Positions 1 to 64,000 are shown, numbered from the stretch's first letter. The stretch is DNA of 64,000 nt from Candidatus Bathyarchaeia archaeon (GCA_038882655.1 JAVZNT010000003.1:29388-93387), one strand, 5' to 3'. Program-made: numbers and translations. Notes: generated from the sequence alone by a model not told the origin.

Positions 1-335
1 TCCACCCATCGAAGGTTATGATAACAAAGCTTAACGTAGACGACAAGTGGCGAAAGAAAATTCTGGAAAGGCGGAAGAAAGCCAAAGAAGTTGCGGAAAA
101 AATGGTTGAGAAACCCCCAGAGGAAGTAGTGAAGGTTGTTGAAGAAAAACTAGCTGAGGAAAAGCCTCCAGCCGTAGAAGAGCTACCATCCAAAGAGAAG
201 AAGCCAGTGAGGAGAAAAAGAGCCGCAAAGAAGCCGAAGGAAAAAGTAGAAGAAAAAATGGAGGAAGAAGCGCCGGAGAAGAAGAAAGGGGCTGTAAGAA
301 GGCGCAAAAAAGAGGAGGGGTCTGAGCTTGGGTAG
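1..335 (+). CDS. rpl24: 50S ribosomal protein uL24, C-terminal part (5' truncated by window) with long K/E-rich tail
   Basis: Frame from nt 3 reads HPSKVMITKLNVDDKWRKKILER, the archaeal uL24 C-terminus; lies directly before rps4e. Confidence 0.88.
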   Translation, partial: HPSKVMITKLNVDDKWRKKILERRKKAKEVAEKMVEKPPEEVVKVVEEKLAEEKPPAVEELPSKEKKPVRRKRAAKKPKEKVEEKMEEEAPEKKKGAVRRRKKEEGSELG

Positions 336-1086
336 GAAAGGCGGCTCAACAACCCTTAAACGCAAGCCAGCACCAAGAATCTGGCCGATACATAGGAAAG
401 AGTTCGTTTGGGTTGTAAAACCAACCTCTGGTCCCCATTCTTTGAAGAGTTGTCTACCTATAACATTGCTTTTGCGTGACATCTTGGGAGTTGCAAAAAC
501 AAGGAAGGAAGCAGAAATAATAACTGCGCAAGGGAAAGTTTACGTTGACGGGAGAGTTAGGCGAGACGACAAGTTTCCAACGGGACTTATGGATGTAGTC
601 TCGCTTCTTGACATGAATAAATACTTCCGCATTTTACCGTCACATAAGGGTTTAATCCTCCATCCAGTAAGCAGAGAGGAAGCCAACTTCAAGCTTTGCA
701 GAATAGAGAGCAAGACGGTGGTGAAGAACGGGCATGTACAGCTGAATCTTCACGATGGCTCAAATATTCTCGTTAAGGTTGCTGACCCGAAGAATCCGCA
801 AGAAGATGTTTACAGCAGCTTTGACACTATTAAGATTAGTCTTCCGGATAGGCAAATTCTCGAACACATTAAGATGAAGGAGAACGATTATGTGATAATA
901 ACCAGCGGCAAAAACATGGGAAAGCATGGCAAAATTGTAGAAATTGAGAAGGTTAAGGGTAAAAAACGCAAAGACGCCATAGTAACAGTAGAAGATGAGA
1001 AGGGCAACCGCTACCAGACAGTAATGGAGTTCGTTTTTGCAATAGGCGAGACAAAACCGCTGATATCCTTGCCGGAGGCTCAATAG
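328..1086 (+). CDS. rps4e: 30S ribosomal protein eS4
   Basis: LKR..AP..WPI.RK...W, GPH, VDGRVRRD..FPTGLMDV motifs; operon position. Confidence 0.97.
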   Translation: MGRKGGSTTLKRKPAPRIWPIHRKEFVWVVKPTSGPHSLKSCLPITLLLRDILGVAKTRKEAEIITAQGKVYVDGRVRRDDKFPTGLMDVVSLLDMNKYFRILPSHKGLILHPVSREEANFKLCRIESKTVVKNGHVQLNLHDGSNILVKVADPKNPQEDVYSSFDTIKISLPDRQILEHIKMKENDYVIITSGKNMGKHGKIVEIEKVKGKKRKDAIVTVEDEKGNRYQTVMEFVFAIGETKPLISLPEAQ

Positions 1087-1087
1087 A

Positions 1088-1627
1088 ATGTCTGAAGATA
1101 AAATCCGAAAAAAGTGGGAAGAAAATCCAATGCTTAAGCCGAGAATAGACAAAGTTGTTGTCAACATAAGTGTTGGAAAATCCGGAGAGCCTCTGGAAAA
1201 AGCCTCAAAGGTGCTGAAGGATTTAACCGGACAGGCACCGTGCAAAAGGAAGGCAAAGAAAACCATTAGGGATTTTGGAATAAGAAGGGGCGAACCAATG
1301 GCTTGTATTGTCACGCTTAGAAAGCAGAAAGCCATAGAATTCTTGAAAAAGGTCTTGCATGTAATTGATTACAAGATTCCGAAGAGCTGTTTTGATAATT
1401 GCGGAAATTTTGCCTTTGGAATAAAAGAGCATATAGAGATTCCTGGAGTCAAATACGATCCTGAAATAGGAATATTTGGTATGGACGTGTGCGTGACGCT
1501 AAGCCGGCCAGGATGGCGCGTTAAAAATAGACGTAGAAGTAAAGCGAAAGTAGGTTCAAGCCACGTCTTAACACCAGAGGAGGCTATGGTTTTTGTCAAA
1601 GATGCTTTGGGGGTTGAAATAGTCTAA
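1088..1627 (+). CDS. rpl5: 50S ribosomal protein uL5
   Basis: [39 protein letters not shown]. Confidence 0.97.
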
Positions 1628-1649
1628 TTTGGCTATGAGAGGGAGTTTT

Positions 1650-1814
1650 ATGGGTAAAAAGAAGCTTAAAAGGGAAAGAAAATATGGCAAGGGTGCCAGA
1701 CCATGCGTCAGATGCGGCTCATACGGACCTGTTATTCGGCGTTATAATTTATATTTATGTAGGCATTGTTTTAGGGAAGTAGCCAAAAAACTTGGGTTCC
1801 AAAAATATGAATGA
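1650..1814 (+). CDS. rps14: 30S ribosomal protein uS14
   Basis: [11 protein letters not shown]...[12 protein letters not shown]...LGF.KY zinc motif; ATG 1650 preferred. Confidence 0.95.
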
Positions 1815-1824
1815 TGAGGAAAGC

Positions 1825-2211
1825 ATGATGGATGTGCTGTCAAACGGCTTAACAACAATTCTGAACAACGAGATGCGCAACAAACTCGAATGTGTTGTTA
1901 GCCCAGCCTCTAAACTTTTAGGCAAGGTTTTAAGGGTTATGCAGTTAAACGGGTACATAGGCGAATTCGAATTCATAGACGATGGGCGCTCCGGAAAGTT
2001 CAAAGTCCAACTTTTGGGCAGAATAAACAAGTGTGGCGCCATAAGACCACGCTTCGCCGTTAAAGTTGATGAAATTGAAGACTGGGAGAGGAAGTTTCTA
2101 CCATCAAGAGAGGTGGGGCTTCTAATAATCTCAACTTCGAGAGGGGTATTGTCCCATAGAGAGGCTAAAGAAAGGAGCGTTGGAGGCAGACTCTTAGCCT
2201 ACGTCTACTAG
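1825..2211 (+). CDS. rps8: 30S ribosomal protein uS8
   Basis: [29 protein letters not shown]; start at ATG 1825/1828. Confidence 0.97.
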
Positions 2212-2225
2212 GGGGTTTTTGACAA

Positions 2226-2774
2226 ATGCGGGCTGTGGAGGTCTCAAAGGTCGTTCAAATTCCAGACGACGTGGAAGTAACCCTCGAAGGCAAAAAAGTG
2301 ACGGTTAAAGGTGCCAAGGGAACCCTAACCAGAGACTTCTCATCCGCCCCAATCTTAATGGAGCTTCAAGGCAAAAGCCTTCATATTTGGGCTAATTGGC
2401 CTCGCAAAAAAGAGAGCGCCCTAGTTGGCACAATTCATGCGCATATTAATAACATGATTACTGGAGTTAGGAAAGGTTTCACATACAAGCTGAAGGTGGT
2501 TTTCTCCCACTTTCCAATCTCCGTTAAAGTTCAAGACAAAATGGTGTTAATTGAAAACTTCACTGGTGAAAGAAACCCGAGGAAAGCAAAAATTGTCGGC
2601 AACGCCAAGGTGAAGGTCTCCGGCGACGACGTAATTGTTCAAGGGATAAACCTTGAAGAAGTAAGCCAAACAGCCGCAAACATAGAACAAGCCACAAAAG
2701 TGCGGAGGAAAGATCCCCGAGTCTTCTTGGACGGCATATACCTATACGAGAAAGGCGAGGGAATGGAAGCGTGA
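2226..2774 (+). CDS. rpl6: 50S ribosomal protein uL6
   Basis: NMITGV..GF.YKLKVVFSHFP, NF.GE, KDPRVFLDGIY. Confidence 0.97.
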   Translation: MRAVEVSKVVQIPDDVEVTLEGKKVTVKGAKGTLTRDFSSAPILMELQGKSLHIWANWPRKKESALVGTIHAHINNMITGVRKGFTYKLKVVFSHFPISVKVQDKMVLIENFTGERNPRKAKIVGNAKVKVSGDDVIVQGINLEEVSQTAANIEQATKVRRKDPRVFLDGIYLYEKGEGMEA

Positions 2775-3334
2775 AAGAGCAGAACACCGCTGTTGTAAAG
2801 AAAGCCTTAAAGATAAGGGCGAGGCTAAAAAAGAAAAAGCCCGACTTTGTGCGACAGGAAAGCTGGCGTTACGACCGGCTAAAGGAGAACTGGCGCAAAC
2901 CAAAAGGCATAGACAACAAAATGCGGAGAAAAATCAAGGGATGGCCTCAAACAGTAAACGTTGGATATAGAGGACCAAAAGCAGCTAGGGGACTCCATCC
3001 GTCCGGCTATGAAGAGGTTTTAGTGCATAATATTTATGAGCTAAAGAAAGTGAATCCTAAAACCCAAGCTGTACGGATCGCCCACACCGTTGGCAGAAAA
3101 ACTAGACTGCAAATTCTTGCAGAGGCGAGAAAGAAGAAAATAACAGTCTTAAATGTGGGAGTTAGGGAAGAGGAAAAGAAGGCGGAAGCGGAGAAAGAAG
3201 AAACTGAAGAAGAGAAAAAAGCTGAAAAAGAGGCAACGGAGGAAAAAGAAAAAGAGAAGACGGTTAAAGAGGAGAAGCCGAAGCCCAAACGGAAAAGAGT
3301 AGAGAAAAGCAGGGGAGGAAAGGAAGAACGGTGA
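2771..3334 (+). CDS. rpl32e: 50S ribosomal protein eL32 with K/E-rich C-terminal extension
   Basis: KPDFVRQESWRY, WRKPKGIDNKMRR, RGLHPSGYEEVLVHN. Confidence 0.95.
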   Translation: MKEQNTAVVKKALKIRARLKKKKPDFVRQESWRYDRLKENWRKPKGIDNKMRRKIKGWPQTVNVGYRGPKAARGLHPSGYEEVLVHNIYELKKVNPKTQAVRIAHTVGRKTRLQILAEARKKKITVLNVGVREEEKKAEAEKEETEEEKKAEKEATEEKEKEKTVKEEKPKPKRKRVEKSRGGKEER

Positions 3335-3786
3335 CAATTCTGAAAAGTCAGAGGCGACTGGCAGCCCAAATATTGAAGGTTGGTCAAGAAAGGGTTTGGA
3401 TAGACCCTAATAGGATTGAGGATGTTGAAGCCGCCATAACCCGCGAGGAGATTAGGAAACTCATTCACGAAGGTGTAATTAAGCCCTTAAGAGAGAAGGG
3501 TGTCAGCCGGGCAAGAGCAAGAATAATCCACCAAAAGAAAAAGAAGGGCTTGAGGCGGGGACCCGGAAGCAAAAGTAGTGCAGAAAAAGCTAAAATTTCT
3601 AAAAAGGAGGCTTGGATGCGCAAGGTTCGTGCATTAAGGAAGAGGCTTCACGAGCTAAAGGCTAACAAAACAATCACTGAAAACACGTACAGAAAGCTTT
3701 ACACGATGGTTAAAAGTGGGCGGTTCACATCTGTCGCTGACATGGAGAGATTTCTAAAGGCTCATGACCTTTGGAGGAAACGCTGA
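3331..3786 (+). CDS. rpl19e: 50S ribosomal protein eL19
   Basis: [34 protein letters not shown]. Confidence 0.96.
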
Positions 3787-4403
3787 TGGCGCAAGGTTCC
3801 AGTTATAGTGTACCGTACCGCCGAAGAAGAGAAGGCAAAACAGATTATCATAAAAGAAAAGCCTTAATCCTTTCCGGAAAGCCTAGGCTTGTAGTTCGCG
3901 GCACGCTCCAAAACTTTATTGTCCAAGTAGTGGCTGCCAAACCCCGAGGCGACGAAGTTTTGGTTTCAGCTCACAGTAGAGAACTCCTAAAAAATTATGG
4001 TTGGAAAACTCCTAGGGGAAATCTCCCAACAGCTTATTTAACAGGGCTTTTATGTGGGTTAAAAGCCAAAACAAAAGGCATAGAAGAGGCTGTTCTTGAT
4101 GTTGGATTGCATTCTCCAACGAAGGGCGCAAGGGTTTTTGCAGCTCTTAAAGGCGTTTTAGACGCTGGTTTGAGTGTTCCATATGGGGAGGAAAAGTTGC
4201 CAGACGAGAAGAGAATTCAAGGTGCGCACATAGCCCAGTATGCGAAAACGCTTTCAGCAGATACTGAGAGGTATAGGGCAGTGTTCTCAAAATATCTTGA
4301 CAATAAGGTTCCTCCCGAAAGTCTTCTTGAACATTTTGCAGAGGTTAGGAAGTCTGTAGTTGCCTCTTTTAAGAATGGAGGTAAAAGCCGTGGCAGTGGA
4401 TAG
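3786..4403 (+). CDS. rpl18: 50S ribosomal protein uL18
   Basis: [26 protein letters not shown]; ATG overlaps the rpl19e stop. Confidence 0.96.
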
Positions 4404-5025
4404 AGCTAAAAGTTTAGAGGAGTGGGTTCCTAAAACCCGTCTTGGAAAGCTGATTCAGGAGGGTAAAGTAACCTCTATTGAAGAGGTTTTTATGGAAGGC
4501 TTACCCATACGGGAACCCCAAATTGTTGATGCTTTGCTTCCAGACCTTCAGGAAGAGGTTATAAACATTAATCTTGTGCAGAAGCAGACAGACGCCGGTG
4601 AGAAGTCTAGGTTTAAGGCGATAGTTGCTGTTGGAAATAGGGATGGCTACATTGGGCTTGGGGCTGGAAAGGCAAGCCAAGTGCGAACTGCAATAGAGAA
4701 GGCAGCTGCAGATGCCAGATTAAAACTTGTTCCAATAAGGCGAGGGTGTGGCAGCTGGGAATGTGGATGTGGAAAACCCCACTCTGTTCCATTCCAGGTT
4801 GAGGGCAGATGCGGCGGCGTAAAAATCGTCATCGTTCCAGGACCGAGAGGCTTAGGCTTGGTTGCCAGCGAAGTTGCAAAAGTGATTCTTGGACTTGCAG
4901 GGATAAAAGATTGTTGGACAAGGAGCTACGGCTCAACACGAACTGTTCCTTCCTTCGCGTATGCAGTTTTTGATGCTTTGAAGAGGACCTACAGCCTAAT
5001 AACGCCAATGGATTGGGTGAAATAG
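4390..5025 (+). CDS. rps5: 30S ribosomal protein uS5
   Basis: [27 protein letters not shown]; GTG 4390 follows GGAGGT. Confidence 0.96.
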
Positions 5026-5026
5026 C

Positions 5027-5515
5027 TTGCCAGAAGAGACCAAAAGCCGAAAATGTATTACAGCCATTCGCGTCCGCGGAATTATAAGCGCGCCCCTACA
5101 GGTTAGGGAAACCCTAAAAATGTTAAACTTGAAAAGGAACAACTATGCAGTTTTGATTGATAATAGACCCTCCTTTCTTGGAATGTTAAAAACAGCTCAA
5201 AGCTTTGTCACTTGGGGTGAAATTTCAAAAGAGACCTTGAGGGCGCTGTTAAAGAAGAGGGGTAAACTTATTGGAAACAAAAAGTTGACGGATGATTATG
5301 CAAAAAAGCTTGGTTACGCCTCTTTGGAGGAGCTTGCAGAAGCAATATATAACTGTAAAGTTGAGTACTGGAAGCTTCCGAGCATACAGCCATATTTTAG
5401 GTTGCACCCGCCAACGAAGGGTTTCAAGGGTAAGACAAAGAAGGGCTATGGCATGGGCGGCGAGCTTGGATACCGCGGCGAAAAAATAAATGAGCTTTTA
5501 GAGAGAATGATTTAA
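5027..5515 (+). CDS. rpl30: 50S ribosomal protein uL30
   Basis: AIRVRG, ETLKMLNL, FRLHPP..GF, GELGYRGEKINELL.RM. Confidence 0.95.
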   Translation: MPEETKSRKCITAIRVRGIISAPLQVRETLKMLNLKRNNYAVLIDNRPSFLGMLKTAQSFVTWGEISKETLRALLKKRGKLIGNKKLTDDYAKKLGYASLEELAEAIYNCKVEYWKLPSIQPYFRLHPPTKGFKGKTKKGYGMGGELGYRGEKINELLERMI

Positions 5516-5550
5516 AGGCTCTCTTATGTTGTGGCGATACCTTTTATAAC

Positions 5551-6030
5551 TTGTTTGAAGATGCGTTTGTGTCAAAGGGAGGAGAGACCAGCGTGAGATG
5601 GCGAAGAAGCGAGAAACTTCCCAAATGGTTTAGAACCGCTAAAAGACTGAGCAGAACCGAAGATAAAGCTTTAAAGTTTGAAAATTTGAGAATTGCAAAA
5701 CAGCATTCTCATAGGTATAAAGGTTTAAAGACTTTTAAAGTTAAAAGTTGGAAAGAGCCCGAGCCGTTGGTGGATGTTTTTAGGGAAAAGGACAAAATAG
5801 TTGTTGTCGCCGAGCTTAAGGGCTTTAAGAAAGAAAACATAAAGATTCAAGCCAAAAAACAGCAGCTAACCCTGGCGGCGAGGGCTCAGGGGCGCAGATA
5901 CTATAAAAGTTTAAATCTTCCAGAGGCTGTGATTCCAGAGGCAGTCCGCATAACATATAAGAATGGAGTCCTCGAAATACAGTTAAAGAAAGCCCTAGAA
6001 GAGAAACCACTAAACAAGGTTGCTGGTTAA
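5551..6030 (+). CDS. Hsp20/alpha-crystallin family protein with basic N-terminal region (start uncertain, possibly GTG 5593)
   Basis: EPLVDVF...IVVVAEL.G.KKENI...YYKSLNLP..V.....YKNGVLEI.L alpha-crystallin signature. Confidence 0.85.
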   Translation: MFEDAFVSKGGETSVRWRRSEKLPKWFRTAKRLSRTEDKALKFENLRIAKQHSHRYKGLKTFKVKSWKEPEPLVDVFREKDKIVVVAELKGFKKENIKIQAKKQQLTLAARAQGRRYYKSLNLPEAVIPEAVRITYKNGVLEIQLKKALEEKPLNKVAG

Positions 6031-6032
6031 GG

Positions 6033-6473
6033 ATGCCCCATAGACTTAGGAAAATCCGCAAAAAACGCGGTTCAAGAACATGCGGCTACGGAAGAGTAGG
6101 ACAGCATAGAAAATCAGGCTCCAAGGGATACCGCAGAGCCGGACGCCACAAGCACGGTTGGACATACGTCATAAAATACGAGCCAGAATACTTCGGAAAA
6201 AAGGGTTTCACCTCGCCTAAAAGTTTAAAACAAAAAAATAAAGTCATAAACGTTGGGGAGCTCGAAGAAATAGCCGAAAAATGCGGAGGAAGAACTGATG
6301 AAGGAAAAATCTTCATAGACTTGAATGGTTTAGGCTACACGAAGCTTCTTGGCTCTGGAAAAATAACAAAACCCCTAATCGTTAAAGTTGCCTTTTGCTC
6401 AAAATCAGCGGCTGAAAAAATAGAGGAGATTGGAGGGCAAGTTTTAGTAAAGTCTCAACAAGCTGGGGAGTAG
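6033..6473 (+). CDS. rpl15: 50S ribosomal protein uL15
   Basis: RGSRTCGYGRVGQHRKSG, FGKKGF, GYTKLLGSG. Confidence 0.96.
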   Translation: MPHRLRKIRKKRGSRTCGYGRVGQHRKSGSKGYRRAGRHKHGWTYVIKYEPEYFGKKGFTSPKSLKQKNKVINVGELEEIAEKCGGRTDEGKIFIDLNGLGYTKLLGSGKITKPLIVKVAFCSKSAAEKIEEIGGQVLVKSQQAGE

Positions 6474-6483
6474 CGGTTAACCC

Positions 6484-7902
6484 ATGGCTGGAAGGTTTCT
6501 TAACTTCTTTAAACCCGTTGCGCGTTTCATTCCAGAGGTAAAAGCTCCAGAGCGTAGAGTGAGCTTTAATGAAAAACTCTTCTGGACAGCCATAGCCCTC
6601 ATAATATACCTAGTAATGGCCAGTAATGCGTGCAGCCTTTACGGTATTCAAAGTTCAGAGGAGTTTGCACCCCTAAGGATAATTTTTGCTTCAAGCCGCG
6701 GCACTTTGATGGAGCTAGGCATAGGTCCAATCGTGACCGCTGGCTTAATTTTGCAACTTTTAGTTGGTTCCGCCATGATAGAATGTGACATGTCAAAACC
6801 TGAAGACAGAGCCTTATTCACAACAGCAAGCAAAGTTTTTGCGATAATTCTCACTGGGGTTCAAGCATCGGCTTACATAATAAGCGGAATGTACGGTAAC
6901 TTGCCCGGCACAACTGCCATAATCGTTTTTCTTCAACTCTTAGCCGCCGGGCTCATAGTCCTACTCCTAGACGAGCTTATCCAGAAAGGTTGGGGGTTCG
7001 GTAGTGGGATCAGCCTCTTCATAATGGCAGGTGTTGCACAGCAAATATTTCTTCAATGCTTCGATATTAGTGGAGCTGTTGATGAATACTACAATCACGG
7101 AATTTTTCCAGCGTTAGCAGGTGCCATAATTAATGGAAAACCAATTACAGGATTATGGTTAAGAGGCAATCTTCCGTCCTTAACAGGGTTCATAGCAACA
7201 ATAGCCGCTTTCCTTGTGATAATTTATATGGAAGGTGTTAGAGTGGAGTTGCCGCTTTCTTACGCTGGCTACCGCGGTTTTAGGAGTCGCTACCCGATAA
7301 AGCTGCTGTACGTTTCAAATCTCCCAGTGATTTTTGCATCTGCGCTTTTTGCCAACATATACTTCTTCTCATATCTACTATGGAGCCAACCATGGGGTAA
7401 AGACAACGTTTGGATTAAACTTTTAGGAGATTATAAGTATGACTATAACGCTCGACAGAATGTGCCTGTCGGAGGCCTTGTTTATTTTGTAACTTCTCCA
7501 GGCAACCTTACCAACGTGATGAATGAGCCTTTAAGAGCCATTGGATATTTAGCAATTCTCATAGTTTTCTGTGTAATCTTTTCGCTTACTTGGCTTGAAG
7601 TTGGCGGTTTAGGGCCTTCAACAGTGGCGAAGCAGCTTGTAGATTCTGGCATGCAGATTCCGGGTTATAGACGTTCAGGTAAGGCTGTTGAGCAGATTCT
7701 TAAACGCTACATTCCAGCAGTCACTGTTTTGGGCGGAATTATAGTTGGATTAATCGCTGGTTTATCAGATTTCTTTGGAGTTTTCGGCTCCGGTATAGGG
7801 ATTTTGCTTTCTGTAGGCATAGTTTACCAGTACTATGAAATTTTGGTGCGTGAAAGAGCAGCCGAAATGTACCCCGCCTTCAGAAGAATATTTGGAGAGT
7901 GA
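6484..7902 (+). CDS. secY: Preprotein translocase subunit SecY
   Basis: GTLMELGIGPIVTAG, GSGISLFI, YPIKLLYVSNLP, GMQIPGYR; about 10 TM segments. Confidence 0.98.
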   Translation: MAGRFLNFFKPVARFIPEVKAPERRVSFNEKLFWTAIALIIYLVMASNACSLYGIQSSEEFAPLRIIFASSRGTLMELGIGPIVTAGLILQLLVGSAMIECDMSKPEDRALFTTASKVFAIILTGVQASAYIISGMYGNLPGTTAIIVFLQLLAAGLIVLLLDELIQKGWGFGSGISLFIMAGVAQQIFLQCFDISGAVDEYYNHGIFPALAGAIINGKPITGLWLRGNLPSLTGFIATIAAFLVIIYMEGVRVELPLSYAGYRGFRSRYPIKLLYVSNLPVIFASALFANIYFFSYLLWSQPWGKDNVWIKLLGDYKYDYNARQNVPVGGLVYFVTSPGNLTNVMNEPLRAIGYLAILIVFCVIFSLTWLEVGGLGPSTVAKQLVDSGMQIPGYRRSGKAVEQILKRYIPAVTVLGGIIVGLIAGLSDFFGVFGSGIGILLSVGIVYQYYEILVRERAAEMYPAFRRIFGE

Positions 7903-7911
7903 GTTTAAAGC

Positions 7912-8379
7912 ATGTCCTTTCTCCCGACAAGTCCACCTTGGTCGACACTTTTCATTTTCCTACTTGCCGCTGCTATATCTTTTCTTATAACTCTGGCAAA
8001 TCGTCTCACAACAAACCCGGAAAAGACAAGGGCTTGGAGAAAAGAAATTGCCGAATGGAATCAACAGTTTAATAAGGCTAGGAAAAGCGGGGATAAGAAA
8101 CAACTGGAGAAGCTTATGAAAAAACAGCAGTACATACTTCAGCTTCAAGCAAAAATGTCATGGCAGTCAATGAAAGTGTCCTTCTTATTCTTCGTCCCAT
8201 TAATGATAATTTGGTCATTTCTGGGAAGCTTCTATACTGGTGAGAATGCCAACATTGCATACTTCCCAGGTATTGGCCCTCAGCTGTTGTTTCCGCCTTT
8301 GTTCTGGTGGTATCTTTTATGCTCCTTTTTCTTTAGTACGATATTTTCCCATTTATTAGGTATTTCAAGTGTGGAGTGA
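7912..8379 (+). CDS. EMC3/TMCO1 (DUF106) family membrane insertase, Oxa1 superfamily
   Basis: TM, coiled coil, then TM pair ending WWYLLCSF; conserved position after secY. Confidence 0.85.
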   Translation: MSFLPTSPPWSTLFIFLLAAAISFLITLANRLTTNPEKTRAWRKEIAEWNQQFNKARKSGDKKQLEKLMKKQQYILQLQAKMSWQSMKVSFLFFVPLMIIWSFLGSFYTGENANIAYFPGIGPQLLFPPLFWWYLLCSFFFSTIFSHLLGISSVE

Positions 8380-8385
8380 TGTAGC

Positions 8386-8664
8386 ATGCCCAGACCATCT
8401 CAACGTGCACGCAGCCGGAAACGTGTTTTCAGGACTCTGCCTGGAGGACGCACAAGCATGCATCTTAAACGCGAAGTTCCAAGAGGTGACAGTTGCGCCA
8501 GTTGCGGCAAACCTTTAGCCGGAATTCCCCATCTTCTCCCCCATGAGGCGACGAAGCTTAACAGGACGAAGAGGAGAATTTCAAGAATTTATGGTGGGCA
8601 TCTCTGCCACAACTGCTTGAAAGTAGCCCTTAAACATGCGGCACGAACACTTAGTGTTGTATGA
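8386..8664 (+). CDS. rpl34e: 50S ribosomal protein eL34
   Basis: MPRP..R.RS.KR...TLPGG, CxxC, R.YGG.LC..C. Confidence 0.93.
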   Translation: MPRPSQRARSRKRVFRTLPGGRTSMHLKREVPRGDSCASCGKPLAGIPHLLPHEATKLNRTKRRISRIYGGHLCHNCLKVALKHAARTLSVV

Positions 8665-8674
8665 GGTTCTTGGC

Positions 8675-9265
8675 ATGGCGAAAGAACCATTGATTATCTG
8701 CGTTTGTGGGATGGCTGGAAGCGGAAAAAGCACTTTAGCAAAAAAACTGGCCGAAAAGTACGGACTTAAATATTATTCTGGCGGTGATGCCCTAAAAGCT
8801 TTGGCTTTAGAGAGAGGTCATAAGCCAGCGGGGCACGGTTGGTGGGAAAGCAAAGAAGGCTTATCATTCCTAGAGAAAAGGAAGAAAAACCCCCAATTTG
8901 ACAAGGCTGTTGACCAGAAACTCTTGGAAATTGCAAAACAGGGAAACGTAATTCTAGACAGTTGGACAATGCCGTGGCTTCTCGAAGGCGGGTTCAAAAT
9001 ATGGCTTGAAGCATCGCCAAGAAAAAGGGCGGAAAGAGTAGCAAAAAGAGACAACATGACCGTGAAAGAGGCATTAAACGCCTTGAGAAAGAAGGAGGAG
9101 AAGACAAAATCAATCTATGAGAAGCTTTACGGCTTCAAATTAGGCGAAGATTTCACCCCATTCCACATGATATTGGACACCGATAATTTATCAGCTGAAG
9201 AAGTTTTTCAAGCCCTAAGTTTAGTTTTAGACAAGCTAGTTTTTGGTAAACAGAACTTCGCGTAA
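8675..9265 (+). CDS. cmk: Cytidylate kinase (archaeal type)
   Basis: P-loop GMAGSGKST, KIWL.A....RAERVAKRD; position after rpl34e. Confidence 0.88.
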   Translation: MAKEPLIICVCGMAGSGKSTLAKKLAEKYGLKYYSGGDALKALALERGHKPAGHGWWESKEGLSFLEKRKKNPQFDKAVDQKLLEIAKQGNVILDSWTMPWLLEGGFKIWLEASPRKRAERVAKRDNMTVKEALNALRKKEEKTKSIYEKLYGFKLGEDFTPFHMILDTDNLSAEEVFQALSLVLDKLVFGKQNFA

Positions 9266-9336
9266 ATTTTTTAAAGCATTAGAGAAACTTCTATAATATT
9301 CCTTTAAAATAAAATCCACATCTGAATCTAAAACCA

Positions 9337-9723
9337 ATGCGGAGATTGGAGAACTTGAAAATGCTAATTTTCTGCTCCGCAATTGTTACAGCCTTAATCC
9401 TCACAATTCTTCACGGGCTTCTTCCAATGACTTGGGAAACGGCTCAAACACTGCTTACATTTAACCTTCTATTTCTGCTCATTCTCATGCCATTAAAAGG
9501 GTCTATTATGAGAAAAATAGCAATACTTTTGTTAGGTAATATATTAAGCTTCATTTGGAGCACCCTTTTCTATCTGCTTGTTCACTTCGCTGTTGGGCAA
9601 ATGGATGGAGTGTTTAACACCTTATATGTTGTTTTGAGTCCACTGTTGAATGTTTTGTGGGTTGTAACATTTTGGTCTACAAGTCTGACCTTTTTGGCTG
9701 AACCGGGAAAAGGAAAGCGGTGA
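9337..9723 (+). CDS. Hypothetical 4-TM membrane protein
   Basis: Four hydrophobic segments; stop overlaps the start of the GT2 gene (GTGA). Confidence 0.7.
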   Translation: MRRLENLKMLIFCSAIVTALILTILHGLLPMTWETAQTLLTFNLLFLLILMPLKGSIMRKIAILLLGNILSFIWSTLFYLLVHFAVGQMDGVFNTLYVVLSPLLNVLWVVTFWSTSLTFLAEPGKGKR

Positions 9724-11042
9724 AAAACTTGATAACTGAAATTTTAGAGGTCTTGCTTTTTCTGTCGACGATCTTGATGGCGGCTTATCTTGTTCGCCAT
9801 TACATCTTCACCATAACGGTTGCCAAGAAATCAAAAATAAATGGGAGGAGCCTTGTTGCAGCCGAAACCGCGGTCTTATCTTACCAACCAAAAGTGTCAA
9901 TTTTGATACCTGCTCACAACGAAGAACTTGTCATTGGGCGGCTTCTCCAAAGAATGACGGAGCTGACATATCCAAAGGACAAGTTGCAAGTAGTAGTGAT
10001 AGATGATGCCTCGACGGATAAAACTGGAATTATAGCAGAACAGTATTCGAGGCATCACCCCTACATATTTGTTGTGAGAAGACATAGAGAGGAAGGTGGG
10101 CGTGGAAAGGCTTCCGCCCTAAACGCCGGAATGAAGTGGGCTAATGGCGAGATAATTCTGTGTTTTGACGCTGACTATTACCCGCAAAGAGACATTATAG
10201 AAAAACTTGTGAAAGAGTTTAAAGACCCAAAAGTGGGAGCAGTTCAAGGAAGGGTTGTTGTGCTAAACGAACCGCAAAACATCGTCACAAGGCTTGTTGC
10301 CCTTGAAAGGATAGGCGGATACCGCGTTGATCAAGAAGCCCGCGACAGCCTCGGCTTGATAACGCAGTTCGGCGGGACTGTTGGAGGATTTAGGCGTACC
10401 CTTTTAGAATCTCTTGGCGGATGGGACGAAAATATTCTAGCGGAGGACACTGATTTGACTTTCCGCGTTTATCTCGCTGGTTATAAGGTTAAGTATGTTA
10501 GTGATGCAGAGTGCTATGAAGAGGCTGTTGAAAATTGGCGAGCCTATTGGAGGCAGCGATACAGATGGGCTAAAGGACATATGCAATGTGCCTTCAAGCA
10601 TTTGCTAAAAGTTCTGAAAAGCAAAAAGCTTGGACTTAAAGAGAAAATTGATGGCTTATTCTTGCTCGGTGTCTATTTTCTCCCCATTATTGTCCTTTTC
10701 TCATGGATAATTGGGGTGTCGCTAATGTTTCTGAAATTTTCGCGGCATTTCTCTCCATTTTGGGCAACATCCTCCATTGCCCTCTACAGTTCCATCGGAA
10801 ACTTCGCTCCATTTTATGAGATTGGAGTTGGCGCCTTTCTTGATGGCAGAAAGAGGGCACAGTGGCTTATCCCCCTACTTCTCTTCACCCTCTTTTACAA
10901 TATCCCTATATGCACTAAAGCTCTTCTCGACATTTTTATTTCAAAAATTACAAGGAAAAACAATAACCATTGGGTTAAAACCGAACATTCAGGCAATGGA
11001 AACTGTTATATTATAAACTGCGCTAAAACCTTAGAAAGGTAG
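9720..11042 (+). CDS. Processive GT2 glycosyltransferase (cellulose synthase/PgaC-like)
   Basis: IPAHNEE, DDASTD, GKASALN, FDAD, AEDTD, QRYRW; N- and C-terminal TM helices. Confidence 0.92.
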   Translation: MKNLITEILEVLLFLSTILMAAYLVRHYIFTITVAKKSKINGRSLVAAETAVLSYQPKVSILIPAHNEELVIGRLLQRMTELTYPKDKLQVVVIDDASTDKTGIIAEQYSRHHPYIFVVRRHREEGGRGKASALNAGMKWANGEIILCFDADYYPQRDIIEKLVKEFKDPKVGAVQGRVVVLNEPQNIVTRLVALERIGGYRVDQEARDSLGLITQFGGTVGGFRRTLLESLGGWDENILAEDTDLTFRVYLAGYKVKYVSDAECYEEAVENWRAYWRQRYRWAKGHMQCAFKHLLKVLKSKKLGLKEKIDGLFLLGVYFLPIIVLFSWIIGVSLMFLKFSRHFSPFWATSSIALYSSIGNFAPFYEIGVGAFLDGRKRAQWLIPLLLFTLFYNIPICTKALLDIFISKITRKNNNHWVKTEHSGNGNCYIINCAKTLER

Positions 11043-11045
11043 AGA

Positions 11046-11297
11046 ATGGTTCCAGCTTCAGCTTTAACGTCAGTTATAATGTTGTTTTTTGGAGTTATGG
11101 CCTTCATTATTATTATGCTTTTACCAGCAATTATGGAGCTGAAAAAACCAAAGGATGCAGGTCCAAAAATATTGGAAAGCGGCGAGCAACATGGAATTAA
11201 TCTGTTGGTTAACATGGAAAGCGACGTCAAATTTGATTGGACCACCATAAGGCGAGTTGCAGAGATAATTGCAATCCTTCCAAACTTGGAGCCCTAA
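11046..11297 (+). CDS. Small single-TM hypothetical protein
   Basis: N-terminal hydrophobic helix then LPAIMELKKPKDAGP; starts 3 bp after the GT2 stop. Confidence 0.65.
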   Translation: MVPASALTSVIMLFFGVMAFIIIMLLPAIMELKKPKDAGPKILESGEQHGINLLVNMESDVKFDWTTIRRVAEIIAILPNLEP

Positions 11298-11372
11298 CCC
11301 CAAAATTCAGAAAGCCTCATAGACGAGACTGTTAAATTCAATAGTTAGGAAAAGGGAGGACGGGGCCACATA

Positions 11373-12776
11373 ATGTTCTATATAGAATGCACAGTGTGCG
11401 GTGCAAAGTTTGAAGCCTATCCACCACAATACAGCTGCAAGAAATGTAGCGGCCTCCTAGAATACAGATGTGATAATGAAACGCTTAAAACCGGAACATT
11501 TGTCGGGCCTTTCACTTTTTGGCGTTACAGGAAGCTTCTGCCAAAGGTCAGAAATGTTGTCTCCATGGGGGAAGGAGGAACCCCACTTATCAAGGCGAGA
11601 AGACTTGCCAAAGGTATTGGGTTAAACAATTTATACTTTAAGGATGAGACGCGAAACCCAACGAATTCTTTTAGGGATAGATGCGCTGCCCTAATTGTTT
11701 CCAACGCTGTTGATTTGAAGTATAAGTCGGTTGCTTGCGCTACAAATGGAAACCTTGGGGCCTCCTTAGCTGCATACTGTGCAAAGTCTGGATTAACATG
11801 CCATGTTGTGGTGCCGAGAAACGTGGATATGGGAAAACTTGCCCAAATGCTGATCTATGACGCCGTAATTGAAGAGTATGGGGAAATAGTGGATGATTCA
11901 CTGAAAAGGGCAGATGAGCTAGCCAAAGAAATGGGCTGGTATCAAGGGTCTGCAGAGTTTAATCCGCTATCAATAGAAGCCCTAAAAACCATTGCCTACG
12001 AAGTTTACGAGCAAATTGGCGTCCCAGACTGGTTGATTGCTTCTATGGGAAGTGGTGGGACGTTATATGCTATTTGGAAAGGGTTTAAGGAGCTTGAAAT
12101 AAGAGGCGAAGTAAAATCCATCCCAAAGATGGTTGGCGTTCAAGCTGAAGGCTGTTCACCAATTGTAAACGCGTATATGCAAAATATTCATGAGCTAACT
12201 CTCAAAACTAAACCTTCAACTCACGCTCTTGCCATCCTCGTTAAAAGGCCGTGGTATGGTAAATTAGCCATCAAAGCAATCAAAGAATCTATAGGAATGG
12301 CTATATCAGTTTCAGACGAAGAAATTTTCTCTGCGGAACAGGAAATTGCAAAACTTGAGGGTGTCTTCGCTGAACCAGCAAGCGCAGCAACATACGGGGC
12401 ACTTAAGAAACTTGTAAACCAACATGTAATTGGCAAAAAGGACAAGATTGTATGCTTGATAACTGGAAGCGGACTTAAAGCAACAGACATCCTCCAAATT
12501 TTAACTAAGAGAAAGAAAACGGCTATTGTTGGATTAGAGCTTAGTACAAAAGAGAAAATATTGAGGATCCTATGTGAAAATGATGCTTACGGCTATGAAT
12601 TATGGAAAAAACTCGGAAAAGTGATGACGAGGGCAGCAATTTACCAACATTTAAGCGAATTATCAAAAAACGGGTTGGTCTCAAGTTATGAGAAAGATGG
12701 GCGAAAATATTTCAAAATAACAAAACGTGGAATTAAAGCTATTCATGCATTCGAGGATCTAAAACTTTTGTTATAG
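11373..12776 (+). CDS. Threonine-synthase-like (fold-type II PLP) protein lacking the Schiff-base lysine, fused to a C-terminal PadR-like winged helix; putative regulator
   Basis: N-terminal CxxC..CxxC, SMGEGGTPL, NPTNSFRDR (K to R), GSGG loop, EPASAA, ITGSGLK; C-terminal YGYELWKKL...IYQHLSELSKNGLV...GRKYFKIT. Confidence 0.88.
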   Translation: MFYIECTVCGAKFEAYPPQYSCKKCSGLLEYRCDNETLKTGTFVGPFTFWRYRKLLPKVRNVVSMGEGGTPLIKARRLAKGIGLNNLYFKDETRNPTNSFRDRCAALIVSNAVDLKYKSVACATNGNLGASLAAYCAKSGLTCHVVVPRNVDMGKLAQMLIYDAVIEEYGEIVDDSLKRADELAKEMGWYQGSAEFNPLSIEALKTIAYEVYEQIGVPDWLIASMGSGGTLYAIWKGFKELEIRGEVKSIPKMVGVQAEGCSPIVNAYMQNIHELTLKTKPSTHALAILVKRPWYGKLAIKAIKESIGMAISVSDEEIFSAEQEIAKLEGVFAEPASAATYGALKKLVNQHVIGKKDKIVCLITGSGLKATDILQILTKRKKTAIVGLELSTKEKILRILCENDAYGYELWKKLGKVMTRAAIYQHLSELSKNGLVSSYEKDGRKYFKITKRGIKAIHAFEDLKLLL

Positions 12777-12801
12777 TTTCCTATTTCATAAAGGGCATAA
12801 A

Positions 12802-12828
12802 TTTAAAATAGTATAGCTACAGCTATAC
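12802..12828 (+). promoter_or_regulatory. TATA-like box (TTTAAAAT) followed by perfect palindrome GTATAGCT-AC-AGCTATAC, a candidate repressor operator
   Basis: 8-bp perfect inverted repeat at 12811-12828, ending 19 bp before the ECF S-component ATG. Confidence 0.7.
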
Positions 12829-12847
12829 CATTACACGAGGCTTTAAA

Positions 12848-13597
12848 ATGTCATTAAAGTCTGCGAACTTAACAAGGCAGCTAAGCATCACGGCTGTTTT
12901 CACAGCTCTTGTTTGCATAGCAACAATAAGCTTCACTGTTTATGTGCCAAGCACAAAAGGCTATTTTAACATAGGGGAAACAATGGTTTACACTGCAGCC
13001 TTACTTTTCGGGCCTTTTGTAGGAGCTTTTGCTGGTGGTGTTGGTTCTATGCTCGCGGATGTTTTCTTAGGTTATTACTATTATGCACCAGCAACTTTAG
13101 TAATTAAAGCCTCGGAAGGTCTCCTTGTTGGTTTTATCAGTCGGAAAGGGCAAGTTTTTGCTAGGTCCTATGTCAAGCGTGAGTGGAGAATATTTACAAT
13201 TGAAATAGGCATACTCGTAGGGATGCTCATCAGTCTTATTGGTTTCCTTTACTATAGCGGGCTTGTCGAACTCTATTCAGGCATAGTTTCCATAGAAAAC
13301 CCAGCATCAACAGTTTTCGTCCCTGTTGAGTTTTGGTTTGGAATAGGGATTCTTACAGTCATTCTAGTAACAGTTTTAGCCTTAACATCTGAACCAGATT
13401 TCAGTTTAACAATGATTGCATGCATCTTTGGAGGGTTGCTAATGGTTTTCGGATACTTCCTCTACGAACAGCTTTTCCTTGGGGTGTTTGCTTTCGCAGA
13501 AGTTCCCATAAACATTGGACAAATGACAGTAGGCCTAATTATTGCAGCACCCATTGTGCGAATCGCGAAGCAAACCTTGCCACAACTTAAAAGCTAA
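12848..13597 (+). CDS. ECF transporter S-component (HmpT/PdxU2-like) with an internal two-TM insertion
   Basis: TALVCIAT..., GYFNIGE.MVY.AALLFGP..GA.AGGVGS.LAD...GY..YAP.TLVIK..EG, E.P.NIGQ. Confidence 0.85.
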   Translation: MSLKSANLTRQLSITAVFTALVCIATISFTVYVPSTKGYFNIGETMVYTAALLFGPFVGAFAGGVGSMLADVFLGYYYYAPATLVIKASEGLLVGFISRKGQVFARSYVKREWRIFTIEIGILVGMLISLIGFLYYSGLVELYSGIVSIENPASTVFVPVEFWFGIGILTVILVTVLALTSEPDFSLTMIACIFGGLLMVFGYFLYEQLFLGVFAFAEVPINIGQMTVGLIIAAPIVRIAKQTLPQLKS

Positions 13598-13628
13598 CCT
13601 ATTAAAATATTTGCTTGAGGCATTGAAA

Positions 13629-14654
13629 TTGAAACTGCCATTTGGAAAAGTTCCCATTGAAATACTAAAAGAGGTTATCTTTAAAAATCTTGGATTCAAA
13701 CGCAGAGAGGTTATCCTTGGACCATCAGCTGGCTACGATGGCGCGGTTATAGATTTGGGCGAGGAATCTCTGGTGGCTTCAATGGACCCCATTACCGGTG
13801 CTATTGAGCGTATCGGCTGGCTTGCAGTAAATATCAATGCAAATGACATCGCCACTTTTGGTGTAGAGCCAGCTTTTTTCCTTTCATGCATATTGCTTCC
13901 AGAAGACACAGACCGAAAAACAATTGAAGTTATATGCCTTCAAATGAATGATGCTGCAAACGATTTAAAAATGGCTATTATTGGGGGGCACTGTGAAGTA
14001 ACGCCCGGGCTCGCTAATCCTGTCGTTATAGGATGCGCTTTGGGAATAACAGAAAAGGGGCGTTATGTCACAGCCGGTGGAGCTAAGCCTGGGAACAAAC
14101 TTATTTTAACAAAAAGTGCTGGCATAGAAGGAACAGCCATACTGGCAACTGAACGCTATGATTTGCTCCTAAGGTTAGGCGCCGACGGTAAGCTGTTAAA
14201 GTCTGCGCAGAAGTTTTTTGACAAAATAAGCGTCGTCAAAGATGGCTTAACAGCATTCAAAACCGGCGGAGTTAAGGCAATGCATGACCCCACAGAAGGC
14301 GGCGTTCTAGGGGGCATCCATGAGATGGCAGATGCCTCAAACCTCGGCGTTAAAGTCTTTGAAGAGGAAATTCCAGTGGCAAAAGAAACGGCGGAAATTT
14401 GCAGGCTTTTAGGGATAGACCCATTGCAGCTGATAAGTTCTGGAGCTATGCTTATTGCAGCAAAACAGGAATACATGGAACTTATCATCGAGAAATTAAG
14501 GAAGGAGAAGATTGAAGCGTCCGTAATTGGCGAGTTTTTGAGCGATTCGAAAAAACGGGTAATGGTTCGCCAAGATAAACGTGAAACAAACCTTCTGCGT
14601 CCGGGATGCGACCACTTATGGTTGGCATTAACAAGTCAAAAAGGAGTAAAGTAA
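13629..14654 (+). CDS. AIR-synthase (PurM/ThiL/HypE/SelD fold) family ATP-dependent enzyme
   Basis: GKVP, G.DGAV, DPITG, NANDIA, IIGGHCE, MHDPTEGG..G..HE; TTG start at 13623/13629. Confidence 0.88.
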   Translation: MKLPFGKVPIEILKEVIFKNLGFKRREVILGPSAGYDGAVIDLGEESLVASMDPITGAIERIGWLAVNINANDIATFGVEPAFFLSCILLPEDTDRKTIEVICLQMNDAANDLKMAIIGGHCEVTPGLANPVVIGCALGITEKGRYVTAGGAKPGNKLILTKSAGIEGTAILATERYDLLLRLGADGKLLKSAQKFFDKISVVKDGLTAFKTGGVKAMHDPTEGGVLGGIHEMADASNLGVKVFEEEIPVAKETAEICRLLGIDPLQLISSGAMLIAAKQEYMELIIEKLRKEKIEASVIGEFLSDSKKRVMVRQDKRETNLLRPGCDHLWLALTSQKGVK

Positions 14655-14693
14655 ATATGCCTATACCTTTTGAAATATGAATTTCGCTGAAGG

Positions 14694-15674
14694 ATGAAAA
14701 TGTTTCAAAACCTAAATATGGAAAGAGTTTTTATAACCGGGGGCGCCGGTTTCATTGGAAGTCACCTAGTTGACAGACTATGCGAAATGGGCGAAGACGT
14801 TATTGTATTTGACAACTTAAGCTCTGGCACCGTTGAAAATGTCAAAAAATGGTTGAACATGCCTAACTTTAAATTTATACGTGGTGATTTACTATCTCTG
14901 AAAGAGATTATTAAATCCATAGAAGGATGCGACACCGTTTTTCATCTCGCTGCCAACCCAGAAGTTCGTGTTGGTTCGGAAAACCCTAAAATCCATTATG
15001 AACAAAACGTGCTTGCAACGTTTAATCTGCTTGAAGTAATCCGCAAAGTTGGGCGTGTCAAAACCCTAATTTTCACTTCTTCTTCAACGGTTTATGGAGA
15101 TGCAATAGCAATACCAACTCCAGAGGATTATGCCCCACTAAAGCCCATCTCAGCTTACGGCGCTTCTAAGCTAGCTGCTGAAGCCCTCATATCAGCATAC
15201 GCCAACACATACGGCTTTCAAGCCATAATATATAGACTGGCAAACATTGTAGGCCAGAGGTCGCAGCATGGAGTCATACATGATTTCATAAAAAAACTCA
15301 AAGAAAATCCGAAAAAGCTTGAGATACTTGGCGATGGCACTCAAACCAAATCCTATTTACATGTTGAAGACTGTATAGACGCCATTCTGACAGGCTTATA
15401 TAAGAGCAATGAAAGGGTAGGCATATTCAATGTGGGATCTGAGGACCAAGTAGTCGTAGAGGAGATAGCAGACATTGTTTGCGCAAAGATGGGGTTAAAA
15501 AGTGTGCAATATGTTTTTACAGGCGGTGTCGATGGGGGGAGAGGCTGGAAAGGCGACGTAAGGGTCATGCTTTTAAACATTGAAAAACTTAAAAAATTAG
15601 GGTGGAAGCCAAAACTGAAAAGCCGTCAAGCAGTTGAGAGAGCGGTTTCAGAAATATTGCATGCTACACGTTAG
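14694..15674 (+). CDS. NAD-dependent epimerase/dehydratase (UDP-glucose 4-epimerase-like)
   Basis: TGGAGFIGSH, FHLAANP, SSSTVYG, YGASK. Confidence 0.92.
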   Translation: MKMFQNLNMERVFITGGAGFIGSHLVDRLCEMGEDVIVFDNLSSGTVENVKKWLNMPNFKFIRGDLLSLKEIIKSIEGCDTVFHLAANPEVRVGSENPKIHYEQNVLATFNLLEVIRKVGRVKTLIFTSSSTVYGDAIAIPTPEDYAPLKPISAYGASKLAAEALISAYANTYGFQAIIYRLANIVGQRSQHGVIHDFIKKLKENPKKLEILGDGTQTKSYLHVEDCIDAILTGLYKSNERVGIFNVGSEDQVVVEEIADIVCAKMGLKSVQYVFTGGVDGGRGWKGDVRVMLLNIEKLKKLGWKPKLKSRQAVERAVSEILHATR

Positions 15675-16705
15675 TGTCTTTTTAAAAAGAATCTCACGCT
15701 TCGCCACTTGTCCTTAACTATTTCAATGTTGCCAGCAACGCTTCCATGAATCGAGTAAAAAATGTAACAAAGATATGCGCATCTTTCACACTCACTATAT
15801 TTTTTTCTAAGGACTTCAAATCTTTCGCTTTCCCAAAGACTGGGCAATTCGAAAATTGAAGCAACCGGTTCGTGAAGATGGCAGCCGGCAACTTCACCTC
15901 GATGATTTATTACAAAAAAATTCCGCAGCGCACCACATTTCCAGATTCTCTCATTACTCAGATAAAGGTGCTTAACAGCCTCCAAAACTTTTGTTGTAAT
16001 CAAAATATTGTCATTCTCTCGCTTCATTTCAAGAAGTGAGTCGCAAACCTTAACCATGGCGTCTCTATCCCTTATTAAGAAAGCATCTTCCGCTTTTCCT
16101 ATCTTAAAAAGTGAGTTTGAATGGTCGGGCGCGTCATAGGAATATAGGGAATACCAGACCGGTATTCCTTTGTCTAAGAAATATTTAGTGAAATCAACAA
16201 TCTCGTAAAGATTTGCTTGCGAAATAGTAGGCGTCACGCTTACATTAATTCCTTCCATGTGAAGTCTTTCAACAGCTTCCATAGCTTTTTTCCACGCCCC
16301 CTTAACCCCCCTTATGCGGTCGTTTTTATCCGGGTTTAGGCTGTCTATTGAAATCGCAACAAAATTTGTGTGTCTTAACGCGCCAATGTTTTTAACCGCC
16401 AAGCTACCATTATCATAAACTGTTACAAGGAAGTAACGTGACGCATACTCAATTATTTCGTCGATGTCGGCCCTCAAGAGTGGGTTACCACCAGATATCA
16501 AAACCTCCACAACGCCAAGTTTTCGAAGGATATCCAACCCGCGTTTGACCTTTTCAGTTGATAATTCCTTGTTGTCCTGCTCCCGCCAGACATTACACCC
16601 TCTACAACGGTAATTACATTTTCTCGTAACCATCCATTGCACATGATAAGGCCTATTAGGCGCCAAAACCCGCGAAACAATGCTCAAGGCTTTTCTAATG
16701 GACAT
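15671..16705 (-). CDS. Radical SAM protein with C-terminal SPASM/twitch-like cysteines
   Basis: CNYRCRGC, SGGNPLLR, C-terminal C...G.V..C...CxxCxxxC. Confidence 0.9.
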   Translation of the reverse strand: MSIRKALSIVSRVLAPNRPYHVQWMVTRKCNYRCRGCNVWREQDNKELSTEKVKRGLDILRKLGVVEVLISGGNPLLRADIDEIIEYASRYFLVTVYDNGSLAVKNIGALRHTNFVAISIDSLNPDKNDRIRGVKGAWKKAMEAVERLHMEGINVSVTPTISQANLYEIVDFTKYFLDKGIPVWYSLYSYDAPDHSNSLFKIGKAEDAFLIRDRDAMVKVCDSLLEMKRENDNILITTKVLEAVKHLYLSNERIWKCGALRNFFVINHRGEVAGCHLHEPVASIFELPSLWESERFEVLRKKYSECERCAYLCYIFYSIHGSVAGNIEIVKDKWRSVRFFLKRH

Positions 16706-16919
16706 TCACCGGCACCATTTCAAACGATTCTCGGTTTTAATGCCCAGTACATCTTTTTAAAGATATAAACTGTACTTTTATGAATAACTTATTTTAGACT
16801 TTACTTTAGTATTTAGTGGTTGTTAAGACCCTGCGAACTTCGTGAATGTGAAGTCGGATTACTTATGCCACGTTGAAGGTTAAAATCATCAGCTTATACA
16901 AAAATTAAAGCTCAAAACG

Positions 16920-18050
16920 TTAAGGCAGCGACTTTTTAAATAGTTGATATATTCCTCCCAAGAGGAATGCCAAGGCTCTTGCGATATCTATTATTGGATA
17001 AAGGATTATTCTTCGGTATTTTTTATCTCTTCTCTTGATGGTCTGATAGCCATAAAAAGCCATAAGCCCAAAAAGTGGAAGCACAAGCGTGACTAGGAGA
17101 ATTATTTGAGATGTGAAATAACCAGTTAATAGAATGTGTATTACTAATGCCAAGACTGTTAAACTCCATGTGAGAAAGCTAAGTACGCAGACCAGAAGCC
17201 ATTTTGAAAATACGCTCTTAATTCCGAATTTTTTCAACATTAAACCTAAACCTCTTCCATAATTGAAATTTTGCTTCAAAAGCCCCCTTAACGTTGGTCT
17301 ATGCTTATGCATCACTAAAACCTCCGGGTCCAAAACCATCTTGTATCCTTCTCTACAGATTCTTTCCACAAGTTCAACTTCGTCAAAACCATACTTAATG
17401 TCTTCATCAAACAATCCAACTTTGTTCAAGACATCACGCTTCAGTCCCATGTTGCAGCCGGCCGGATATTTTTGTGGAGGCTTAATGGAGTCTAATGTTT
17501 CTCTTCTTCTAAAAATTCTCATAACCGGGATGAAACTTTCATCAGAATATTTGGATAAAAAATTATCATAATACCTGAGAACATTTCCCCCAACGCATCC
17601 GACATGCAAATCTCGAAGGTTGTCGACCATTTTATTTAGCCAGTTCTTTGGTACAATACAATCAGCATCCGTGAAGGCAAGAATTTCTCCAGTACTATTT
17701 TTTATGCCGGTATTTCTTGCTGCATTTAATCCCGGGCGTTCCTCTAATATGAGTTTAACTGGATACTGTAAAACTATTTCCCTAGTATTATCTGTGGAAT
17801 TTCCATCTACCACAATAATTTCCAGACAATTCTTTTCGTAGTTGATTTGCATGAGAGAATCCAAAAGCTCTCTTATATGTGCGGCTCCATTTTTAACAGG
17901 AACGATCAATGTAACTTTTGGGTAATATTTACTCTCTTCACGCAATGGTTGCGCCTTCATTAAATTGGTTTCCTTCTGCAGAATTGTTTTTAAATTTACC
18001 GCGTGCTTGAACAACTGTTCATTTTGAATTTTGCCAGAACTGTTAAACAT
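16920..18050 (-). CDS. GT2 glycosyltransferase with C-terminal TM helices (start probably near 17960)
   Basis: VPVKN, VDGNSTD, AARNTG, FTDAD, GCNM, DEVEL. Confidence 0.9.
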   Translation of the reverse strand: MFNSSGKIQNEQLFKHAVNLKTILQKETNLMKAQPLREESKYYPKVTLIVPVKNGAAHIRELLDSLMQINYEKNCLEIIVVDGNSTDNTREIVLQYPVKLILEERPGLNAARNTGIKNSTGEILAFTDADCIVPKNWLNKMVDNLRDLHVGCVGGNVLRYYDNFLSKYSDESFIPVMRIFRRRETLDSIKPPQKYPAGCNMGLKRDVLNKVGLFDEDIKYGFDEVELVERICREGYKMVLDPEVLVMHKHRPTLRGLLKQNFNYGRGLGLMLKKFGIKSVFSKWLLVCVLSFLTWSLTVLALVIHILLTGYFTSQIILLVTLVLPLFGLMAFYGYQTIKRRDKKYRRIILYPIIDIARALAFLLGGIYQLFKKSLP

Positions 18051-18162
18051 ATGCTTTTGCTAACCTTTTAGCCCGCTAATAGTGCTATACGTTTTGTTAA
18101 AAGTCTACCTCAAAAGATAAAAGTTAGCATAAGCTGAAGTGCAGATTTTATCTAGACTCCAG

Positions 18163-18873
18163 TCATGGGTAATCTCTTGAATAGCTAGAGAGAAGTGCTT
18201 TTCTGGTTAATATGTAATAGGAGCCAACAACAAGCCATACGAGAGAAAGTTTAAGGTAGCCATTTTTTTCAAATCTCCTCATTGAAACATAACCCTTCGC
18301 GTTGCGAACAAACTTGATTTTTCCATAATCCCTTAGTTTCAGGGACATGTCCACATCCTCACAGCATGCGTTTTTCTCGGTGAAACCTTCAACTTTTTCG
18401 AAAGCAGCCCTTTTAATTGCTACGGCTGTTCCCAGTTTTCCGAAACAAGGAGTTTTAGCGTTTCTAAGGATTAGATTTGATAACTCTTCTTTGCTGTATG
18501 CCAACCAAGCTTTTAACGCTCTTTCTTTAGGTAACAGGTCCCCATATGTAGCAATAACTGTTCCATCGCGCAGGTATGGCAAGACGGTGCTAATCCAGTT
18601 TGGAGAGAGAGTTATATCTGCATCCACAAAGAGAAATACGTCTCCTCGAGCCTCTCTTGCTCCAAGATTTCTTCCCACCGGGATTATGCAGTCTTGAACT
18701 ATTATTCGGTCAGCATATTGCTTCGCAATATCAACAGTCTTATCTTTCGAATTTGAATCAACTACAATTATCTCCTTATTGGCATATGTTTGATTCTTTA
18801 AAGATCTTAAACAGTCTCCAACGTAATCTTCTTCGTTACGAGTTGTCACTATTATCGAGACAAGCTCTAACAT
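18163..18873 (-). CDS. GT2 glycosyltransferase
   Basis: VSIIV.TRNEE, VVDSNSKD, RNLGA, FVDAD, EDVD, SMRRFEK. Confidence 0.9.
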   Translation of the reverse strand: MLELVSIIVTTRNEEDYVGDCLRSLKNQTYANKEIIVVDSNSKDKTVDIAKQYADRIIVQDCIIPVGRNLGAREARGDVFLFVDADITLSPNWISTVLPYLRDGTVIATYGDLLPKERALKAWLAYSKEELSNLILRNAKTPCFGKLGTAVAIKRAAFEKVEGFTEKNACCEDVDMSLKLRDYGKIKFVRNAKGYVSMRRFEKNGYLKLSLVWLVVGSYYILTRKALLSSYSRDYP

Positions 18874-19010
18874 TCTGTTTTCATTTTGCTTGCTCGGATA
18901 ATTAAGAATTTTTATGAGCAACTTAAAAACTTGTTTCTATTTTGGGCAAAATCTGTGGGAAAACCTAAATGCATGTTCGTCTTGATTATCGAGTTGTCAG
19001 GTTGGTTGTC

Positions 19011-19385
19011 ATGGCGGAAGAGGAAGACCCCGTTAAACTCCACAAGGATGGAAATACCCTTTACGAGCTTGGCAAATATGAAGAAGCTAAAGGAAAGTTT
19101 TTAAAAGCCTCTGAACTTTACAGGAAGGCAAATAACTTCTTTGATTCCGCCTATGCGCTTTTCAAGGCTGGTGAATGCGCTTTCATGCTGAAGGACTATG
19201 CTGGCGCGGTTGAATATTTCCTGAAGTCTGCAGAGCTCTCATTTCAAAAGGGCTTTGACAGATTCGGCGTCAGCGCTTTGGAGTATGCCAGAGACTGTTA
19301 TAAGGCTTTAGACGAAAAAGAGAAAGTCTCGGAGACTGAGAAGAAGATAAAGGAAGTTAAGGCGAAGCTTGAAGAGTCCTTCTGA
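19011..19385 (+). CDS. Small TPR-like (SNAP-type) repeat protein
   Basis: GNTLYELGKYEEA..F.KA and KAGECAF....YAGA..YFLKSA helical repeats. Confidence 0.75.
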   Translation: MAEEEDPVKLHKDGNTLYELGKYEEAKGKFLKASELYRKANNFFDSAYALFKAGECAFMLKDYAGAVEYFLKSAELSFQKGFDRFGVSALEYARDCYKALDEKEKVSETEKKIKEVKAKLEESF

Positions 19386-19481
19386 GAGTCCGCATCCCCC
19401 TTTTTATCGCACTTCTCTTAAATAAACAATTTTAAATTCCATCAAACCATTTTTAACATGGCAGTATTAAAGTGTGTTATT

Positions 19482-21185
19482 ATGCCTACATCTTTTAAGG
19501 CACTGGCCGAGTTATGCGAGAAACTGGAAGGTATGAGTAGGCGTGTTCCAGCAGTAAACCTTGTAGTGGATTTCCTAAAAAGCCTTGAGCCCAGCGAGGT
19601 TGAGCCTGCGGTTTCGATGATTTTGGGGAGACCTTTTCCAACGTGGAGCCAGCAAACTATTGATGTGAGTTGGGCTACTCTAAGCGAGATTATTAGGCGC
19701 ATTACTGGGGTTAAATGGAGAGTTTTTCTAGAAGCCTTCAATCAGACTGGCGATGTGGGTTCGGCGGCAAAGGTTGTTTTTGAAAGTTGCAAGGTTAAGC
19801 GGCAAGCAGTGCTTTTTGAAAAGCCTTTAACAATTTTGGAGGTTAGACGGAGTTTTGAAGCTATTGCCGAAACCGTTGGGTATGGTTCTAAGGGGAAAAG
19901 GGAACGTTTAATTGAGACCATGCTAAGTTTGGCTTCCCCTCTTGAGGCAAAATATCTGGTTAAAATATTCATTGGTGAGATGCGAACGGGTTTTTATGAG
20001 GGATTGATGGAGCAAGCAGTTTCAAGGGCTTTCCAGATACCGCTTGAAGCCGTTAAAAGGGCGGGGATGATGCTTGGGGATATTGGCACTGTGGCGGCGC
20101 TATTTAAGACTGAGGGTGGGGAGGCGCTGTCAAAGATTGATTTTCAAGTTTTTAGACCCGTAAAGCTTATGCTGGCTCAGATGGCGAATGATGTGGCTGA
20201 GGCGATTAAAGAACATGGTGGGCGAACAGCTTTTGAGCATAAGCTTGACGGCGCTCGTGTTCAAATTCACAAGCAAGGCAATAATGTGCGAATTTTCAGT
20301 CGCAGATTAACAGACGTTACCAAAAGTTTGCCAGAAATAACCGACATCGTGAAAAGGGAGATTAAAGCCTATAACGCCATTATGGAAGGCGAAGTAATAT
20401 CCGTAGATGATGAAGGGCACCCAGTTCCTTTCCAACATCTTATGCGGAGATTTAAAAGAGTTCATGAAATTGAAGACGTGGCCGAAACAATCCCTGTTAA
20501 GCTTTACCTTTTCGACATTTTATATCTAGATGGTGAAAGCCTAATATCTTTGCCCTACCTTCAGCGAAGAAAAATTTTGGCTGAAAATGCTGGTGGGATA
20601 CCTCTAACAAAACAGCTAATTACAAACAGCGTTGACGAGGCTGAAAAATTCCTTAAGGAGGCTATTGACTGTGGACATGAGGGACTAATGGCAAAGAGGT
20701 TAAACAGCGAATACAAACCCGGAATTCGTGGAAAACACTGGTTGAAGATAAAGCCGATCCTTGAACCGTTAGACTTAGCCATTGTTGCCGCAGAGTACGG
20801 TTATGGGCGGAGACGCGAATGGCTTTCAGATTATTATTTGGCTGCTCGCGACGCTGAAACTGGCGAATTTCTAATTGTTGGCAAAACCTTCAAGGGGTTA
20901 ACAGACTCTGAAATTATCGAGATGACCAAGCGCCTAAAAGAACTGACCATAAAAGAAGAGTACCGTAGGGTCTATGTCACTCCAAAAATTGTTGTAGAAG
21001 TAGCCTACAACGAAATTCAGAAGAGCCCAAAATACAAGTGTGGCATGGCACTGCGGTTTGCACGGATAGCCCGCATAAGAGAGGACAAAACACCAGAGGA
21101 AATCGACACCATCCAGAGGGTTAGGGAAATCTATCAGAAACAGTTTTTAAAAAAGGGTAATATAAGACTGCAGAACAGCATTTAA
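19482..21185 (+). CDS. lig: ATP-dependent DNA ligase
   Basis: MLAQ, motif I EHKLDGARVQIH, EGEV, FDILY, EGLMAK, WLKIK, LRFARI. Confidence 0.96.
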   Translation: MPTSFKALAELCEKLEGMSRRVPAVNLVVDFLKSLEPSEVEPAVSMILGRPFPTWSQQTIDVSWATLSEIIRRITGVKWRVFLEAFNQTGDVGSAAKVVFESCKVKRQAVLFEKPLTILEVRRSFEAIAETVGYGSKGKRERLIETMLSLASPLEAKYLVKIFIGEMRTGFYEGLMEQAVSRAFQIPLEAVKRAGMMLGDIGTVAALFKTEGGEALSKIDFQVFRPVKLMLAQMANDVAEAIKEHGGRTAFEHKLDGARVQIHKQGNNVRIFSRRLTDVTKSLPEITDIVKREIKAYNAIMEGEVISVDDEGHPVPFQHLMRRFKRVHEIEDVAETIPVKLYLFDILYLDGESLISLPYLQRRKILAENAGGIPLTKQLITNSVDEAEKFLKEAIDCGHEGLMAKRLNSEYKPGIRGKHWLKIKPILEPLDLAIVAAEYGYGRRREWLSDYYLAARDAETGEFLIVGKTFKGLTDSEIIEMTKRLKELTIKEEYRRVYVTPKIVVEVAYNEIQKSPKYKCGMALRFARIARIREDKTPEEIDTIQRVREIYQKQFLKKGNIRLQNSI

Positions 21186-21217
21186 TATGCCTAATTGCCC
21201 TATAAGGAAGATTTAAA

Positions 21218-22264
21218 ATGGCGAAAACACGAAAGCCTCGCATTCCATATGAGGAATTCTATAGCCGGCAACTCGTTATGAAAGAGCTTGGACGCGATGG
21301 ACAAGAGAAGCTTGCAAGGGCAAAGGTTGCTGTTGTGGGACTTGGTGGGCTTGGCACGGTTTCCTCGCTTTATTTGGCGCTTGCTGGTGTTGGCTACATA
21401 CGCCTAATAGACCAAGACACTGTGGAACCACACAACCTCCACAGACAAGTTTTGTACACGTCAAAGGATTTGCGGTATCCAAAAGCCGAGGTTTCAGCTA
21501 AGAGGCTTATGGGGATAACCCCCTTCGTTAAAGTTGAGGCAATTCCGGAGAACTTAAATGTGGACAACGCTGAAAAACTTTTGAAAAGTGTTGACTGCGT
21601 TGTTGACGGCTTAGATAACATGCGAACACGTTATCTGGTTAATCGCACTTGTATAAAGCTTAAAATTCCATATGTTTTTGGAGCCGCCATAGGAATAGAA
21701 GGTAACCTCTCAGTTTTCGTCCCACCAGAAACCCCATGCCTAGAATGTATCCTGCCAAACCTTGAAGACAGCAACCTACTAACATGCGACGTTAGAGGAG
21801 TTTTAGGCGCAACTCCAGGGATCATTGGAACAATGGAAGCCATGGAAACAATAAAACTCTTGACTGGAATAGGCACGCCATTAAAAGGTAAGCTTATGAT
21901 ATGCGACTTCAGCGACATGTACTTCACAACAATAGACATATACAAAAGGGAAAACTGTCCAGCGTGCCGTGGCGAAGTCACCGCCCAAAAACTAAGGGAA
22001 AAGCTTGTATGGCTATGCGGGAGAAACACTGTCAACATAAACCCAGAAAAACCAACAAGACTCAACCTTGAAAGCCTCTACACAAAAATAAGGCAAATCT
22101 TTAAAGTGCGCGTGAAATCTTCAATGGCAATAGTCTTCACATACAAAGACTATGAAGTAACACTGTTTAACGGCGGACGCATGCTAATAAAAAACATTAA
22201 CAACGAAGAAAAAGCCCACAAGATCTACAGAGAAATAGCCCAAAAAATAGGATTAAACCAATAA
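21218..22264 (+). CDS. ThiF/MoeB (E1-like) adenylyltransferase with C-terminal extension domain
   Basis: YSRQ, VVGLGGLG, D.D.VE..NLHRQ, DGLDN, CxxC...C...CxxC. Confidence 0.92.
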   Translation: MAKTRKPRIPYEEFYSRQLVMKELGRDGQEKLARAKVAVVGLGGLGTVSSLYLALAGVGYIRLIDQDTVEPHNLHRQVLYTSKDLRYPKAEVSAKRLMGITPFVKVEAIPENLNVDNAEKLLKSVDCVVDGLDNMRTRYLVNRTCIKLKIPYVFGAAIGIEGNLSVFVPPETPCLECILPNLEDSNLLTCDVRGVLGATPGIIGTMEAMETIKLLTGIGTPLKGKLMICDFSDMYFTTIDIYKRENCPACRGEVTAQKLREKLVWLCGRNTVNINPEKPTRLNLESLYTKIRQIFKVRVKSSMAIVFTYKDYEVTLFNGGRMLIKNINNEEKAHKIYREIAQKIGLNQ

Positions 22265-22303
22265 AACCTTTATTTGCACGTTAACAAAACTCTATTTAAA
22301 AAT

Positions 22304-22376
22304 GCCGGGGTGGCCGAACGGTTCAGGCGGCTGCCTGCAGAGCAGCTATATGTGGGTTCAACTCCCACCCCCGGCT
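22304..22376 (+). tRNA. tRNA-Cys(GCA), intronless, CCA not encoded
   Basis: Acceptor GCCGGGG/CCCCGGC, anticodon arm GCTGC-CTGCAGA-GCAGC, T-arm GTGGG-TTCAACT-CCCAC. Confidence 0.95.
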
Positions 22377-22384
22377 CTGCACTG
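22355..22384 (+). repeat. Copy 1 of a degenerate direct repeat (tRNA-Cys 3' end), att-like
   Basis: ggttcaactcccacccccggctctgcactg, similar to 27276-27302. Confidence 0.5.
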
Positions 22385-22705
22385 AAGCAACTCACTTAAG
22401 TTTCCTGAAGAACTTTGCTCCATTATGGTCACAAACATATTCAAAACCAGCCTCTACGAGCTCCGTTATCTTCTCATTCGAAGTTGCGACTTTACAAATG
22501 TAATCATCTTTGTGTTTCCAAAGTTTAAAATTGTGTATATTAGTGTGTTCTTAATGTTTTTGCGGTACTCTAAAGTGGTGTTCCGATGTTTAAAAGCAGC
22601 ATTGATGTCGTTAAAGGGAGGCGCATTAGGAAGTCTTCTTTAAAGTCTAATCGGTTAGGGAAAGCTTTTCTAAAAGCATGCGCACTGTTTATATGGTCTG
22701 TCAGC

Positions 22706-25700
22706 ATGCCTGAGGGCTTGAAGGTTGAGCGTTTTCTTCGTCAAGCGGAAAAAATGGAAGGAAAGTATGAGTGGCTGGAAGCTGCTGAGTCCTACAAGAA
22801 AGCGTTGAGTCTGTTGCCGCCACGCGAATTTCTTAAGGTAGGCGACGTGTACGAGCATATAAGCTATGCTTTTTATCGAGCAGCAATGCAATCTGGGAGT
22901 TTAAACGAATTTAGGAGCAGGATGAGCCAAGCTGTTGTTAATTGCGAGCGGGCAAGAGCTTCATATGCTAAGCTGAGCACTGCCAAAAGATTACCTCTGA
23001 TGCTTCGTTGCGATGCCATGGTCGCATTGGCACATTATTGGCTTGGGTCTTCAGTGTCGGAAAGAAAAAAGCATGCGGATGAATGTTGGCAATTGACAAT
23101 AAAAGCTCTCGAATTATTCAAGGAGTCTTCAAACGCTAGAGAATATGGCTTAACTTACAACAGGTTCACAACAAGCGTTCTTTTTGGGTTCTTTGCAGAA
23201 TGGGATTATGAGACCCGAAGAAAAAAAGCTACAGAAGCTATAGAAAGCGGAGAGCAGGCAGTTAAGTTTCTTTCCACACGTGGCAATTCTCGCGAGTTAA
23301 CAACAGCCCTTGTTAAGGTTGCAAGTTTTCGGGAAATGTTTGGTTTCTATTTCCTTGATTTAGAGGCGAGGAAAGAAGAGTATCAGAGAGCTTTAGACTG
23401 TTGGCTTAGAGCTAACGAGCTTTCTGAAGAAACAGCTTACCATGAATTATTGAATTCTTTTGCCATGGTGATGCTTGAAAACCCTGAATGGGAGTGGGGA
23501 ACAGAAAAAACGCTTGCGAATATTAAGAAAGCGTTGAACTACAGTAAAAAAGCGAGAGATAATCTAACAATCGGGCTTGCACTCGATTGGTTGGGTTTTC
23601 ATGCTCTTTTCAATGCAGAAACATGTGAAGATCCAAAACGTAGGGTTGAACTTACTAAGAAGGCCTTGCAATATGCCGAAGATGCTAAACGTAACTATTC
23701 GCGGGTTTGCTTCATCAGTCCACTTTGGGGTCCTTTGTGGGTGGAATCTCCTCTTGCTGGCTTCTATTTCGACCTTGCTGCTTGTGCAACGAATCTTAAC
23801 GAAAGACGCGATTTATTAGAAAAAGCCAGAGATGCATCAATGGAGTTGCTGAATTGTGCTTATGCGTCTACGTATCCAGAAGTCATAATGTATGCACATC
23901 ATGTGTTCAGCGATGTTTTATTCTCATTTGCTCATATGGAAACCAATCCTGACAAGAGGCAGCAGCTCCTAGAAGAAGCTATGACACATTCAGATGAGAC
24001 TGTCAGGATAATCGAGCAGTTTATCCCCTATTACTATTGGAAACGTGGTAAGATGCAGAATTCCTTGGCAGACATCAAGTCTGAACTGTCTGATTTGTAT
24101 AAAGATTTTGAAGTTAAAAAGAGTTTACTTGAGGAAGCTGTGATGGGGAAAGAAAGAACGGTGAAACTTGTTGCAAAGTATGTGAACTTCTGGGAAGGCA
24201 TAGGGCCTATTCCACCATTGGTCGCCAATTTGGCAGAATGGCAATTCCAATACGGAGTCTTGCTAAGTCGCCTCGGCGAGTTCACAAAAAACATTGAATA
24301 TCTGAAAAAAGCTGCCAAAACCTTTGAAGAAGCTGCAGCGTCCTTCATGAAGCTTAACCTATTCAGTTACATAGCTCAGTGCTACTGGAAAAAAGGGCAA
24401 ACCTCCGATGCGTTAGAAGATTACTTGACGGCTGCAGCAGATTTTGATACAGCTTCAAAGTATTTCAGAAGAGCCTCAAAGACAATTCCTCAACTGTCAC
24501 AATTCTATCAAGACTACGCTCGTTACATGCATGCATGGGCTGAGATTGAAAAAGCCAGACACAACCACAAAACACAGGATTATGAGTCAGCCCGGGAGCA
24601 TTTCAAGAAAGCTTCCAAAATTCATAGGCTGTCGAAGCAATGGAGTTACCTTGCTCTAAACTATGAAGCTTGGGCAGAACTGGAAAGCGCTGAGGCTTTG
24701 AGCACAAGAGAGCAAAGTGAAAAAGCCCTCAAAACTTTCACAAATGCCATTGCAATGTTTAATGAGACGAAAAATTCTCTTCAAGCCCAGCTAAGCAGGA
24801 TTAAAGATAGAGATGAAATCCAAATGGTCGCAAGCATTATTAAAGCCGCATCGTTCAGAACAAAATACTGCAGAGGAAGAATGGCCATAGAAGAAGCAAA
24901 GATTCTCGACAGAAAAGGCGACCATTATTCTAGCTCGGAAAAATACAGTTCAGCCGCAGAAAATTTTGAAAAAATAATTCAAAATATGGAATCAGAACAC
25001 TATCGGAACGAACTTGAATTCATTTTAATTCTTTGCCGAGCTTGGCAAAAAATGACGAAAGCTGAAGCGGAAGTTTCCCCTTCGTTGTATATGGAGGCGT
25101 CAGAGTTGTTTGAACAAGCGAAAGAGTTTAGCGTAGACGAAAGGTCCAAAATGCTGGCGTTGGGGCATAGTCACTTCTGCAAGGCGCTTGCATCAGGAAC
25201 AAAATTCGTGGACACAAGAGACAAACGCCTCTACGCTGTCACTTTACAACACCTAGAAATCGCCTCCAACTACTATCTTAAGGCAGGTTTCAAAAACGCT
25301 GTAGAGTACGGAAAAGGCATTGAACTGCTTTTCGAGGCTTATATATACATTAACACCGCTAAGAAAGAGAGAGAACCTGAGAAAAAAGTCAAACTTTTCA
25401 TGATGGCTAAGAAAATTCTGGAATCTTCTGCTGAATCATTTCTGAAGGCGAGGCACTTTGAAAAAAGAGAGCAAGTGCTCAAGTTGATCGAAAAAGTGGC
25501 GGAAGAACGGACATTAGCTCTTTCTCTCACCGAGACATTGCATGCTCCAGCTATTATTACGGCTGCATCTACTTTTCCCACTCCAAGTCCAACCAACGAA
25601 AAAGCTGTAGGCTTAGAACAATTTGAACACGCCAACATACAAGCCTATTTGGTTGCACCCAGAGAAGTAGAGGTTGGAGAGACGTTTGAAGTTAGACTGG

Positions 25701-26329
25701 ATATGACAAATGTCGGCAAAGAGCCCGGGTTGCTTGTTAGAATTGAGGACCTTGTTTCGTCTGTTCTGAAGATTTCTGGAACTATACCAAAATACAATTT
25801 TGATGAAAGCTCGATAGATGTGAAGGGCAAGCAACTTGAACCTCAGAGAATCGAATCCATCCTTCTTCAAGTCACAGCATTAGGAAGCGGCATCACGCAT
25901 CTGAGTCCAAAAATAGTCTACATTGATAGCCGCGGCAACTTTAAGACGTGTCAAGCCAAACCGACCACATTAACAATTTATCCGATTGGCAAATTTCAGT
26001 TTAGAACAGTCAACGCACAAAAAGTATTTGACTATTTAGCTAAAGCCTTCTCTGACGATTATATGAGAAAGCGGATGCCATTGGAAAAGTCAGGTTGGAG
26101 AACGCTCATGCAAATTGTGAAAAATGCGCATGTATCAAAGTCAAGTATATACGGCACAGGAGTTCATCGTGGAGTAGGCATGACTGAACTGGAAAGACGA
26201 GGCGTCGTTGAAGTCAGAATCTTCCCAGAAGAAAGAGGAAGAGGCGGAAAAATCACTAAAGCACGCATAGCTTATGAGAGAGATGTGGTAAAGAGGTACA
26301 TTGACCAGCAGGTTATGAAAATAAAGTAA
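22706..26329 (+). CDS. Very large alpha-solenoid (TPR-like) protein with an Ig-like domain and a C-terminal wHTH-like domain
   Basis: About 1200-aa ORF with repeated A..Y/F..A helices; beta-rich EVEVGETFEVRLDMTNVG segment; C-terminal GWRTLMQIVK...SSIYG...ELERRGVVE...ERGRGG; ATG 22706 preferred over 22586. Confidence 0.75.
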   Translation: MPEGLKVERFLRQAEKMEGKYEWLEAAESYKKALSLLPPREFLKVGDVYEHISYAFYRAAMQSGSLNEFRSRMSQAVVNCERARASYAKLSTAKRLPLMLRCDAMVALAHYWLGSSVSERKKHADECWQLTIKALELFKESSNAREYGLTYNRFTTSVLFGFFAEWDYETRRKKATEAIESGEQAVKFLSTRGNSRELTTALVKVASFREMFGFYFLDLEARKEEYQRALDCWLRANELSEETAYHELLNSFAMVMLENPEWEWGTEKTLANIKKALNYSKKARDNLTIGLALDWLGFHALFNAETCEDPKRRVELTKKALQYAEDAKRNYSRVCFISPLWGPLWVESPLAGFYFDLAACATNLNERRDLLEKARDASMELLNCAYASTYPEVIMYAHHVFSDVLFSFAHMETNPDKRQQLLEEAMTHSDETVRIIEQFIPYYYWKRGKMQNSLADIKSELSDLYKDFEVKKSLLEEAVMGKERTVKLVAKYVNFWEGIGPIPPLVANLAEWQFQYGVLLSRLGEFTKNIEYLKKAAKTFEEAAASFMKLNLFSYIAQCYWKKGQTSDALEDYLTAAADFDTASKYFRRASKTIPQLSQFYQDYARYMHAWAEIEKARHNHKTQDYESAREHFKKASKIHRLSKQWSYLALNYEAWAELESAEALSTREQSEKALKTFTNAIAMFNETKNSLQAQLSRIKDRDEIQMVASIIKAASFRTKYCRGRMAIEEAKILDRKGDHYSSSEKYSSAAENFEKIIQNMESEHYRNELEFILILCRAWQKMTKAEAEVSPSLYMEASELFEQAKEFSVDERSKMLALGHSHFCKALASGTKFVDTRDKRLYAVTLQHLEIASNYYLKAGFKNAVEYGKGIELLFEAYIYINTAKKEREPEKKVKLFMMAKKILESSAESFLKARHFEKREQVLKLIEKVAEERTLALSLTETLHAPAIITAASTFPTPSPTNEKAVGLEQFEHANIQAYLVAPREVEVGETFEVRLDMTNVGKEPGLLVRIEDLVSSVLKISGTIPKYNFDESSIDVKGKQLEPQRIESILLQVTALGSGITHLSPKIVYIDSRGNFKTCQAKPTTLTIYPIGKFQFRTVNAQKVFDYLAKAFSDDYMRKRMPLEKSGWRTLMQIVKNAHVSKSSIYGTGVHRGVGMTELERRGVVEVRIFPEERGRGGKITKARIAYERDVVKRYIDQQVMKIK

Positions 26330-26551
26330 AAATAAAGGTGAACATTCCAGCGCTAAAATGCTGTAATCTCAAAGCCCCAAGTAAATTTGCAGTTTTCAGC
26401 TTTGAATCAAGATCCTCCATTCAAATAGCCATGAAATGACCTGTTTATTATCAAAATAGGCGTTTTTTTACCTTGCATAACATGCAAAAATGCTCTACTA
26501 TTTTTCCTTCTTTTAAATTAAATCAGAAACGGGAAAAGGAGGTGGGATGAT

Positions 26552-27064
26552 ATGAAAGGAAAAATATTACTAGTCATACCCGTTGCACTCTTAGCATTGT
26601 CAATTATTCCAGCGAAGGCGGCTCCTACTTGGTACAATAAAGCTGAAATGGAAATAACAGGCTTTACGTTTATGGGACCTGATCCAGGGGGAAGAGGTCT
26701 CCTATTTGATGTAACTTTTGTTGGAGTTGCTGCTGGACCTAACATCAAAGAGGCAACTGTGGAGGGAGTAGATCATCTTCTCATGGACTGGGAAGGAATT
26801 GGCCATTTAGATGTGTACTTGACGGATACCGACAAACAAGGTGAAAAAATTTCAGCGCATATTACTGGACTCGCTGTGACCAAGACGCCTGGCCGCATTG
26901 TTTTTGAAAATGCACAGGCAACTGTCATCAACACGGCTGGTTATCCTACTACTGGCAAGTATACTGACCTGATTGGCACCACTTTCAATGTTGAAGGCTT
27001 TATTACAGAACTCTCCATCAACCCTCCAAGTGGGTATATACACGCTAAGTGGTGCTGGACCTAA
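26552..27064 (+). CDS. Secreted beta-rich hypothetical protein
   Basis: Signal peptide MKGKILLVIPVALLALSIIPAKA; strong SD GGAGGTG upstream. Confidence 0.8.
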   Translation: MKGKILLVIPVALLALSIIPAKAAPTWYNKAEMEITGFTFMGPDPGGRGLLFDVTFVGVAAGPNIKEATVEGVDHLLMDWEGIGHLDVYLTDTDKQGEKISAHITGLAVTKTPGRIVFENAQATVINTAGYPTTGKYTDLIGTTFNVEGFITELSINPPSGYIHAKWCWT

Positions 27065-27068
27065 ATGA

Positions 27069-27100
27069 AAAGCCATTCAAATTGGCTTTCCTCCTTTTTA
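27069..27100 (+). terminator. Putative terminator: short hairpin plus pyrimidine/T tract
   Basis: AAAGCCA-N7-TGGCTTT followed by CCTCCTTTTT just after the stop codon. Confidence 0.4.
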
Positions 27101-27275
27101 AACGACGCTGAATACAGAGAGGTGAATTGTTCAAAAAGAACGAAGTATATGTCGAAATTCCGTTCTACTTTCTATAAATCCAGCATAATCCACATTCAAA
27201 CAGGATGTCTAATCCTGAAATTTCACTCTTAAAAAGAAAAATGGAAGTTTGCGGGAGATGTCTCCACGCGTTGAT

Positions 27276-27302
27276 GGTTCAACTCCCCCCAACTCTACAC
27301 TG
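27276..27302 (+). repeat. Copy 2 of the degenerate tRNA-Cys 3'-end repeat, att-like remnant
   Basis: ggttcaactccccccaactctacactg: 12-bp exact match plus a 9/10 match to 22355-22384. Confidence 0.5.
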
Positions 27303-27429
27303 CTACCCAAATACGAAAGAAGCTTACCAGTGGTTTCGGCAAAATGTCCATCTTTAACATTTAGGGATAGAATTTTCTTACATAAACGTTTTATGATTAA
27401 ACATTGAATGTGAAGCGGTGACATGAGCT

Positions 27430-28803
27430 TTGGAATATAAATGCTATTGTGGCGCGACCCTGAAATGTTCGCATGATGGAAACTGGTTCTGTCCAAATGG
27501 ACACCCAGTATACACTTGTAAAAAATGCGAAGCGCTTGGAAAGAATACTCCACTTCAATGGGTTTCGCAGTATCAACGATGGTATTGTTATGAATGCAGG
27601 GAATATGCTTCAAAATCAGTTGCGGAAGAAAAAATAGAAGAGGAAGAGGAGGTAGGCGGGGAAGAAGAGGAGTTTCTCGACGAAGAAGAATTTCTTGAAG
27701 AGGAAGAAGAAGTCGAAGTAAGCGGCTACATACTCGGCATACCTAGAGGCAGTAGAGTTGACGAATTCTGTTTCATGTGCAAACATCTGAAATTCACACA
27801 AAATAATACGCACATCAAATGTGGTATGAACATCCCCAGATTCTTGGAACCAGCGATTTCAGAGGTCACCATAAGACCAACAGGCGCAGGCAAGGGGATA
27901 AGCGGTATATGCGCTCAAGCATCTTTCATCTCCGACGAGGACGCCCTATTAACTCTTCAAGAATGGCGAGAATTCATTGAGAAAATAGTTGAAAAGCAGA
28001 TAGAAAATCACGAAGATGAAGCTGAACCCATCGAAATGTACCGAATTGAATTCGTCGGCGCAACCACCGCAGATGGAGGTGCAAACGCCACCAAGGTACC
28101 TGTAAGTCGCGACAGCATTGTTGGTGGCCGAATCACTGTGACAATTGACAGCGAAAATGAGAAAGTTTGGATTCATGCTGGAACTAAAAAGTCCGGTTTT
28201 CTGAGCGGCTTTGCAAAGGTTATAGGAGGCATTGCCGGCTCCATGGAAGACTGTTTCAGTGCGCGATTTCTGAGGGATCTACTAAAACGGGATATAGAAT
28301 CGTTTAGCGTTGAGAAAATATGGGCTGGAGAGGAGCCTCTGGAGTTTTGGCAGGTTTTGGATAGAGGCGCAAGAGAGCTATCTAGTCAGGCATCTGAGCA
28401 TGTGTTAGAACAACCTAAATTTGAAGGTCCTAAGATAGAAATGTACCTGTTAAAGTATCACATGGGAAGGGCATACGGTGAATATTATACTGGAGGCAGA
28501 AGTGATAGCGAAACAAAATCAATAACTATCGAGCCATTAAAAGCATCCGTTGAAGAACTTCAGTCAAAACGCATGGTAATCGTCATAGATCACCAAGCAA
28601 AAATTGTTTGGCACTGGATAGGAGACAAAAGTGCACGCCTAATGAAGTTCTTCGTAAAAAGAATACCCTCAGATGGACAGTCACGGAGGCATCATTTAGG
28701 CATTATTGGAAGTCGAATAGGGCAAAGCATAGACGATTATGACTATGTCGTAGTCGAAGAGAAAAAGGAACCAGAACAGTTCAAGAGGCTTTTCCAAGCT
28801 TAA
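27430..28803 (+). CDS. Zn-ribbon, acidic tract and two gelsolin-like domains
   Basis: Multiple Cys/His pairs, WVSQYQRWYCYEC, poly-E tract; repeats IEMY...I.ID......W...G...(I/V)...E(E/K)P..F. Confidence 0.7.
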   Translation: MEYKCYCGATLKCSHDGNWFCPNGHPVYTCKKCEALGKNTPLQWVSQYQRWYCYECREYASKSVAEEKIEEEEEVGGEEEEFLDEEEFLEEEEEVEVSGYILGIPRGSRVDEFCFMCKHLKFTQNNTHIKCGMNIPRFLEPAISEVTIRPTGAGKGISGICAQASFISDEDALLTLQEWREFIEKIVEKQIENHEDEAEPIEMYRIEFVGATTADGGANATKVPVSRDSIVGGRITVTIDSENEKVWIHAGTKKSGFLSGFAKVIGGIAGSMEDCFSARFLRDLLKRDIESFSVEKIWAGEEPLEFWQVLDRGARELSSQASEHVLEQPKFEGPKIEMYLLKYHMGRAYGEYYTGGRSDSETKSITIEPLKASVEELQSKRMVIVIDHQAKIVWHWIGDKSARLMKFFVKRIPSDGQSRRHHLGIIGSRIGQSIDDYDYVVVEEKKEPEQFKRLFQA

Positions 28804-28817
28804 TGTCTGGGAATTAA

Positions 28818-29669
28818 ATGAATGTTGAGGCCATCACATTCCTTGCAATTAGCACAATCTACTGGGTACTTGCACTGCGTTATTATTATGGCGTTTCTAA
28901 AGAACTGAGTCAGTATGCGCAAAAACCTCTAAAATCACCTAAAACTAGGACACTCATTATCGCTATTTACGGTTTCGGGCTAACATTATCTTTCGCGCTT
29001 GTGGGCCTAAACTCGAAATCAATCCTGCTGTCAGCCCTTCGAGGAGGCGCCCCTATTTCAGCTTTCTTTATAATCCTTCTTTCTTTTTTAAGCCCAATTA
29101 TCAATTATCTTTCTGTTTGCATTCAAGCTACGAATAGTGTTAATACTATTTTTCTATCCTCTAGCTTTCTGTTGGCAGTTGCTTCCGGCATAGCCATCCT
29201 TATTCCCTTCGGCTATGTCCTATATAAAACTCGAAAAGAAATAGAGATGCGCTTTCAAATGGCTACAGGTGGAATGCCTAAAAAACTGCGTGGAGATTTT
29301 AAAATGTACAGAACATCTCATGGAAAGCCGGTTACACGAGGCATATTTGGAGGGCTTATGGGCTTGATTATGTTTCCTTGGTATTTGTACTTTGATTTAT
29401 TCAAAGCTAAGCAAGGCCTCGTTGTATATAGAAAAGCGACAACAACCGAATACGACTGGACTTTCGTTGATTCGTCCCATCCTCCGCCCTTTTATGTTAG
29501 AGATGAGAGATTAGAGGTGGATATAGGAGAGGCGCTCGCTAAAACAGACAAAAGAACTATAAATCATGCCGGCGTCCCTATTTGCCCAAAATGCAAAAAG
29601 GCGCTCATCTACTTAGAAGACCATCAAAAATGGTGGTGTACCAAGTGCAAAAGAGCCTATATAGAATAA
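28818..29669 (+). CDS. Multi-TM membrane protein with a C-terminal Zn ribbon
   Basis: 4-5 hydrophobic helices; CPKCKKALIYLEDHQKWWCTKC. Confidence 0.75.
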   Translation: MNVEAITFLAISTIYWVLALRYYYGVSKELSQYAQKPLKSPKTRTLIIAIYGFGLTLSFALVGLNSKSILLSALRGGAPISAFFIILLSFLSPIINYLSVCIQATNSVNTIFLSSSFLLAVASGIAILIPFGYVLYKTRKEIEMRFQMATGGMPKKLRGDFKMYRTSHGKPVTRGIFGGLMGLIMFPWYLYFDLFKAKQGLVVYRKATTTEYDWTFVDSSHPPPFYVRDERLEVDIGEALAKTDKRTINHAGVPICPKCKKALIYLEDHQKWWCTKCKRAYIE

Positions 29670-29732
29670 TAGAGAGAAATAAGCGATTTTGCGGTATATC
29701 ACGTAGCAGTAAGTTCACTTTTCAAGCCGGTG

Positions 29733-31133
29733 CTAAGTGCTTTTGATGACCGCTTTTGCCCAGCTTCCATATTTTATCCAGAGTATGGCTATCATTCCGC
29801 TTATAATGTTGCTTATTGCTATGGCTAGCCAAATCCCTATAGAGCCCATGTCGAGAATGAAAGCCATGAGATAGCCTGCGGCTATCCTTATTCCCCAAAG
29901 CCTCACCATTCCCAAGCCCGTTGGAAATGTTGTGTGTCCCGAACCCCTCCCAACTGATAGGGCTACGGCGAAAAGTCCAAAGAATGGAAGCGTGGGAAGC
30001 ATTGTTTGGAGGAAAATGTCTGTCTCATTTACTGTGTTAGGATCATCTGCGAAGACGTCCACTAAGTTTCTCCTAACTGGGTATACTATGGCGGCACTTA
30101 TCATCATTAGGGCGAATATGAGGAGGGTTGCTTTAAAGGCTACTTCTCTGGCTCTTTTATGGTTGTCCGCGCCGAGACTTTGCCCTATCATTATGGCCGG
30201 GGCTCCACTTAAACCCCAAAGCGCAGCATCCACAATATCCATCATTACAAAACCTATAGAAAAGGCGGTTGCGGTTACGATTCCAAGCATGTTGACAAGT
30301 CTAAGCTGCATGAGAAAGGCGAAACCATTTGTTAAGCCAAGCGTTAAAATTGGCAGCCCTATACGTAAAACCAAGCGAGCCCATGTGACGTCTATTTCCT
30401 TAGTTGGTCTTATATGGAGCTCTGGGTAGTATTTTCTCAAAATGTATGTTAGGGCTGTTATTGATATTATTTTTCCCATAACATCTGTTAGGGCTGCTCC
30501 GACTACTCCGAGTCTTGGAATGGGTCCTATACCTAAAATAAGGAACGGGTCTAAGGCTATGTTTATGGCGACAGATATGACATTAACAATTGCTGGTCTT
30601 CTTGTGTCTCCCACGCTTTGGAGAATCGTCGTATATGTTAGGGCTATGTAGTTGAAAAACACGTCGAAGACTATTACGCCAGAATACCTCATAACATCCT
30701 CAAAAATTTCTGTGGGTGTGGACACAACAACTGTAAAAATCGAATTTCTAAGTGCCAAAAGGAGCATGCTTAAGGCACCACCAGATATTAGGGACAGCGT
30801 AAAGAAGCGTGATGCTGACATACTTGCTTCCTTGTAGGCTTTGCTTCCCACATACTGTGAGATTACGCTTAGACTTGCTGTGGTGATGGCGTTTGCAAGG
30901 GCTTGAAAAAGCATTAGAATGGGCCAAATCTGTCTAGGAACAGCCACAGCTTGTTCGCTGTAGTTGCTAAGCCAATAAGTGTCAGCCACGTTGTAAGTTA
31001 CAACCACAAGTTGGTTTACAAGGGGAGGGGTTCCCAACCAAAAAATTGTGCGAATAATGGGGCCGTCAATAATTTTATCCCTGTACTTGCTTATTCCACT
31101 AGGCTCTAGTGGGCTTTCAGAGTCTTCAGCCAT
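29733..31133 (-). CDS. MATE family efflux transporter
   Basis: YNVADTYW, GDTRRP, NIALDP.LI.G...LGVVGAA; 12 TM segments in two repeats. Confidence 0.93.
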   Translation of the reverse strand: MAEDSESPLEPSGISKYRDKIIDGPIIRTIFWLGTPPLVNQLVVVTYNVADTYWLSNYSEQAVAVPRQIWPILMLFQALANAITTASLSVISQYVGSKAYKEASMSASRFFTLSLISGGALSMLLLALRNSIFTVVVSTPTEIFEDVMRYSGVIVFDVFFNYIALTYTTILQSVGDTRRPAIVNVISVAINIALDPFLILGIGPIPRLGVVGAALTDVMGKIISITALTYILRKYYPELHIRPTKEIDVTWARLVLRIGLPILTLGLTNGFAFLMQLRLVNMLGIVTATAFSIGFVMMDIVDAALWGLSGAPAIMIGQSLGADNHKRAREVAFKATLLIFALMMISAAIVYPVRRNLVDVFADDPNTVNETDIFLQTMLPTLPFFGLFAVALSVGRGSGHTTFPTGLGMVRLWGIRIAAGYLMAFILDMGSIGIWLAIAISNIISGMIAILWIKYGSWAKAVIKST

Positions 31134-31184
31134 AGGCTTCCCTTTACGTTGAAAATGAATTCTTAAAAGCTTTTCCTAAAATTT

Positions 31185-32045
31185 TCAGAAATATTCAAGA
31201 ATTTTTGAAGAGATGGGCCTGTGGAACTTTCTTTTCACCCTTTCAATAGGCTCTCCGACAACTTCTATGTTTTCCAGTCGGCATGTTCCAAGTCCCTTTT
31301 TCTCCGCCAAAACCAGATGCTTAACTTTCGTTGGCGAAACTCCCATAACAGCAGCACCAACAGTGTCAACAGCCACAGGGTCTGCGCCTGCTATAACCAA
31401 ATCCATTTTTACAGGATTTCCACTCGTTTCATGTCCTTCTCCAGCTATTATTCCATCAATAACCGTTAGGCTTGGCTTTAGTACGGAAGTCAAGTCCACA
31501 ATGTTCGCGTGAAGTCTACCGTTGTGCATGCTTCCTTTGGAGGCGAGGGCTCCCATCATGTTCTTTATTCCAAGCGTGACTGTGGCGAGCCTATGAAGTT
31601 TCAGCTTTGGAACACTTATTATTACGCTTTCTAGGGCTGTTTTTGCTACCTTAACCTTTCTTAGAGCCAAAGGATTTGACGGATAAACCTCAACGAAAAT
31701 GTCCTTGTTGAGGTCGACAAGTTTCACTTTCCATTTTTCGCTTACTTTGTCTAACTCAGCAACTTTGAAGGCTTCAAACGTGTCTGCCCAACCGCTTCCC
31801 TCACCAATAACGATGTCGTCTTTATCATGCTCTTTAAGAAATTTAACAACCCCTTCCACCACCCTGCCGTCTGTTGTGATTCCAGTTGAAGGGTGCTGAG
31901 CTGTTATGTAATTCGGCTTTATGAGAATGGGCTTTTTTGCGGAAAGAATGGCGTCTAAATCCGACTTTACTGCTTCAAGCGCTCTAACAGTTGTTTCTAT
32001 GGGGTCTGAGCCTTTAATTATGGCTACTTGGCTAATTTTACTCAT
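31185..32045 (-). CDS. DUF362 family protein
   Basis: ILIKPN, TT...V, ISVPKLK.H...T.GIKNMMG, IDG...EG, DPVAVD. Confidence 0.85.
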   Translation of the reverse strand: MSKISQVAIIKGSDPIETTVRALEAVKSDLDAILSAKKPILIKPNYITAQHPSTGITTDGRVVEGVVKFLKEHDKDDIVIGEGSGWADTFEAFKVAELDKVSEKWKVKLVDLNKDIFVEVYPSNPLALRKVKVAKTALESVIISVPKLKLHRLATVTLGIKNMMGALASKGSMHNGRLHANIVDLTSVLKPSLTVIDGIIAGEGHETSGNPVKMDLVIAGADPVAVDTVGAAVMGVSPTKVKHLVLAEKKGLGTCRLENIEVVGEPIERVKRKFHRPISSKILEYF

Positions 32046-32332
32046 CTCGACACTTGAAAGTCAAAAATAAGAGCGGCAATTTAACACTTACCATCTTACA
32101 AACCATAAAAAAGCAAGGAGAAAGACGTTGAAATTTAAAAGCGGGACCGGTGAAGGCAAAACATCTTCAAGAGGCAATGGGAAGCTTTTACTTCTTTTCC
32201 TTCTTCTTTGGCACGGCCATCATCAAATTTTGATGGGAAAAACCAGATGTTAAAATTTTTCGTTCCATCTAAAGGTGTTTAGAGGCATTTTGTTGCAATA
32301 TTTTTAAATGGGGCTTTGCGGGAGGCTTTCCT

Positions 32333-32731
32333 ATGCACGAATGGGCTTTAGCGGAGGCAATAATCTCTTCCGTTTCGCAAATAGCTGAAAAGGAGGGGCT
32401 AAAAGAGGTCAAGGAGGTCAAGATAAAAGTTGGCGAGCTTCAGCAGGTAGAAGTAGACATTTTAGAGTTTGCGCTGTCGGAGCTTAAGATGGACAAGCTC
32501 AAAAACACCAAATTTTCGATAAAAACTGTTAAAGTCAAGTTGCAATGCAGAGCTTGCAGACATAAATGGTCTTTCAACAAGAACAAACTTGATGAGGAAT
32601 CAGCCGAAGCCATTCACTTCCTCCCCGAAACAGTGCACGCCTACATTAAATGTCCAAGATGCGGCAGTCCGGACTTTGAAGTTTTACAAGGTAGGGGTGT
32701 ATGGCTTGAAAGCGTAAGGGGAGTCAAGTAG
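32333..32731 (+). CDS. hypA: Hydrogenase nickel incorporation protein HypA
   Basis: MHEWALA, GELQQV, CxxC...CPxCGS, GRG. Confidence 0.95.
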   Translation: MHEWALAEAIISSVSQIAEKEGLKEVKEVKIKVGELQQVEVDILEFALSELKMDKLKNTKFSIKTVKVKLQCRACRHKWSFNKNKLDEESAEAIHFLPETVHAYIKCPRCGSPDFEVLQGRGVWLESVRGVK

Positions 32732-32733
32732 CC

Positions 32734-33462
32734 ATGTTAGACCCGCGAGAAAATGTTATCAACAAGAGACTTAAAGGGGTAAAGCGCATAATTGCCGTTT
32801 CAAGTGGTAAAGGCGGTGTTGGAAAAAGCCTTGTTGCATCCACCATTGCCTTGACACTGGTGAGAAAAAACTTTAAAGTCGGGCTTTTTGACGCGGATTT
32901 CACGAGTCCCTCAACCCACCTAATTTTAGGTGTTAAAAAAGCGGAGCCAAAAGAGGAGAAGGGCATAATTCCAGTTCAAGTTCACGGTTTAAAATACGTC
33001 TCAATTGTCGCTTACTCAAAAGAAAGAGCGTTGCCTTTGAGGGGCGCAGATGTTTCAAATGCTCTTATAGAACTTTTCGCCACTACGATATGGGGAGATT
33101 TAGACTTCCTAATAATAGATATGCCTCCAGGCATAAGCGACGTCGCATTAGACGTAGTTAGACTTGTTAAAGGCATAAACTTCCTCGTAGTTACGACACC
33201 TTCTTTGCTTGCCTTTGAAACCGTTAAGAAGTTGCTGGATCTGCTTGCTGGGCTTAAAGTGCCAGTTTTAGGCGTTGTTGAGAACATGAAAACTAAGGGA
33301 AACGCGTTTATATCGCAGAATGTTGTGGCCACGAGTTTTCCTTTTCTTGGAGAGTTACCCTTCGACTCGAAGGTTGAGGATTCACTGGGGGACGTAGATG
33401 CACTTTTAAAGACAGATTTTGCCAAAAAATTGGCTGAAATTGTTTCAAAAAATTTCCTTTAA
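32734..33462 (+). CDS. Mrp/MinD-family ATPase, probable ATPase-type HypB
   Basis: SGKGGVGKS, DAD, IDMPPG, ENM; lacks the C-terminal CxxC of Mrp/Nbp35; starts 2 bp after hypA. Confidence 0.82.
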   Translation: MLDPRENVINKRLKGVKRIIAVSSGKGGVGKSLVASTIALTLVRKNFKVGLFDADFTSPSTHLILGVKKAEPKEEKGIIPVQVHGLKYVSIVAYSKERALPLRGADVSNALIELFATTIWGDLDFLIIDMPPGISDVALDVVRLVKGINFLVVTTPSLLAFETVKKLLDLLAGLKVPVLGVVENMKTKGNAFISQNVVATSFPFLGELPFDSKVEDSLGDVDALLKTDFAKKLAEIVSKNFL

Positions 33463-33463
33463 T

Positions 33464-33859
33464 CTATTTAGCCGTTTTCTTAGCCGGTTTTTTCTTCGTT
33501 TCGCTTGAAACCCGCTTTCTAGACAGCAAAACTTCTTCCATTGAGTTTGCCTTTTGCAACTCATTCATATACCAACCTCTGTCCCTTGAATAGTTTATTC
33601 CAGCCGCTATTCCATAAATGATTAGGGTTAGACCACAAATTATTAGGGCTAAACCTAGAAGGGTTCCGCTGTGAAAGACAGCATAATAAGGAATAAATAG
33701 AAACCACTCGGGATTTCTACCAATCACACTGCTGATAAGTAGGTTTTCAAGGATTCCTCCAACAAAGAATGTTGTTCCAGCGAGAAACATTAGATAAGCC
33801 ACTGTCTCGTTGTGTCTTGATTCTTCAGCCTTTTCGTGCAAGTAGTCTCTGAAAGACAT
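33464..33859 (-). CDS. Hypothetical 2-TM membrane protein
   Basis: Two hydrophobic helices and a basic tail; fills the gap between convergent and divergent genes. Confidence 0.7.
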   Translation of the reverse strand: MSFRDYLHEKAEESRHNETVAYLMFLAGTTFFVGGILENLLISSVIGRNPEWFLFIPYYAVFHSGTLLGLALIICGLTLIIYGIAAGINYSRDRGWYMNELQKANSMEEVLLSRKRVSSETKKKPAKKTAK

Positions 33860-33964
33860 AACTTCTCAATATTCTCATCATTGGACATATACCTAAATCT
33901 TATTATGTGGAAATAAGTATTGCAAAAAAGTATTAGAAATTCAGCGAAGTGGAGAAGAAAGGCT

Positions 33965-34699
33965 TTGCCACTCATTAAGGCTGTTATATTTGATTTCATT
34001 GGTACGCTGGTGAATGTTAAAGGTTACAACTTGGAAACTTCAAAAATGAAGCTTTGTAAGGCTATTTTCGACGCTGGTTTTAAAGTGAGCCAAAAAGATT
34101 TTTTAGAGGCGTACAGTCAAGCCCATGAAAAATATCGTGCTATACGCTATCAGAAACTTATCGAAGTCACAAACGCTATATGGATTTCCGAAGCACTAAA
34201 CAGTTTAGGATTTAAGACAAGCCCAGAGGACGCTCGCATAAGAACTGCTGTTAACATTTTCTTTGAGGACTACCTGAACTCTTTTAGGCTAAGAAAGTGT
34301 GCAAAGCAAACTTTGAGAATGTTGGCTGGGGATTATAAGCTTGGGCTTGTTTCAAACTTTACATATGCCCCAGTTATATACGCTGGGCTTAGAAGAGTTG
34401 GAATAAGCAATTTTTTTGATGTTATACTGGTCTCGGAGGCTGTTGGCTGGCGAAAGCCCCACGCCAAAATTTTTGAGGAAATGTTAAAGAGGCTTGGAGT
34501 AGAGGCTAAAGAGGCGCTTTATGTCGGGGACAGTCCTGAGGAAGATATCAAGGGTGCAAAGCAGTTAGGCATGAAAACAGTCTTTGTTGCCTCTCAGTTT
34601 TTCCCGGTTGAAAGACTTCTTGAAAGCGAACAGAAGCCAGACGTCATAGCAAGGAACATGTGCGAGGCGAGAAGAAAAATTCAAGGTATAGTTCGCTAA
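33965..34699 (+). CDS. HAD-superfamily hydrolase
   Basis: FDFIGTL, VSN, RKP, YVGDS..EDI.GA; start uncertain. Confidence 0.88.
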   Translation: MPLIKAVIFDFIGTLVNVKGYNLETSKMKLCKAIFDAGFKVSQKDFLEAYSQAHEKYRAIRYQKLIEVTNAIWISEALNSLGFKTSPEDARIRTAVNIFFEDYLNSFRLRKCAKQTLRMLAGDYKLGLVSNFTYAPVIYAGLRRVGISNFFDVILVSEAVGWRKPHAKIFEEMLKRLGVEAKEALYVGDSPEEDIKGAKQLGMKTVFVASQFFPVERLLESEQKPDVIARNMCEARRKIQGIVR

Positions 34700-34706
34700 T
34701 TTTCTG

Positions 34707-34997
34707 GTGGCAATTAACATGACTGGTCCTTTTAATATTGTTGTGCTTGTCCTTCCGTTGGTTGCTGGTATGGTAGCGGGCTATTATTCAAGAAGTAAGA
34801 AACTTTTAAATGTTGGAAAGCTTGTACTTGGCACTATTTTGGTATTGATCTTCTCTCTTGGCTTTTCAATAGGTTCAAACACCGAACTTTTGGCGATAAT
34901 GCCAAACGTCGCTTTTAATGCTCTGGTGCTTTTGGTTATGGCTTTATTTTTTAGCATACTCTTTGTAAAGGCAGCTCGAAAACTGGTGAAAATATGA
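34707..34997 (+). CDS. LysO (DUF340) family transporter, N-terminal subunit
   Basis: 3 TM segments, LIFSLGFSIGSN; overlaps the start of the following LysO-like gene. Confidence 0.7.
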   Translation: MAINMTGPFNIVVLVLPLVAGMVAGYYSRSKKLLNVGKLVLGTILVLIFSLGFSIGSNTELLAIMPNVAFNALVLLVMALFFSILFVKAARKLVKI

Positions 34998-35605
34998 TAA
35001 AATATGTTTTGCCAGTCCTCTCCATCGGAATTCTGGCGGGTTACTTAAACAATAGTTTCGGTGCTCCGTTGTTAAACATCGTTTTTTCAGAATACGCTTT
35101 TAACTTCTCCCTAATAGTGTTGTTGTTTTTGATGGGCCTGCTTTTCGCAGTAGATGAAAAAGCAGTGGCAAAAATGAGGCAAGCCAAGTTTAAAATATTG
35201 GTTTTTCCGCTGGCAGTGGCTTTAGGCAGCATAATAGGAGGGCTTGTTGGCGGAACAATCCTTAGAATCAACATATTTGCCTCTATGGGAGTCTGCGCTG
35301 GCTACGGCTGGTATACGCTGGCCGGACCATTAGCCGGGCAGCTTTTCGGGCTGGAATGGGGCGCCCTTGGCTTCACAGTAAACCTTCTCAGAGAACTTGT
35401 CACAATAGTTTTTGCGTCGCTGGCGGCAAAACTGGATAGATATGCACCGATAGCAATGGGAGGCGCAACCGCAATGGACACAACGCTGCCAATAATAGTG
35501 CGCTACTGCGGCCAAGACACGCTTATAACAGCCTTCTCCAGCGGCTTCATCCTAACGATGGCAGCGCCTTTCACTATAACCGCCATAGCAGCCATAGCCC
35601 ATTAA
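34994..35605 (+). CDS. LysO (DUF340) lysine-exporter family, C-terminal subunit
   Basis: GYGWYTLAG, NLLRE, GGATAMDTTLP. Confidence 0.88.
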   Translation: MIKYVLPVLSIGILAGYLNNSFGAPLLNIVFSEYAFNFSLIVLLFLMGLLFAVDEKAVAKMRQAKFKILVFPLAVALGSIIGGLVGGTILRINIFASMGVCAGYGWYTLAGPLAGQLFGLEWGALGFTVNLLRELVTIVFASLAAKLDRYAPIAMGGATAMDTTLPIIVRYCGQDTLITAFSSGFILTMAAPFTITAIAAIAH

Positions 35606-35799
35606 GGTTTGTCCCTAAACTTTTCAGATGCTGGTTCCCCGCCGATACCCCAATGCACTTTCGGGACTTCATGCACAATCACTTCCACAGCACTTTCAGG
35701 AACACCCAAGCCTCCAAACACCCTCGTTATCTCTCGAATCAATGTTTTGACGCGGTCTTTTCCGAAACCTTTCCAAACATACACGTGAACTATAGGCAA
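35602..35799 (-). CDS. 4-oxalocrotonate tautomerase family protein
   Basis: TTG start gives (M)PIVHV with catalytic Pro1; V.VI..EVP..HWGIGG. Confidence 0.88.
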   Translation of the reverse strand: MPIVHVYVWKGFGKDRVKTLIREITRVFGGLGVPESAVEVIVHEVPKVHWGIGGEPASEKFRDKP

Positions 35800-35852
35800 G
35801 CACAACCAACTCCTTACACTAACAATTATACACATTTTAGGTTTAAAATCTG

Positions 35853-35930
35853 TGGTGCGGCCGCCGGGATTTGAACCCGGGTCGTCAGCGTGGCAGGCTG
35901 ATGTCCTAGTCCAGGCTAGACTACGGCCGC
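35853..35930 (-). tRNA. tRNA-Gly(GCC), intronless, CCA encoded
   Basis: GCGGCCG acceptor, TCAGC-CTGCCAC-GCTGA anticodon arm, CCGGG-TTCAAAT-CCCGG, ends ACCA. Confidence 0.96.
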
Positions 35931-36152
35931 CCTGATAATTTCTGGTTATCCTCTTACCGTTATTTTCCTAAAAAGCGTTATGTTCAATTTTGCGGGTAGG
36001 TCAATTTTGTGCTGGTTTTCTACTGTCAAAATTGGTAGCCCCTCTAGGTTTTTGGTGTTGGGTTGGAAGTGGCAATCTTTTGCAGTTTGTTTGCATGGTT
36101 TTATGTTTTTCATTCGTCAAGTTTTTATGGTTTGTTGGCTTTTGTGTTTTTG

Positions 36153-37040
36153 ATGTTTGGCGAGGAGTTTTTTGTTAATCGTTATCGGCTGTTTGGTTGG
36201 GAGTTTAGGGATGTTACGCCAAAACAAGCCATCAGAGTTAATTTCATGAATGTTAAGGGCATCAACATCTTGGAGAGGCTTAAGGGTTTGGGGGTTAAGC
36301 TTGAGGGAATTCATTTTCTGCGCGGTGGTTATTGGGTTGTGCGTTCGGAGTTTTCTGTCGGCGCTACAATAGAATATCTTTTGGGCTATTACTCTGTCCA
36401 GGAAGCTGCAGCTCAAATCCCAGCAACATTGTTTACAGATTTAAGAGGCAAGACTGTTCTGGATGCCTGTGCTGCCCCGGGCGGAAAGACTGTTCAGTTG
36501 GCTGATTTGATGGAGAACACTGGTGTTATTGTGGCTTTGGACGTTGATGGGCGGAGGCTTAACGCCCTAATGAATCAGCTGGAGCGGTGCTGCGTAAAAA
36601 ACACTATTGTTTATAGGTTGGATGCCCGAAAGGCTTCAAGGTTGGGTTTAAGGTTTGATAGGATACTGCTTGATGTTCCGTGCTCGGGCAATTTTGCTAC
36701 CGACAAAGACTGGTTTAGTCGAAGGACACTGGCTGATGTTAAGCGAAACGCCAAGCTTCAAAGGGAGATTCTCGCCGAAGCCGCCAAGGTTCTAAGGAAA
36801 GACGGCGAAATAATTTATGCCACATGCTCCCTAGAGCCAGAAGAAGACGAACTAAACATTGACTGGGCTGTGAAGAACCTTGGTCTTGAAACCGTGGAGA
36901 TAGAATGTTATGGCGAGGAAGCGCCAACAGAGATTTTCGGCAAAAAATTGGATGATTCTGTAAGAAATTGTCGCCGCATATGGCCCGGTGAAACTCAAGG
37001 CTTCTTTGTATGCAAACTCAAAAAACGCAAGCAAAGGTGA
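36153..37040 (+). CDS. RsmB/NOP2 family RNA m5C methyltransferase
   Basis: VQEAAA, LDACAAPGGKT, LLDVPCSG, YATCSL..EE.E; ATG 36153 preferred. Confidence 0.93.
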   Translation: MFGEEFFVNRYRLFGWEFRDVTPKQAIRVNFMNVKGINILERLKGLGVKLEGIHFLRGGYWVVRSEFSVGATIEYLLGYYSVQEAAAQIPATLFTDLRGKTVLDACAAPGGKTVQLADLMENTGVIVALDVDGRRLNALMNQLERCCVKNTIVYRLDARKASRLGLRFDRILLDVPCSGNFATDKDWFSRRTLADVKRNAKLQREILAEAAKVLRKDGEIIYATCSLEPEEDELNIDWAVKNLGLETVEIECYGEEAPTEIFGKKLDDSVRNCRRIWPGETQGFFVCKLKKRKQR

Positions 37041-37047
37041 AATAATT

Positions 37048-37515
37048 ATGGCGAAGACCATAGAAGATTTTGCCAAACTGTTTGGTGCAAAAATTAGCTT
37101 GGAAAAGAGTTTGGTGTTTAAGAAGAAGGACAAGTTTTTCTTGTTTGGTCCGAATTTGAAGAAATTAGCCGGGAAAGGCGGAGGCTGGCTTTTTGCAGGC
37201 ACATATCTTGGCAAAATCGAGAATGGAGAGCTCTTTCCAAGTTTTCCCTTGCTTTCTATGGTTGCAGAGCAAGCCAAAAACAAGGTGGTTGTTGATGATA
37301 AGACGGCTTGGCTTTTCGTCTGCGGCAGAGACATATTCAAGGAAGGGATATTGGAGGCTTATGGCTCAAGGAGTAGAGGCGCCTACACATTGGTTTTTAA
37401 TCGTTATGGCGAGTGCCTTGGCTTTGGCAAAATAGAAAGAGACTTAGACGAGACGAAAAGGGGCGTAGTCATCAAAAATATTTTGGATGTTGGAGATTTC
37501 CTAAGAAGGGAGTGA
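37048..37515 (+). CDS. NIP7-like PUA-domain ribosome biogenesis protein
   Basis: AGTYLGK, AWLFVCGRD, LGFG, DVGDFLRRE; adjacent to the NOP2 homologue. Confidence 0.8.
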   Translation: MAKTIEDFAKLFGAKISLEKSLVFKKKDKFFLFGPNLKKLAGKGGGWLFAGTYLGKIENGELFPSFPLLSMVAEQAKNKVVVDDKTAWLFVCGRDIFKEGILEAYGSRSRGAYTLVFNRYGECLGFGKIERDLDETKRGVVIKNILDVGDFLRRE

Positions 37516-37535
37516 AACACGAGAATTTTAGAGAC

Positions 37536-38834
37536 CTAAACTTCGCCAGATTTTATTTTTTTGGCTAGTTCCTCAATTTTGACCTTGCTTTGTTCTTTTT
37601 TCTGCATGTTTCTTAGGACGACTGCTCCCACGCTTAGTTCTTTTTCGCCAACTATTATTACGTGACTCATGCCCCTTCTATTCGCGTCTTCCAAAGCCTT
37701 TGTAACCTTCCGCCTAATGACTTCTGTTTCAACGGCTATTCCCTCGTTCCTCAGCATTTCTGAAATCTTCAAGGCTTCATTGTTTAAGTTTTCACTAACT
37801 GGAATAACCATAACTCTCTTTTCCTCTTCGGCTGGTAGGATAGTTTTCTGCTCTTGCATGGCAAGCATTATTCTATCTATTCCATGGGCAACCCCAACGG
37901 CCGGCGTTGGTTCTCCACCAAAAAGCTCTACAAGTTTGTCATACCTTCCCCCACCAGCTAGTGCAATGTCCAATTCTGGGGCGTAAACCTCAAAAATCAT
38001 TCCAGTATAATATTCTAATCCACGGGCAAAACCAGCATCCAAAATGATTTCCAGCTCTTTTTCCGACTCCATTATTAGTTTGATAATTTCACCGAGGTTT
38101 TCCACCGCTTCGGAAGCTTTCCCGTAATCTTTCACGAGTGTTCCCATTTCCTCCAGAATACTCGCGATGTTGCTTCCCCTTAAATCGACCAGCCTCTGGA
38201 GCGTTTTTAGGCACTTACTTGATGAGCCAGCTTCCGTTACAATGCCTAGTGCTTCCTTATACTGTTTTTTGTCCATTAACTGCATAACGCGGTTTTGGGT
38301 TTCCTCTTCTAATCCTTCGCTGTTTAAAATGCCTCTTAAAACGCCGACATGTCCAACCTTGAAGGCGTAGTTTTTTAGCCCAACAGCCCTCATTAAAGTG
38401 TTTGTTAAAAGAAGCACTTCTGCGTCTGCTTCTGGTTTTTCAGAGCCCATAAGTTCAAAGTTTGACTGCCAAAACTCTCTAAAGCGTCCTTTTTGGGGTT
38501 CGTCATATCTGTAAAGGCTTCCAATGCAAAAAAGCCTTAATGGTTTAGGCTCATTTCGCATCGTTGTTGCCACAAGCCTTGCAACGGAAGCCGTGAACTC
38601 TGGTCTTAGGGCGACTTTTCTCCCGCCTAAATCTTCAAAGGCGTACATTCTTGCGCGGACTTCTTCGCCTGCCTTTGCCGCCACAAGCTCATAGGACTCT
38701 ACAACTGGGGTTATTATTTCCTTGTATCCGTATAGTTTGGCTGTTTTTCTGGCTTTTTCCTCTATTAAGCGCATTATTTTTGCTTCTTCCGGTAGGAAGT
38801 CCCTCATTCCACGGACTGTTTTGTAGGCGCTCAT
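37536..38834 (-). CDS. hisS: Histidine--tRNA ligase
   Basis: RGMRDF, LRPEFT, RYDEPQKGR.REF.Q, RGLEYYTG, GGGRYD. Confidence 0.97.
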   Translation of the reverse strand: MSAYKTVRGMRDFLPEEAKIMRLIEEKARKTAKLYGYKEIITPVVESYELVAAKAGEEVRARMYAFEDLGGRKVALRPEFTASVARLVATTMRNEPKPLRLFCIGSLYRYDEPQKGRFREFWQSNFELMGSEKPEADAEVLLLTNTLMRAVGLKNYAFKVGHVGVLRGILNSEGLEEETQNRVMQLMDKKQYKEALGIVTEAGSSSKCLKTLQRLVDLRGSNIASILEEMGTLVKDYGKASEAVENLGEIIKLIMESEKELEIILDAGFARGLEYYTGMIFEVYAPELDIALAGGGRYDKLVELFGGEPTPAVGVAHGIDRIMLAMQEQKTILPAEEEKRVMVIPVSENLNNEALKISEMLRNEGIAVETEVIRRKVTKALEDANRRGMSHVIIVGEKELSVGAVVLRNMQKKEQSKVKIEELAKKIKSGEV

Positions 38835-38864
38835 AGCAGTTCACGTTTTAGGCTTACGTCCCTT

Positions 38865-39425
38865 TTATGGTAGGGTTAATTGTGAGACGGAATAGTAAAC
38901 TATTTCGCCTCTTCGGCTCATAACCGCCAAAATAAGCTCCTTTTTTAAGCTTTGGCACTGCCTCATTATTTGGGTTAATTCCTCCATTGTTAATGGTCTG
39001 CCTTCTTGAAGGCTTAGAATTAGGTATTTGGCTGTGTCCTTTCCATATTCGCCTCTTTCGTAAACTCTGAAGTCTACGCCTAAGCCGAAGCCTTCGCGGA
39101 CAACGTATCCGCGGTTTCTTAGGTCTCTGTAAACAAGGTACTTAGCCCAAGCATTCTCATCTTTTTTCTCCGCAACCTGCAAGAGTTGTTGGAAGTCCAT
39201 TTCCCCACCCTTCTCGTCTTTAACTAAAATTAAACCCTTGTCGAGGATATGAAGTGCCTCGTAAAAGTTTAGGAGGAGCTCACCGTTTTCTTCTATGCCG
39301 TAGCCTTTTGCTTTCAGCTCTTCTATTCTCTGTTTGCTGGCTATTTTCACTCCCTTTTCCGTTAATGTCCCTTCTATTCTTGTTTCTTGGCGGATTGGCT
39401 GCGGCTGCTCTTTATTTTTGCTCAT
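38865..39425 (-). CDS. endA: tRNA-splicing endonuclease subunit (catalytic His not evident; possibly structural)
   Basis: YEAL, YLVYRDLR.RGYVV, DFRVYERG, GEIVYY. Confidence 0.85.
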   Translation of the reverse strand: MSKNKEQPQPIRQETRIEGTLTEKGVKIASKQRIEELKAKGYGIEENGELLLNFYEALHILDKGLILVKDEKGGEMDFQQLLQVAEKKDENAWAKYLVYRDLRNRGYVVREGFGLGVDFRVYERGEYGKDTAKYLILSLQEGRPLTMEELTQIMRQCQSLKKELILAVMSRRGEIVYYSVSQLTLP

Positions 39426-39429
39426 AGGC

Positions 39430-40449
39430 TTAACCGTGTTGGCTTATTTTTGCTAAATCGTCCTTATATAGAATGCCTTCCTCGCAGATGATTGCTGTCA
39501 CATATTTTATTGGCGTAATGTCAAAGGCTGGATTTAGGACTGGAACGTCTTCCGGGGCTATCCGCTCAGAGCCTATACATGTCACTTCTTCTGGGCTTCG
39601 CTCCTCTATTGTTATGTCTGCTACTGTGTGGGCTAAATCGAAGGTTGATTTTGGAGCCGCCACATAAAAGGGTATGCCATGCTCCTTGGCTAAAACCGCT
39701 ATTTGATAGGTTCCAATTTTGTTGATGACGGCGTCCCGCACTATACGGTCAGCTCCAACAATAACCTTGTTGACTATGCGCTTATACATGACGTATCCCA
39801 CCATAGTGTCGCTTATCAAGATGACTGGTATGCCGTCCCGTTTAAGCTCGTAGACTGTTAGGCGCGCGCCTTGCAGTTTAGGTCTTGTTTCGGTGGCAAT
39901 AACCCTAACCTTCTTGCCTTGTTTAACGGCTGCCCTAATAATGCCTAGGGCTGTTCCATAGTCAACTGTGGCTAGCGCCCCAGCATTACAATGCGTTAGC
40001 ACAGTGTCCCCATCATTAATTAGGGCGGCTCCATACTTTCCCATCAAACGGTTTGCTGCGGCGTCCTCGTCAGCTATTTTATTTGCCTCTTCAACAACGG
40101 AGACGGCTAAATCCTCAACGTTTCCTTGGAAAGCCTTAGCCTTGTTTAAAATTCTGTCAACCGCCCAGAAGAGGTTAACCCCTGTTGGTCTGGTTTTCCA
40201 TAACGTTTTTGCCTCCTCCTCCAATTCGCGGATAAGGTCTTCTTTCCGCCGTGCCTTTGAATGATAAGCTGTCAGCGCCAAAGCGTAGGCTGCGGCAACC
40301 CCAATTAGTGGAGCGCCCCTAATCTTCATGGTTTTTATGGCTTCAGTCACTTCACTACAATTTTTCAGCTCTAGAAACTCTGTTTTGTGAGGAAGCTTCG
40401 TCTGGTCTATTGTTATGACTGTTCCGTTGCGCCACATTATGGTTCGCAT
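39430..40449 (-). CDS. mtnA: S-methyl-5-thioribose-1-phosphate isomerase (eIF2B-like family)
   Basis: IDQT.LP, IRGAP.IG, RPT.VNL, THCNAGALAT, ETRP.LQGARLT, NPAFD. Confidence 0.92.
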   Translation of the reverse strand: MRTIMWRNGTVITIDQTKLPHKTEFLELKNCSEVTEAIKTMKIRGAPLIGVAAAYALALTAYHSKARRKEDLIRELEEEAKTLWKTRPTGVNLFWAVDRILNKAKAFQGNVEDLAVSVVEEANKIADEDAAANRLMGKYGAALINDGDTVLTHCNAGALATVDYGTALGIIRAAVKQGKKVRVIATETRPKLQGARLTVYELKRDGIPVILISDTMVGYVMYKRIVNKVIVGADRIVRDAVINKIGTYQIAVLAKEHGIPFYVAAPKSTFDLAHTVADITIEERSPEEVTCIGSERIAPEDVPVLNPAFDITPIKYVTAIICEEGILYKDDLAKISQHG

Positions 40450-40539
40450 CCGGCATCCGCCTCTCCATGCCCGCTAACCGTTTATGCCAGTATAAGTATA
40501 AATCTTGTTAGACACTTGTGAGAGGAGTGGCAAAAAGTT

Positions 40540-41250
40540 TTGAAGAGGGAAATCCTCCAAACCCTCGTTGAAAAACTTGGAACGCGATATTCCGAAATCT
40601 TAGGCATAGACCTAAAAAGCCGAGGGGAAAAGGAAATTTTCAAGTGGTTTTTGACTTCCATACTTTTTGGCGCGCCCATAACCGAAACTTCCGTCATAAA
40701 AACCTACAAGTGCTTCGAAAAGCACGGTATCTTAACCCCGCAAAAGATTTTGGAAACCGGCTGGGATGGCTTGGTGCAGATTCTCGACGAGGGCAGTTAC
40801 ACACGTTACGACTTCAAAACGGCTGACAAGCTTCTCGAAGTTATGCGAAACCTAACTGAAAAGTATGGCGGTAAACTAACCACTCTCTATGAGGAAGCCC
40901 ACAACCACGCAGATTTGGAAGAGAAGCTTAAAGGTTTAGGGAAGGGCGTCGGCGAAGTAACGGTGGGCATATTTCTAAGGGAACTGCGTGACGTTTGGGA
41001 AAAAGCCAAACCAAAACCAACAAGCCTCGTTGTAGTGGCAGTCAAAAACCTTGGAATAGTTGATGAGAAATCTCCAAAGGATGTTTTGCGACAACTTGAA
41101 GATTTTTGGGCTAAGAATGCTTTTTCCGGCGAGTCCTTCATAAACTTTGAAACTGCGCTGCTTCGCCTAGGCAAGAACTATTGTAGAAAAGAAAAGTGCG
41201 CCGCTTGCCCGGTTAGGGCGGATTGCAAACGCCACGTTATGGAGGCTTGA
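40540..41250 (+). CDS. HhH-GPD superfamily DNA glycosylase-like protein with a C-terminal Fe-S-type Cys cluster
   Basis: KWFL.S.LFGA.I, LDEG.Y.RYDF.TA, HhH GKGVG, C-x4-C-x2-C-x5-C. Confidence 0.75.
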   Translation: MKREILQTLVEKLGTRYSEILGIDLKSRGEKEIFKWFLTSILFGAPITETSVIKTYKCFEKHGILTPQKILETGWDGLVQILDEGSYTRYDFKTADKLLEVMRNLTEKYGGKLTTLYEEAHNHADLEEKLKGLGKGVGEVTVGIFLRELRDVWEKAKPKPTSLVVVAVKNLGIVDEKSPKDVLRQLEDFWAKNAFSGESFINFETALLRLGKNYCRKEKCAACPVRADCKRHVMEA

Positions 41251-41971
41251 TGTAGGTTACAACCTCTATTGGGCACTCTTCCGGAAGTTTCAGCCGTTTC
41301 CGCCACTCGTCGCCTATAGCTATGAGAGAAAAAACTCCTGAAATTTCAGCCTTCGCCTTACGCACCAGATTGACGAGGGCTGCTTGTGTTTCGCCAGTCT
41401 TTATCATGTCATCCACTATTAGGACGCTGTCGCGCTTTTTGATGGCTTCCTTTGGAACATAAAGCGTCATTGTTACGCCGGAATCTCTAAGCACATAAGT
41501 TTCTTCAAGGAATTCTTTAACTCCAACTTCCTTGCTTCTTTTGGCTATGACGAGGTTTACGCCTAAAGCATTTGCCACCATAGTCGCTAAAGGAATCCCA
41601 TCCACCGCCGCTGTGAAAACTTTTGTAACGCGTTTTCCAGCAAAATTTGCAAGCGCATGATTAGCCGCCTGCTGAAGAATGTTAAAATCGCCGATAATCT
41701 CCGTGTTATCAAAATAACCATCCTCATTAAACCTTATTCTGTTCCGAAGTTCGTTCTCCAAACCAACAAACTTTGACAAAACCTTCCAAAGCTGCTTGGC
41801 TCTGGCAGTGTTGGGCAAAACATGTCCTTTGGCGTATCTGCTTAAAACTGTTACTGGCAAGCCAGTTTTTGCCGACAACTCGCGGTATGTGATGTTCCGC
41901 TTATATTTGGCTGTTCTAAGAAGCTCTATGGTCATCAAGCGCAGTTTCAACTCTTCTGCATGTGTGCTCAT
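41237..41971 (-). CDS. HTH plus phosphoribosyltransferase fusion (PurR-like regulator)
   Basis: TYRELS..TGLP.TVLSRY..G.VLP HTH; DGIPLA, VLIVDD...TG.T PRPP loop. Confidence 0.85.
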   Translation of the reverse strand: MSTHAEELKLRLMTIELLRTAKYKRNITYRELSAKTGLPVTVLSRYAKGHVLPNTARAKQLWKVLSKFVGLENELRNRIRFNEDGYFDNTEIIGDFNILQQAANHALANFAGKRVTKVFTAAVDGIPLATMVANALGVNLVIAKRSKEVGVKEFLEETYVLRDSGVTMTLYVPKEAIKKRDSVLIVDDMIKTGETQAALVNLVRKAKAEISGVFSLIAIGDEWRKRLKLPEECPIEVVTYIKPP

Positions 41972-42083
41972 CAGCCTTCCCCCATACACATGGACTAGTT
42001 AAATTTCAAGGCGTTTACATCTTATTATTTCCTTACCAATTTATAATTTCCGCTCGAAAACCGAACAATGGCAAACGAACACT

Positions 42084-43034
42084 TCAAGGCGCCGCCGCTA
42101 AAACTACTTCAACAGAATACTCAAACCTGTCCCGGTAAACTGTTAGGTTGACTCTTTCGCCAGCCCTTTTCTTGTGAATTTCGCCTAGAAGCTTCTCTAT
42201 CCGTGTTATGGGCACGTCGTCCAAAGCCAGTATTATGTCGCCAGCCACTATGCCAGCTTCATGTGCTGGGCTTCCATCCACAACTCTTGTCACCAACACA
42301 CCCTCGTCTACTGGTATTCCATAATAGCGGGAAATCTCTTTAGTAAGGCTTAAGCCCATTATCCCAAGCCACGGGCGTGTGTGTACTCCTTTTGATATGA
42401 TTTCTGCTGCGCATTTATTAGCAGAGTTTATGGGAATGGCAAATCCGATTCCATGGGCGAATGGGATAATCGCCGTGCTTATGGCAACAACCTTGCCATT
42501 AACATCCACGAGGGGGCCACCGCTGTTTCCAGGGTTTATGGCTGCATCCGTCTGAACGAGGTTTTCCAAAAGCTCGTTTTTAGATTCTATGGTGCGGTTT
42601 AGAGCGCTTATAACCCCAGAAGTTATTGTGGGTCCGCCCGCCAAACCGAAGGGGTTGCCGATCGCGTAGACGCGTTGCCCAATCCTCAGCTTATCGGAGT
42701 CTCCCAACTCGGCGTAGGGCAAGCCTTTCTTATCAACTTTGACGACGGCTATGTCGTGGATTGTGCACGTTCCAAGCAAGCGTCCATTTAAAACCTCGCC
42801 GTTCCAGAGGGTGACAGCTATTCGTTCGGCGCCTTGAACCACATGATTATTCGTCAATATGTGGCCTTCACTGTCTATTATTGTTCCGGAGCCCATGCCC
42901 TTAACTGGAAAAACTTGATAGAATACGTCTTGAATCAGCCTTATCGTGCTGATGTTAACAACACACTTGCTGGCTTTCTCTAGAACATCCAAAACCTTAG
43001 ATTCATCATCCGATACCAATTTTAATCGCCACAC
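42084..43034 (-). CDS. HtrA/DegP-type serine protease with one PDZ domain, no signal peptide
   Basis: GSG, LTNNHV, DIAV, QTDAAINPGNSGGPL, PDZ GSPA..AG...GD. Confidence 0.93.
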   Translation of the reverse strand: MWRLKLVSDDESKVLDVLEKASKCVVNISTIRLIQDVFYQVFPVKGMGSGTIIDSEGHILTNNHVVQGAERIAVTLWNGEVLNGRLLGTCTIHDIAVVKVDKKGLPYAELGDSDKLRIGQRVYAIGNPFGLAGGPTITSGVISALNRTIESKNELLENLVQTDAAINPGNSGGPLVDVNGKVVAISTAIIPFAHGIGFAIPINSANKCAAEIISKGVHTRPWLGIMGLSLTKEISRYYGIPVDEGVLVTRVVDGSPAHEAGIVAGDIILALDDVPITRIEKLLGEIHKKRAGERVNLTVYRDRFEYSVEVVLAAAP

Positions 43035-43055
43035 ATAAAATCTGTTTTACATGAT

Positions 43056-44261
43056 TTAAACACTTTTCCCGCTGGTTTGAGTTTTTAAGTAAGCATTGAT
43101 GAGCAGAGTCACCGCGGCGAATTGTGTTGCAAGAACATATGCTACCACCACCAAGTATGAAATGCTCAGCTCTATCATTAAGCCGTATACCGCCCCGCCA
43201 ATTAGCATTCCAACACCATACGCTGTGTTAAATATGCCGTAGGCTGTTCCCCGCAAAGAGATTGGGGCAAAGCTGGAAACAGCTGCGCGGTAAATGGACT
43301 CTTGCATTCCCAAAACTAGACCGAAAAATGCTGCAGCAACGATGAGCATTGTTAAGTCTGCATTAGCCATAGCGAAAAATGTTGGAACAACCGATAGAAT
43401 GAACGGCAGCATCAAAACCCTAATCTTGAACTTGTCGTAGGCGAACCCGGCAAAAAGCGCTGTTGGTGCATCAACCCCTTGTATCAGCGTGTAGATTAAG
43501 GGAACAATCCACAACTGATTTGGCTCCAGAATTTTCGTAGCCCTAAGAAGTATCAGCTCAAAAGGTATAAGCCCAACCGCATTCAGCAAAACAGCCAAAG
43601 CGTAAACATAGAAGGCTTTCCCAAGTTTTTCTCCACCCTTTTCCAGCTTAGCCTCCGCTGGCTCGGCAGCTTTTCTCCAGCCAACCTTCCTAAACGTGTA
43701 GGCTAGAAATGCCAAAAGCATAACGAAGGGCAATGCTAGAAGACTGAAGGTCAAATTATAATTATTGCTAGTGTAAAACATTAAGCCAGCCACGACGAGG
43801 GGACCTAAAATAGCGCCTATCTGGTCTAATAGCTCATGGATTCCAAAGGCTTTTCCAGCACCAACCCCTCGGCTTACAATTGATAACACCGCGTCTCTTG
43901 CCGGCGACCTTATGGCCTTTCCGATTCTTTCCAGAAGCACCAGGATTATTGCTATTCCCCATATCCCTGCCACTCCTAGCAGTGGTATTGCCGCAATAAG
44001 CCCGTATCCCAGAAATATGAAAAGCCAGTAAGCCCTTGTGGTATCCGCAAGTTTCCCGCTTACAAGCCTTAAGGCGTATCCCAAAAACTCTCCAAATCTG
44101 CCGAAAAAGGCTATGGCAAAGGCGGAGGCTCCTAGAAACTCTAGGTATGGTGTAACAATTCCCTTTGAGCCCTCATAGACAACATCTCCCATGAGGCTCA
44201 CTATTCCGAGAAGGAGAATAGCCATGTAGGCATTTTTCGCGTTTACCAAGCCATGTTTCAT
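43056..44261 (-). CDS. MFS transporter
   Basis: SG.LAD, ER.GKAIR.PARD, GKAFGIH..LDQ.GA; 12 TM segments. Confidence 0.9.
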   Translation of the reverse strand: MKHGLVNAKNAYMAILLLGIVSLMGDVVYEGSKGIVTPYLEFLGASAFAIAFFGRFGEFLGYALRLVSGKLADTTRAYWLFIFLGYGLIAAIPLLGVAGIWGIAIILVLLERIGKAIRSPARDAVLSIVSRGVGAGKAFGIHELLDQIGAILGPLVVAGLMFYTSNNYNLTFSLLALPFVMLLAFLAYTFRKVGWRKAAEPAEAKLEKGGEKLGKAFYVYALAVLLNAVGLIPFELILLRATKILEPNQLWIVPLIYTLIQGVDAPTALFAGFAYDKFKIRVLMLPFILSVVPTFFAMANADLTMLIVAAAFFGLVLGMQESIYRAAVSSFAPISLRGTAYGIFNTAYGVGMLIGGAVYGLMIELSISYLVVVAYVLATQFAAVTLLINAYLKTQTSGKSV

Positions 44262-44293
44262 TGTTGTTTTCCTGCTGAAAGTAACCCTTTAAT

Positions 44294-44752
44294 TTAGGGT
44301 GAAGTTAAGAGTTTCGCTATCTTCTCAAGCTACTCCCTATCCTTCTCATCAAAACTGCTGTGCTCCTCGCTGTCCACGTCGAGGACAGCTACAACATCAC
44401 CTTTCTCGCCAAAGACTGGCACGGCAATTTCAGACCTAGACCTTGGGTCACATACGATGTGTCCCGGAAACTCGTGAACATTTGGCACAATAATGGTTTT
44501 CCGGCTTTTGGCGCACTTTCCGCAAACGCCAGTATAGGCTATTCTGGCGCATGCTGGTGGTCCACGAGAATGTCCAAGTTCCAGCCGCTCTTCTTTTGGA
44601 ATGTAGAATCCAACCCAAAAATAGTATGGGATTTTCGCCTTCAACACGCTACACACAAGCGCCATCCTTTCCTCGAAGGTTTTTCCCCTAATTTCTCTCT
44701 TTATAGTGTCGAGGCATTCGCTGTAAACTCTGTCTTTTTCATGATGTTCCAT
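44294..44752 (-). pseudogene. GAF-domain protein (free Met-R-sulfoxide reductase-like) with an in-frame TAG at 44330-44332
   Basis: WVGFY, GP.AC.RI, GVCG, V..FPGHI.CD..SRSEI.VP, VLDVDS; the frame continues after TAG as LEKIAKLLTSP-TAA. Confidence 0.65.
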
Positions 44753-44862
44753 AATGCTCCACTCAGCTGTTGTGTTGCAAATTTAAAGCGTGTTTTTGTT
44801 GGATAAAGCTTTTATTGGTGCTCTAGGTTTAGTTTGGCAAATGCCCTAAAAGATGATGTGAA

Positions 44863-45567
44863 ATGGCTCTGCAAAAAGGCGAGTTTATACTGTTAGATTA
44901 CACTGCCAAAGTGAAGGAGACAGGCGAAGTTTTCGACACCACAATTGAAGAAGTAGCCAAAAAAGAGCGCCTATACAAGGAGGGCGAAATCTACGAGCCA
45001 AAACTTGTTGTCATAGGCGAAGGTTGGGTCCTCAAGGCTTTAGATGAGAGCCTAACAGGCATGGAAGTTGGGAAAACCGAGACTGTGGAAATACCGCCGG
45101 AAAAAGCCTTCGGAGCCAGAGACCCGGAAAAGGTTAGGCGGGTTCCTCTTAGGCACTTGACGGCTAAGGGCATAACCCCAACTCTTGGAATGCGCCTCGA
45201 ATATGACGGTAAACTGGCGACTGTTAGGGCTATTGGCGCTGGGCGTGTCCTTTTAGACTTTAATCCTCCGTTGGCTGGAAAAACGCTTGTTTATGAAGTT
45301 GCAGTCAAAAAGAAGCTTGAAACGCCTGAAGAGAAGATAGCCGCTTTAATTCACCGCAGAATACCAACAGTTGAGGTTGAAAAGTTCAAGTTCACGGTCA
45401 AGGCGAAAAATGTTAGCATAGAAATGCCAGAAGAAGCCTTCTACTTGGAAGGAATTCAAGTTGCAAAGCGCGGCATAGCCTTAGACGTACAGAAGTTTTT
45501 CCCAGAAATAACAACCGTCAAGTTCACAGAAACTTTTAAGGCGGAGCCAAAACAAAAGTCTAAATAA
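44863..45567 (+). CDS. Long-type FKBP peptidyl-prolyl isomerase (SlyD-like)
   Basis: DYT......VFDTT, IPPEKAFG.RD, DFN.PLAGK.L. Confidence 0.92.
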   Translation: MALQKGEFILLDYTAKVKETGEVFDTTIEEVAKKERLYKEGEIYEPKLVVIGEGWVLKALDESLTGMEVGKTETVEIPPEKAFGARDPEKVRRVPLRHLTAKGITPTLGMRLEYDGKLATVRAIGAGRVLLDFNPPLAGKTLVYEVAVKKKLETPEEKIAALIHRRIPTVEVEKFKFTVKAKNVSIEMPEEAFYLEGIQVAKRGIALDVQKFFPEITTVKFTETFKAEPKQKSK

Positions 45568-46624
45568 CCCCAGTTGTTTTTGCGATTCTCTCGCATTCTT
45601 CGAGGCTTAGGTTCAACTTGTTAAGGATCGTGTAGCGTTCAGGTCTTATGGAAGACGCCATAAACAAGGCTTTAACAAGTTCGTCTTTAGTTAACCCCAG
45701 TTCGTAGATATTGGTCGGCGCCCCAATAGTCTTTAGGGTTTCCCTTATGCGTCTCCAGTTTGCACCGTGCAGATAAGCCATAACAATTGTTCCAATGCCA
45801 CATTGCTCGCCATGAAGGGCGTTATTCGGCTTTATCAGGTCTAAGGCATGGCTGAACAAGTGCTCCGCACCGCTGCATGGGCGGCTGCTCCCAGCAATGC
45901 TCATGGCCACGCCACAGCTTATTAGAGCTTCAAGGAGCACGCGAAGTCCTTCCTCGTTTTCTGGTTTTATGAGGCTCGCGTTTCGCATCACAAGTCTTGC
46001 GCTCATTAGAGCTAGGCTTGCGGCATACTCTCCATAATACTCATTCCTATCCATGCTTGCAAGTTTCCAGTCTCTCACTGCTGTAAACTTTGCAATTACG
46101 TCTCCGCAGCCACTTGCAATAAAACGTTGAGGCGTTTGTGCAATTATGTTTGTGTCGGCTATTATAGCTATTGGAGCTTGAGCCATAACTGAAAAAGGTT
46201 TTTCAAGACCCTTAACTGACGAAAGCGGGCTTGCAATTCCATCGTGAGAGGCTGTTGTTGGCACACTAATGAAAGGCACCCTTTGCCGACCAGAGCTCAA
46301 CTTTGCCACGTCAATTTTTGTTCCTCCACCCACGCCGAAAACCACTTGAGGTTTTAGAGTTCCAATTTTTTCCTCAACGGCTTCCACATCTTTTATGGTG
46401 GCTGACTCTACAATGTGTGTTTTGGCTTCCACGCCATCGTTTTCAAGAATCTCCTTAACAATTTTTCCAGCAATATCATAGGTTTTCTTCCCAGTAATTA
46501 TTAGGGCGGACTCCGTGAATCCCAACCTTCTAGATATCTCTGCAGTTTGTTCTATTACACCCTTTCCAACAATAACCTCTCTTGGAAGCTGCATCCAATG
46601 GCGTTTTAAAGGCAAATCAACCAC
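45560..46624 (-). CDS. egsA: sn-glycerol-1-phosphate dehydrogenase
   Basis: MQLPREV, GGG..IDVAK, PT.ASHDGI.S, SSRP.SG.EHLFSHALD, HGEQ; the true start is about 240 nt inside the long ORF. Confidence 0.95.
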   Translation of the reverse strand: MVDLPLKRHWMQLPREVIVGKGVIEQTAEISRRLGFTESALIITGKKTYDIAGKIVKEILENDGVEAKTHIVESATIKDVEAVEEKIGTLKPQVVFGVGGGTKIDVAKLSSGRQRVPFISVPTTASHDGIASPLSSVKGLEKPFSVMAQAPIAIIADTNIIAQTPQRFIASGCGDVIAKFTAVRDWKLASMDRNEYYGEYAASLALMSARLVMRNASLIKPENEEGLRVLLEALISCGVAMSIAGSSRPCSGAEHLFSHALDLIKPNNALHGEQCGIGTIVMAYLHGANWRRIRETLKTIGAPTNIYELGLTKDELVKALFMASSIRPERYTILNKLNLSLEECERIAKTTGVI

Positions 46625-46990
46625 TCGTTGGGCTTTTCCCTTTAGGATGATATGGGCGTGGCTCTTAAAACCCTTTTCACGGCAACGCTGCAATCTGAAG
46701 ATTTTAGCTATGAATTTTAGTTTCATACCGATAAGAATCACGGATTTAAACCCACTGCCATGTTTGATAAGCCGACGGTTGAGAAAAGAAAATGTAAATA
46801 TTACTGTGAAAGATGCGGCAAGGAGGACGAGCTGATAGAGGAAGAGGGCATAATCTAGGCTATGCAAGTTTGTAGACGAATCGGCGATTTTCGAAGCGTA
46901 ATATTAATAAGCTTCATGACGTGATTAAATGATGCTACTTCCTAGCGAAGTAATCTGGCACATGTTTAGGTTTTGGGAGAAATGTGTAAA

Positions 46991-47644
46991 ATGTCAAACA
47001 ACAACGTAGTTGACAAGTTGACGTTAAAGGGAACGACAACCATAGGGGTTGTCTGCAAAGACGGAGTGATCCTCGCTTCGGACACCCGTGTAACCATGGG
47101 GTTCTATGTAGCCCACAAGCATGGGAAGAAAATTTACAAGATAGATGACCACATGGCGATGACCATTGCTGGAACAGTTGCCGACGCCCAAAGAACAGTG
47201 GACATTTTAACAGCTAACGCCCAACTCTACAAGCTAAACATTGGAAGACCAATGCCCATAAGCTCAGCAGCAAGGCTCATGGCAAACCTTCTATTTTCAG
47301 CCAGATACATACCACTAGCAACCCAAGTCCTAATAGGCGGCGTTGACGACACCGGTCCTCACGTTTTCTCCATAGACCCTTTCGGAAGCCTAACGGAAGA
47401 GAAATGCGTTGCCACGGGCTCTGGATCTCCAATAGCCTACGGCGTTTTAGAGGACAAGTTCCGCGAGGGCATGTCAGTGGCTGAAGCTTTGCCCATAATT
47501 GTTAAAGCTGTTGACTCAGCTATGAAAAGGGATACAGCCAGCGGAGACAGCTTCAACGTGGCGGTTGTAGACGCTAACGGTTATAGAGAACTAACCAATG
47601 GGGAGAAGAAGAAACTTTTAGCTGCAAATCAAAGGGAAGTCTAA
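46991..47644 (+). CDS. psmB: Proteasome beta subunit
   Basis: Propeptide then G/TTTIG, D.R.T.G, AG.VADAQ, TGSGS. Confidence 0.96.
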   Translation: MSNNNVVDKLTLKGTTTIGVVCKDGVILASDTRVTMGFYVAHKHGKKIYKIDDHMAMTIAGTVADAQRTVDILTANAQLYKLNIGRPMPISSAARLMANLLFSARYIPLATQVLIGGVDDTGPHVFSIDPFGSLTEEKCVATGSGSPIAYGVLEDKFREGMSVAEALPIIVKAVDSAMKRDTASGDSFNVAVVDANGYRELTNGEKKKLLAANQREV

Positions 47645-47647
47645 AAG

Positions 47648-49567
47648 TTGGCGCCTAACACCGAAAGGGAAAAAATCGAAATAAGCAAATACATACTCGA
47701 GCATGTTCCAAAAGAAGCTGAAGTCACAAGAGTAGAATATGAAGGTCCAACGCTGGCAGTTTATGCAAAAAGACCTGAAATCCTCGTGGAGCAGAGCAGC
47801 CTAATCGCCGACATAGTAAACGTCATCAGAAAAAGAATTGTTGTCCGCTCCGACCCCTCTGTACGGTTCCCGGAAAAGGAAGCCGAAAAATTAGCCCGCG
47901 AAATAATCCCGCCGGAGGCTGAGGTTACAGACGTATACTTTGACCCAAGCCTCGGCGAAATTATTGTTGAAGCCAAAAAACCCGGGCTCGTCATAGGGAA
48001 AAATGGCACTGTTCTTCAAGAAATCATAAGAAAGACAAAGTGGCGTCCCCATGTTTTAAGAAGCCCACCATTACGCTCTAAGATTATTGCACATATGCGC
48101 CACTATCTCCATTCTGAAAGCAAGGAGAGGGAGCGAAACCTTCGCACCTTCGGCGAGAGAATCTTTAGACCCAAAGTCTTTGAAGTTGGAGACGTTCGAA
48201 TTACACCCCTCGGCGGAGTTCAAGAGGTTGGACGTTCAGCCTTCCTTGTGCAGACAAGAGAGAGTACCATCCTCTTGGATTGTGGTATAAATCCAGGCTC
48301 TTCGAAGCCTTTCGAGGCTTTTCCTAGGTTTGACCATCCAGCCTTCGAAATAGACTCACTGGACGCTGTTGTTATAAGCCACGCTCACTTAGACCACTGC
48401 GGTTTGACACCATTCCTATACAAGTATGGCTATGAGGGTCCCGTCTACTGTTCTGCACCAACATCCAACCTTATGACATTGCTTCAGCTCGACTATTTGG
48501 ATGTGGCTAGCAAGCAAGGCATAATCCCGCCATACGACCAGAAAGACGTTCGAGAATGCGTCCTCCACACGATTCCACTACGTTACGGCGTTGTAACTGA
48601 CATAGCCCCAGACGTGCGGCTAACACTGCACAACGCTGGGCACATTTTAGGCTCTTCAATAGTACATTTACACATAGGTGAAGGCTTACACAACATTGTT
48701 TATACAGGCGATTACAAGTATGCACGAACTATGCTTTTGGAGGCGGCAACAGCCGAATTCCCAAGGGTTGAAACCATTATAACAGAAAGCACTTATGGTG
48801 GACCAGAGGATATAATGCCATCAAGGGTTGAAGCTGAAGAACGCCTAACAAGAATAGTGAATGAAACCTTGGAGAAGAGGGGCAAAGTCTTAATTCCTGT
48901 GCCGGCGGTCGGCAGAGCGCAAGAAATTATGCTTGTTTTGGATGGCTATATGAAACAAGGGTTAATGAAGGAGGCTCCGGTTTTCATTGAAGGCATGATT
49001 TCTGAGGCGACGGCAATTCACACGGCTTACCCAGAATATTTGGGTAGGGAAGTAAGAAACAGCATTCTCCACGATGGAGTGAACCCGTTCGAGTCAGACT
49101 ACTTCACCGTTGTCGAGCATCCAAGCGTTAGGCAAAACGTGATTGACGGGGAACCATGCATAATTATGGCTACGTCTGGCATGCTTGAAGGCGGGCCGGT
49201 AATAGAATACTTCAAAAGCCTTGCAGAGGACGAGAAGAACTCCATAATCTTCGTAAGCTACCAGATTGAGGGCACTTTGGGAAGGAGAGTTCAAAAAGGC
49301 ATCAACGAAGTGGCGATGATCGACAGCGAGGGCAAAATGAGCGTTGTAAAAGTGAAGATGCACGTGGAGTCAATAGAGGGCTTTTCGGGGCATTCTGACA
49401 GGCGGCAAATAATAAATTATGTGACGCATCTGAAGCCTAGACCTGAAAGAGTTATAGTTTGCCATGGTGAAAGGGCAAAAATAGCCAGCATATCCAATTT
49501 TATAGATAAAAAGTGTGGAATCCAAGCCTTTGCGCCAGCAGTTATGGAAACCATTAGGTTGCTGTAG
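47648..49567 (+). CDS. Beta-CASP ribonuclease aCPSF1 (FttA)
   Basis: N-terminal KH domains, EVGRS, HAHLDH, AGHILGS, GFSGHSD, HGE; conserved link to psmB. Confidence 0.95.
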   Translation: MAPNTEREKIEISKYILEHVPKEAEVTRVEYEGPTLAVYAKRPEILVEQSSLIADIVNVIRKRIVVRSDPSVRFPEKEAEKLAREIIPPEAEVTDVYFDPSLGEIIVEAKKPGLVIGKNGTVLQEIIRKTKWRPHVLRSPPLRSKIIAHMRHYLHSESKERERNLRTFGERIFRPKVFEVGDVRITPLGGVQEVGRSAFLVQTRESTILLDCGINPGSSKPFEAFPRFDHPAFEIDSLDAVVISHAHLDHCGLTPFLYKYGYEGPVYCSAPTSNLMTLLQLDYLDVASKQGIIPPYDQKDVRECVLHTIPLRYGVVTDIAPDVRLTLHNAGHILGSSIVHLHIGEGLHNIVYTGDYKYARTMLLEAATAEFPRVETIITESTYGGPEDIMPSRVEAEERLTRIVNETLEKRGKVLIPVPAVGRAQEIMLVLDGYMKQGLMKEAPVFIEGMISEATAIHTAYPEYLGREVRNSILHDGVNPFESDYFTVVEHPSVRQNVIDGEPCIIMATSGMLEGGPVIEYFKSLAEDEKNSIIFVSYQIEGTLGRRVQKGINEVAMIDSEGKMSVVKVKMHVESIEGFSGHSDRRQIINYVTHLKPRPERVIVCHGERAKIASISNFIDKKCGIQAFAPAVMETIRLL

Positions 49568-49925
49568 GTATAGGCTCGCTTGCAACTGGCGTTTTTTCTC
49601 TCCAGATCTTCACGTTTGGCGGGCAAATAACCACACGTTCCTCGCCTAGACGGGCGATGTCCCCACCAACAGACTCAACAAACTCGCATAACTCGTTAAC
49701 AGCCCTTTTAACATCATCAACGCTCTTATTTGCGAGGGGAGTTATCCTGAGAATCAAAATGTTTCCGGAGCGTACCTCTTTTTTAACAGTATCCAAGTCT
49801 GATAAGTCTCGAAGGGGCATAGCCTTCAAGAAGGTTTTGCCGGGCACCTCTTTAACTTCCGCTTTCGGCGTTTCACCCTTTTCTTCTTTCTTGTATTTGC
49901 GGAACAGTTCACCTAAACCCGGCAA
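49554..49925 (-). CDS. sepF: Cell division protein SepF (archaeal)
   Basis: EV..GNILIL.I.PL, GGDIARLGE.RV...P..V.I. Confidence 0.85.
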   Translation of the reverse strand: MPGLGELFRKYKKEEKGETPKAEVKEVPGKTFLKAMPLRDLSDLDTVKKEVRSGNILILRITPLANKSVDDVKRAVNELCEFVESVGGDIARLGEERVVICPPNVKIWREKTPVASEPIPTAT

Positions 49926-50071
49926 ACTTCTCCTCTCTATTACGCCCTTTATACCTTATTTACCCTTTTTAAGAGTTTAAGCGTTTCCTTGTTTAGAGGT
50001 GCTCTGAACTTAAAATATAGATTGGTGTTAATAGGTTTATGAATCTGAAATATGGATTTGGCTTACTCTTC

Positions 50072-50578
50072 TTATACGTTTGCCAGTTCCTTTATGGTTT
50101 TCCATATTTTGTCGCTGACATGGTGAATGTTCTTAACCACAACACCATGCTTAATTCCAACAGCCTCTTCTGAACTGTAAAGGATTTCGCCTACAGCAAT
50201 CGGCTTGCCATACCTCTCGTCCGTAACCAGAACCATGTCGCCCTTCACGAATTCTCCTTCGAAACGTAAAATTCCCGGAGCCATCACATCCGCACCATTA
50301 CAAACGTGGGGGATAGCCCCCATATCCACAACAACTTTTGGCAAAAAGCCGAAAACCTCTTTAAAGAATAGGGTTGGATAAACTTTTTCTTTACTTTTGA
50401 AAAGTGCCGGCTCATCGTTCATGAGGTAGACCTCGCCGAAATCCACTTCAACAACCTCAACTTTCGGAGTGCTTGCAAAGCATTTTTCCAAAACTATTTT
50501 CAGCTTTTTTGAGGCGTCTTCTAAAAGCTTCTTCACCTCTTTATCTTTTAGGAAATGCCTCTTATACTTTTTAGACAT
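50072..50578 (-). CDS. PUA-domain RNA-binding protein (MCT-1/Tma20-like, DUF1947)
   Basis: PTL, VVVDMGAIPHVCNGADVMAPGI, HHV.D..W. Confidence 0.88.
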   Translation of the reverse strand: MSKKYKRHFLKDKEVKKLLEDASKKLKIVLEKCFASTPKVEVVEVDFGEVYLMNDEPALFKSKEKVYPTLFFKEVFGFLPKVVVDMGAIPHVCNGADVMAPGILRFEGEFVKGDMVLVTDERYGKPIAVGEILYSSEEAVGIKHGVVVKNIHHVSDKIWKTIKELANV

Positions 50579-50660
50579 AGGTTTTCGCTTCTTGCTTAGA
50601 TAGGTTTAAATGGTATAAGTTTAAGTATAAAAAGGGTAAATCTCTATTCGAGGTCTGCGA

Positions 50661-50888
50661 ATGAGCGAGATGACGACTGAAATTCTTGAACAGAACCTTG
50701 GAAAAATAGTGCTCGTAAGGTTGAAGGGTGGGAAAAGCCTTAGGGGTAGGCTGAAGGGTTTCGATCAGCACTTAAACCTTGTTCTCGAGGAGACTGAAGA
50801 CACGACAGATGCTGAAAACACGAAGAAGCTTGGCTTAATAATCGTCCGCGGAGACAACGTCGTCCTAATATCGCCGCCGCCTAGGTGA
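50661..50888 (+). CDS. Sm-like archaeal protein (SmAP1/Lsm)
   Basis: Sm1 [12 protein letters not shown] and Sm2 IVRGDNV; adjacent to rpl37e. Confidence 0.95.
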
Positions 50889-51082
50889 AAATTTTGGGAA
50901 AGGGGACGCCATCCTTTGGAAAACGTGCCGGAAAAACGCTTCACATACGTTGTAGACGTTGTGGAAGGAGAGCCTACAACGTTTCAAAAAAGCGGTGTGC
51001 CGCATGCGGTTATGGGACGTCAACAACTATTAGACGTTATTCTTGGCGGACTAAAAACCTTAAAAGAGAAAGAATTCGCTAA
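50885..51082 (+). CDS. rpl37e: 50S ribosomal protein eL37
   Basis: [16 protein letters not shown]...Y......CAACGYG. Confidence 0.95.
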
Positions 51083-51693
51083 AACTCGTTATTGTTGTAG
51101 TAACCCTTATCAATTCTAACAAATATAAGCGGTCCCTTGCTTCTCGTCAGTTCTCTGGCCTTGCGTAATGTGTTGTTTACAATGTTTAGCACCTGTTCAT
51201 TGTCGCTTGTGTACTTCTTTTTGTTTTCACCCAACTCCATTTTTAGGAGGTTCTCAGCTAATATTGACGTGCCGCATACTTCGCCGTTCTTAATGAGGGT
51301 TGATATGACGACTTCCTGCATCTCTCGGCGGTTGGTCAGCCTTCTCCATACGGGTTCAGCATTGTTTAGGATTTTTGTCACTTTATTCCATTTATGGGCT
51401 TCTTCGTTGCCTATCAGGAGTTTTACCCTTTCACTCCACTTTTTCAGCCATATGCCAGTCCACAAGGCTATAAATTCTTCAAGCTCTTTAGGCTCTTTCT
51501 GGTAAAATTCTTCTAGCTTGTCCGTGAGTTCGCATTCGTTTGCCTCTTTGCCCACCAAGTTCCAGTAAACCTTTAAGTAGTTGGTGAAGTCTTGGCAGGC
51601 TATCTGCAAAACCTTCCGGTCAGCGCCAAAAATATCCAGCATTGGATTTTTGCTTTTCAACTTTTCAGACAATAGTACTTCAATGAAATTCAT
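51079..51693 (-). CDS. Hypothetical helical protein
   Basis: 204-aa ATG ORF filling the gap; no recognised motif. Confidence 0.65.
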
Positions 51694-51814
51694 TGTTTTC
51701 GAAGCCCTCTCCGCTCTAATACTAAGATTAAAGTTTTAATTAAGCTTTATTTATGGTTGCTTCTATAACATTCTTAAGTAATTTTCAACCATATTACATG
51801 TTCCGTAATATTCT

Positions 51815-52465
51815 TTAATCAAGAAATTTTGGAAGCTCGCCGATGTCCTTAATGATCAAGTCGGGTTTTTCCTTCTCTAACTCTTCTTTCGTGAATATTC
51901 CTGATAAAACAGCGACTGTTTTGGCTCCGGCGTTCTTTCCAACTCTAACATCTGTGACGGAATCACCTACAATAGCACATGCACTCACTTCAACGTCTAA
52001 CCGTTTAGCGCAGTCAACCAGCGATTTTGGAGAAGGTTTTGGAAACTGCGTGTTCAATGCAGTTACAATGCATTGGAAGTATCTGGCTAAGCCTACCTTC
52101 TCCAGCCACTTTCCAATACTTTCGCATGGAGCATAACGCATTGTCAGCAGCGCAAGCCTAGCCTTTCTTGAAAGCGTTTCAAGAGTTTCTTGTGTGTTTG
52201 GCAAAAGTTTTGCCTTTTCCTCAGCGAGCCTATAGTAAGCCTTAAGGTAAGCATTTAGAAATTTTTTAACGTTTATTTTTGGTAACAAGACCTTTATTGG
52301 TAGATTCTGCTCTAATCTCCTTGGAATCTCCAAAACCAAACCGGGGTTAAACTCTTTTACGCCAAGCGTTTCAAAAGCTTTTGCTAGTGCTTCATGATAA
52401 GCTTCTCTTGAATCCACAAGCGTGCCGTCTAAGTCTATGATTATTCCTTCAACTTTCAGCTTCAT
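51815..52465 (-). CDS. HAD-superfamily hydrolase (phosphoglycolate phosphatase-like)
   Basis: DLDGTLVDS, KPSP, VGDS..D...GKNAG. Confidence 0.9.
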   Translation of the reverse strand: MKLKVEGIIIDLDGTLVDSREAYHEALAKAFETLGVKEFNPGLVLEIPRRLEQNLPIKVLLPKINVKKFLNAYLKAYYRLAEEKAKLLPNTQETLETLSRKARLALLTMRYAPCESIGKWLEKVGLARYFQCIVTALNTQFPKPSPKSLVDCAKRLDVEVSACAIVGDSVTDVRVGKNAGAKTVAVLSGIFTKEELEKEKPDLIIKDIGELPKFLD

Positions 52466-52588
52466 CCTTTCGCCTCTTTTGCTTGTTCGCTACGCCTTTT
52501 GTTTCGATAAGTTTTTATTCTATGCTTTATTGTCTAAAAGGATACCCACTAGAAGATATAAAAGGTTGAAGGTTTGGAGTATTAGGCT

Positions 52589-52897
52589 ATGGTTAGGAAG
52601 GCGCGGATACGCTTAACAAGCACAGACTACAAGAAGCTTGAGGAAGTATGCCAAGAGCTTAAGGCAATAGCTGAAAAAACAGGGGTGAAAATGACAGGGC
52701 CTATTCCGTTGCCAACCAAAAGGCTTAAGGTTCCAGTTTTGAAGTCTCCCTGCGGTGAGGGGACAGCCACATGGGACAAGTGGGAACTGCGCATCCACAA
52801 ACGCTTAGTGGATATTGACGCTGAAGAACGCGCCATGAGGCGGATTATGCGTATCCGTGTCCCCGAAGAAGTGCACGTGACAATAGAACTTCTCTGA
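52589..52897 (+). CDS. rps10: 30S ribosomal protein uS10
   Basis: [35 protein letters not shown]. Confidence 0.97.
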
Positions 52898-52910
52898 AGG
52901 ACTTTGGACA

Positions 52911-53177
52911 CTAAGTTTTCTTTTTTGCAGTCCAATCGAATAATAGGCATTCTCCACATTTTTCCAAAAATTCTAGTCCCTTCTTCGACGTTGTAAATAG
53001 GTTGTTCTTATCGATTTCCAGCAATTCCTTCTCCAGCAAAATTGTTAAATACTGTTTTGATTGTGAATGTGAGAGTCCAACGCTTCTCATCAATTCTGTT
53101 TTCTTTTTTCCAGATTTCGCTTTTTCGAGAATTTCAACAACAATGTCGTGTCTATCTCGTTTACCCAAATTTTTCAT
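52911..53177 (-). CDS. Small winged-helix DNA-binding protein
   Basis: R.R.DI..EIL......KT.LM...LS......YL..L....L........T..KG..FL. Confidence 0.8.
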   Translation of the reverse strand: MKNLGKRDRHDIVVEILEKAKSGKKKTELMRSVGLSHSQSKQYLTILLEKELLEIDKNNLFTTSKKGLEFLEKCGECLLFDWTAKKKT

Positions 53178-53210
53178 TTAAAAATGTCTCCTTAGCGCTT
53201 AGAAATGGCA

Positions 53211-54020
53211 TTACAAGAACATATAAGAGGCTATGGTTAGTATTAGGCTTGTGGTGAAGGCTAAAGCCCAGACTTTTTTGTTCCAAAGGAAGACTTTGAA
53301 ACCGTCAAGTATTCCGAAGGGAATTAGGTTGATGAAGGCTATCCAAGCATTTATCGCGAAACCTAGAAGAAGCAGATATGTAAGGTTGTTCGTCAGGGCA
53401 AAAAGTGCTGCCAAAAGAAATACTATGGACAATAAAATGTTCGTTAATGGACCAGCTATGGAGATTTTCCCGATGTTTCTTTTGCTAGTTAATCCTGATA
53501 TGACCACCGCTCCGGGTGATATAATCTTGAAGAGTGGAGAAACAATAGATATGGCTGTTAATATTAAACCAAAAAGCATTATTTTGAATTCCGCCCATAA
53601 ACCGCTTTTTTGAGCTGTGAATTTGTGGGCTAATTCATGGATTAGGAAGGATGCCGTTACTAGAAATCCAAATGCGAGTAGCATAGGAAAGCCTCCAATT
53701 CTTTGGATTATGTGAGGCGAAATTCCTAAGGATAATCCTATCCCTAAAACAAGTAGTGCCGCCACCGCCAAATGAGTAACCTCTTTAGCGCTGAAGTGAA
53801 TTTTCCTTCGAGTTTCTATTGGTATGTAGGTGATTGTGTATTCAATCGGCTTCCATGTTTGAGAGAATTGTGCCTGTTCTTCCTTTACTGGTGCTCGCGC
53901 CGATTCGATTTTTGGGCATTCATGGTTTTCTGGTAGGCGATGCTCAGCGCAAAAATATCCCCCACAATAAGGGCATCTGAAGGGCAGAAAGGCCTCTGTT
54001 CCACATTTTTGGCACTTCAT
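53211..54020 (-). CDS. AN1 zinc finger fused to an M50 (site-2) metalloprotease
   Basis: CxxC...LPF.C.YC...FC.EHRLPE.H.C; HELAH, AGP..N, NLIP...LDG. Confidence 0.88.
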   Translation of the reverse strand: MKCQKCGTEAFLPFRCPYCGGYFCAEHRLPENHECPKIESARAPVKEEQAQFSQTWKPIEYTITYIPIETRRKIHFSAKEVTHLAVAALLVLGIGLSLGISPHIIQRIGGFPMLLAFGFLVTASFLIHELAHKFTAQKSGLWAEFKIMLFGLILTAISIVSPLFKIISPGAVVISGLTSKRNIGKISIAGPLTNILLSIVFLLAALFALTNNLTYLLLLGFAINAWIAFINLIPFGILDGFKVFLWNKKVWALAFTTSLILTIASYMFL

Positions 54021-54136
54021 TATGGACGCCTTTTAACCGCTTAAATGAGCTTTTATCTCTTTATATGTTTCTGTTTGCATTGGGTTAAAGGTTAATAGGA
54101 GTATACGCTCAGTTAATTGGGAAGGGTGGAGAAAGC

Positions 54137-55342
54137 GTGAGGGCTTTCAGTTTTGTCCACACTGCAGATTTGCATTTAGGTTATTCACAGTACGGTTTAG
54201 AAGTGAGACGCGAAGACTTTGACAAGGCATTTAAAGAGCTTGTTGACAAAACCCTTGAGCTGAAACCGTCATTCCTCATAATTTCTGGAGACCTTTTCCA
54301 CAATGCCAGGCCATCCAACGTAACACTAGAGAATGCCATAAAAAACTTCAGCAGACTCCGCGAGGCCGGCATTCCAGTGCTGGTTGTTGACGGCTCCCAC
54401 GACTGTGCGCCAAACGTTGTCACCAGCACAATTCTTAACCCATTGGACAGTGCCGGGCTTATCTATTATCTGCCACGGCATGAGGGGGCGTGCTGGCAGA
54501 AGCCAGAATGCTGCTACGTTTACGGAGTGCCCAACTATCGGACTAGGCGCAAAACTGAGGAGATGCTTCCAGCTTTTATAGAGCAAAACAAGCCAGCACC
54601 TGACCCTTCGCTTTTCAACATTTTTGTTTTCCACACGGCACTGGACATTCCTGAAGTTAATCCACCCTATATAGAGGCTGAAGCCCCTATTGAACTCATA
54701 CCGGAAGGTTTCAACTACTATGCTGCTGGACACGTTCACAAACCATACATGGGGAGGTTCAAAACTGGGTTGCTGATTTACCCCGGAAGCACCGAAACGA
54801 TAAACTATGATGAAGCTGGGAACGAGAAGGGCTTCTACTATGTGGAAGTGAACGAGAAGGGGGAGGCTGCCCCACAGTTTATTAAATTGGAGTCTCCTCG
54901 CAAATTTGTTGTTTTAGAGCAAGACTTTACCGGTTTTACTGCGTCGAAAATCACTAAACTCGCTGTGCAACTCGTGAAAGGCGCCGACGAAGAAGGTGCT
55001 GTTCTAATTCCAGTTTTGCGTGGTGTCTTGCCGGTTGAGGCTAGCCGTGCTGAGGTTGATGTCGCCCAAATTAGGGGCGCAGCTGAAAAGGCTTTGCTTG
55101 TCCATCCGGTTGTTTTGCTACGGGAGAGCGAAGTTCCAGAGGCTGTTGTTCGCTCCATATTCGAAAGTGAAATCAAGGATTTGAAAACGAAAAGCTTTGA
55201 ATACTTCCTCCAAATTTTCTCTGAGCGCTACAGCCCGCAAGAAGCTGAAGAAATTGCCAAGGCTGCGGTCAACCTAATTGAACCGCTAACCAAAAAGCAA
55301 GATGAAAAGGCTCGGCAGATTTTGGAGGAGCTTTTACAATGA
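54137..55342 (+). CDS. mre11: DNA double-strand break repair nuclease Mre11
   Basis: HTADLHLG, GDLF, GSHD, YYAAGH.H, YPGSTE. Confidence 0.92.
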   Translation: MRAFSFVHTADLHLGYSQYGLEVRREDFDKAFKELVDKTLELKPSFLIISGDLFHNARPSNVTLENAIKNFSRLREAGIPVLVVDGSHDCAPNVVTSTILNPLDSAGLIYYLPRHEGACWQKPECCYVYGVPNYRTRRKTEEMLPAFIEQNKPAPDPSLFNIFVFHTALDIPEVNPPYIEAEAPIELIPEGFNYYAAGHVHKPYMGRFKTGLLIYPGSTETINYDEAGNEKGFYYVEVNEKGEAAPQFIKLESPRKFVVLEQDFTGFTASKITKLAVQLVKGADEEGAVLIPVLRGVLPVEASRAEVDVAQIRGAAEKALLVHPVVLLRESEVPEAVVRSIFESEIKDLKTKSFEYFLQIFSERYSPQEAEEIAKAAVNLIEPLTKKQDEKARQILEELLQ

Positions 55343-57426
55343 AAATCGAAGTTGTCCGTTTGGAAAACATCCGCTCCCACGTGAAGTCCACAGTTCCATT
55401 TGCGAGAGGTTTCAACTGTCTTGTTGGCGGTTTGGGTTGTGGAAAATCCAGCATACTTTACGCCATAGACTTCACCCTCTTCGGAGACCCCCTTGGAAGA
55501 AGTTACGATTACCTCTTGCGGGAAGGCGCTGAAAGTGGAAAAGTTGTTGTCCAGTTCACCCACAACGGCAAAAGCTACACTATATCGAGGGGTCTGAAAA
55601 GGCGTGGGAAGGGCATAAGCCAAGACTTTGACGAACTCAAACTTTTTGAGGGCGAAACTCTAATCGCAAGTGTGAAAAGCGACGCTGTTGCAGAACAGTT
55701 GAAGGCTATCACTGGCTTGGAAAAGGAGCTTTTCCGCGAAATAGTCTGGGTCCGCCAAGAACACCTAAAAGAGCTTTTGGACGCCCCGCCAAGAGAGCGG
55801 CAAAAACGCCTAGACGAACTCTTCGGTTTGTCGGAATACGAAACTGCATGGAGCAATATGGCTGGTTACCAGAAAGAATACGAGGGCGAAAAAAGAGCAT
55901 ATGAAAAGGACCCGGACATCGTTGGAATTAAAAAGCTTAATGAGGATTACAACAGCCTAGCTAGAGACTTCGCCCAGCTAGAGGTTGACATCCAAGAAAA
56001 CACGAGAAAACTTGGCGAAGCCAAAAAGGCTTTGGAGGAGGCAGACCTCAAACTCAAAAGACTTGAGGAGCTTAGAACATCCGTGGAGAACCTCAAATGT
56101 AGGGAAGCCCAGATACAAGCCAGCCTAGCAAGCCTTGAAGATTCTCTGGCTTCGTTGGCTGAGAAATTTGAAGGGAAAAAAGCGATAATTGAGAATTTGA
56201 AGCAGCGCATTAACGCTATGGAGTCACAAGCAAAAACCTACAAGGAAACGCTTAGAGCGGTTGGGGTTCCAGCAGACCAGCCTATCGAAACCTTGAGGCA
56301 ACACCTTTCAGCCTTCGACGAGCAAATCGCAAGCCTAAAAGCAGAACAAGAGGCTAATCTCAGAAATCTCCAAGCAGACCAGCGAAGGCTTTCATCGCTT
56401 TCAGCTGAAAACCGGTGCCCGCTCTGCCTTCAGCCTCTAACTGCCGATTACAAGAACAGCTTAGTGGAACGCATACAAAAGGAAAACAGCGAAAGGCAAA
56501 TGACCATAAGCCAGCTTCAAAAAGACATCGAGGAACTGCAGCAAATAAGGGAGAAAGCCAGTTCCGCCATATCTAACCTTCAGGCTTTGCTACCGAGAAT
56601 CGAAGACTTGAAAACCCGCTTAAACGAGGAGTCTAAGGCTTTAGCTGAGCTTTCAACGGAATTTGAGGAAAAGCAGAAAATGGAAAACACGTTGAGAGTT
56701 CAGCTTGAAGGCATACGGGCGGAAATTGGCAGATTTAACATGTCCCAGCTTGAAACCGCCAGAAGGCTTAGAGAGCAGGCTTTCCAGCAGTATTATAGGC
56801 TTGAAGCTGACCTGCAAACTAAGGAAAACCGCAAGAAGGCCATGATGCAGCGGTTAGATGAAATTAAGGAGCGCATAGACCAAGCTCAGAAAAAGTTTGA
56901 GGAGATGAAGAAGCTTGACAAGCTTTTGGGTGTTATAAATAGCATACGTGACGCCTACAGGAGCATTCAGCCAAAACTGCGAAGTGAATTTGTAAAAGTT
57001 TTGAAAAACTTTGTGCAGCAAATCTTAGACAGCCTAGTGGGCGAGGAAGGCGTGCCAATAAACATCACAATAGATGAGACTTACACGCCATACGTGATAA
57101 GTGAGACAGGTATTGAAAGAGAAGTTTCAAACCTTTCCGGTGGGGAGCGCACCCTAATAGCCTTTGCATATCGCCTCGGGCTTGGTCAGCTAATAATGCA
57201 GTCCAGGACGGGTCATGGTTTAAGCCTCCTATTGCTTGACGAACCGACGGAGAGTCTTGGAAGAGAGGACGGCTCGATAGACCGCTTGGCAGAAGCCATC
57301 TCAAGGTTTAAAGCTGTGGAACAAATAATCGCCGTAACCCACAGCGAGGCTTTTGCTGAAAAAGCTGAACACGTCATAAGGGTAGAAAAAGAGGCTGGGG
57401 AAAGCAAAATATCAATCGAAAAATAG
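55339..57426 (+). CDS. rad50: DNA double-strand break repair ATPase Rad50
   Basis: ENIRSH, Walker A G.GKSS, Zn hook CPLC, LSGGE, LLLDEPT, VTH. Confidence 0.92.
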   Translation: MKIEVVRLENIRSHVKSTVPFARGFNCLVGGLGCGKSSILYAIDFTLFGDPLGRSYDYLLREGAESGKVVVQFTHNGKSYTISRGLKRRGKGISQDFDELKLFEGETLIASVKSDAVAEQLKAITGLEKELFREIVWVRQEHLKELLDAPPRERQKRLDELFGLSEYETAWSNMAGYQKEYEGEKRAYEKDPDIVGIKKLNEDYNSLARDFAQLEVDIQENTRKLGEAKKALEEADLKLKRLEELRTSVENLKCREAQIQASLASLEDSLASLAEKFEGKKAIIENLKQRINAMESQAKTYKETLRAVGVPADQPIETLRQHLSAFDEQIASLKAEQEANLRNLQADQRRLSSLSAENRCPLCLQPLTADYKNSLVERIQKENSERQMTISQLQKDIEELQQIREKASSAISNLQALLPRIEDLKTRLNEESKALAELSTEFEEKQKMENTLRVQLEGIRAEIGRFNMSQLETARRLREQAFQQYYRLEADLQTKENRKKAMMQRLDEIKERIDQAQKKFEEMKKLDKLLGVINSIRDAYRSIQPKLRSEFVKVLKNFVQQILDSLVGEEGVPINITIDETYTPYVISETGIEREVSNLSGGERTLIAFAYRLGLGQLIMQSRTGHGLSLLLLDEPTESLGREDGSIDRLAEAISRFKAVEQIIAVTHSEAFAEKAEHVIRVEKEAGESKISIEK

Positions 57427-57453
57427 CTGCTTATCCGCCTAAAGCTAACGGGC

Positions 57454-58365
57454 TTGGCAGAGATGAGGACGAGAAGATTTACACTGTTGGAAGGCATAAC
57501 TGCCGGGGTTCTGTTCGGAACAGCCTCCATCTTTATTAGATTTCTACCGGCATTAGACGTGTTTTCGATAGCTTTTTGGCGTCTAATAATCGCGTGTGGG
57601 GTTCTAGCCGCCATAATCTTCTATTTCAAGATGTCCTGCAACGTTGGCTCTGCTTGGAAAAACTTGAAAAGGCTTGTTTTTCTAGGGTTTTTCCTCGGCT
57701 TGCACTTCATATTCTTCATATCTGCTGTGAAGGACACAACGATTTTGAATGCCACAGTCCTAGTCAACACTACTCCTATTTTCTCCATGTTCTTCTCAGC
57801 CTTCATTTTCGGTTTGAAGCCTTCCCGTTTTGCAGTTTTGGGGATTGTTATAGCCATAGGTGGAGTATGTATAATTGCATACGCTGAAACCACAGTCGCC
57901 AGTTCTGCCAGCACCGCAGTAGACGGGACTCCAAGTTTGAAGGGTGATTTAGAGGCTGTTCTAGCAGCTTTTGTTGAGGCACTTTACCTAAGCTACGGCA
58001 AGAATGTGCGAGAACAAAGCGCCATACTGCCAACAATGCTTCCTATATACATTTTTGCCGCCGTCACTGTGGCAGCGTTAAATCCATTTGGTGGAAGCAA
58101 AACACTACAGTTTCCAACAGAAATATTCTCGATCCTTCCACTTTTAGGTTTGGGAGTTCTGCCAACAGCCGTAGCCCACACGCTCTATTTCTCATCCTTA
58201 TCCAACTTAAAATCCTTTGAAACCGCAACCATGGCTTTACTTGAACCATTAGGGGCAACAGCCTTAGGCATAATTCTATTCGGCGAATGGCCTATCCCAA
58301 TTTTTGCAATGGGAACCGCGTTAATATTAGCTGGGATAGTTTTTGTTTCTAAATGGGAAAGCTGA
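57454..58365 (+). CDS. EamA/DMT family transporter
   Basis: Two EamA repeats, FWRL, N.TP.F, LLEP. Confidence 0.9.
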   Translation: MAEMRTRRFTLLEGITAGVLFGTASIFIRFLPALDVFSIAFWRLIIACGVLAAIIFYFKMSCNVGSAWKNLKRLVFLGFFLGLHFIFFISAVKDTTILNATVLVNTTPIFSMFFSAFIFGLKPSRFAVLGIVIAIGGVCIIAYAETTVASSASTAVDGTPSLKGDLEAVLAAFVEALYLSYGKNVREQSAILPTMLPIYIFAAVTVAALNPFGGSKTLQFPTEIFSILPLLGLGVLPTAVAHTLYFSSLSNLKSFETATMALLEPLGATALGIILFGEWPIPIFAMGTALILAGIVFVSKWES

Positions 58366-58424
58366 AAGCTTCTACGAAACAAATAAAAAGCTTCACAATA
58401 TATGTGCAGAAAGCGAGTTGAAAC

Positions 58425-58823
58425 ATGATGGCGTATAACGACAAAATATTAAATGCCTTGGAATCCGCAACAAACTACTTAGAGAAATCACTTTCCGCAC
58501 TGAACAACGGAGACGAAAACTCCTTTTCAAAACATTTTTGGCACGTTGCCGCCGAGCTGGAATACGCCCTTTTCATGTTCTCTCTAATTTTTCAAGAAGA
58601 AAATGTTGACAAGTCAAGATGGAAGCCTAACCCAGACGTAAAGAAGGACGATTTCCACAATGTCCTGGCTGAGGTCCGCAGCTTGCTAGACAACGCTAAA
58701 AAATTTTTGGCTGGCAGCAAGTTTTTAGACGCATATAAGGGCGTTTATGTTGCAAGGCACTGTGTTTTTGCTGTTGAAGAGAATCTTGCAAAGAAAAAGC
58801 GTGAACGCTTGAAAGCGAAGTAG
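58425..58823 (+). CDS. Hypothetical helical-bundle protein
   Basis: 132-aa ATG ORF with amphipathic helices. Confidence 0.65.
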   Translation: MMAYNDKILNALESATNYLEKSLSALNNGDENSFSKHFWHVAAELEYALFMFSLIFQEENVDKSRWKPNPDVKKDDFHNVLAEVRSLLDNAKKFLAGSKFLDAYKGVYVARHCVFAVEENLAKKKRERLKAK

Positions 58824-58824
58824 G

Positions 58825-59103
58825 CTACTCTTCTGGCAGCTTTCGCCCTTTAACCTTTAAATCGCCTTCTTCCCCACTTATAACCTTATAATAATCCTTA
58901 AGCTCGCTTTTGTGTAGAAACTTTTTCAAGAGCACCCTCAAATACTGTTTTGGAAGGCTTTTTTCTTCGCTTTCCACCACGATTTCGTTTGTTAGAGTTT
59001 TCACTTCAGTATTCGTCTTTTCCTTCAAAAATTCTGCAAGTTCTTTTATGACATCTCCGCCTTCAGCCTTAAGCTCGGACACATCAATTTTTATTTCGAC
59101 CAT
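58825..59103 (-). CDS. rpl22e: Ribosomal protein eL22 homologue
   Basis: I.ID.S.L...G.....LAEFLKEK and PKQYLRVLLKKFLHK.ELKDY.KVIS match eL22 ([27 protein letters not shown]); SD GGAGG. Confidence 0.8.
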   Translation of the reverse strand: MVEIKIDVSELKAEGGDVIKELAEFLKEKTNTEVKTLTNEIVVESEEKSLPKQYLRVLLKKFLHKSELKDYYKVISGEEGDLKVKGRKLPEE

Positions 59104-59125
59104 TCATCTTCGCCTCCATTCTGGT

Positions 59126-59785
59126 TTACTTTCTTACCATTATAACTCTAACTTGATCGCATGCATCCTCACATGCGTCTGCAATCATTTCCATCGCTTC
59201 AAAAAGCTGACCAACTAGGACTGCAACTCCAGCCCTTTGCAAGTTCTCTTTTCCCAGCAATGTTCTTGCTTCCTCGTGCAAGTCGTCCACTTTCTCCTCT
59301 TCCCTTTCCACGGCGTCTGCTGCTTGAAGGGCTTCTTCCGGCTTTGTTATTATTTTGTTTATGCACTTTTGGAGCAGTATAGCGCATTCCTTCACGCCTC
59401 TAGCCATCTCCATAAACTCTTTTTTGATAGAGGCGGGTACATGCTCCATAGGCGTGGCCATTAAAACCCTTGTTGATTCTCTGCTCCAGTCTGCAACCAT
59501 GTCCACCCTTTTAACAAGGTGCATTATGTCTTCTCTGGCTGTTGGCGGGAGTTCCCCTCTCGAGACTTCATCTATGACTTTTCGGCGTAAGCTGTCCGCT
59601 TCTCTTTCGCCGCTGGCAATTCTTTCCACGCAGTTCCGCAGCTCTTTCGAGTTGTTGTTTACCGCCGCCTTAACAGCCTTTTCCAAGTCCTCAACTATGC
59701 TTGTTGTTATGGCGAGGTGCTGCTGTATCATCGTTAGGGCTTTTGTTTCCCTCCGCTTTTCAAACCATTTTATTAACTCACTCAA
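59126..59785 (-). CDS. DUF47 (PhoU-like) phosphate transport regulator family protein
   Basis: E.EAD.LRR, P..RED...LV...D.VAD, EE.VDD, E.IAD..ED..D. Confidence 0.88.
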   Translation of the reverse strand: MSELIKWFEKRRETKALTMIQQHLAITTSIVEDLEKAVKAAVNNNSKELRNCVERIASGEREADSLRRKVIDEVSRGELPPTAREDIMHLVKRVDMVADWSRESTRVLMATPMEHVPASIKKEFMEMARGVKECAILLQKCINKIITKPEEALQAADAVEREEEKVDDLHEEARTLLGKENLQRAGVAVLVGQLFEAMEMIADACEDACDQVRVIMVRK

Positions 59786-60881
59786 CAGCCAACTCCTCCC
59801 TCAAGCCCAACTCTGGGTAGACGAACAAGTGGGCGTTTTCCGGCGGAAAGCTTAATGTAACCTTCTCCCCTACATTAAACCATTCGCAAGCCAGGGAAGG
59901 CGTAACAATAACCATCAAATCCTGATTTTCAAGCCTAACCTCGTACCTTAAGTTTGTTCCTTCAAAGGCTAACCTTTCAACAACGCCTAACATAGCATTT
60001 TCATCCTCACTTTTTCCCCTCTTAATGGTGAAGGTTTCCGGTCTGACAGCTAATACCACCCTTTCGCCTTTACCAATGCCTTTGTTGACCACTTGAACTT
60101 TTAGGCCGCCGCGAAGCTCAATAACAGCTATCCGCCCCTTGGTTTCTGCTATGAAACCCTCCAAAAAGTTTGAGCCTCCAATAAAATTTGCCACAAAAAT
60201 GCTCTGCGGGTTCATGTAAAGCTCTTGAGGAGTCCCTACCTGTAAGACTTTTCCCTTCTTCATAACGGCTATTCTGTCTGATATTGCCATAGCCTCTGAT
60301 TGATCGTGTGTCACGTGTATGGCTGTTAACTCCAAATCCTTAGTCATACGCCTAATCTCATATCTAAGCTCGTTTCTAACCTTAGCGTCTAAATGCCCCA
60401 AAGGTTCATCTAAAAGTAGCAGTTTTGCACCAGCGGCAAGAGCCCTTGCCACAGCTATTCTCTGCATCATTCCACCGCTCAACTCACTTGGAAATGCGTC
60501 CAACCTCTCGTGAAGCCTAACCATCTCCAAAACTTCATGCCCGATCCTTTCGGCTTTTTGCATATCAAAACCCTTAACCCTTGGGCCATAAGTGACGTTT
60601 TCCCAAGCATTCATGTGGGGGAAAAGCGCAAACGTTTGGAATACAAAACCGATGTCGCGGTCTTCTGGTGGCACATCATTAACAAGCCTATCGCTGATGT
60701 AGATTTTGCCTTCATCAGGCTTTATCAATCCGGCAATAAGCCTAAGCAAAGTTGTTTTTCCACAACCGCTCGGTCCAAGAATTGAGAAATATTCTTTATC
60801 CTTTATGTGGAGGCTAACGTTATCAACGGCCACAATTTTGCCAAATTTTTTCGTCACGTTGACCAAGCGCACGTCTGGCAT
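59778..60881 (-). CDS. ABC transporter ATP-binding protein (PotA/FbpC type, TOBE domain)
   Basis: GPSGCGKTT, LSGG, LLLDEP, VTHDQ.EA. Confidence 0.94.
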   Translation of the reverse strand: MPDVRLVNVTKKFGKIVAVDNVSLHIKDKEYFSILGPSGCGKTTLLRLIAGLIKPDEGKIYISDRLVNDVPPEDRDIGFVFQTFALFPHMNAWENVTYGPRVKGFDMQKAERIGHEVLEMVRLHERLDAFPSELSGGMMQRIAVARALAAGAKLLLLDEPLGHLDAKVRNELRYEIRRMTKDLELTAIHVTHDQSEAMAISDRIAVMKKGKVLQVGTPQELYMNPQSIFVANFIGGSNFLEGFIAETKGRIAVIELRGGLKVQVVNKGIGKGERVVLAVRPETFTIKRGKSEDENAMLGVVERLAFEGTNLRYEVRLENQDLMVIVTPSLACEWFNVGEKVTLSFPPENAHLFVYPELGLREELAVE

Positions 60882-60883
60882 GC

Positions 60884-62563
60884 CTAATACCTTCCCTTAC
60901 CCCTAACGATGAGCCTTAAAGTTAATAAGATTATGAAGGAGATTAATATTAAGAAACCGCAGCCCAAACCGATTTCCAAAAATTTAACAGCACTTCCAGA
61001 AGTCATCCATTCCCTAACCCAGTTCACGAGAACCACAGGGGCGGTCTTAAGCTGAGTAACGGCCAGTGTGGCACCCGTTTCGCTTACGCTTCTTGTGAAC
61101 ACCATTATGGCGCCAGAAAACATCGAATATTTGGTTAACGGGAATATTATTGTTCTGAAAACACCTAGGGATTTGGCCCCCAAAGTTTTCGATGCCTCCT
61201 CCAGCTCTATGCTTATTCGCTCAATAGCCGCCGACATAGATCTCACAAAATACGGGTATGTTATGGCCAAATGTGCAAAAACAAGAAGCCATATATCTGG
61301 TATGAAAGCTAAAGTTTCTTTCCAAAAGAATTTAAGAGAAACACCTAACGCCACCGAGGGCACGATTATGGGGATGTCGATAAGCACGTTTAAGGCTGAC
61401 GAAGTTTTCCCAAGCCTTTTTCGTGCAACAACTATTGCCATTGGCAAGCCTATAAGAACATTTAAGACCGTTACCACGGCTCCGAGGGAGTATGAAAGGA
61501 CGAGGCTTTGCCAATACTCCCCCCAAGGATAAACCCCCCTGAAAGCGTTATGCAATATGTCTGTTGATGCGGCTTCGAAGGCTGGAAGAGCCGCAAAAAG
61601 CGAGGGAATCAACACAATAACAAAGAAGATTAAGAGCGTGACGCCATTTCTAGTTAAAGCCGCTGAAGAATAGCTTATTTTCTTCTCAACTGCTGGCCAA
61701 GCCTTTTTTACTGGAAGTTTCAGCCTACCTCCAAGAACACGTACTGCAGCGAAAATTAGGCATGAAAAAACTATGAGAACGAGGCTTGCAAAAACTGTTG
61801 AGCCTTCATAAACAGCTTGACTAACTAAGGGTGGTTGAGCTGAAAACGCATTTTTCATGTTCTGAATAAAAACGGGACCATTTTCGAAGGCGCCAGCAAC
61901 CATCATTGTGGCTCCAGTTTCTGAAATCGACCTAGCAAACGCCAGAATAAAAGCCGCAATTAAGGAAGGCTTTATTATACCAAAAGTGACGGTTCTAGCT
62001 GTTGTGAAGGGCGGTGCCCCTAAAGTCCGTGACGCTTGCTCATACTCAATCTTGTAATCTAGTAAGGCGCCAACGATGACCCTTACAGCAACTGGGTATG
62101 AAAATGTGAAATGAAGAAGTGCAACTAGAAGCCAACCGGGCGAAACAAGTGAACCGCCAAAAAGCGCTGAAATTCCTTCCGGCTCATACCAGAATAGTAG
62201 GAGCGAATAGCCAAGCACAGCTGTCGGCACGATAAATGGGACGTCTGCAAGCGTGTCCAGAACGTTTATCCATTTAGACTTGCTTCGGGCTATGAGCCAA
62301 GCCATTGGAATGCCAGCAGTCACATCCAAAACCGAAACCAAAACAGCCATGATAAAGGAATTTTTCGCGGCGTCCAATGCCCGGTTCATAAGTTGGCTGT
62401 CGCCAAAAACCTCTTGCATTGAGCCCCACTTGATAATTATGCCCAAAATTGGGGGAATCAAAATTAGGGCGAAAAAAAGTATGACGGCGGTTAAATAGAC
62501 TCCATATTTGACCATGGGCTTTGATGAAAGCCTATCAAGCTTCTCAACGAATTTTTTGGGCAA
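60884..62563 (-). CDS. ABC transporter permease with two fused TM domains (FbpB/ThiP type)
   Basis: Two EAA loops (EQASRTLGA, EEASKTLGA) and two RS.SETGAT motifs. Confidence 0.9.
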   Translation of the reverse strand: MPKKFVEKLDRLSSKPMVKYGVYLTAVILFFALILIPPILGIIIKWGSMQEVFGDSQLMNRALDAAKNSFIMAVLVSVLDVTAGIPMAWLIARSKSKWINVLDTLADVPFIVPTAVLGYSLLLFWYEPEGISALFGGSLVSPGWLLVALLHFTFSYPVAVRVIVGALLDYKIEYEQASRTLGAPPFTTARTVTFGIIKPSLIAAFILAFARSISETGATMMVAGAFENGPVFIQNMKNAFSAQPPLVSQAVYEGSTVFASLVLIVFSCLIFAAVRVLGGRLKLPVKKAWPAVEKKISYSSAALTRNGVTLLIFFVIVLIPSLFAALPAFEAASTDILHNAFRGVYPWGEYWQSLVLSYSLGAVVTVLNVLIGLPMAIVVARKRLGKTSSALNVLIDIPIIVPSVALGVSLKFFWKETLAFIPDIWLLVFAHLAITYPYFVRSMSAAIERISIELEEASKTLGAKSLGVFRTIIFPLTKYSMFSGAIMVFTRSVSETGATLAVTQLKTAPVVLVNWVREWMTSGSAVKFLEIGLGCGFLILISFIILLTLRLIVRGKGRY

Positions 62564-62714
62564 ATTTATCCGCCTAAATCTAACTCAGCAAACTGACATG
62601 CTTCTTTTCTCATTCGTAAAATTTGCTGATAAGCTTTCCGTATTGAGGCGAGTGTTTCGCCTTGTTCAATCAAGGAAAAGGTAAAAGAGAATGTAAAAAT
62701 GGGGGATTTTAATT

Positions 62715-63398
62715 CTAGCCTATCTCAGGTCTTTTACGCCTAGTGTAGATTATTGCTGTTGTCATTATTGCTATTGCCACGGCTGTTGATATGCATATGG
62801 ACAATATTTCTATTGGAAGGCTTGGCAGCGATAACGGGTTTTGTGATGTTGCTTGCCAAATGTTTGTGCTGGTTGCCTTGTAGGCGATTGAGGCTGAGCC
62901 TTGAGTGACGCTTATCTCGAGTAGGGCTCCTGTTTGTTTGTCCCAGCGGTAAGTGTATTGTTCATTTTCTTCGACTTGGCTTGCGTAGACGTAGGTTCTG
63001 CTGGCTCCAGCGTATGTTCCAGTTGCTTCTCCGGCGATTGTTAAGCTACCGTTGGTCACCAATTGGATGGTATCTCCGGTTTTCGAGTTTGCTGGAATAA
63101 TCATTTGAAACGGTGCATTTCCAGAACCAGTTGCAATGTCAATGGTATAGGTTTCTGTGTGTTCTGTTTCATCGCTCATGTGCATGGTCATTCTCAAAGT
63201 CACAGTTGTTCCGGTGACAGATGCACATTCCGCTTTAACCCACTGAGGCATGTCTGATGGAGGAGTAGTGCCACTAACTTCAAGTTCATATTTTACCCAG
63301 TCGCCCACTTTGACGCCTACTTGCGCTTCTGCATAAGCCATGTTTAAGCAGAGCAGAAACGCCATGGTAATTACTCCAAAAATTGCGACTGGCTTCAT
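62715..63398 (-). CDS. Secreted/surface protein with a C-terminal TM anchor
   Basis: Signal peptide, VGVKVGDWVKY, WDKQTGALLE, C-terminal TM then RRKR. Confidence 0.8.
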   Translation of the reverse strand: MKPVAIFGVITMAFLLCLNMAYAEAQVGVKVGDWVKYELEVSGTTPPSDMPQWVKAECASVTGTTVTLRMTMHMSDETEHTETYTIDIATGSGNAPFQMIIPANSKTGDTIQLVTNGSLTIAGEATGTYAGASRTYVYASQVEENEQYTYRWDKQTGALLEISVTQGSASIAYKATSTNIWQATSQNPLSLPSLPIEILSICISTAVAIAIMTTAIIYTRRKRPEIG

Positions 63399-63411
63399 GC
63401 CTTATCCTCCA

Positions 63412-64000
63412 TTATCTGCGTTTAACGATGATGGTTGCTATTACAGAAGCCACTGCCACGATGGCAATAGACAATATTAGCCACCAGTAACTTAATATGG
63501 CCGTAAAGTCAAAGCCGCCACCGCCACTACCGCCACCGCTTAAATGTGCTGCTAACTGGTGGTAGCTGTGGTGGTATTGCACGTAGATTTGGGCGTACCC
63601 GCCGGCCTGGCTTATCTGAAAGTCTATGGGCTGATCATCCAAAGTGACTTTGACGTTTGAAAGGGTGCTTATCATGTCTGTTGGTATGGTTATGTTGGCT
63701 ATTCCCGTTGTTCCGTCCGGACCGCCAACGTTTATGCTTAAAGTCATGCTTGTAGAGTTGAAAACCACACCAAGCACGGAAGAGTTTGTGGAAACATACA
63801 TTCTCTTGTTCTTCCATTCAAGGGTCATGCGAATCCACCCTTCTGGCAGAACGGTGACAAAAGCGTTCAAACCAGTCGCTGCAGCCTCAAGACCATCGCT
63901 TACACCATCGCCATCAGTATCCCACTTCATTGGGTCTGTCCGGAAGACCTTCACCTCGACGCCGTCGCTGAGCCCGTCCCCGTCGCAGTCAGGGTTTCCT
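63412..64000 (-). CDS. Surface protein C-terminus (5' end outside window) with TSP3-like Ca-binding repeats and a TM anchor
   Basis: NPDCDGDGLSDGVE and DTDGDGVSDGLE repeats, Gly linker, TM then KRR; frame open to the window edge. Confidence 0.82.
   Translation of the reverse strand, partial: GNPDCDGDGLSDGVEVKVFRTDPMKWDTDGDGVSDGLEAAATGLNAFVTVLPEGWIRMTLEWKNKRMYVSTNSSVLGVVFNSTSMTLSINVGGPDGTTGIANITIPTDMISTLSNVKVTLDDQPIDFQISQAGGYAQIYVQYHHSYHQLAAHLSGGGSGGGGFDFTAILSYWWLILSIAIVAVASVIATIIVKRR

What the first reader, a model, noticed from the sequence alone, without database searches (positions are those of the whole stretch)
11373..14654. Candidate vitamin-B6 sensing and salvage regulon: pseudo-threonine-synthase/wHTH repressor, operator, ECF S-component and PurM/ThiL-fold kinase
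Seen: four co-oriented elements. (1) A ThrC-like protein whose NPTxSFKDR Schiff-base lysine reads R, which keeps the GSGG phosphate-binding loop and carries a C-terminal PadR-like wHTH. (2) A perfect palindrome right after the next TATA-like box. (3) An ECF S-component. (4) An AIR-synthase-family gene 31 bp downstream. Established: fold-type II enzymes need that lysine for catalysis, HmpT/PdxU2-type S-components carry B6 vitamers, and the PurM-fold members ThiL and SelD are ATP-dependent phosphotransferases. Inference: a dead PLP enzyme has been repurposed as a one-component PLP/PMP sensor that represses an uptake gene and a non-PdxK B6 kinase.
Basis: partly seen in the sequence, partly recalled or inferred. 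Interest (0 to 1): 0.9.

Follow-up and report, generated by a model that had tools for sequence, protein, structure and literature searches.

The report
Archaeal vitamin B6 sensor and salvage operon
A Bathyarchaeon that cannot make vitamin B6 carries a threonine-synthase look-alike without its catalytic lysine, fused to a DNA-binding domain, that most likely senses B6 and switches off a neighbouring B6 uptake gene and a candidate new kind of vitamin kinase.

Summary
The four co-oriented elements are a Lys-to-Arg ThrC paralogue with a C-terminal PadR wHTH, an inverted repeat just after a TATA-like box, a PF07155 S-component, and a PurM-fold gene 31 bp further on.

- None of the 120 nearest homologues has the lysine.
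- The core ATAGTT-NN-AACTAT lies between regulator and S-component in 42 of 55 loci (≤1 mismatch). It lies upstream of the regulator in 0 of 39.
- The S-component's only solved relative is HmpT/PdxU2 (4HZU).
- A Lys-less sister clade (I/L/M/V) lies divergent from pdxS-pdxT or from the same S-component family, with one shared intergenic motif.
- One genome has AIRS-pdxS-pdxT in a row.
- Neither PdxS, PdxJ nor a PdxK/ThiD-type kinase was found in the own genome. PdxS was found in 29 of 201 sampled Bathyarchaeia, PdxJ in 2.

New here: a paralogous PurM-fold gene follows the thiamine S-component ThiT in 29 of 30 loci and never co-occurs with ThiC. This suggests a family of vitamin-trapping kinases.

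Caveats: a Lys-retaining clade is also linked to the S-component, and ligand, repression and kinase activity are all inferred. I found no publication on this fusion.

The parts
11373..12776 (+). ThrC-like sensor-regulator (467 aa). It has an N-terminal Cys4 ribbon, a fold-type II PLP-enzyme domain and a C-terminal PadR-type wHTH.
   Evidence: PF00291 E 7e-77 and PF03551 E 3e-12. AF2 model pLDDT 91.4, with a disordered linker at residues 370-389. Foldseek best hits are ThrC structures, TM 0.82-0.86 normalised to the target. C6, C9, C22 and C25 are conserved.
11673..11675 (+). AGG codon (Arg101) at the position of the Schiff-base lysine of threonine synthase.
   Evidence: Read directly. 117 of the 120 nearest homologues have Arg, 2 Ser, 1 Met and 0 Lys. 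One sequence was not caught by the first pattern. Column check.
12045..12068 (+). Glycine-rich loop MGSGGTLY, at the position of the loop that binds the cofactor phosphate in fold-type II enzymes (that role is recalled).
   Evidence: G226 and G228 are invariant or nearly so in 76 fusion proteins. The loop is kept in the K, R and hydrophobic groups.
12546..12770 (+). PadR-type winged helix-turn-helix domain (residues 392-466).
   Evidence: PF03551 at 396-458. Helices and a beta hairpin at 392-466 in the model.
12797..12808 (+). A/T-rich TATA-like box (ATAAATTTAAAA) of the S-component promoter.
   Evidence: Sequence. An equivalent A/T box precedes the repeat in the aligned orthologous intergenic regions. 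Its promoter function is inferred.
12807..12832 (.). Operator: inverted repeat AATAGTATAGCT-AC-AGCTATACCATT. The family consensus is ATAGTATAGYT-NN-ARCTATACTAT.
12848..13597 (+). ECF S-component of the PF07155/COG4720 family (249 aa), HmpT/PdxU2-like. It carries an extra internal segment compared with the 166-residue solved chain.
   Evidence: PF07155 at 101.8 bits. Its only PDB relative is 4hzu_S, E 7e-11.
13629..14654 (+). PurM-superfamily (AIRS_N + AIRS_C) protein, here called AIRS1 (341 aa, TTG start). Candidate B6 vitamer kinase.
   Evidence: PF00586 and PF02769. It scores below the cut-offs of HypE, ThiL and SelD. The genuine ThiL and HypE lie elsewhere in the genome. Linkage to the S-component.

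Best explanation
This is a local vitamin B6 uptake and salvage regulon of a B6-auxotrophic Bathyarchaeon.

The regulator. The 467-aa protein is a paralogue of threonine synthase. It has lost the Schiff-base lysine (Arg101) but keeps the cofactor-phosphate loop and the rest of the fold-type II PLP pocket. It is fused through a flexible linker to a PadR-type wHTH. It works as a one-component sensor. As a dimer it binds the inverted repeat that begins at the TATA-like box and covers the expected transcription start of the next operon. This blocks initiation when a phosphorylated B6 vitamer (PLP or PMP) fills the pocket without a covalent bond, and releases the promoter when B6 is scarce.

The operon. 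It encodes an HmpT/PdxU2-type ECF S-component that takes up an unphosphorylated B6 vitamer, using the shared EcfAA'T module. It also encodes a PurM-fold ATP-using enzyme (AIRS1) that traps the vitamer by phosphorylating it. AIRS1 would thus replace the missing PdxK/PdxY.

Shown here: domain make-up, loss of the lysine, conservation of the operator, gene linkage, the phyletic patterns and the parallel ThiT-AIRS2 module.

Inferred: the ligand, the sign of regulation and the dimer.

My odds are about 0.7 for a B6-responsive regulator plus B6 transporter and about 0.45 for AIRS1 as the vitamer kinase.
For: Sensor.
- None of the 120 nearest homologues (65-100% identity) has Lys.
- I aligned 238 ThrC relatives. 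All 73 short forms keep Lys. All 128 full-length Lys-less forms (57 Arg, 71 I/L/M/V and others) carry the C-terminal wHTH (2 further Arg forms show no wHTH-aligned region). The glycine loop and the TGSGLK and EPAS motifs are kept in all groups.
- A separate short ThrC with Lys (369 aa, NPTGSFKDR) is present in the own genome.

Operator.
- It is aligned in the window plus 16 loci.
- The core ATAGTT-NN-AACTAT occurs at ≤1 mismatch in 42 of 55 regulator-to-S-component intergenic regions (11.1 kb in all).
- The whole own genome has 7 such sites in 1.02 Mb, 5 inside ORFs and none at a recognisable promoter.
- It occurs in 0 of 39 regions upstream of the regulator gene.

Transporter.
- The only PDB relative is 4hzu_S, the HmpT/PdxU2 chain that binds pyridoxamine (PMC4860826, passages read).
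- Pocket residue E41 is kept as Glu, and the N140..Q143 motif is kept.
- EcfT was found in 39 of 40 other genomes of the family.

Link to B6.
- Hydrophobic-type fusions lie divergent from pdxS-pdxT in 5 of 5 f20 loci with enough flank, and divergent from the S-component in 6 further loci.
- The same motif, ATATATAAG-N7-CCYATATATRG, is seen in most of both sets of intergenic regions.
- G007 has AIRS-pdxS-pdxT in a row at the place where its sister genus has AIRS next to the S-component.

Need for salvage.
- The own genome (84% complete) shows no PdxS, PdxJ, PF08543 kinase or PNP oxidase.
- In 201 sampled Bathyarchaeia, PdxS was found in 29 and PdxJ in 2.

AIRS1.
- An S-component-family gene is adjacent in 56 of 80 metagenome loci.
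- AIRS1 is not ThiL or HypE.
- Its closest paralogue, AIRS2 (33% identity), follows ThiT in 29 of 30 loci. AIRS2 occurs in 41 of 201 genomes, none of which has ThiC.
- The own genome keeps ThiL although no ThiN, ThiE or TPK was found.

Literature.
- MocR/PdxR regulators control pdxST, pdxK and pdxU in Bacteria and are not present in Archaea (PMC5320631, passages).
Against: - No ligand, DNA-binding or enzyme data exist. Everything rests on sequence and context.
- A sister clade (47-54% identity) keeps the lysine. It still sits next to an S-component in 14 of 23 loci, with the same operator core in 13 of those 14. Lysine loss therefore does not define the regulatory role, and ligands may differ between clades.
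- AIRS next to pdxST was seen in only one genome (G007), and in 0 of 80 metagenome loci.
- AIRS1 is also present in 21 of the 29 PdxS-positive genomes, so it is not confined to auxotrophs.
- Four high-quality genomes (G019, G046, G070, G128) show no PdxS, no PF08543 and no AIRS at E ≤1e-40.
- The 175 of 201 count for AIRS at E ≤1e-40 includes 7 genomes whose best hit (1e-45 to 1e-57) may be a paralogue.
- No member of the PurM superfamily is known to me to phosphorylate an alcohol (recalled).
- Pocket residue H84 of PdxU2 is Lys here.
- In five f2 loci a canonical thrC lies divergent from the regulator. This could point to threonine metabolism, although no operator lies there.
- The own genome is only 84% complete, so absences are provisional.
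- Related genomes are not independent samples.
Confidence: 0.6

Rival explanations
1. The B6 regulon is right, but AIRS1 is not a vitamer kinase. It would carry out another ATP-dependent step on an imported B6-related compound. One example is activation of a carboxylate, lactone or amide form, working with the Amidohydro_2 enzyme found in some operons. Alternatively it serves PLP homeostasis in some other way.
For: - The known chemistries of the PurM superfamily are activation of carbonyl oxygens, or phosphorylation of a phosphate or of selenide. None is an alcohol kinase (recalled).
- A PF04909 Amidohydro_2 gene sits between the S-component and AIRS, or next to the regulator, in several loci: L008, L009, L015, L020, L072 and 7 of 80 metagenome loci.
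- AIRS1 occurs in 21 of the 29 PdxS-positive genomes and once directly upstream of pdxS-pdxT. De novo PLP needs no kinase.
Against: - The genomes lack any recognisable B6 kinase yet encode PLP enzymes.
- The tight pairing of S-component and AIRS1, and the parallel pairing of ThiT and AIRS2 in genomes that keep ThiL but show no ThiN, ThiE or TPK, fit trapping by phosphorylation.
- The amidohydrolase is present in only a minority of loci.
Confidence: 0.2
2. The regulator senses something other than B6. Candidates are threonine, O-phosphohomoserine or a PLP-amino-acid adduct, inherited from its ThrC ancestry. The S-component and AIRS1 would then handle a different, unknown micronutrient.
For: - The sensor is closest to threonine synthases.
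- A canonical thrC lies divergent from the regulator in five f2 loci.
- Members of PF07155 carry different substrates, and the Pfam family is named for riboflavin.
- The Lys-retaining clade could bind PLP covalently and sense an amino acid, as GabR does (PMC5320631, passages).
Against: - Relatives of the regulator lie next to pdxS-pdxT in 5 loci, and a shared motif is seen in most of the pdxS-linked and S-component-linked regions.
- No operator lies in the thrC-regulator intergenic regions (0 of 39).
- The RibU equivalog model scores 22.7 bits against a cut-off of 99, and no RibU structure matched at E ≤10.
- No threonine pathway gene is conserved in the operon.
Confidence: 0.13
3. The operon salvages the thiamine pyrimidine HMP. 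HmpT was the first name of the nearest solved S-component. The PLP-like pocket would sense HMP-P, and AIRS1, a ThiL relative, would phosphorylate HMP or HMP-P.
For: - 4HZU_S was first named HmpT (PMC4860826, passages).
- HMP and B6 vitamers are alike in shape (recalled).
- ThiC and ThiD were not found in the own genome.
- ThiC lies 3-5 kb from AIRS1 in L034-L036.
Against: - Most genomes of the family could not use HMP. ThiN was found in 11 of 41, ThiE above cut-off in 0 of 41, and PF08543 in 3 of 27. AIRS1 is present in 25-26 of 27.
- A separate thiamine module, ThiT-AIRS2, exists.
- The links to pdxS-pdxT point to B6.
- The S-component and regulator also occur in genomes that have ThiC (f2).
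Confidence: 0.07

Closest known systems
PdxR and other MocR-family PLP-dependent transcription factors of Bacteria
   Same: A PLP-enzyme-like domain is fused to a wHTH and used as a sensor. The gene lies next to, often divergent from, pdxST. The regulons hold pdxST, the salvage kinase and the PF07155 transporter pdxU (PMC5320631, passages). The operators are repeated boxes.
   Different: MocR proteins have an N-terminal GntR wHTH and a fold-type I (aminotransferase) domain. They are reported as not present in Archaea. Here the domain is fold-type II (ThrC), the wHTH is PadR-type and C-terminal, and most clades have lost the lysine. This is an analogue, not a member.
Threonine synthase (ThrC)
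   Same: Same fold, with 34-37% identity to solved ThrCs. The N-terminal Cys4 ribbon and the cofactor-phosphate loop are shared.
   Different: The Schiff-base lysine is replaced. A wHTH domain is added. The genuine ThrC is encoded elsewhere in the genome. The protein scores below the cut-off of the full-length model NF004170.
HmpT/PdxU2 S-component of Lactobacillus brevis (PDB 4HZU chain S)
   Same: Same Pfam family, and the only solved relative. The Glu and N..Q pocket motifs are kept. Pyridoxamine is its substrate (PMC4860826, passages).
   Different: The match reaches only E 7e-11, covering residues 10-149 of the 249. The window protein has an internal insertion of about 70-80 residues. Pocket residue His84 is Lys here. 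It comes from an archaeal host.
ThiL, HypE, SelD and PurM (PurM superfamily)
   Same: The AIRS_N and AIRS_C domains are present. DPxTG-, NDxA- and DPTEGG-type motifs are conserved in AIRS1; I take them to be the ATP-binding motifs of the superfamily (recalled).
   Different: AIRS1 scores below every curated cut-off. It has no conserved C-terminal PRIC cysteine. It forms its own subfamily with AIRS2: 147 bits to AIRS2, against 91 bits to HypE and 61 bits to ThiL. Both AIRS1 and AIRS2 are paired with vitamin S-components.
Transporter plus trapping kinase pairs (Pnu transporters with their kinases) and the archaeal ThiR regulator
   Same: The logic is the same: uptake is coupled to phosphorylation, and a catalytically dead vitamin-pathway enzyme domain is reused as the sensor of a vitamin regulon. 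PnuT trapping is taken from the abstract shown in the listing. ThiR is recalled and was not seen in any call.
   Different: The transporter class (ECF), the kinase fold (PurM) and the sensor fold (ThrC) all differ.

Membership tests
Threonine synthase (ThrC, fold-type II PLP enzyme) | PALP fold with ThrC-level similarity | tested here: met
   PF00291 E 7e-77. TIGR00260 scores 209.9 bits against a cut-off of 167.1. Foldseek gives TM 0.82-0.86, normalised to the target, to ThrC structures.
Threonine synthase (ThrC, fold-type II PLP enzyme) | Schiff-base lysine in the motif NPTxSFKDR | tested here: not met
   Arg101, codon AGG at 11673-11675. 0 of 120 close homologues have Lys. All 73 short ThrCs in the alignment have Lys.
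Threonine synthase (ThrC, fold-type II PLP enzyme) | Conversion of O-phosphohomoserine to threonine | not testable with these tools
   This needs an enzyme assay. The genome has a separate Lys-bearing ThrC.
NCBIfam NF004170 (PRK05638, full-length 'threonine synthase' model of 442 positions) | Score above the curated cut-off | tested here: not met
   396.8 bits against a cut-off of 421, although the match spans positions 2-441 of the profile and so includes the wHTH part. No control genome exceeds the cut-off.
PadR-type wHTH regulators | PadR wHTH domain | tested here: met
   PF03551 scores 46.6 bits against a cut-off of 27, at residues 396-458. The model shows helices and a beta hairpin at 392-466.
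PadR-type wHTH regulators | Dimer binding to a palindromic operator | tested here: inconclusive
   A conserved inverted repeat is present. Dimerisation and binding were not tested.
MocR/PdxR family | N-terminal GntR wHTH plus a fold-type I aminotransferase-like domain | tested here: not met
   The domains are PALP (fold-type II) followed by PadR, and no aminotransferase or GntR match appears. The family is reported as not present in Archaea (PMC5320631, passage).
ECF S-components of PF07155/COG4720 (PdxU, PdxU2/HmpT, RibU) | Pfam family membership | tested here: met
   101.8 bits against a cut-off of 26.7. The assignment of PdxU and PdxU2/HmpT to COG4720/PF07155 is from PMC9997740 (passage).
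PdxU2/HmpT subgroup | Pocket residues Glu41, His84, Asn140 and Gln143 of 4HZU_S | tested here: inconclusive
   Glu is kept and His84 is Lys. N..Q is aligned in the 175-aa relative of L036. In the window protein it is present as INIGQ, but outside the confident part of the alignment.
RibU (riboflavin S-component) | Score above the equivalog cut-off | tested here: not met
   NF010182 scores 22.7 bits against a cut-off of 99. No RibU chain matched at E ≤10.
ThiL (thiamine-phosphate kinase) | Score above the TIGR01379 cut-off | tested here: not met
   92.4 bits against a cut-off of 184. The genuine ThiL on C24 scores 261 bits.
HypE | Score above the TIGR02124 cut-off, and the C-terminal PRIC cysteine | tested here: not met
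   127.4 bits against a cut-off of 251.6. The Cys near the C-terminus is not conserved in 120 homologues. The genuine HypE, which ends in PRIC, scores 370 bits.
PdxK/PdxY/ThiD2 B6 kinases (ribokinase fold, PF08543) | Phos_pyr_kin domain | tested here: not met
   AIRS1 has only the AIRS_N and AIRS_C domains. If it is a B6 kinase, it is a non-orthologous replacement.

The most novel reading that the evidence does not exclude
Archaea have their own B-vitamin homeostasis toolkit, built from different parts than the bacterial one.

(i) A widespread family of fold-type II (ThrC-derived), mostly lysine-less PLP-sensing transcription factors would be the functional counterpart of bacterial PdxR. They control either pdxST or a PdxU2-type importer.

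(ii) A new PurM-fold family of vitamin-trapping kinases would have one branch (AIRS1) as the long-sought non-PdxK vitamin B6 kinase. A sister branch (AIRS2, paired with ThiT) would be the missing archaeal thiamine kinase that feeds ThiL.
Probability: 0.4. Interest if true: 0.9.

Novelty: new variant of a known kind. Interest (0 to 1): 0.8.

Why it matters
PLP is essential. Yet in the 201 Bathyarchaeia sampled here, PdxS was found in only 29 and PdxJ in 2. About half of the genomes, and nearly all of the window's own family, also show no ribokinase-type kinase. How these abundant sediment and hot-spring archaea obtain, activate and regulate vitamin B6 is therefore open.

The published survey of PLP pathways states that alternative B6 kinases and most B6 transporters remain to be found (PMC9997740). 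The only known PLP-sensing regulators, the MocR family, are reported as missing from Archaea (PMC5320631).

This locus offers concrete, testable candidates for all three roles: sensor, importer and kinase. It also provides a defined operator. By the parallel ThiT-AIRS2 module, it offers a candidate for the missing thiamine kinase too.

It is also a clean case of a dead enzyme turned into a ligand sensor, with living intermediates: the Lys-retaining clade shows a possible order of events.

It bears on predicting vitamin auxotrophy and cross-feeding in uncultured archaea, and on designing media to grow them.

Tried and rejected
- HMP/thiamine reading. I consider it unlikely because most genomes of the family show no ThiD, ThiN or ThiE, and a separate ThiT-AIRS2 module exists.
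- AIRS1 as ThiL or HypE. Rejected, because the genuine copies lie elsewhere and the cut-offs and the PRIC motif are not met.
- Autoregulation, or control of the divergent thrC, through the same operator. No site at ≤2 mismatches was found in 0 of 39 upstream regions.
- Further operator sites in the own genome. All near-matches lie inside ORFs or away from promoters.
- A simple anticorrelation of AIRS1 with PdxS. It is weak. AIRS (E ≤1e-40) is present in 21 of 29 PdxS-positive and 154 of 172 PdxS-negative genomes. I tallied this by hand from the lists. The six AIRS-negative genomes not printed were inferred from missing handles.
- AIRS next to pdxST in metagenomes. Found in 0 of 80 loci.
- Protein atlas search for AIRS1. 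It returned only unnamed AIR-synthase clusters.
- Expression. No RNA holder was listed. Two runs labelled metatranscriptomic are flagged as probably DNA. Only contigs could be laid. Pieces bridge the regulator/S-component and S-component/AIRS junctions, but this shows no transcript.
- Literature. No paper on a ThrC-PadR or ThrC-wHTH fusion appeared. Searches (Thermococcus, pdxS, regulator; Bathyarchaeota, pyridoxal, auxotroph) gave nothing relevant. The library holds open-access papers and bioRxiv only.
- Supplements. Supplementary tables of PMC9997740 and PMC5320631 were not opened because supplements are closed. They may list archaeal genomes without PLP pathways, or candidate genes, that bear on the novelty claim.
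- Thermococcus homologue.
- Group C motif. The motif may partly be the two TATA boxes of divergent promoters. I did not test it against a background.
- No complex prediction was run.

Full report
**What is there.** The window comes from a Bathyarchaeia genome of 1.02 Mb in 27 contigs, 84% complete. Four elements lie on the + strand between 11373 and 14654.
- A 467-aa protein has a PALP domain (residues 63-365, E 7e-77) and a PadR wHTH (396-458, E 3e-12).
- An inverted repeat lies in the 71-nt spacer that follows it.
- A 249-aa PF07155 S-component follows.
- A 341-aa AIRS_N/AIRS_C protein comes 31 bp further on. It starts at TTG 13629.

The Schiff-base motif of threonine synthase reads NPTNSFRDR, with AGG at 11673-11675. 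The repeat is GTATAGCT-AC-AGCTATAC. It extends to 12-nt arms with one mismatch (12807-12832). It abuts the A/T box ATAAATTTAAAA, and its centre is 28 nt before the S-component start codon. One correction applies: the repeat is 8+2+8 (or 12+2+12), not a perfect 18-nt palindrome.

**The regulator is a dead paralogue, not the housekeeping enzyme.** The genome has a separate 369-aa ThrC with NPTGSFKDR. Among the 120 nearest homologues of the fusion (65-100% identity) none has lysine.

I aligned 238 ThrC relatives, taken from cluster representatives and from the loci I fetched.
- All 73 short forms keep the lysine.
- All 128 full-length lysine-less forms carry the C-terminal wHTH. Of these, 57 have Arg and 71 have I, L, M, V or another residue.
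- A further 34 proteins have both the lysine and the wHTH.

The glycine loop, the TGSGLK and EPAS motifs and an N-terminal Cys4 ribbon are kept in all groups. An AlphaFold model (pLDDT 91.4) shows a ThrC body, a disordered linker at 370-389 and a wHTH at 392-466. Its best structural matches are threonine synthases. Lysine loss thus happened only inside the fusion family. The cofactor pocket has otherwise been maintained, as expected for a ligand sensor.

**The operator.** The intergenic region between regulator and S-component aligns across the window and 16 genome loci on ATAGTATAGYT-NN-ARCTATACTAT, directly after an A/T box. This holds even where the downstream membrane gene is a different member of the family.

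I then examined 55 such regions: 41 with Arg-type regulators and 14 with Lys-type regulators. The core ATAGTT-NN-AACTAT is present at ≤1 mismatch in 42 and at ≤2 mismatches in 49. The six without it carry variant palindromes. As background, the whole own genome has 7 sites at ≤1 mismatch, 5 inside ORFs and none at a recognisable promoter. The 22-nt consensus is unique in the genome at ≤3 mismatches. None of 39 regions upstream of the regulator gene has a site at ≤2 mismatches. The position, from the TATA-like box across the expected start site, is that of an archaeal repressor. The sign of regulation is inferred.

**Gene linkage.** Of 42 genome loci with a complete Arg-type regulator gene and downstream flank, 41 have a PF07155-family gene next to it. 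AIRS follows in 27 of these. In 80 metagenome loci found with AIRS, a member of the S-component family is adjacent in 56 and the regulator in 19. Many of the remaining contigs are short. Some loci add a PF04909 amidohydrolase.

**Why vitamin B6.**
1. The S-component's only relative among solved structures is chain S of 4HZU (E 7e-11). A standard-length relative from L036 matches it at E 1e-18, with Glu/Asp41 and the N..Q motif kept and His84 replaced by Lys. That chain is HmpT/PdxU2, for which pyridoxamine was identified as a substrate (PMC4860826, passages). PdxU and PdxU2 are both assigned to PF07155 (PMC9997740, passage). The RibU model scores far below its cut-off.
2. The hydrophobic-type regulators (about 490-500 aa) lie divergent from pdxS-pdxT in 5 of 5 loci of one family with enough flank. 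They lie divergent from the S-component in 6 other loci. In the remaining 6 of 17 loci, neither gene was within the flank I fetched. In both settings most of the intergenic regions show one motif, ATATATAAG-N7-CCYATATATRG.
3. In genome G007, AIRS, pdxS and pdxT follow each other on one strand. This is at the place, next to a Rio2 gene, where the sister genus has AIRS next to the S-component.
4. The own genome shows no PdxS, PdxJ, PF08543 kinase or PNP oxidase. Among 201 sampled Bathyarchaeia (120 of high quality), PdxS was found in 29 (21), PdxJ in 2 (2) and PF08543 in 87 (57). The PF08543 hits are mostly ThiDN-sized ORFs, many beside thiC. In the window's family the counts are 3, 0 and 3 of 27.

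EcfT was not found in the own assembly, but it is present in 39 of 40 other genomes of the family. The energising module is therefore probably just unassembled.

In Bacteria the MocR-type PdxR controls pdxST, pdxK and pdxU, and that family is reported as not present in Archaea (PMC5320631, passages). The present family looks like its analogue, built from a fold-type II domain.

**The PurM-fold gene.** AIRS1 scores below the cut-offs of HypE, ThiL and SelD. It lacks a conserved C-terminal cysteine. It coexists with a genuine ThiL and a genuine HypE.

Its closest paralogue in the genome is AIRS2, at 33% identity and 147 bits. HypE gives 91 bits and ThiL 61 bits. AIRS2 lies downstream of a ThiT thiamine S-component (PF09515, E 7e-49), with a KaiC-like gene between them. 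ThiT precedes AIRS2 in 29 of 30 loci.

AIRS2 at ≥47% identity occurs in 41 of the 201 genomes, and none of these is among the 54 with ThiC (tallied by hand). The own genome keeps ThiL although no ThiN, ThiE or TPK was found. That makes sense only if imported thiamine is phosphorylated to TMP.

Two sister enzymes, each paired with a vitamin importer in genomes that lack the usual kinase, suggest a family of vitamin-trapping kinases. It remains an inference.

**What speaks against, and the nuances.**
- A clade at 47-54% identity keeps the lysine. It is still next to an S-component in 14 of 23 loci, with the same operator core in 13 of those 14. Four Asgard loci behave likewise. The fusion therefore probably became a regulator first and lost the lysine later, more than once.
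- AIRS1 is nearly ubiquitous in the class: 175 of 201 at E ≤1e-40. Seven of these may be paralogues only. It is also present in 21 of the 29 PdxS-positive genomes.
- The AIRS-pdxST arrangement was seen only once.
- I know of no PurM-superfamily alcohol kinase (recalled).
- Absences in an 84%-complete genome are provisional, and related genomes are not independent samples.

**Comparison and novelty.** The system works like PdxR-controlled B6 regulons and like other vitamin regulons that use a dead pathway enzyme as sensor. It is a member of neither the MocR family nor the catalytic ThrC family. I found no paper on a ThrC-wHTH or ThrC-PadR fusion. The PLP pathway survey states that alternative B6 kinases remain to be found (PMC9997740, passages). 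I rate it a new variant of a known kind, with high interest. It gives testable candidates for an archaeal B6 sensor, importer and kinase, and it exposes a sister module for thiamine.

Noticed in passing
own genome contig C7:14621-16886 (L189:892-3157), outside the window: Operon of a ThiT thiamine S-component (PF09515), a KaiC-like ATPase and AIRS2, the closest paralogue of the finding's PurM-fold gene. ThiT precedes AIRS2 in 29 of 30 loci. AIRS2 never co-occurs with ThiC in the 201 sampled genomes. AIRS2 is a candidate archaeal thiamine kinase feeding ThiL.
   Followed up: partly
L070-L086, L097-L102, L018 (Bathyarchaeia); L021-L023, L025 (Asgard): A clade of ThrC-wHTH fusions keeps the Schiff-base lysine. 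In 14 of 23 Bathyarchaeial loci it is still followed by a PF07155 S-component, often with two tandem operator copies. These proteins may be sensors with covalently bound PLP, or bifunctional trigger enzymes.
   Followed up: partly
L037, L038, L040, L041, L042 (pdxS-linked); L036, L043, L087, L091, L095, L096 (S-component-linked): Hydrophobic-type (I/L/M/V) ThrC-wHTH regulators lie divergent from pdxS-pdxT or from the S-component. Most of their intergenic regions show the motif ATATATAAG-N7-CCYATATATRG. It was not tested against a background and may overlap divergent TATA boxes.
   Followed up: partly
L056, L061, L063, L066, L067: In one family a canonical thrC (about 411-421 aa, with Lys) lies divergent from the Arg-type regulator gene. 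This may be a trace of the duplication that gave rise to the regulator. No operator lies between the two genes.
   Followed up: partly
L008:8073-8792, L009, L015:5021-5977, L020, L072; 7 of 80 metagenome loci: A PF04909 Amidohydro_2 gene joins the module in some lineages, usually together with a shorter S-component variant. Its role is unknown. It may process a modified vitamer.
   Followed up: no
L048, L049, L051 (about 700 nt between regulator and S-component): An insertion of about 0.7 kb separates the regulator from the operator and S-component in three loci. I did not examine its content.
   Followed up: no
L034-L036, L064, L070-L102: A Rio2-type kinase gene (PF01163 + PF09202) is a recurrent neighbour of AIRS1, the S-component or the regulator across many families. 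This is probably old synteny, but it is unexplained.
   Followed up: no
own genome C3:25326-26396, about 3 kb before the window start: A genuine HypE ending in PRIC (TIGR02124, 370 bits). It explains why AIRS1 relatives are often mislabelled 'hydrogenase maturation factor' by some sources.
   Followed up: yes
protein P0137: A 441-aa Arg-type member of the fusion family is on record from the cultivated Thermococcus chitonophagus, annotated as threonine synthase. It may offer a tractable host for experiments. Its genomic context was not seen.
   Followed up: no
window 8636-11042 and 14694-18050: The flanking genes are a cytidylate-kinase-like protein, two family-2 glycosyltransferases, an NAD-dependent epimerase and a radical-SAM-like ORF. 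The genes just after AIRS vary between relatives, so they are not part of the module.
   Followed up: partly
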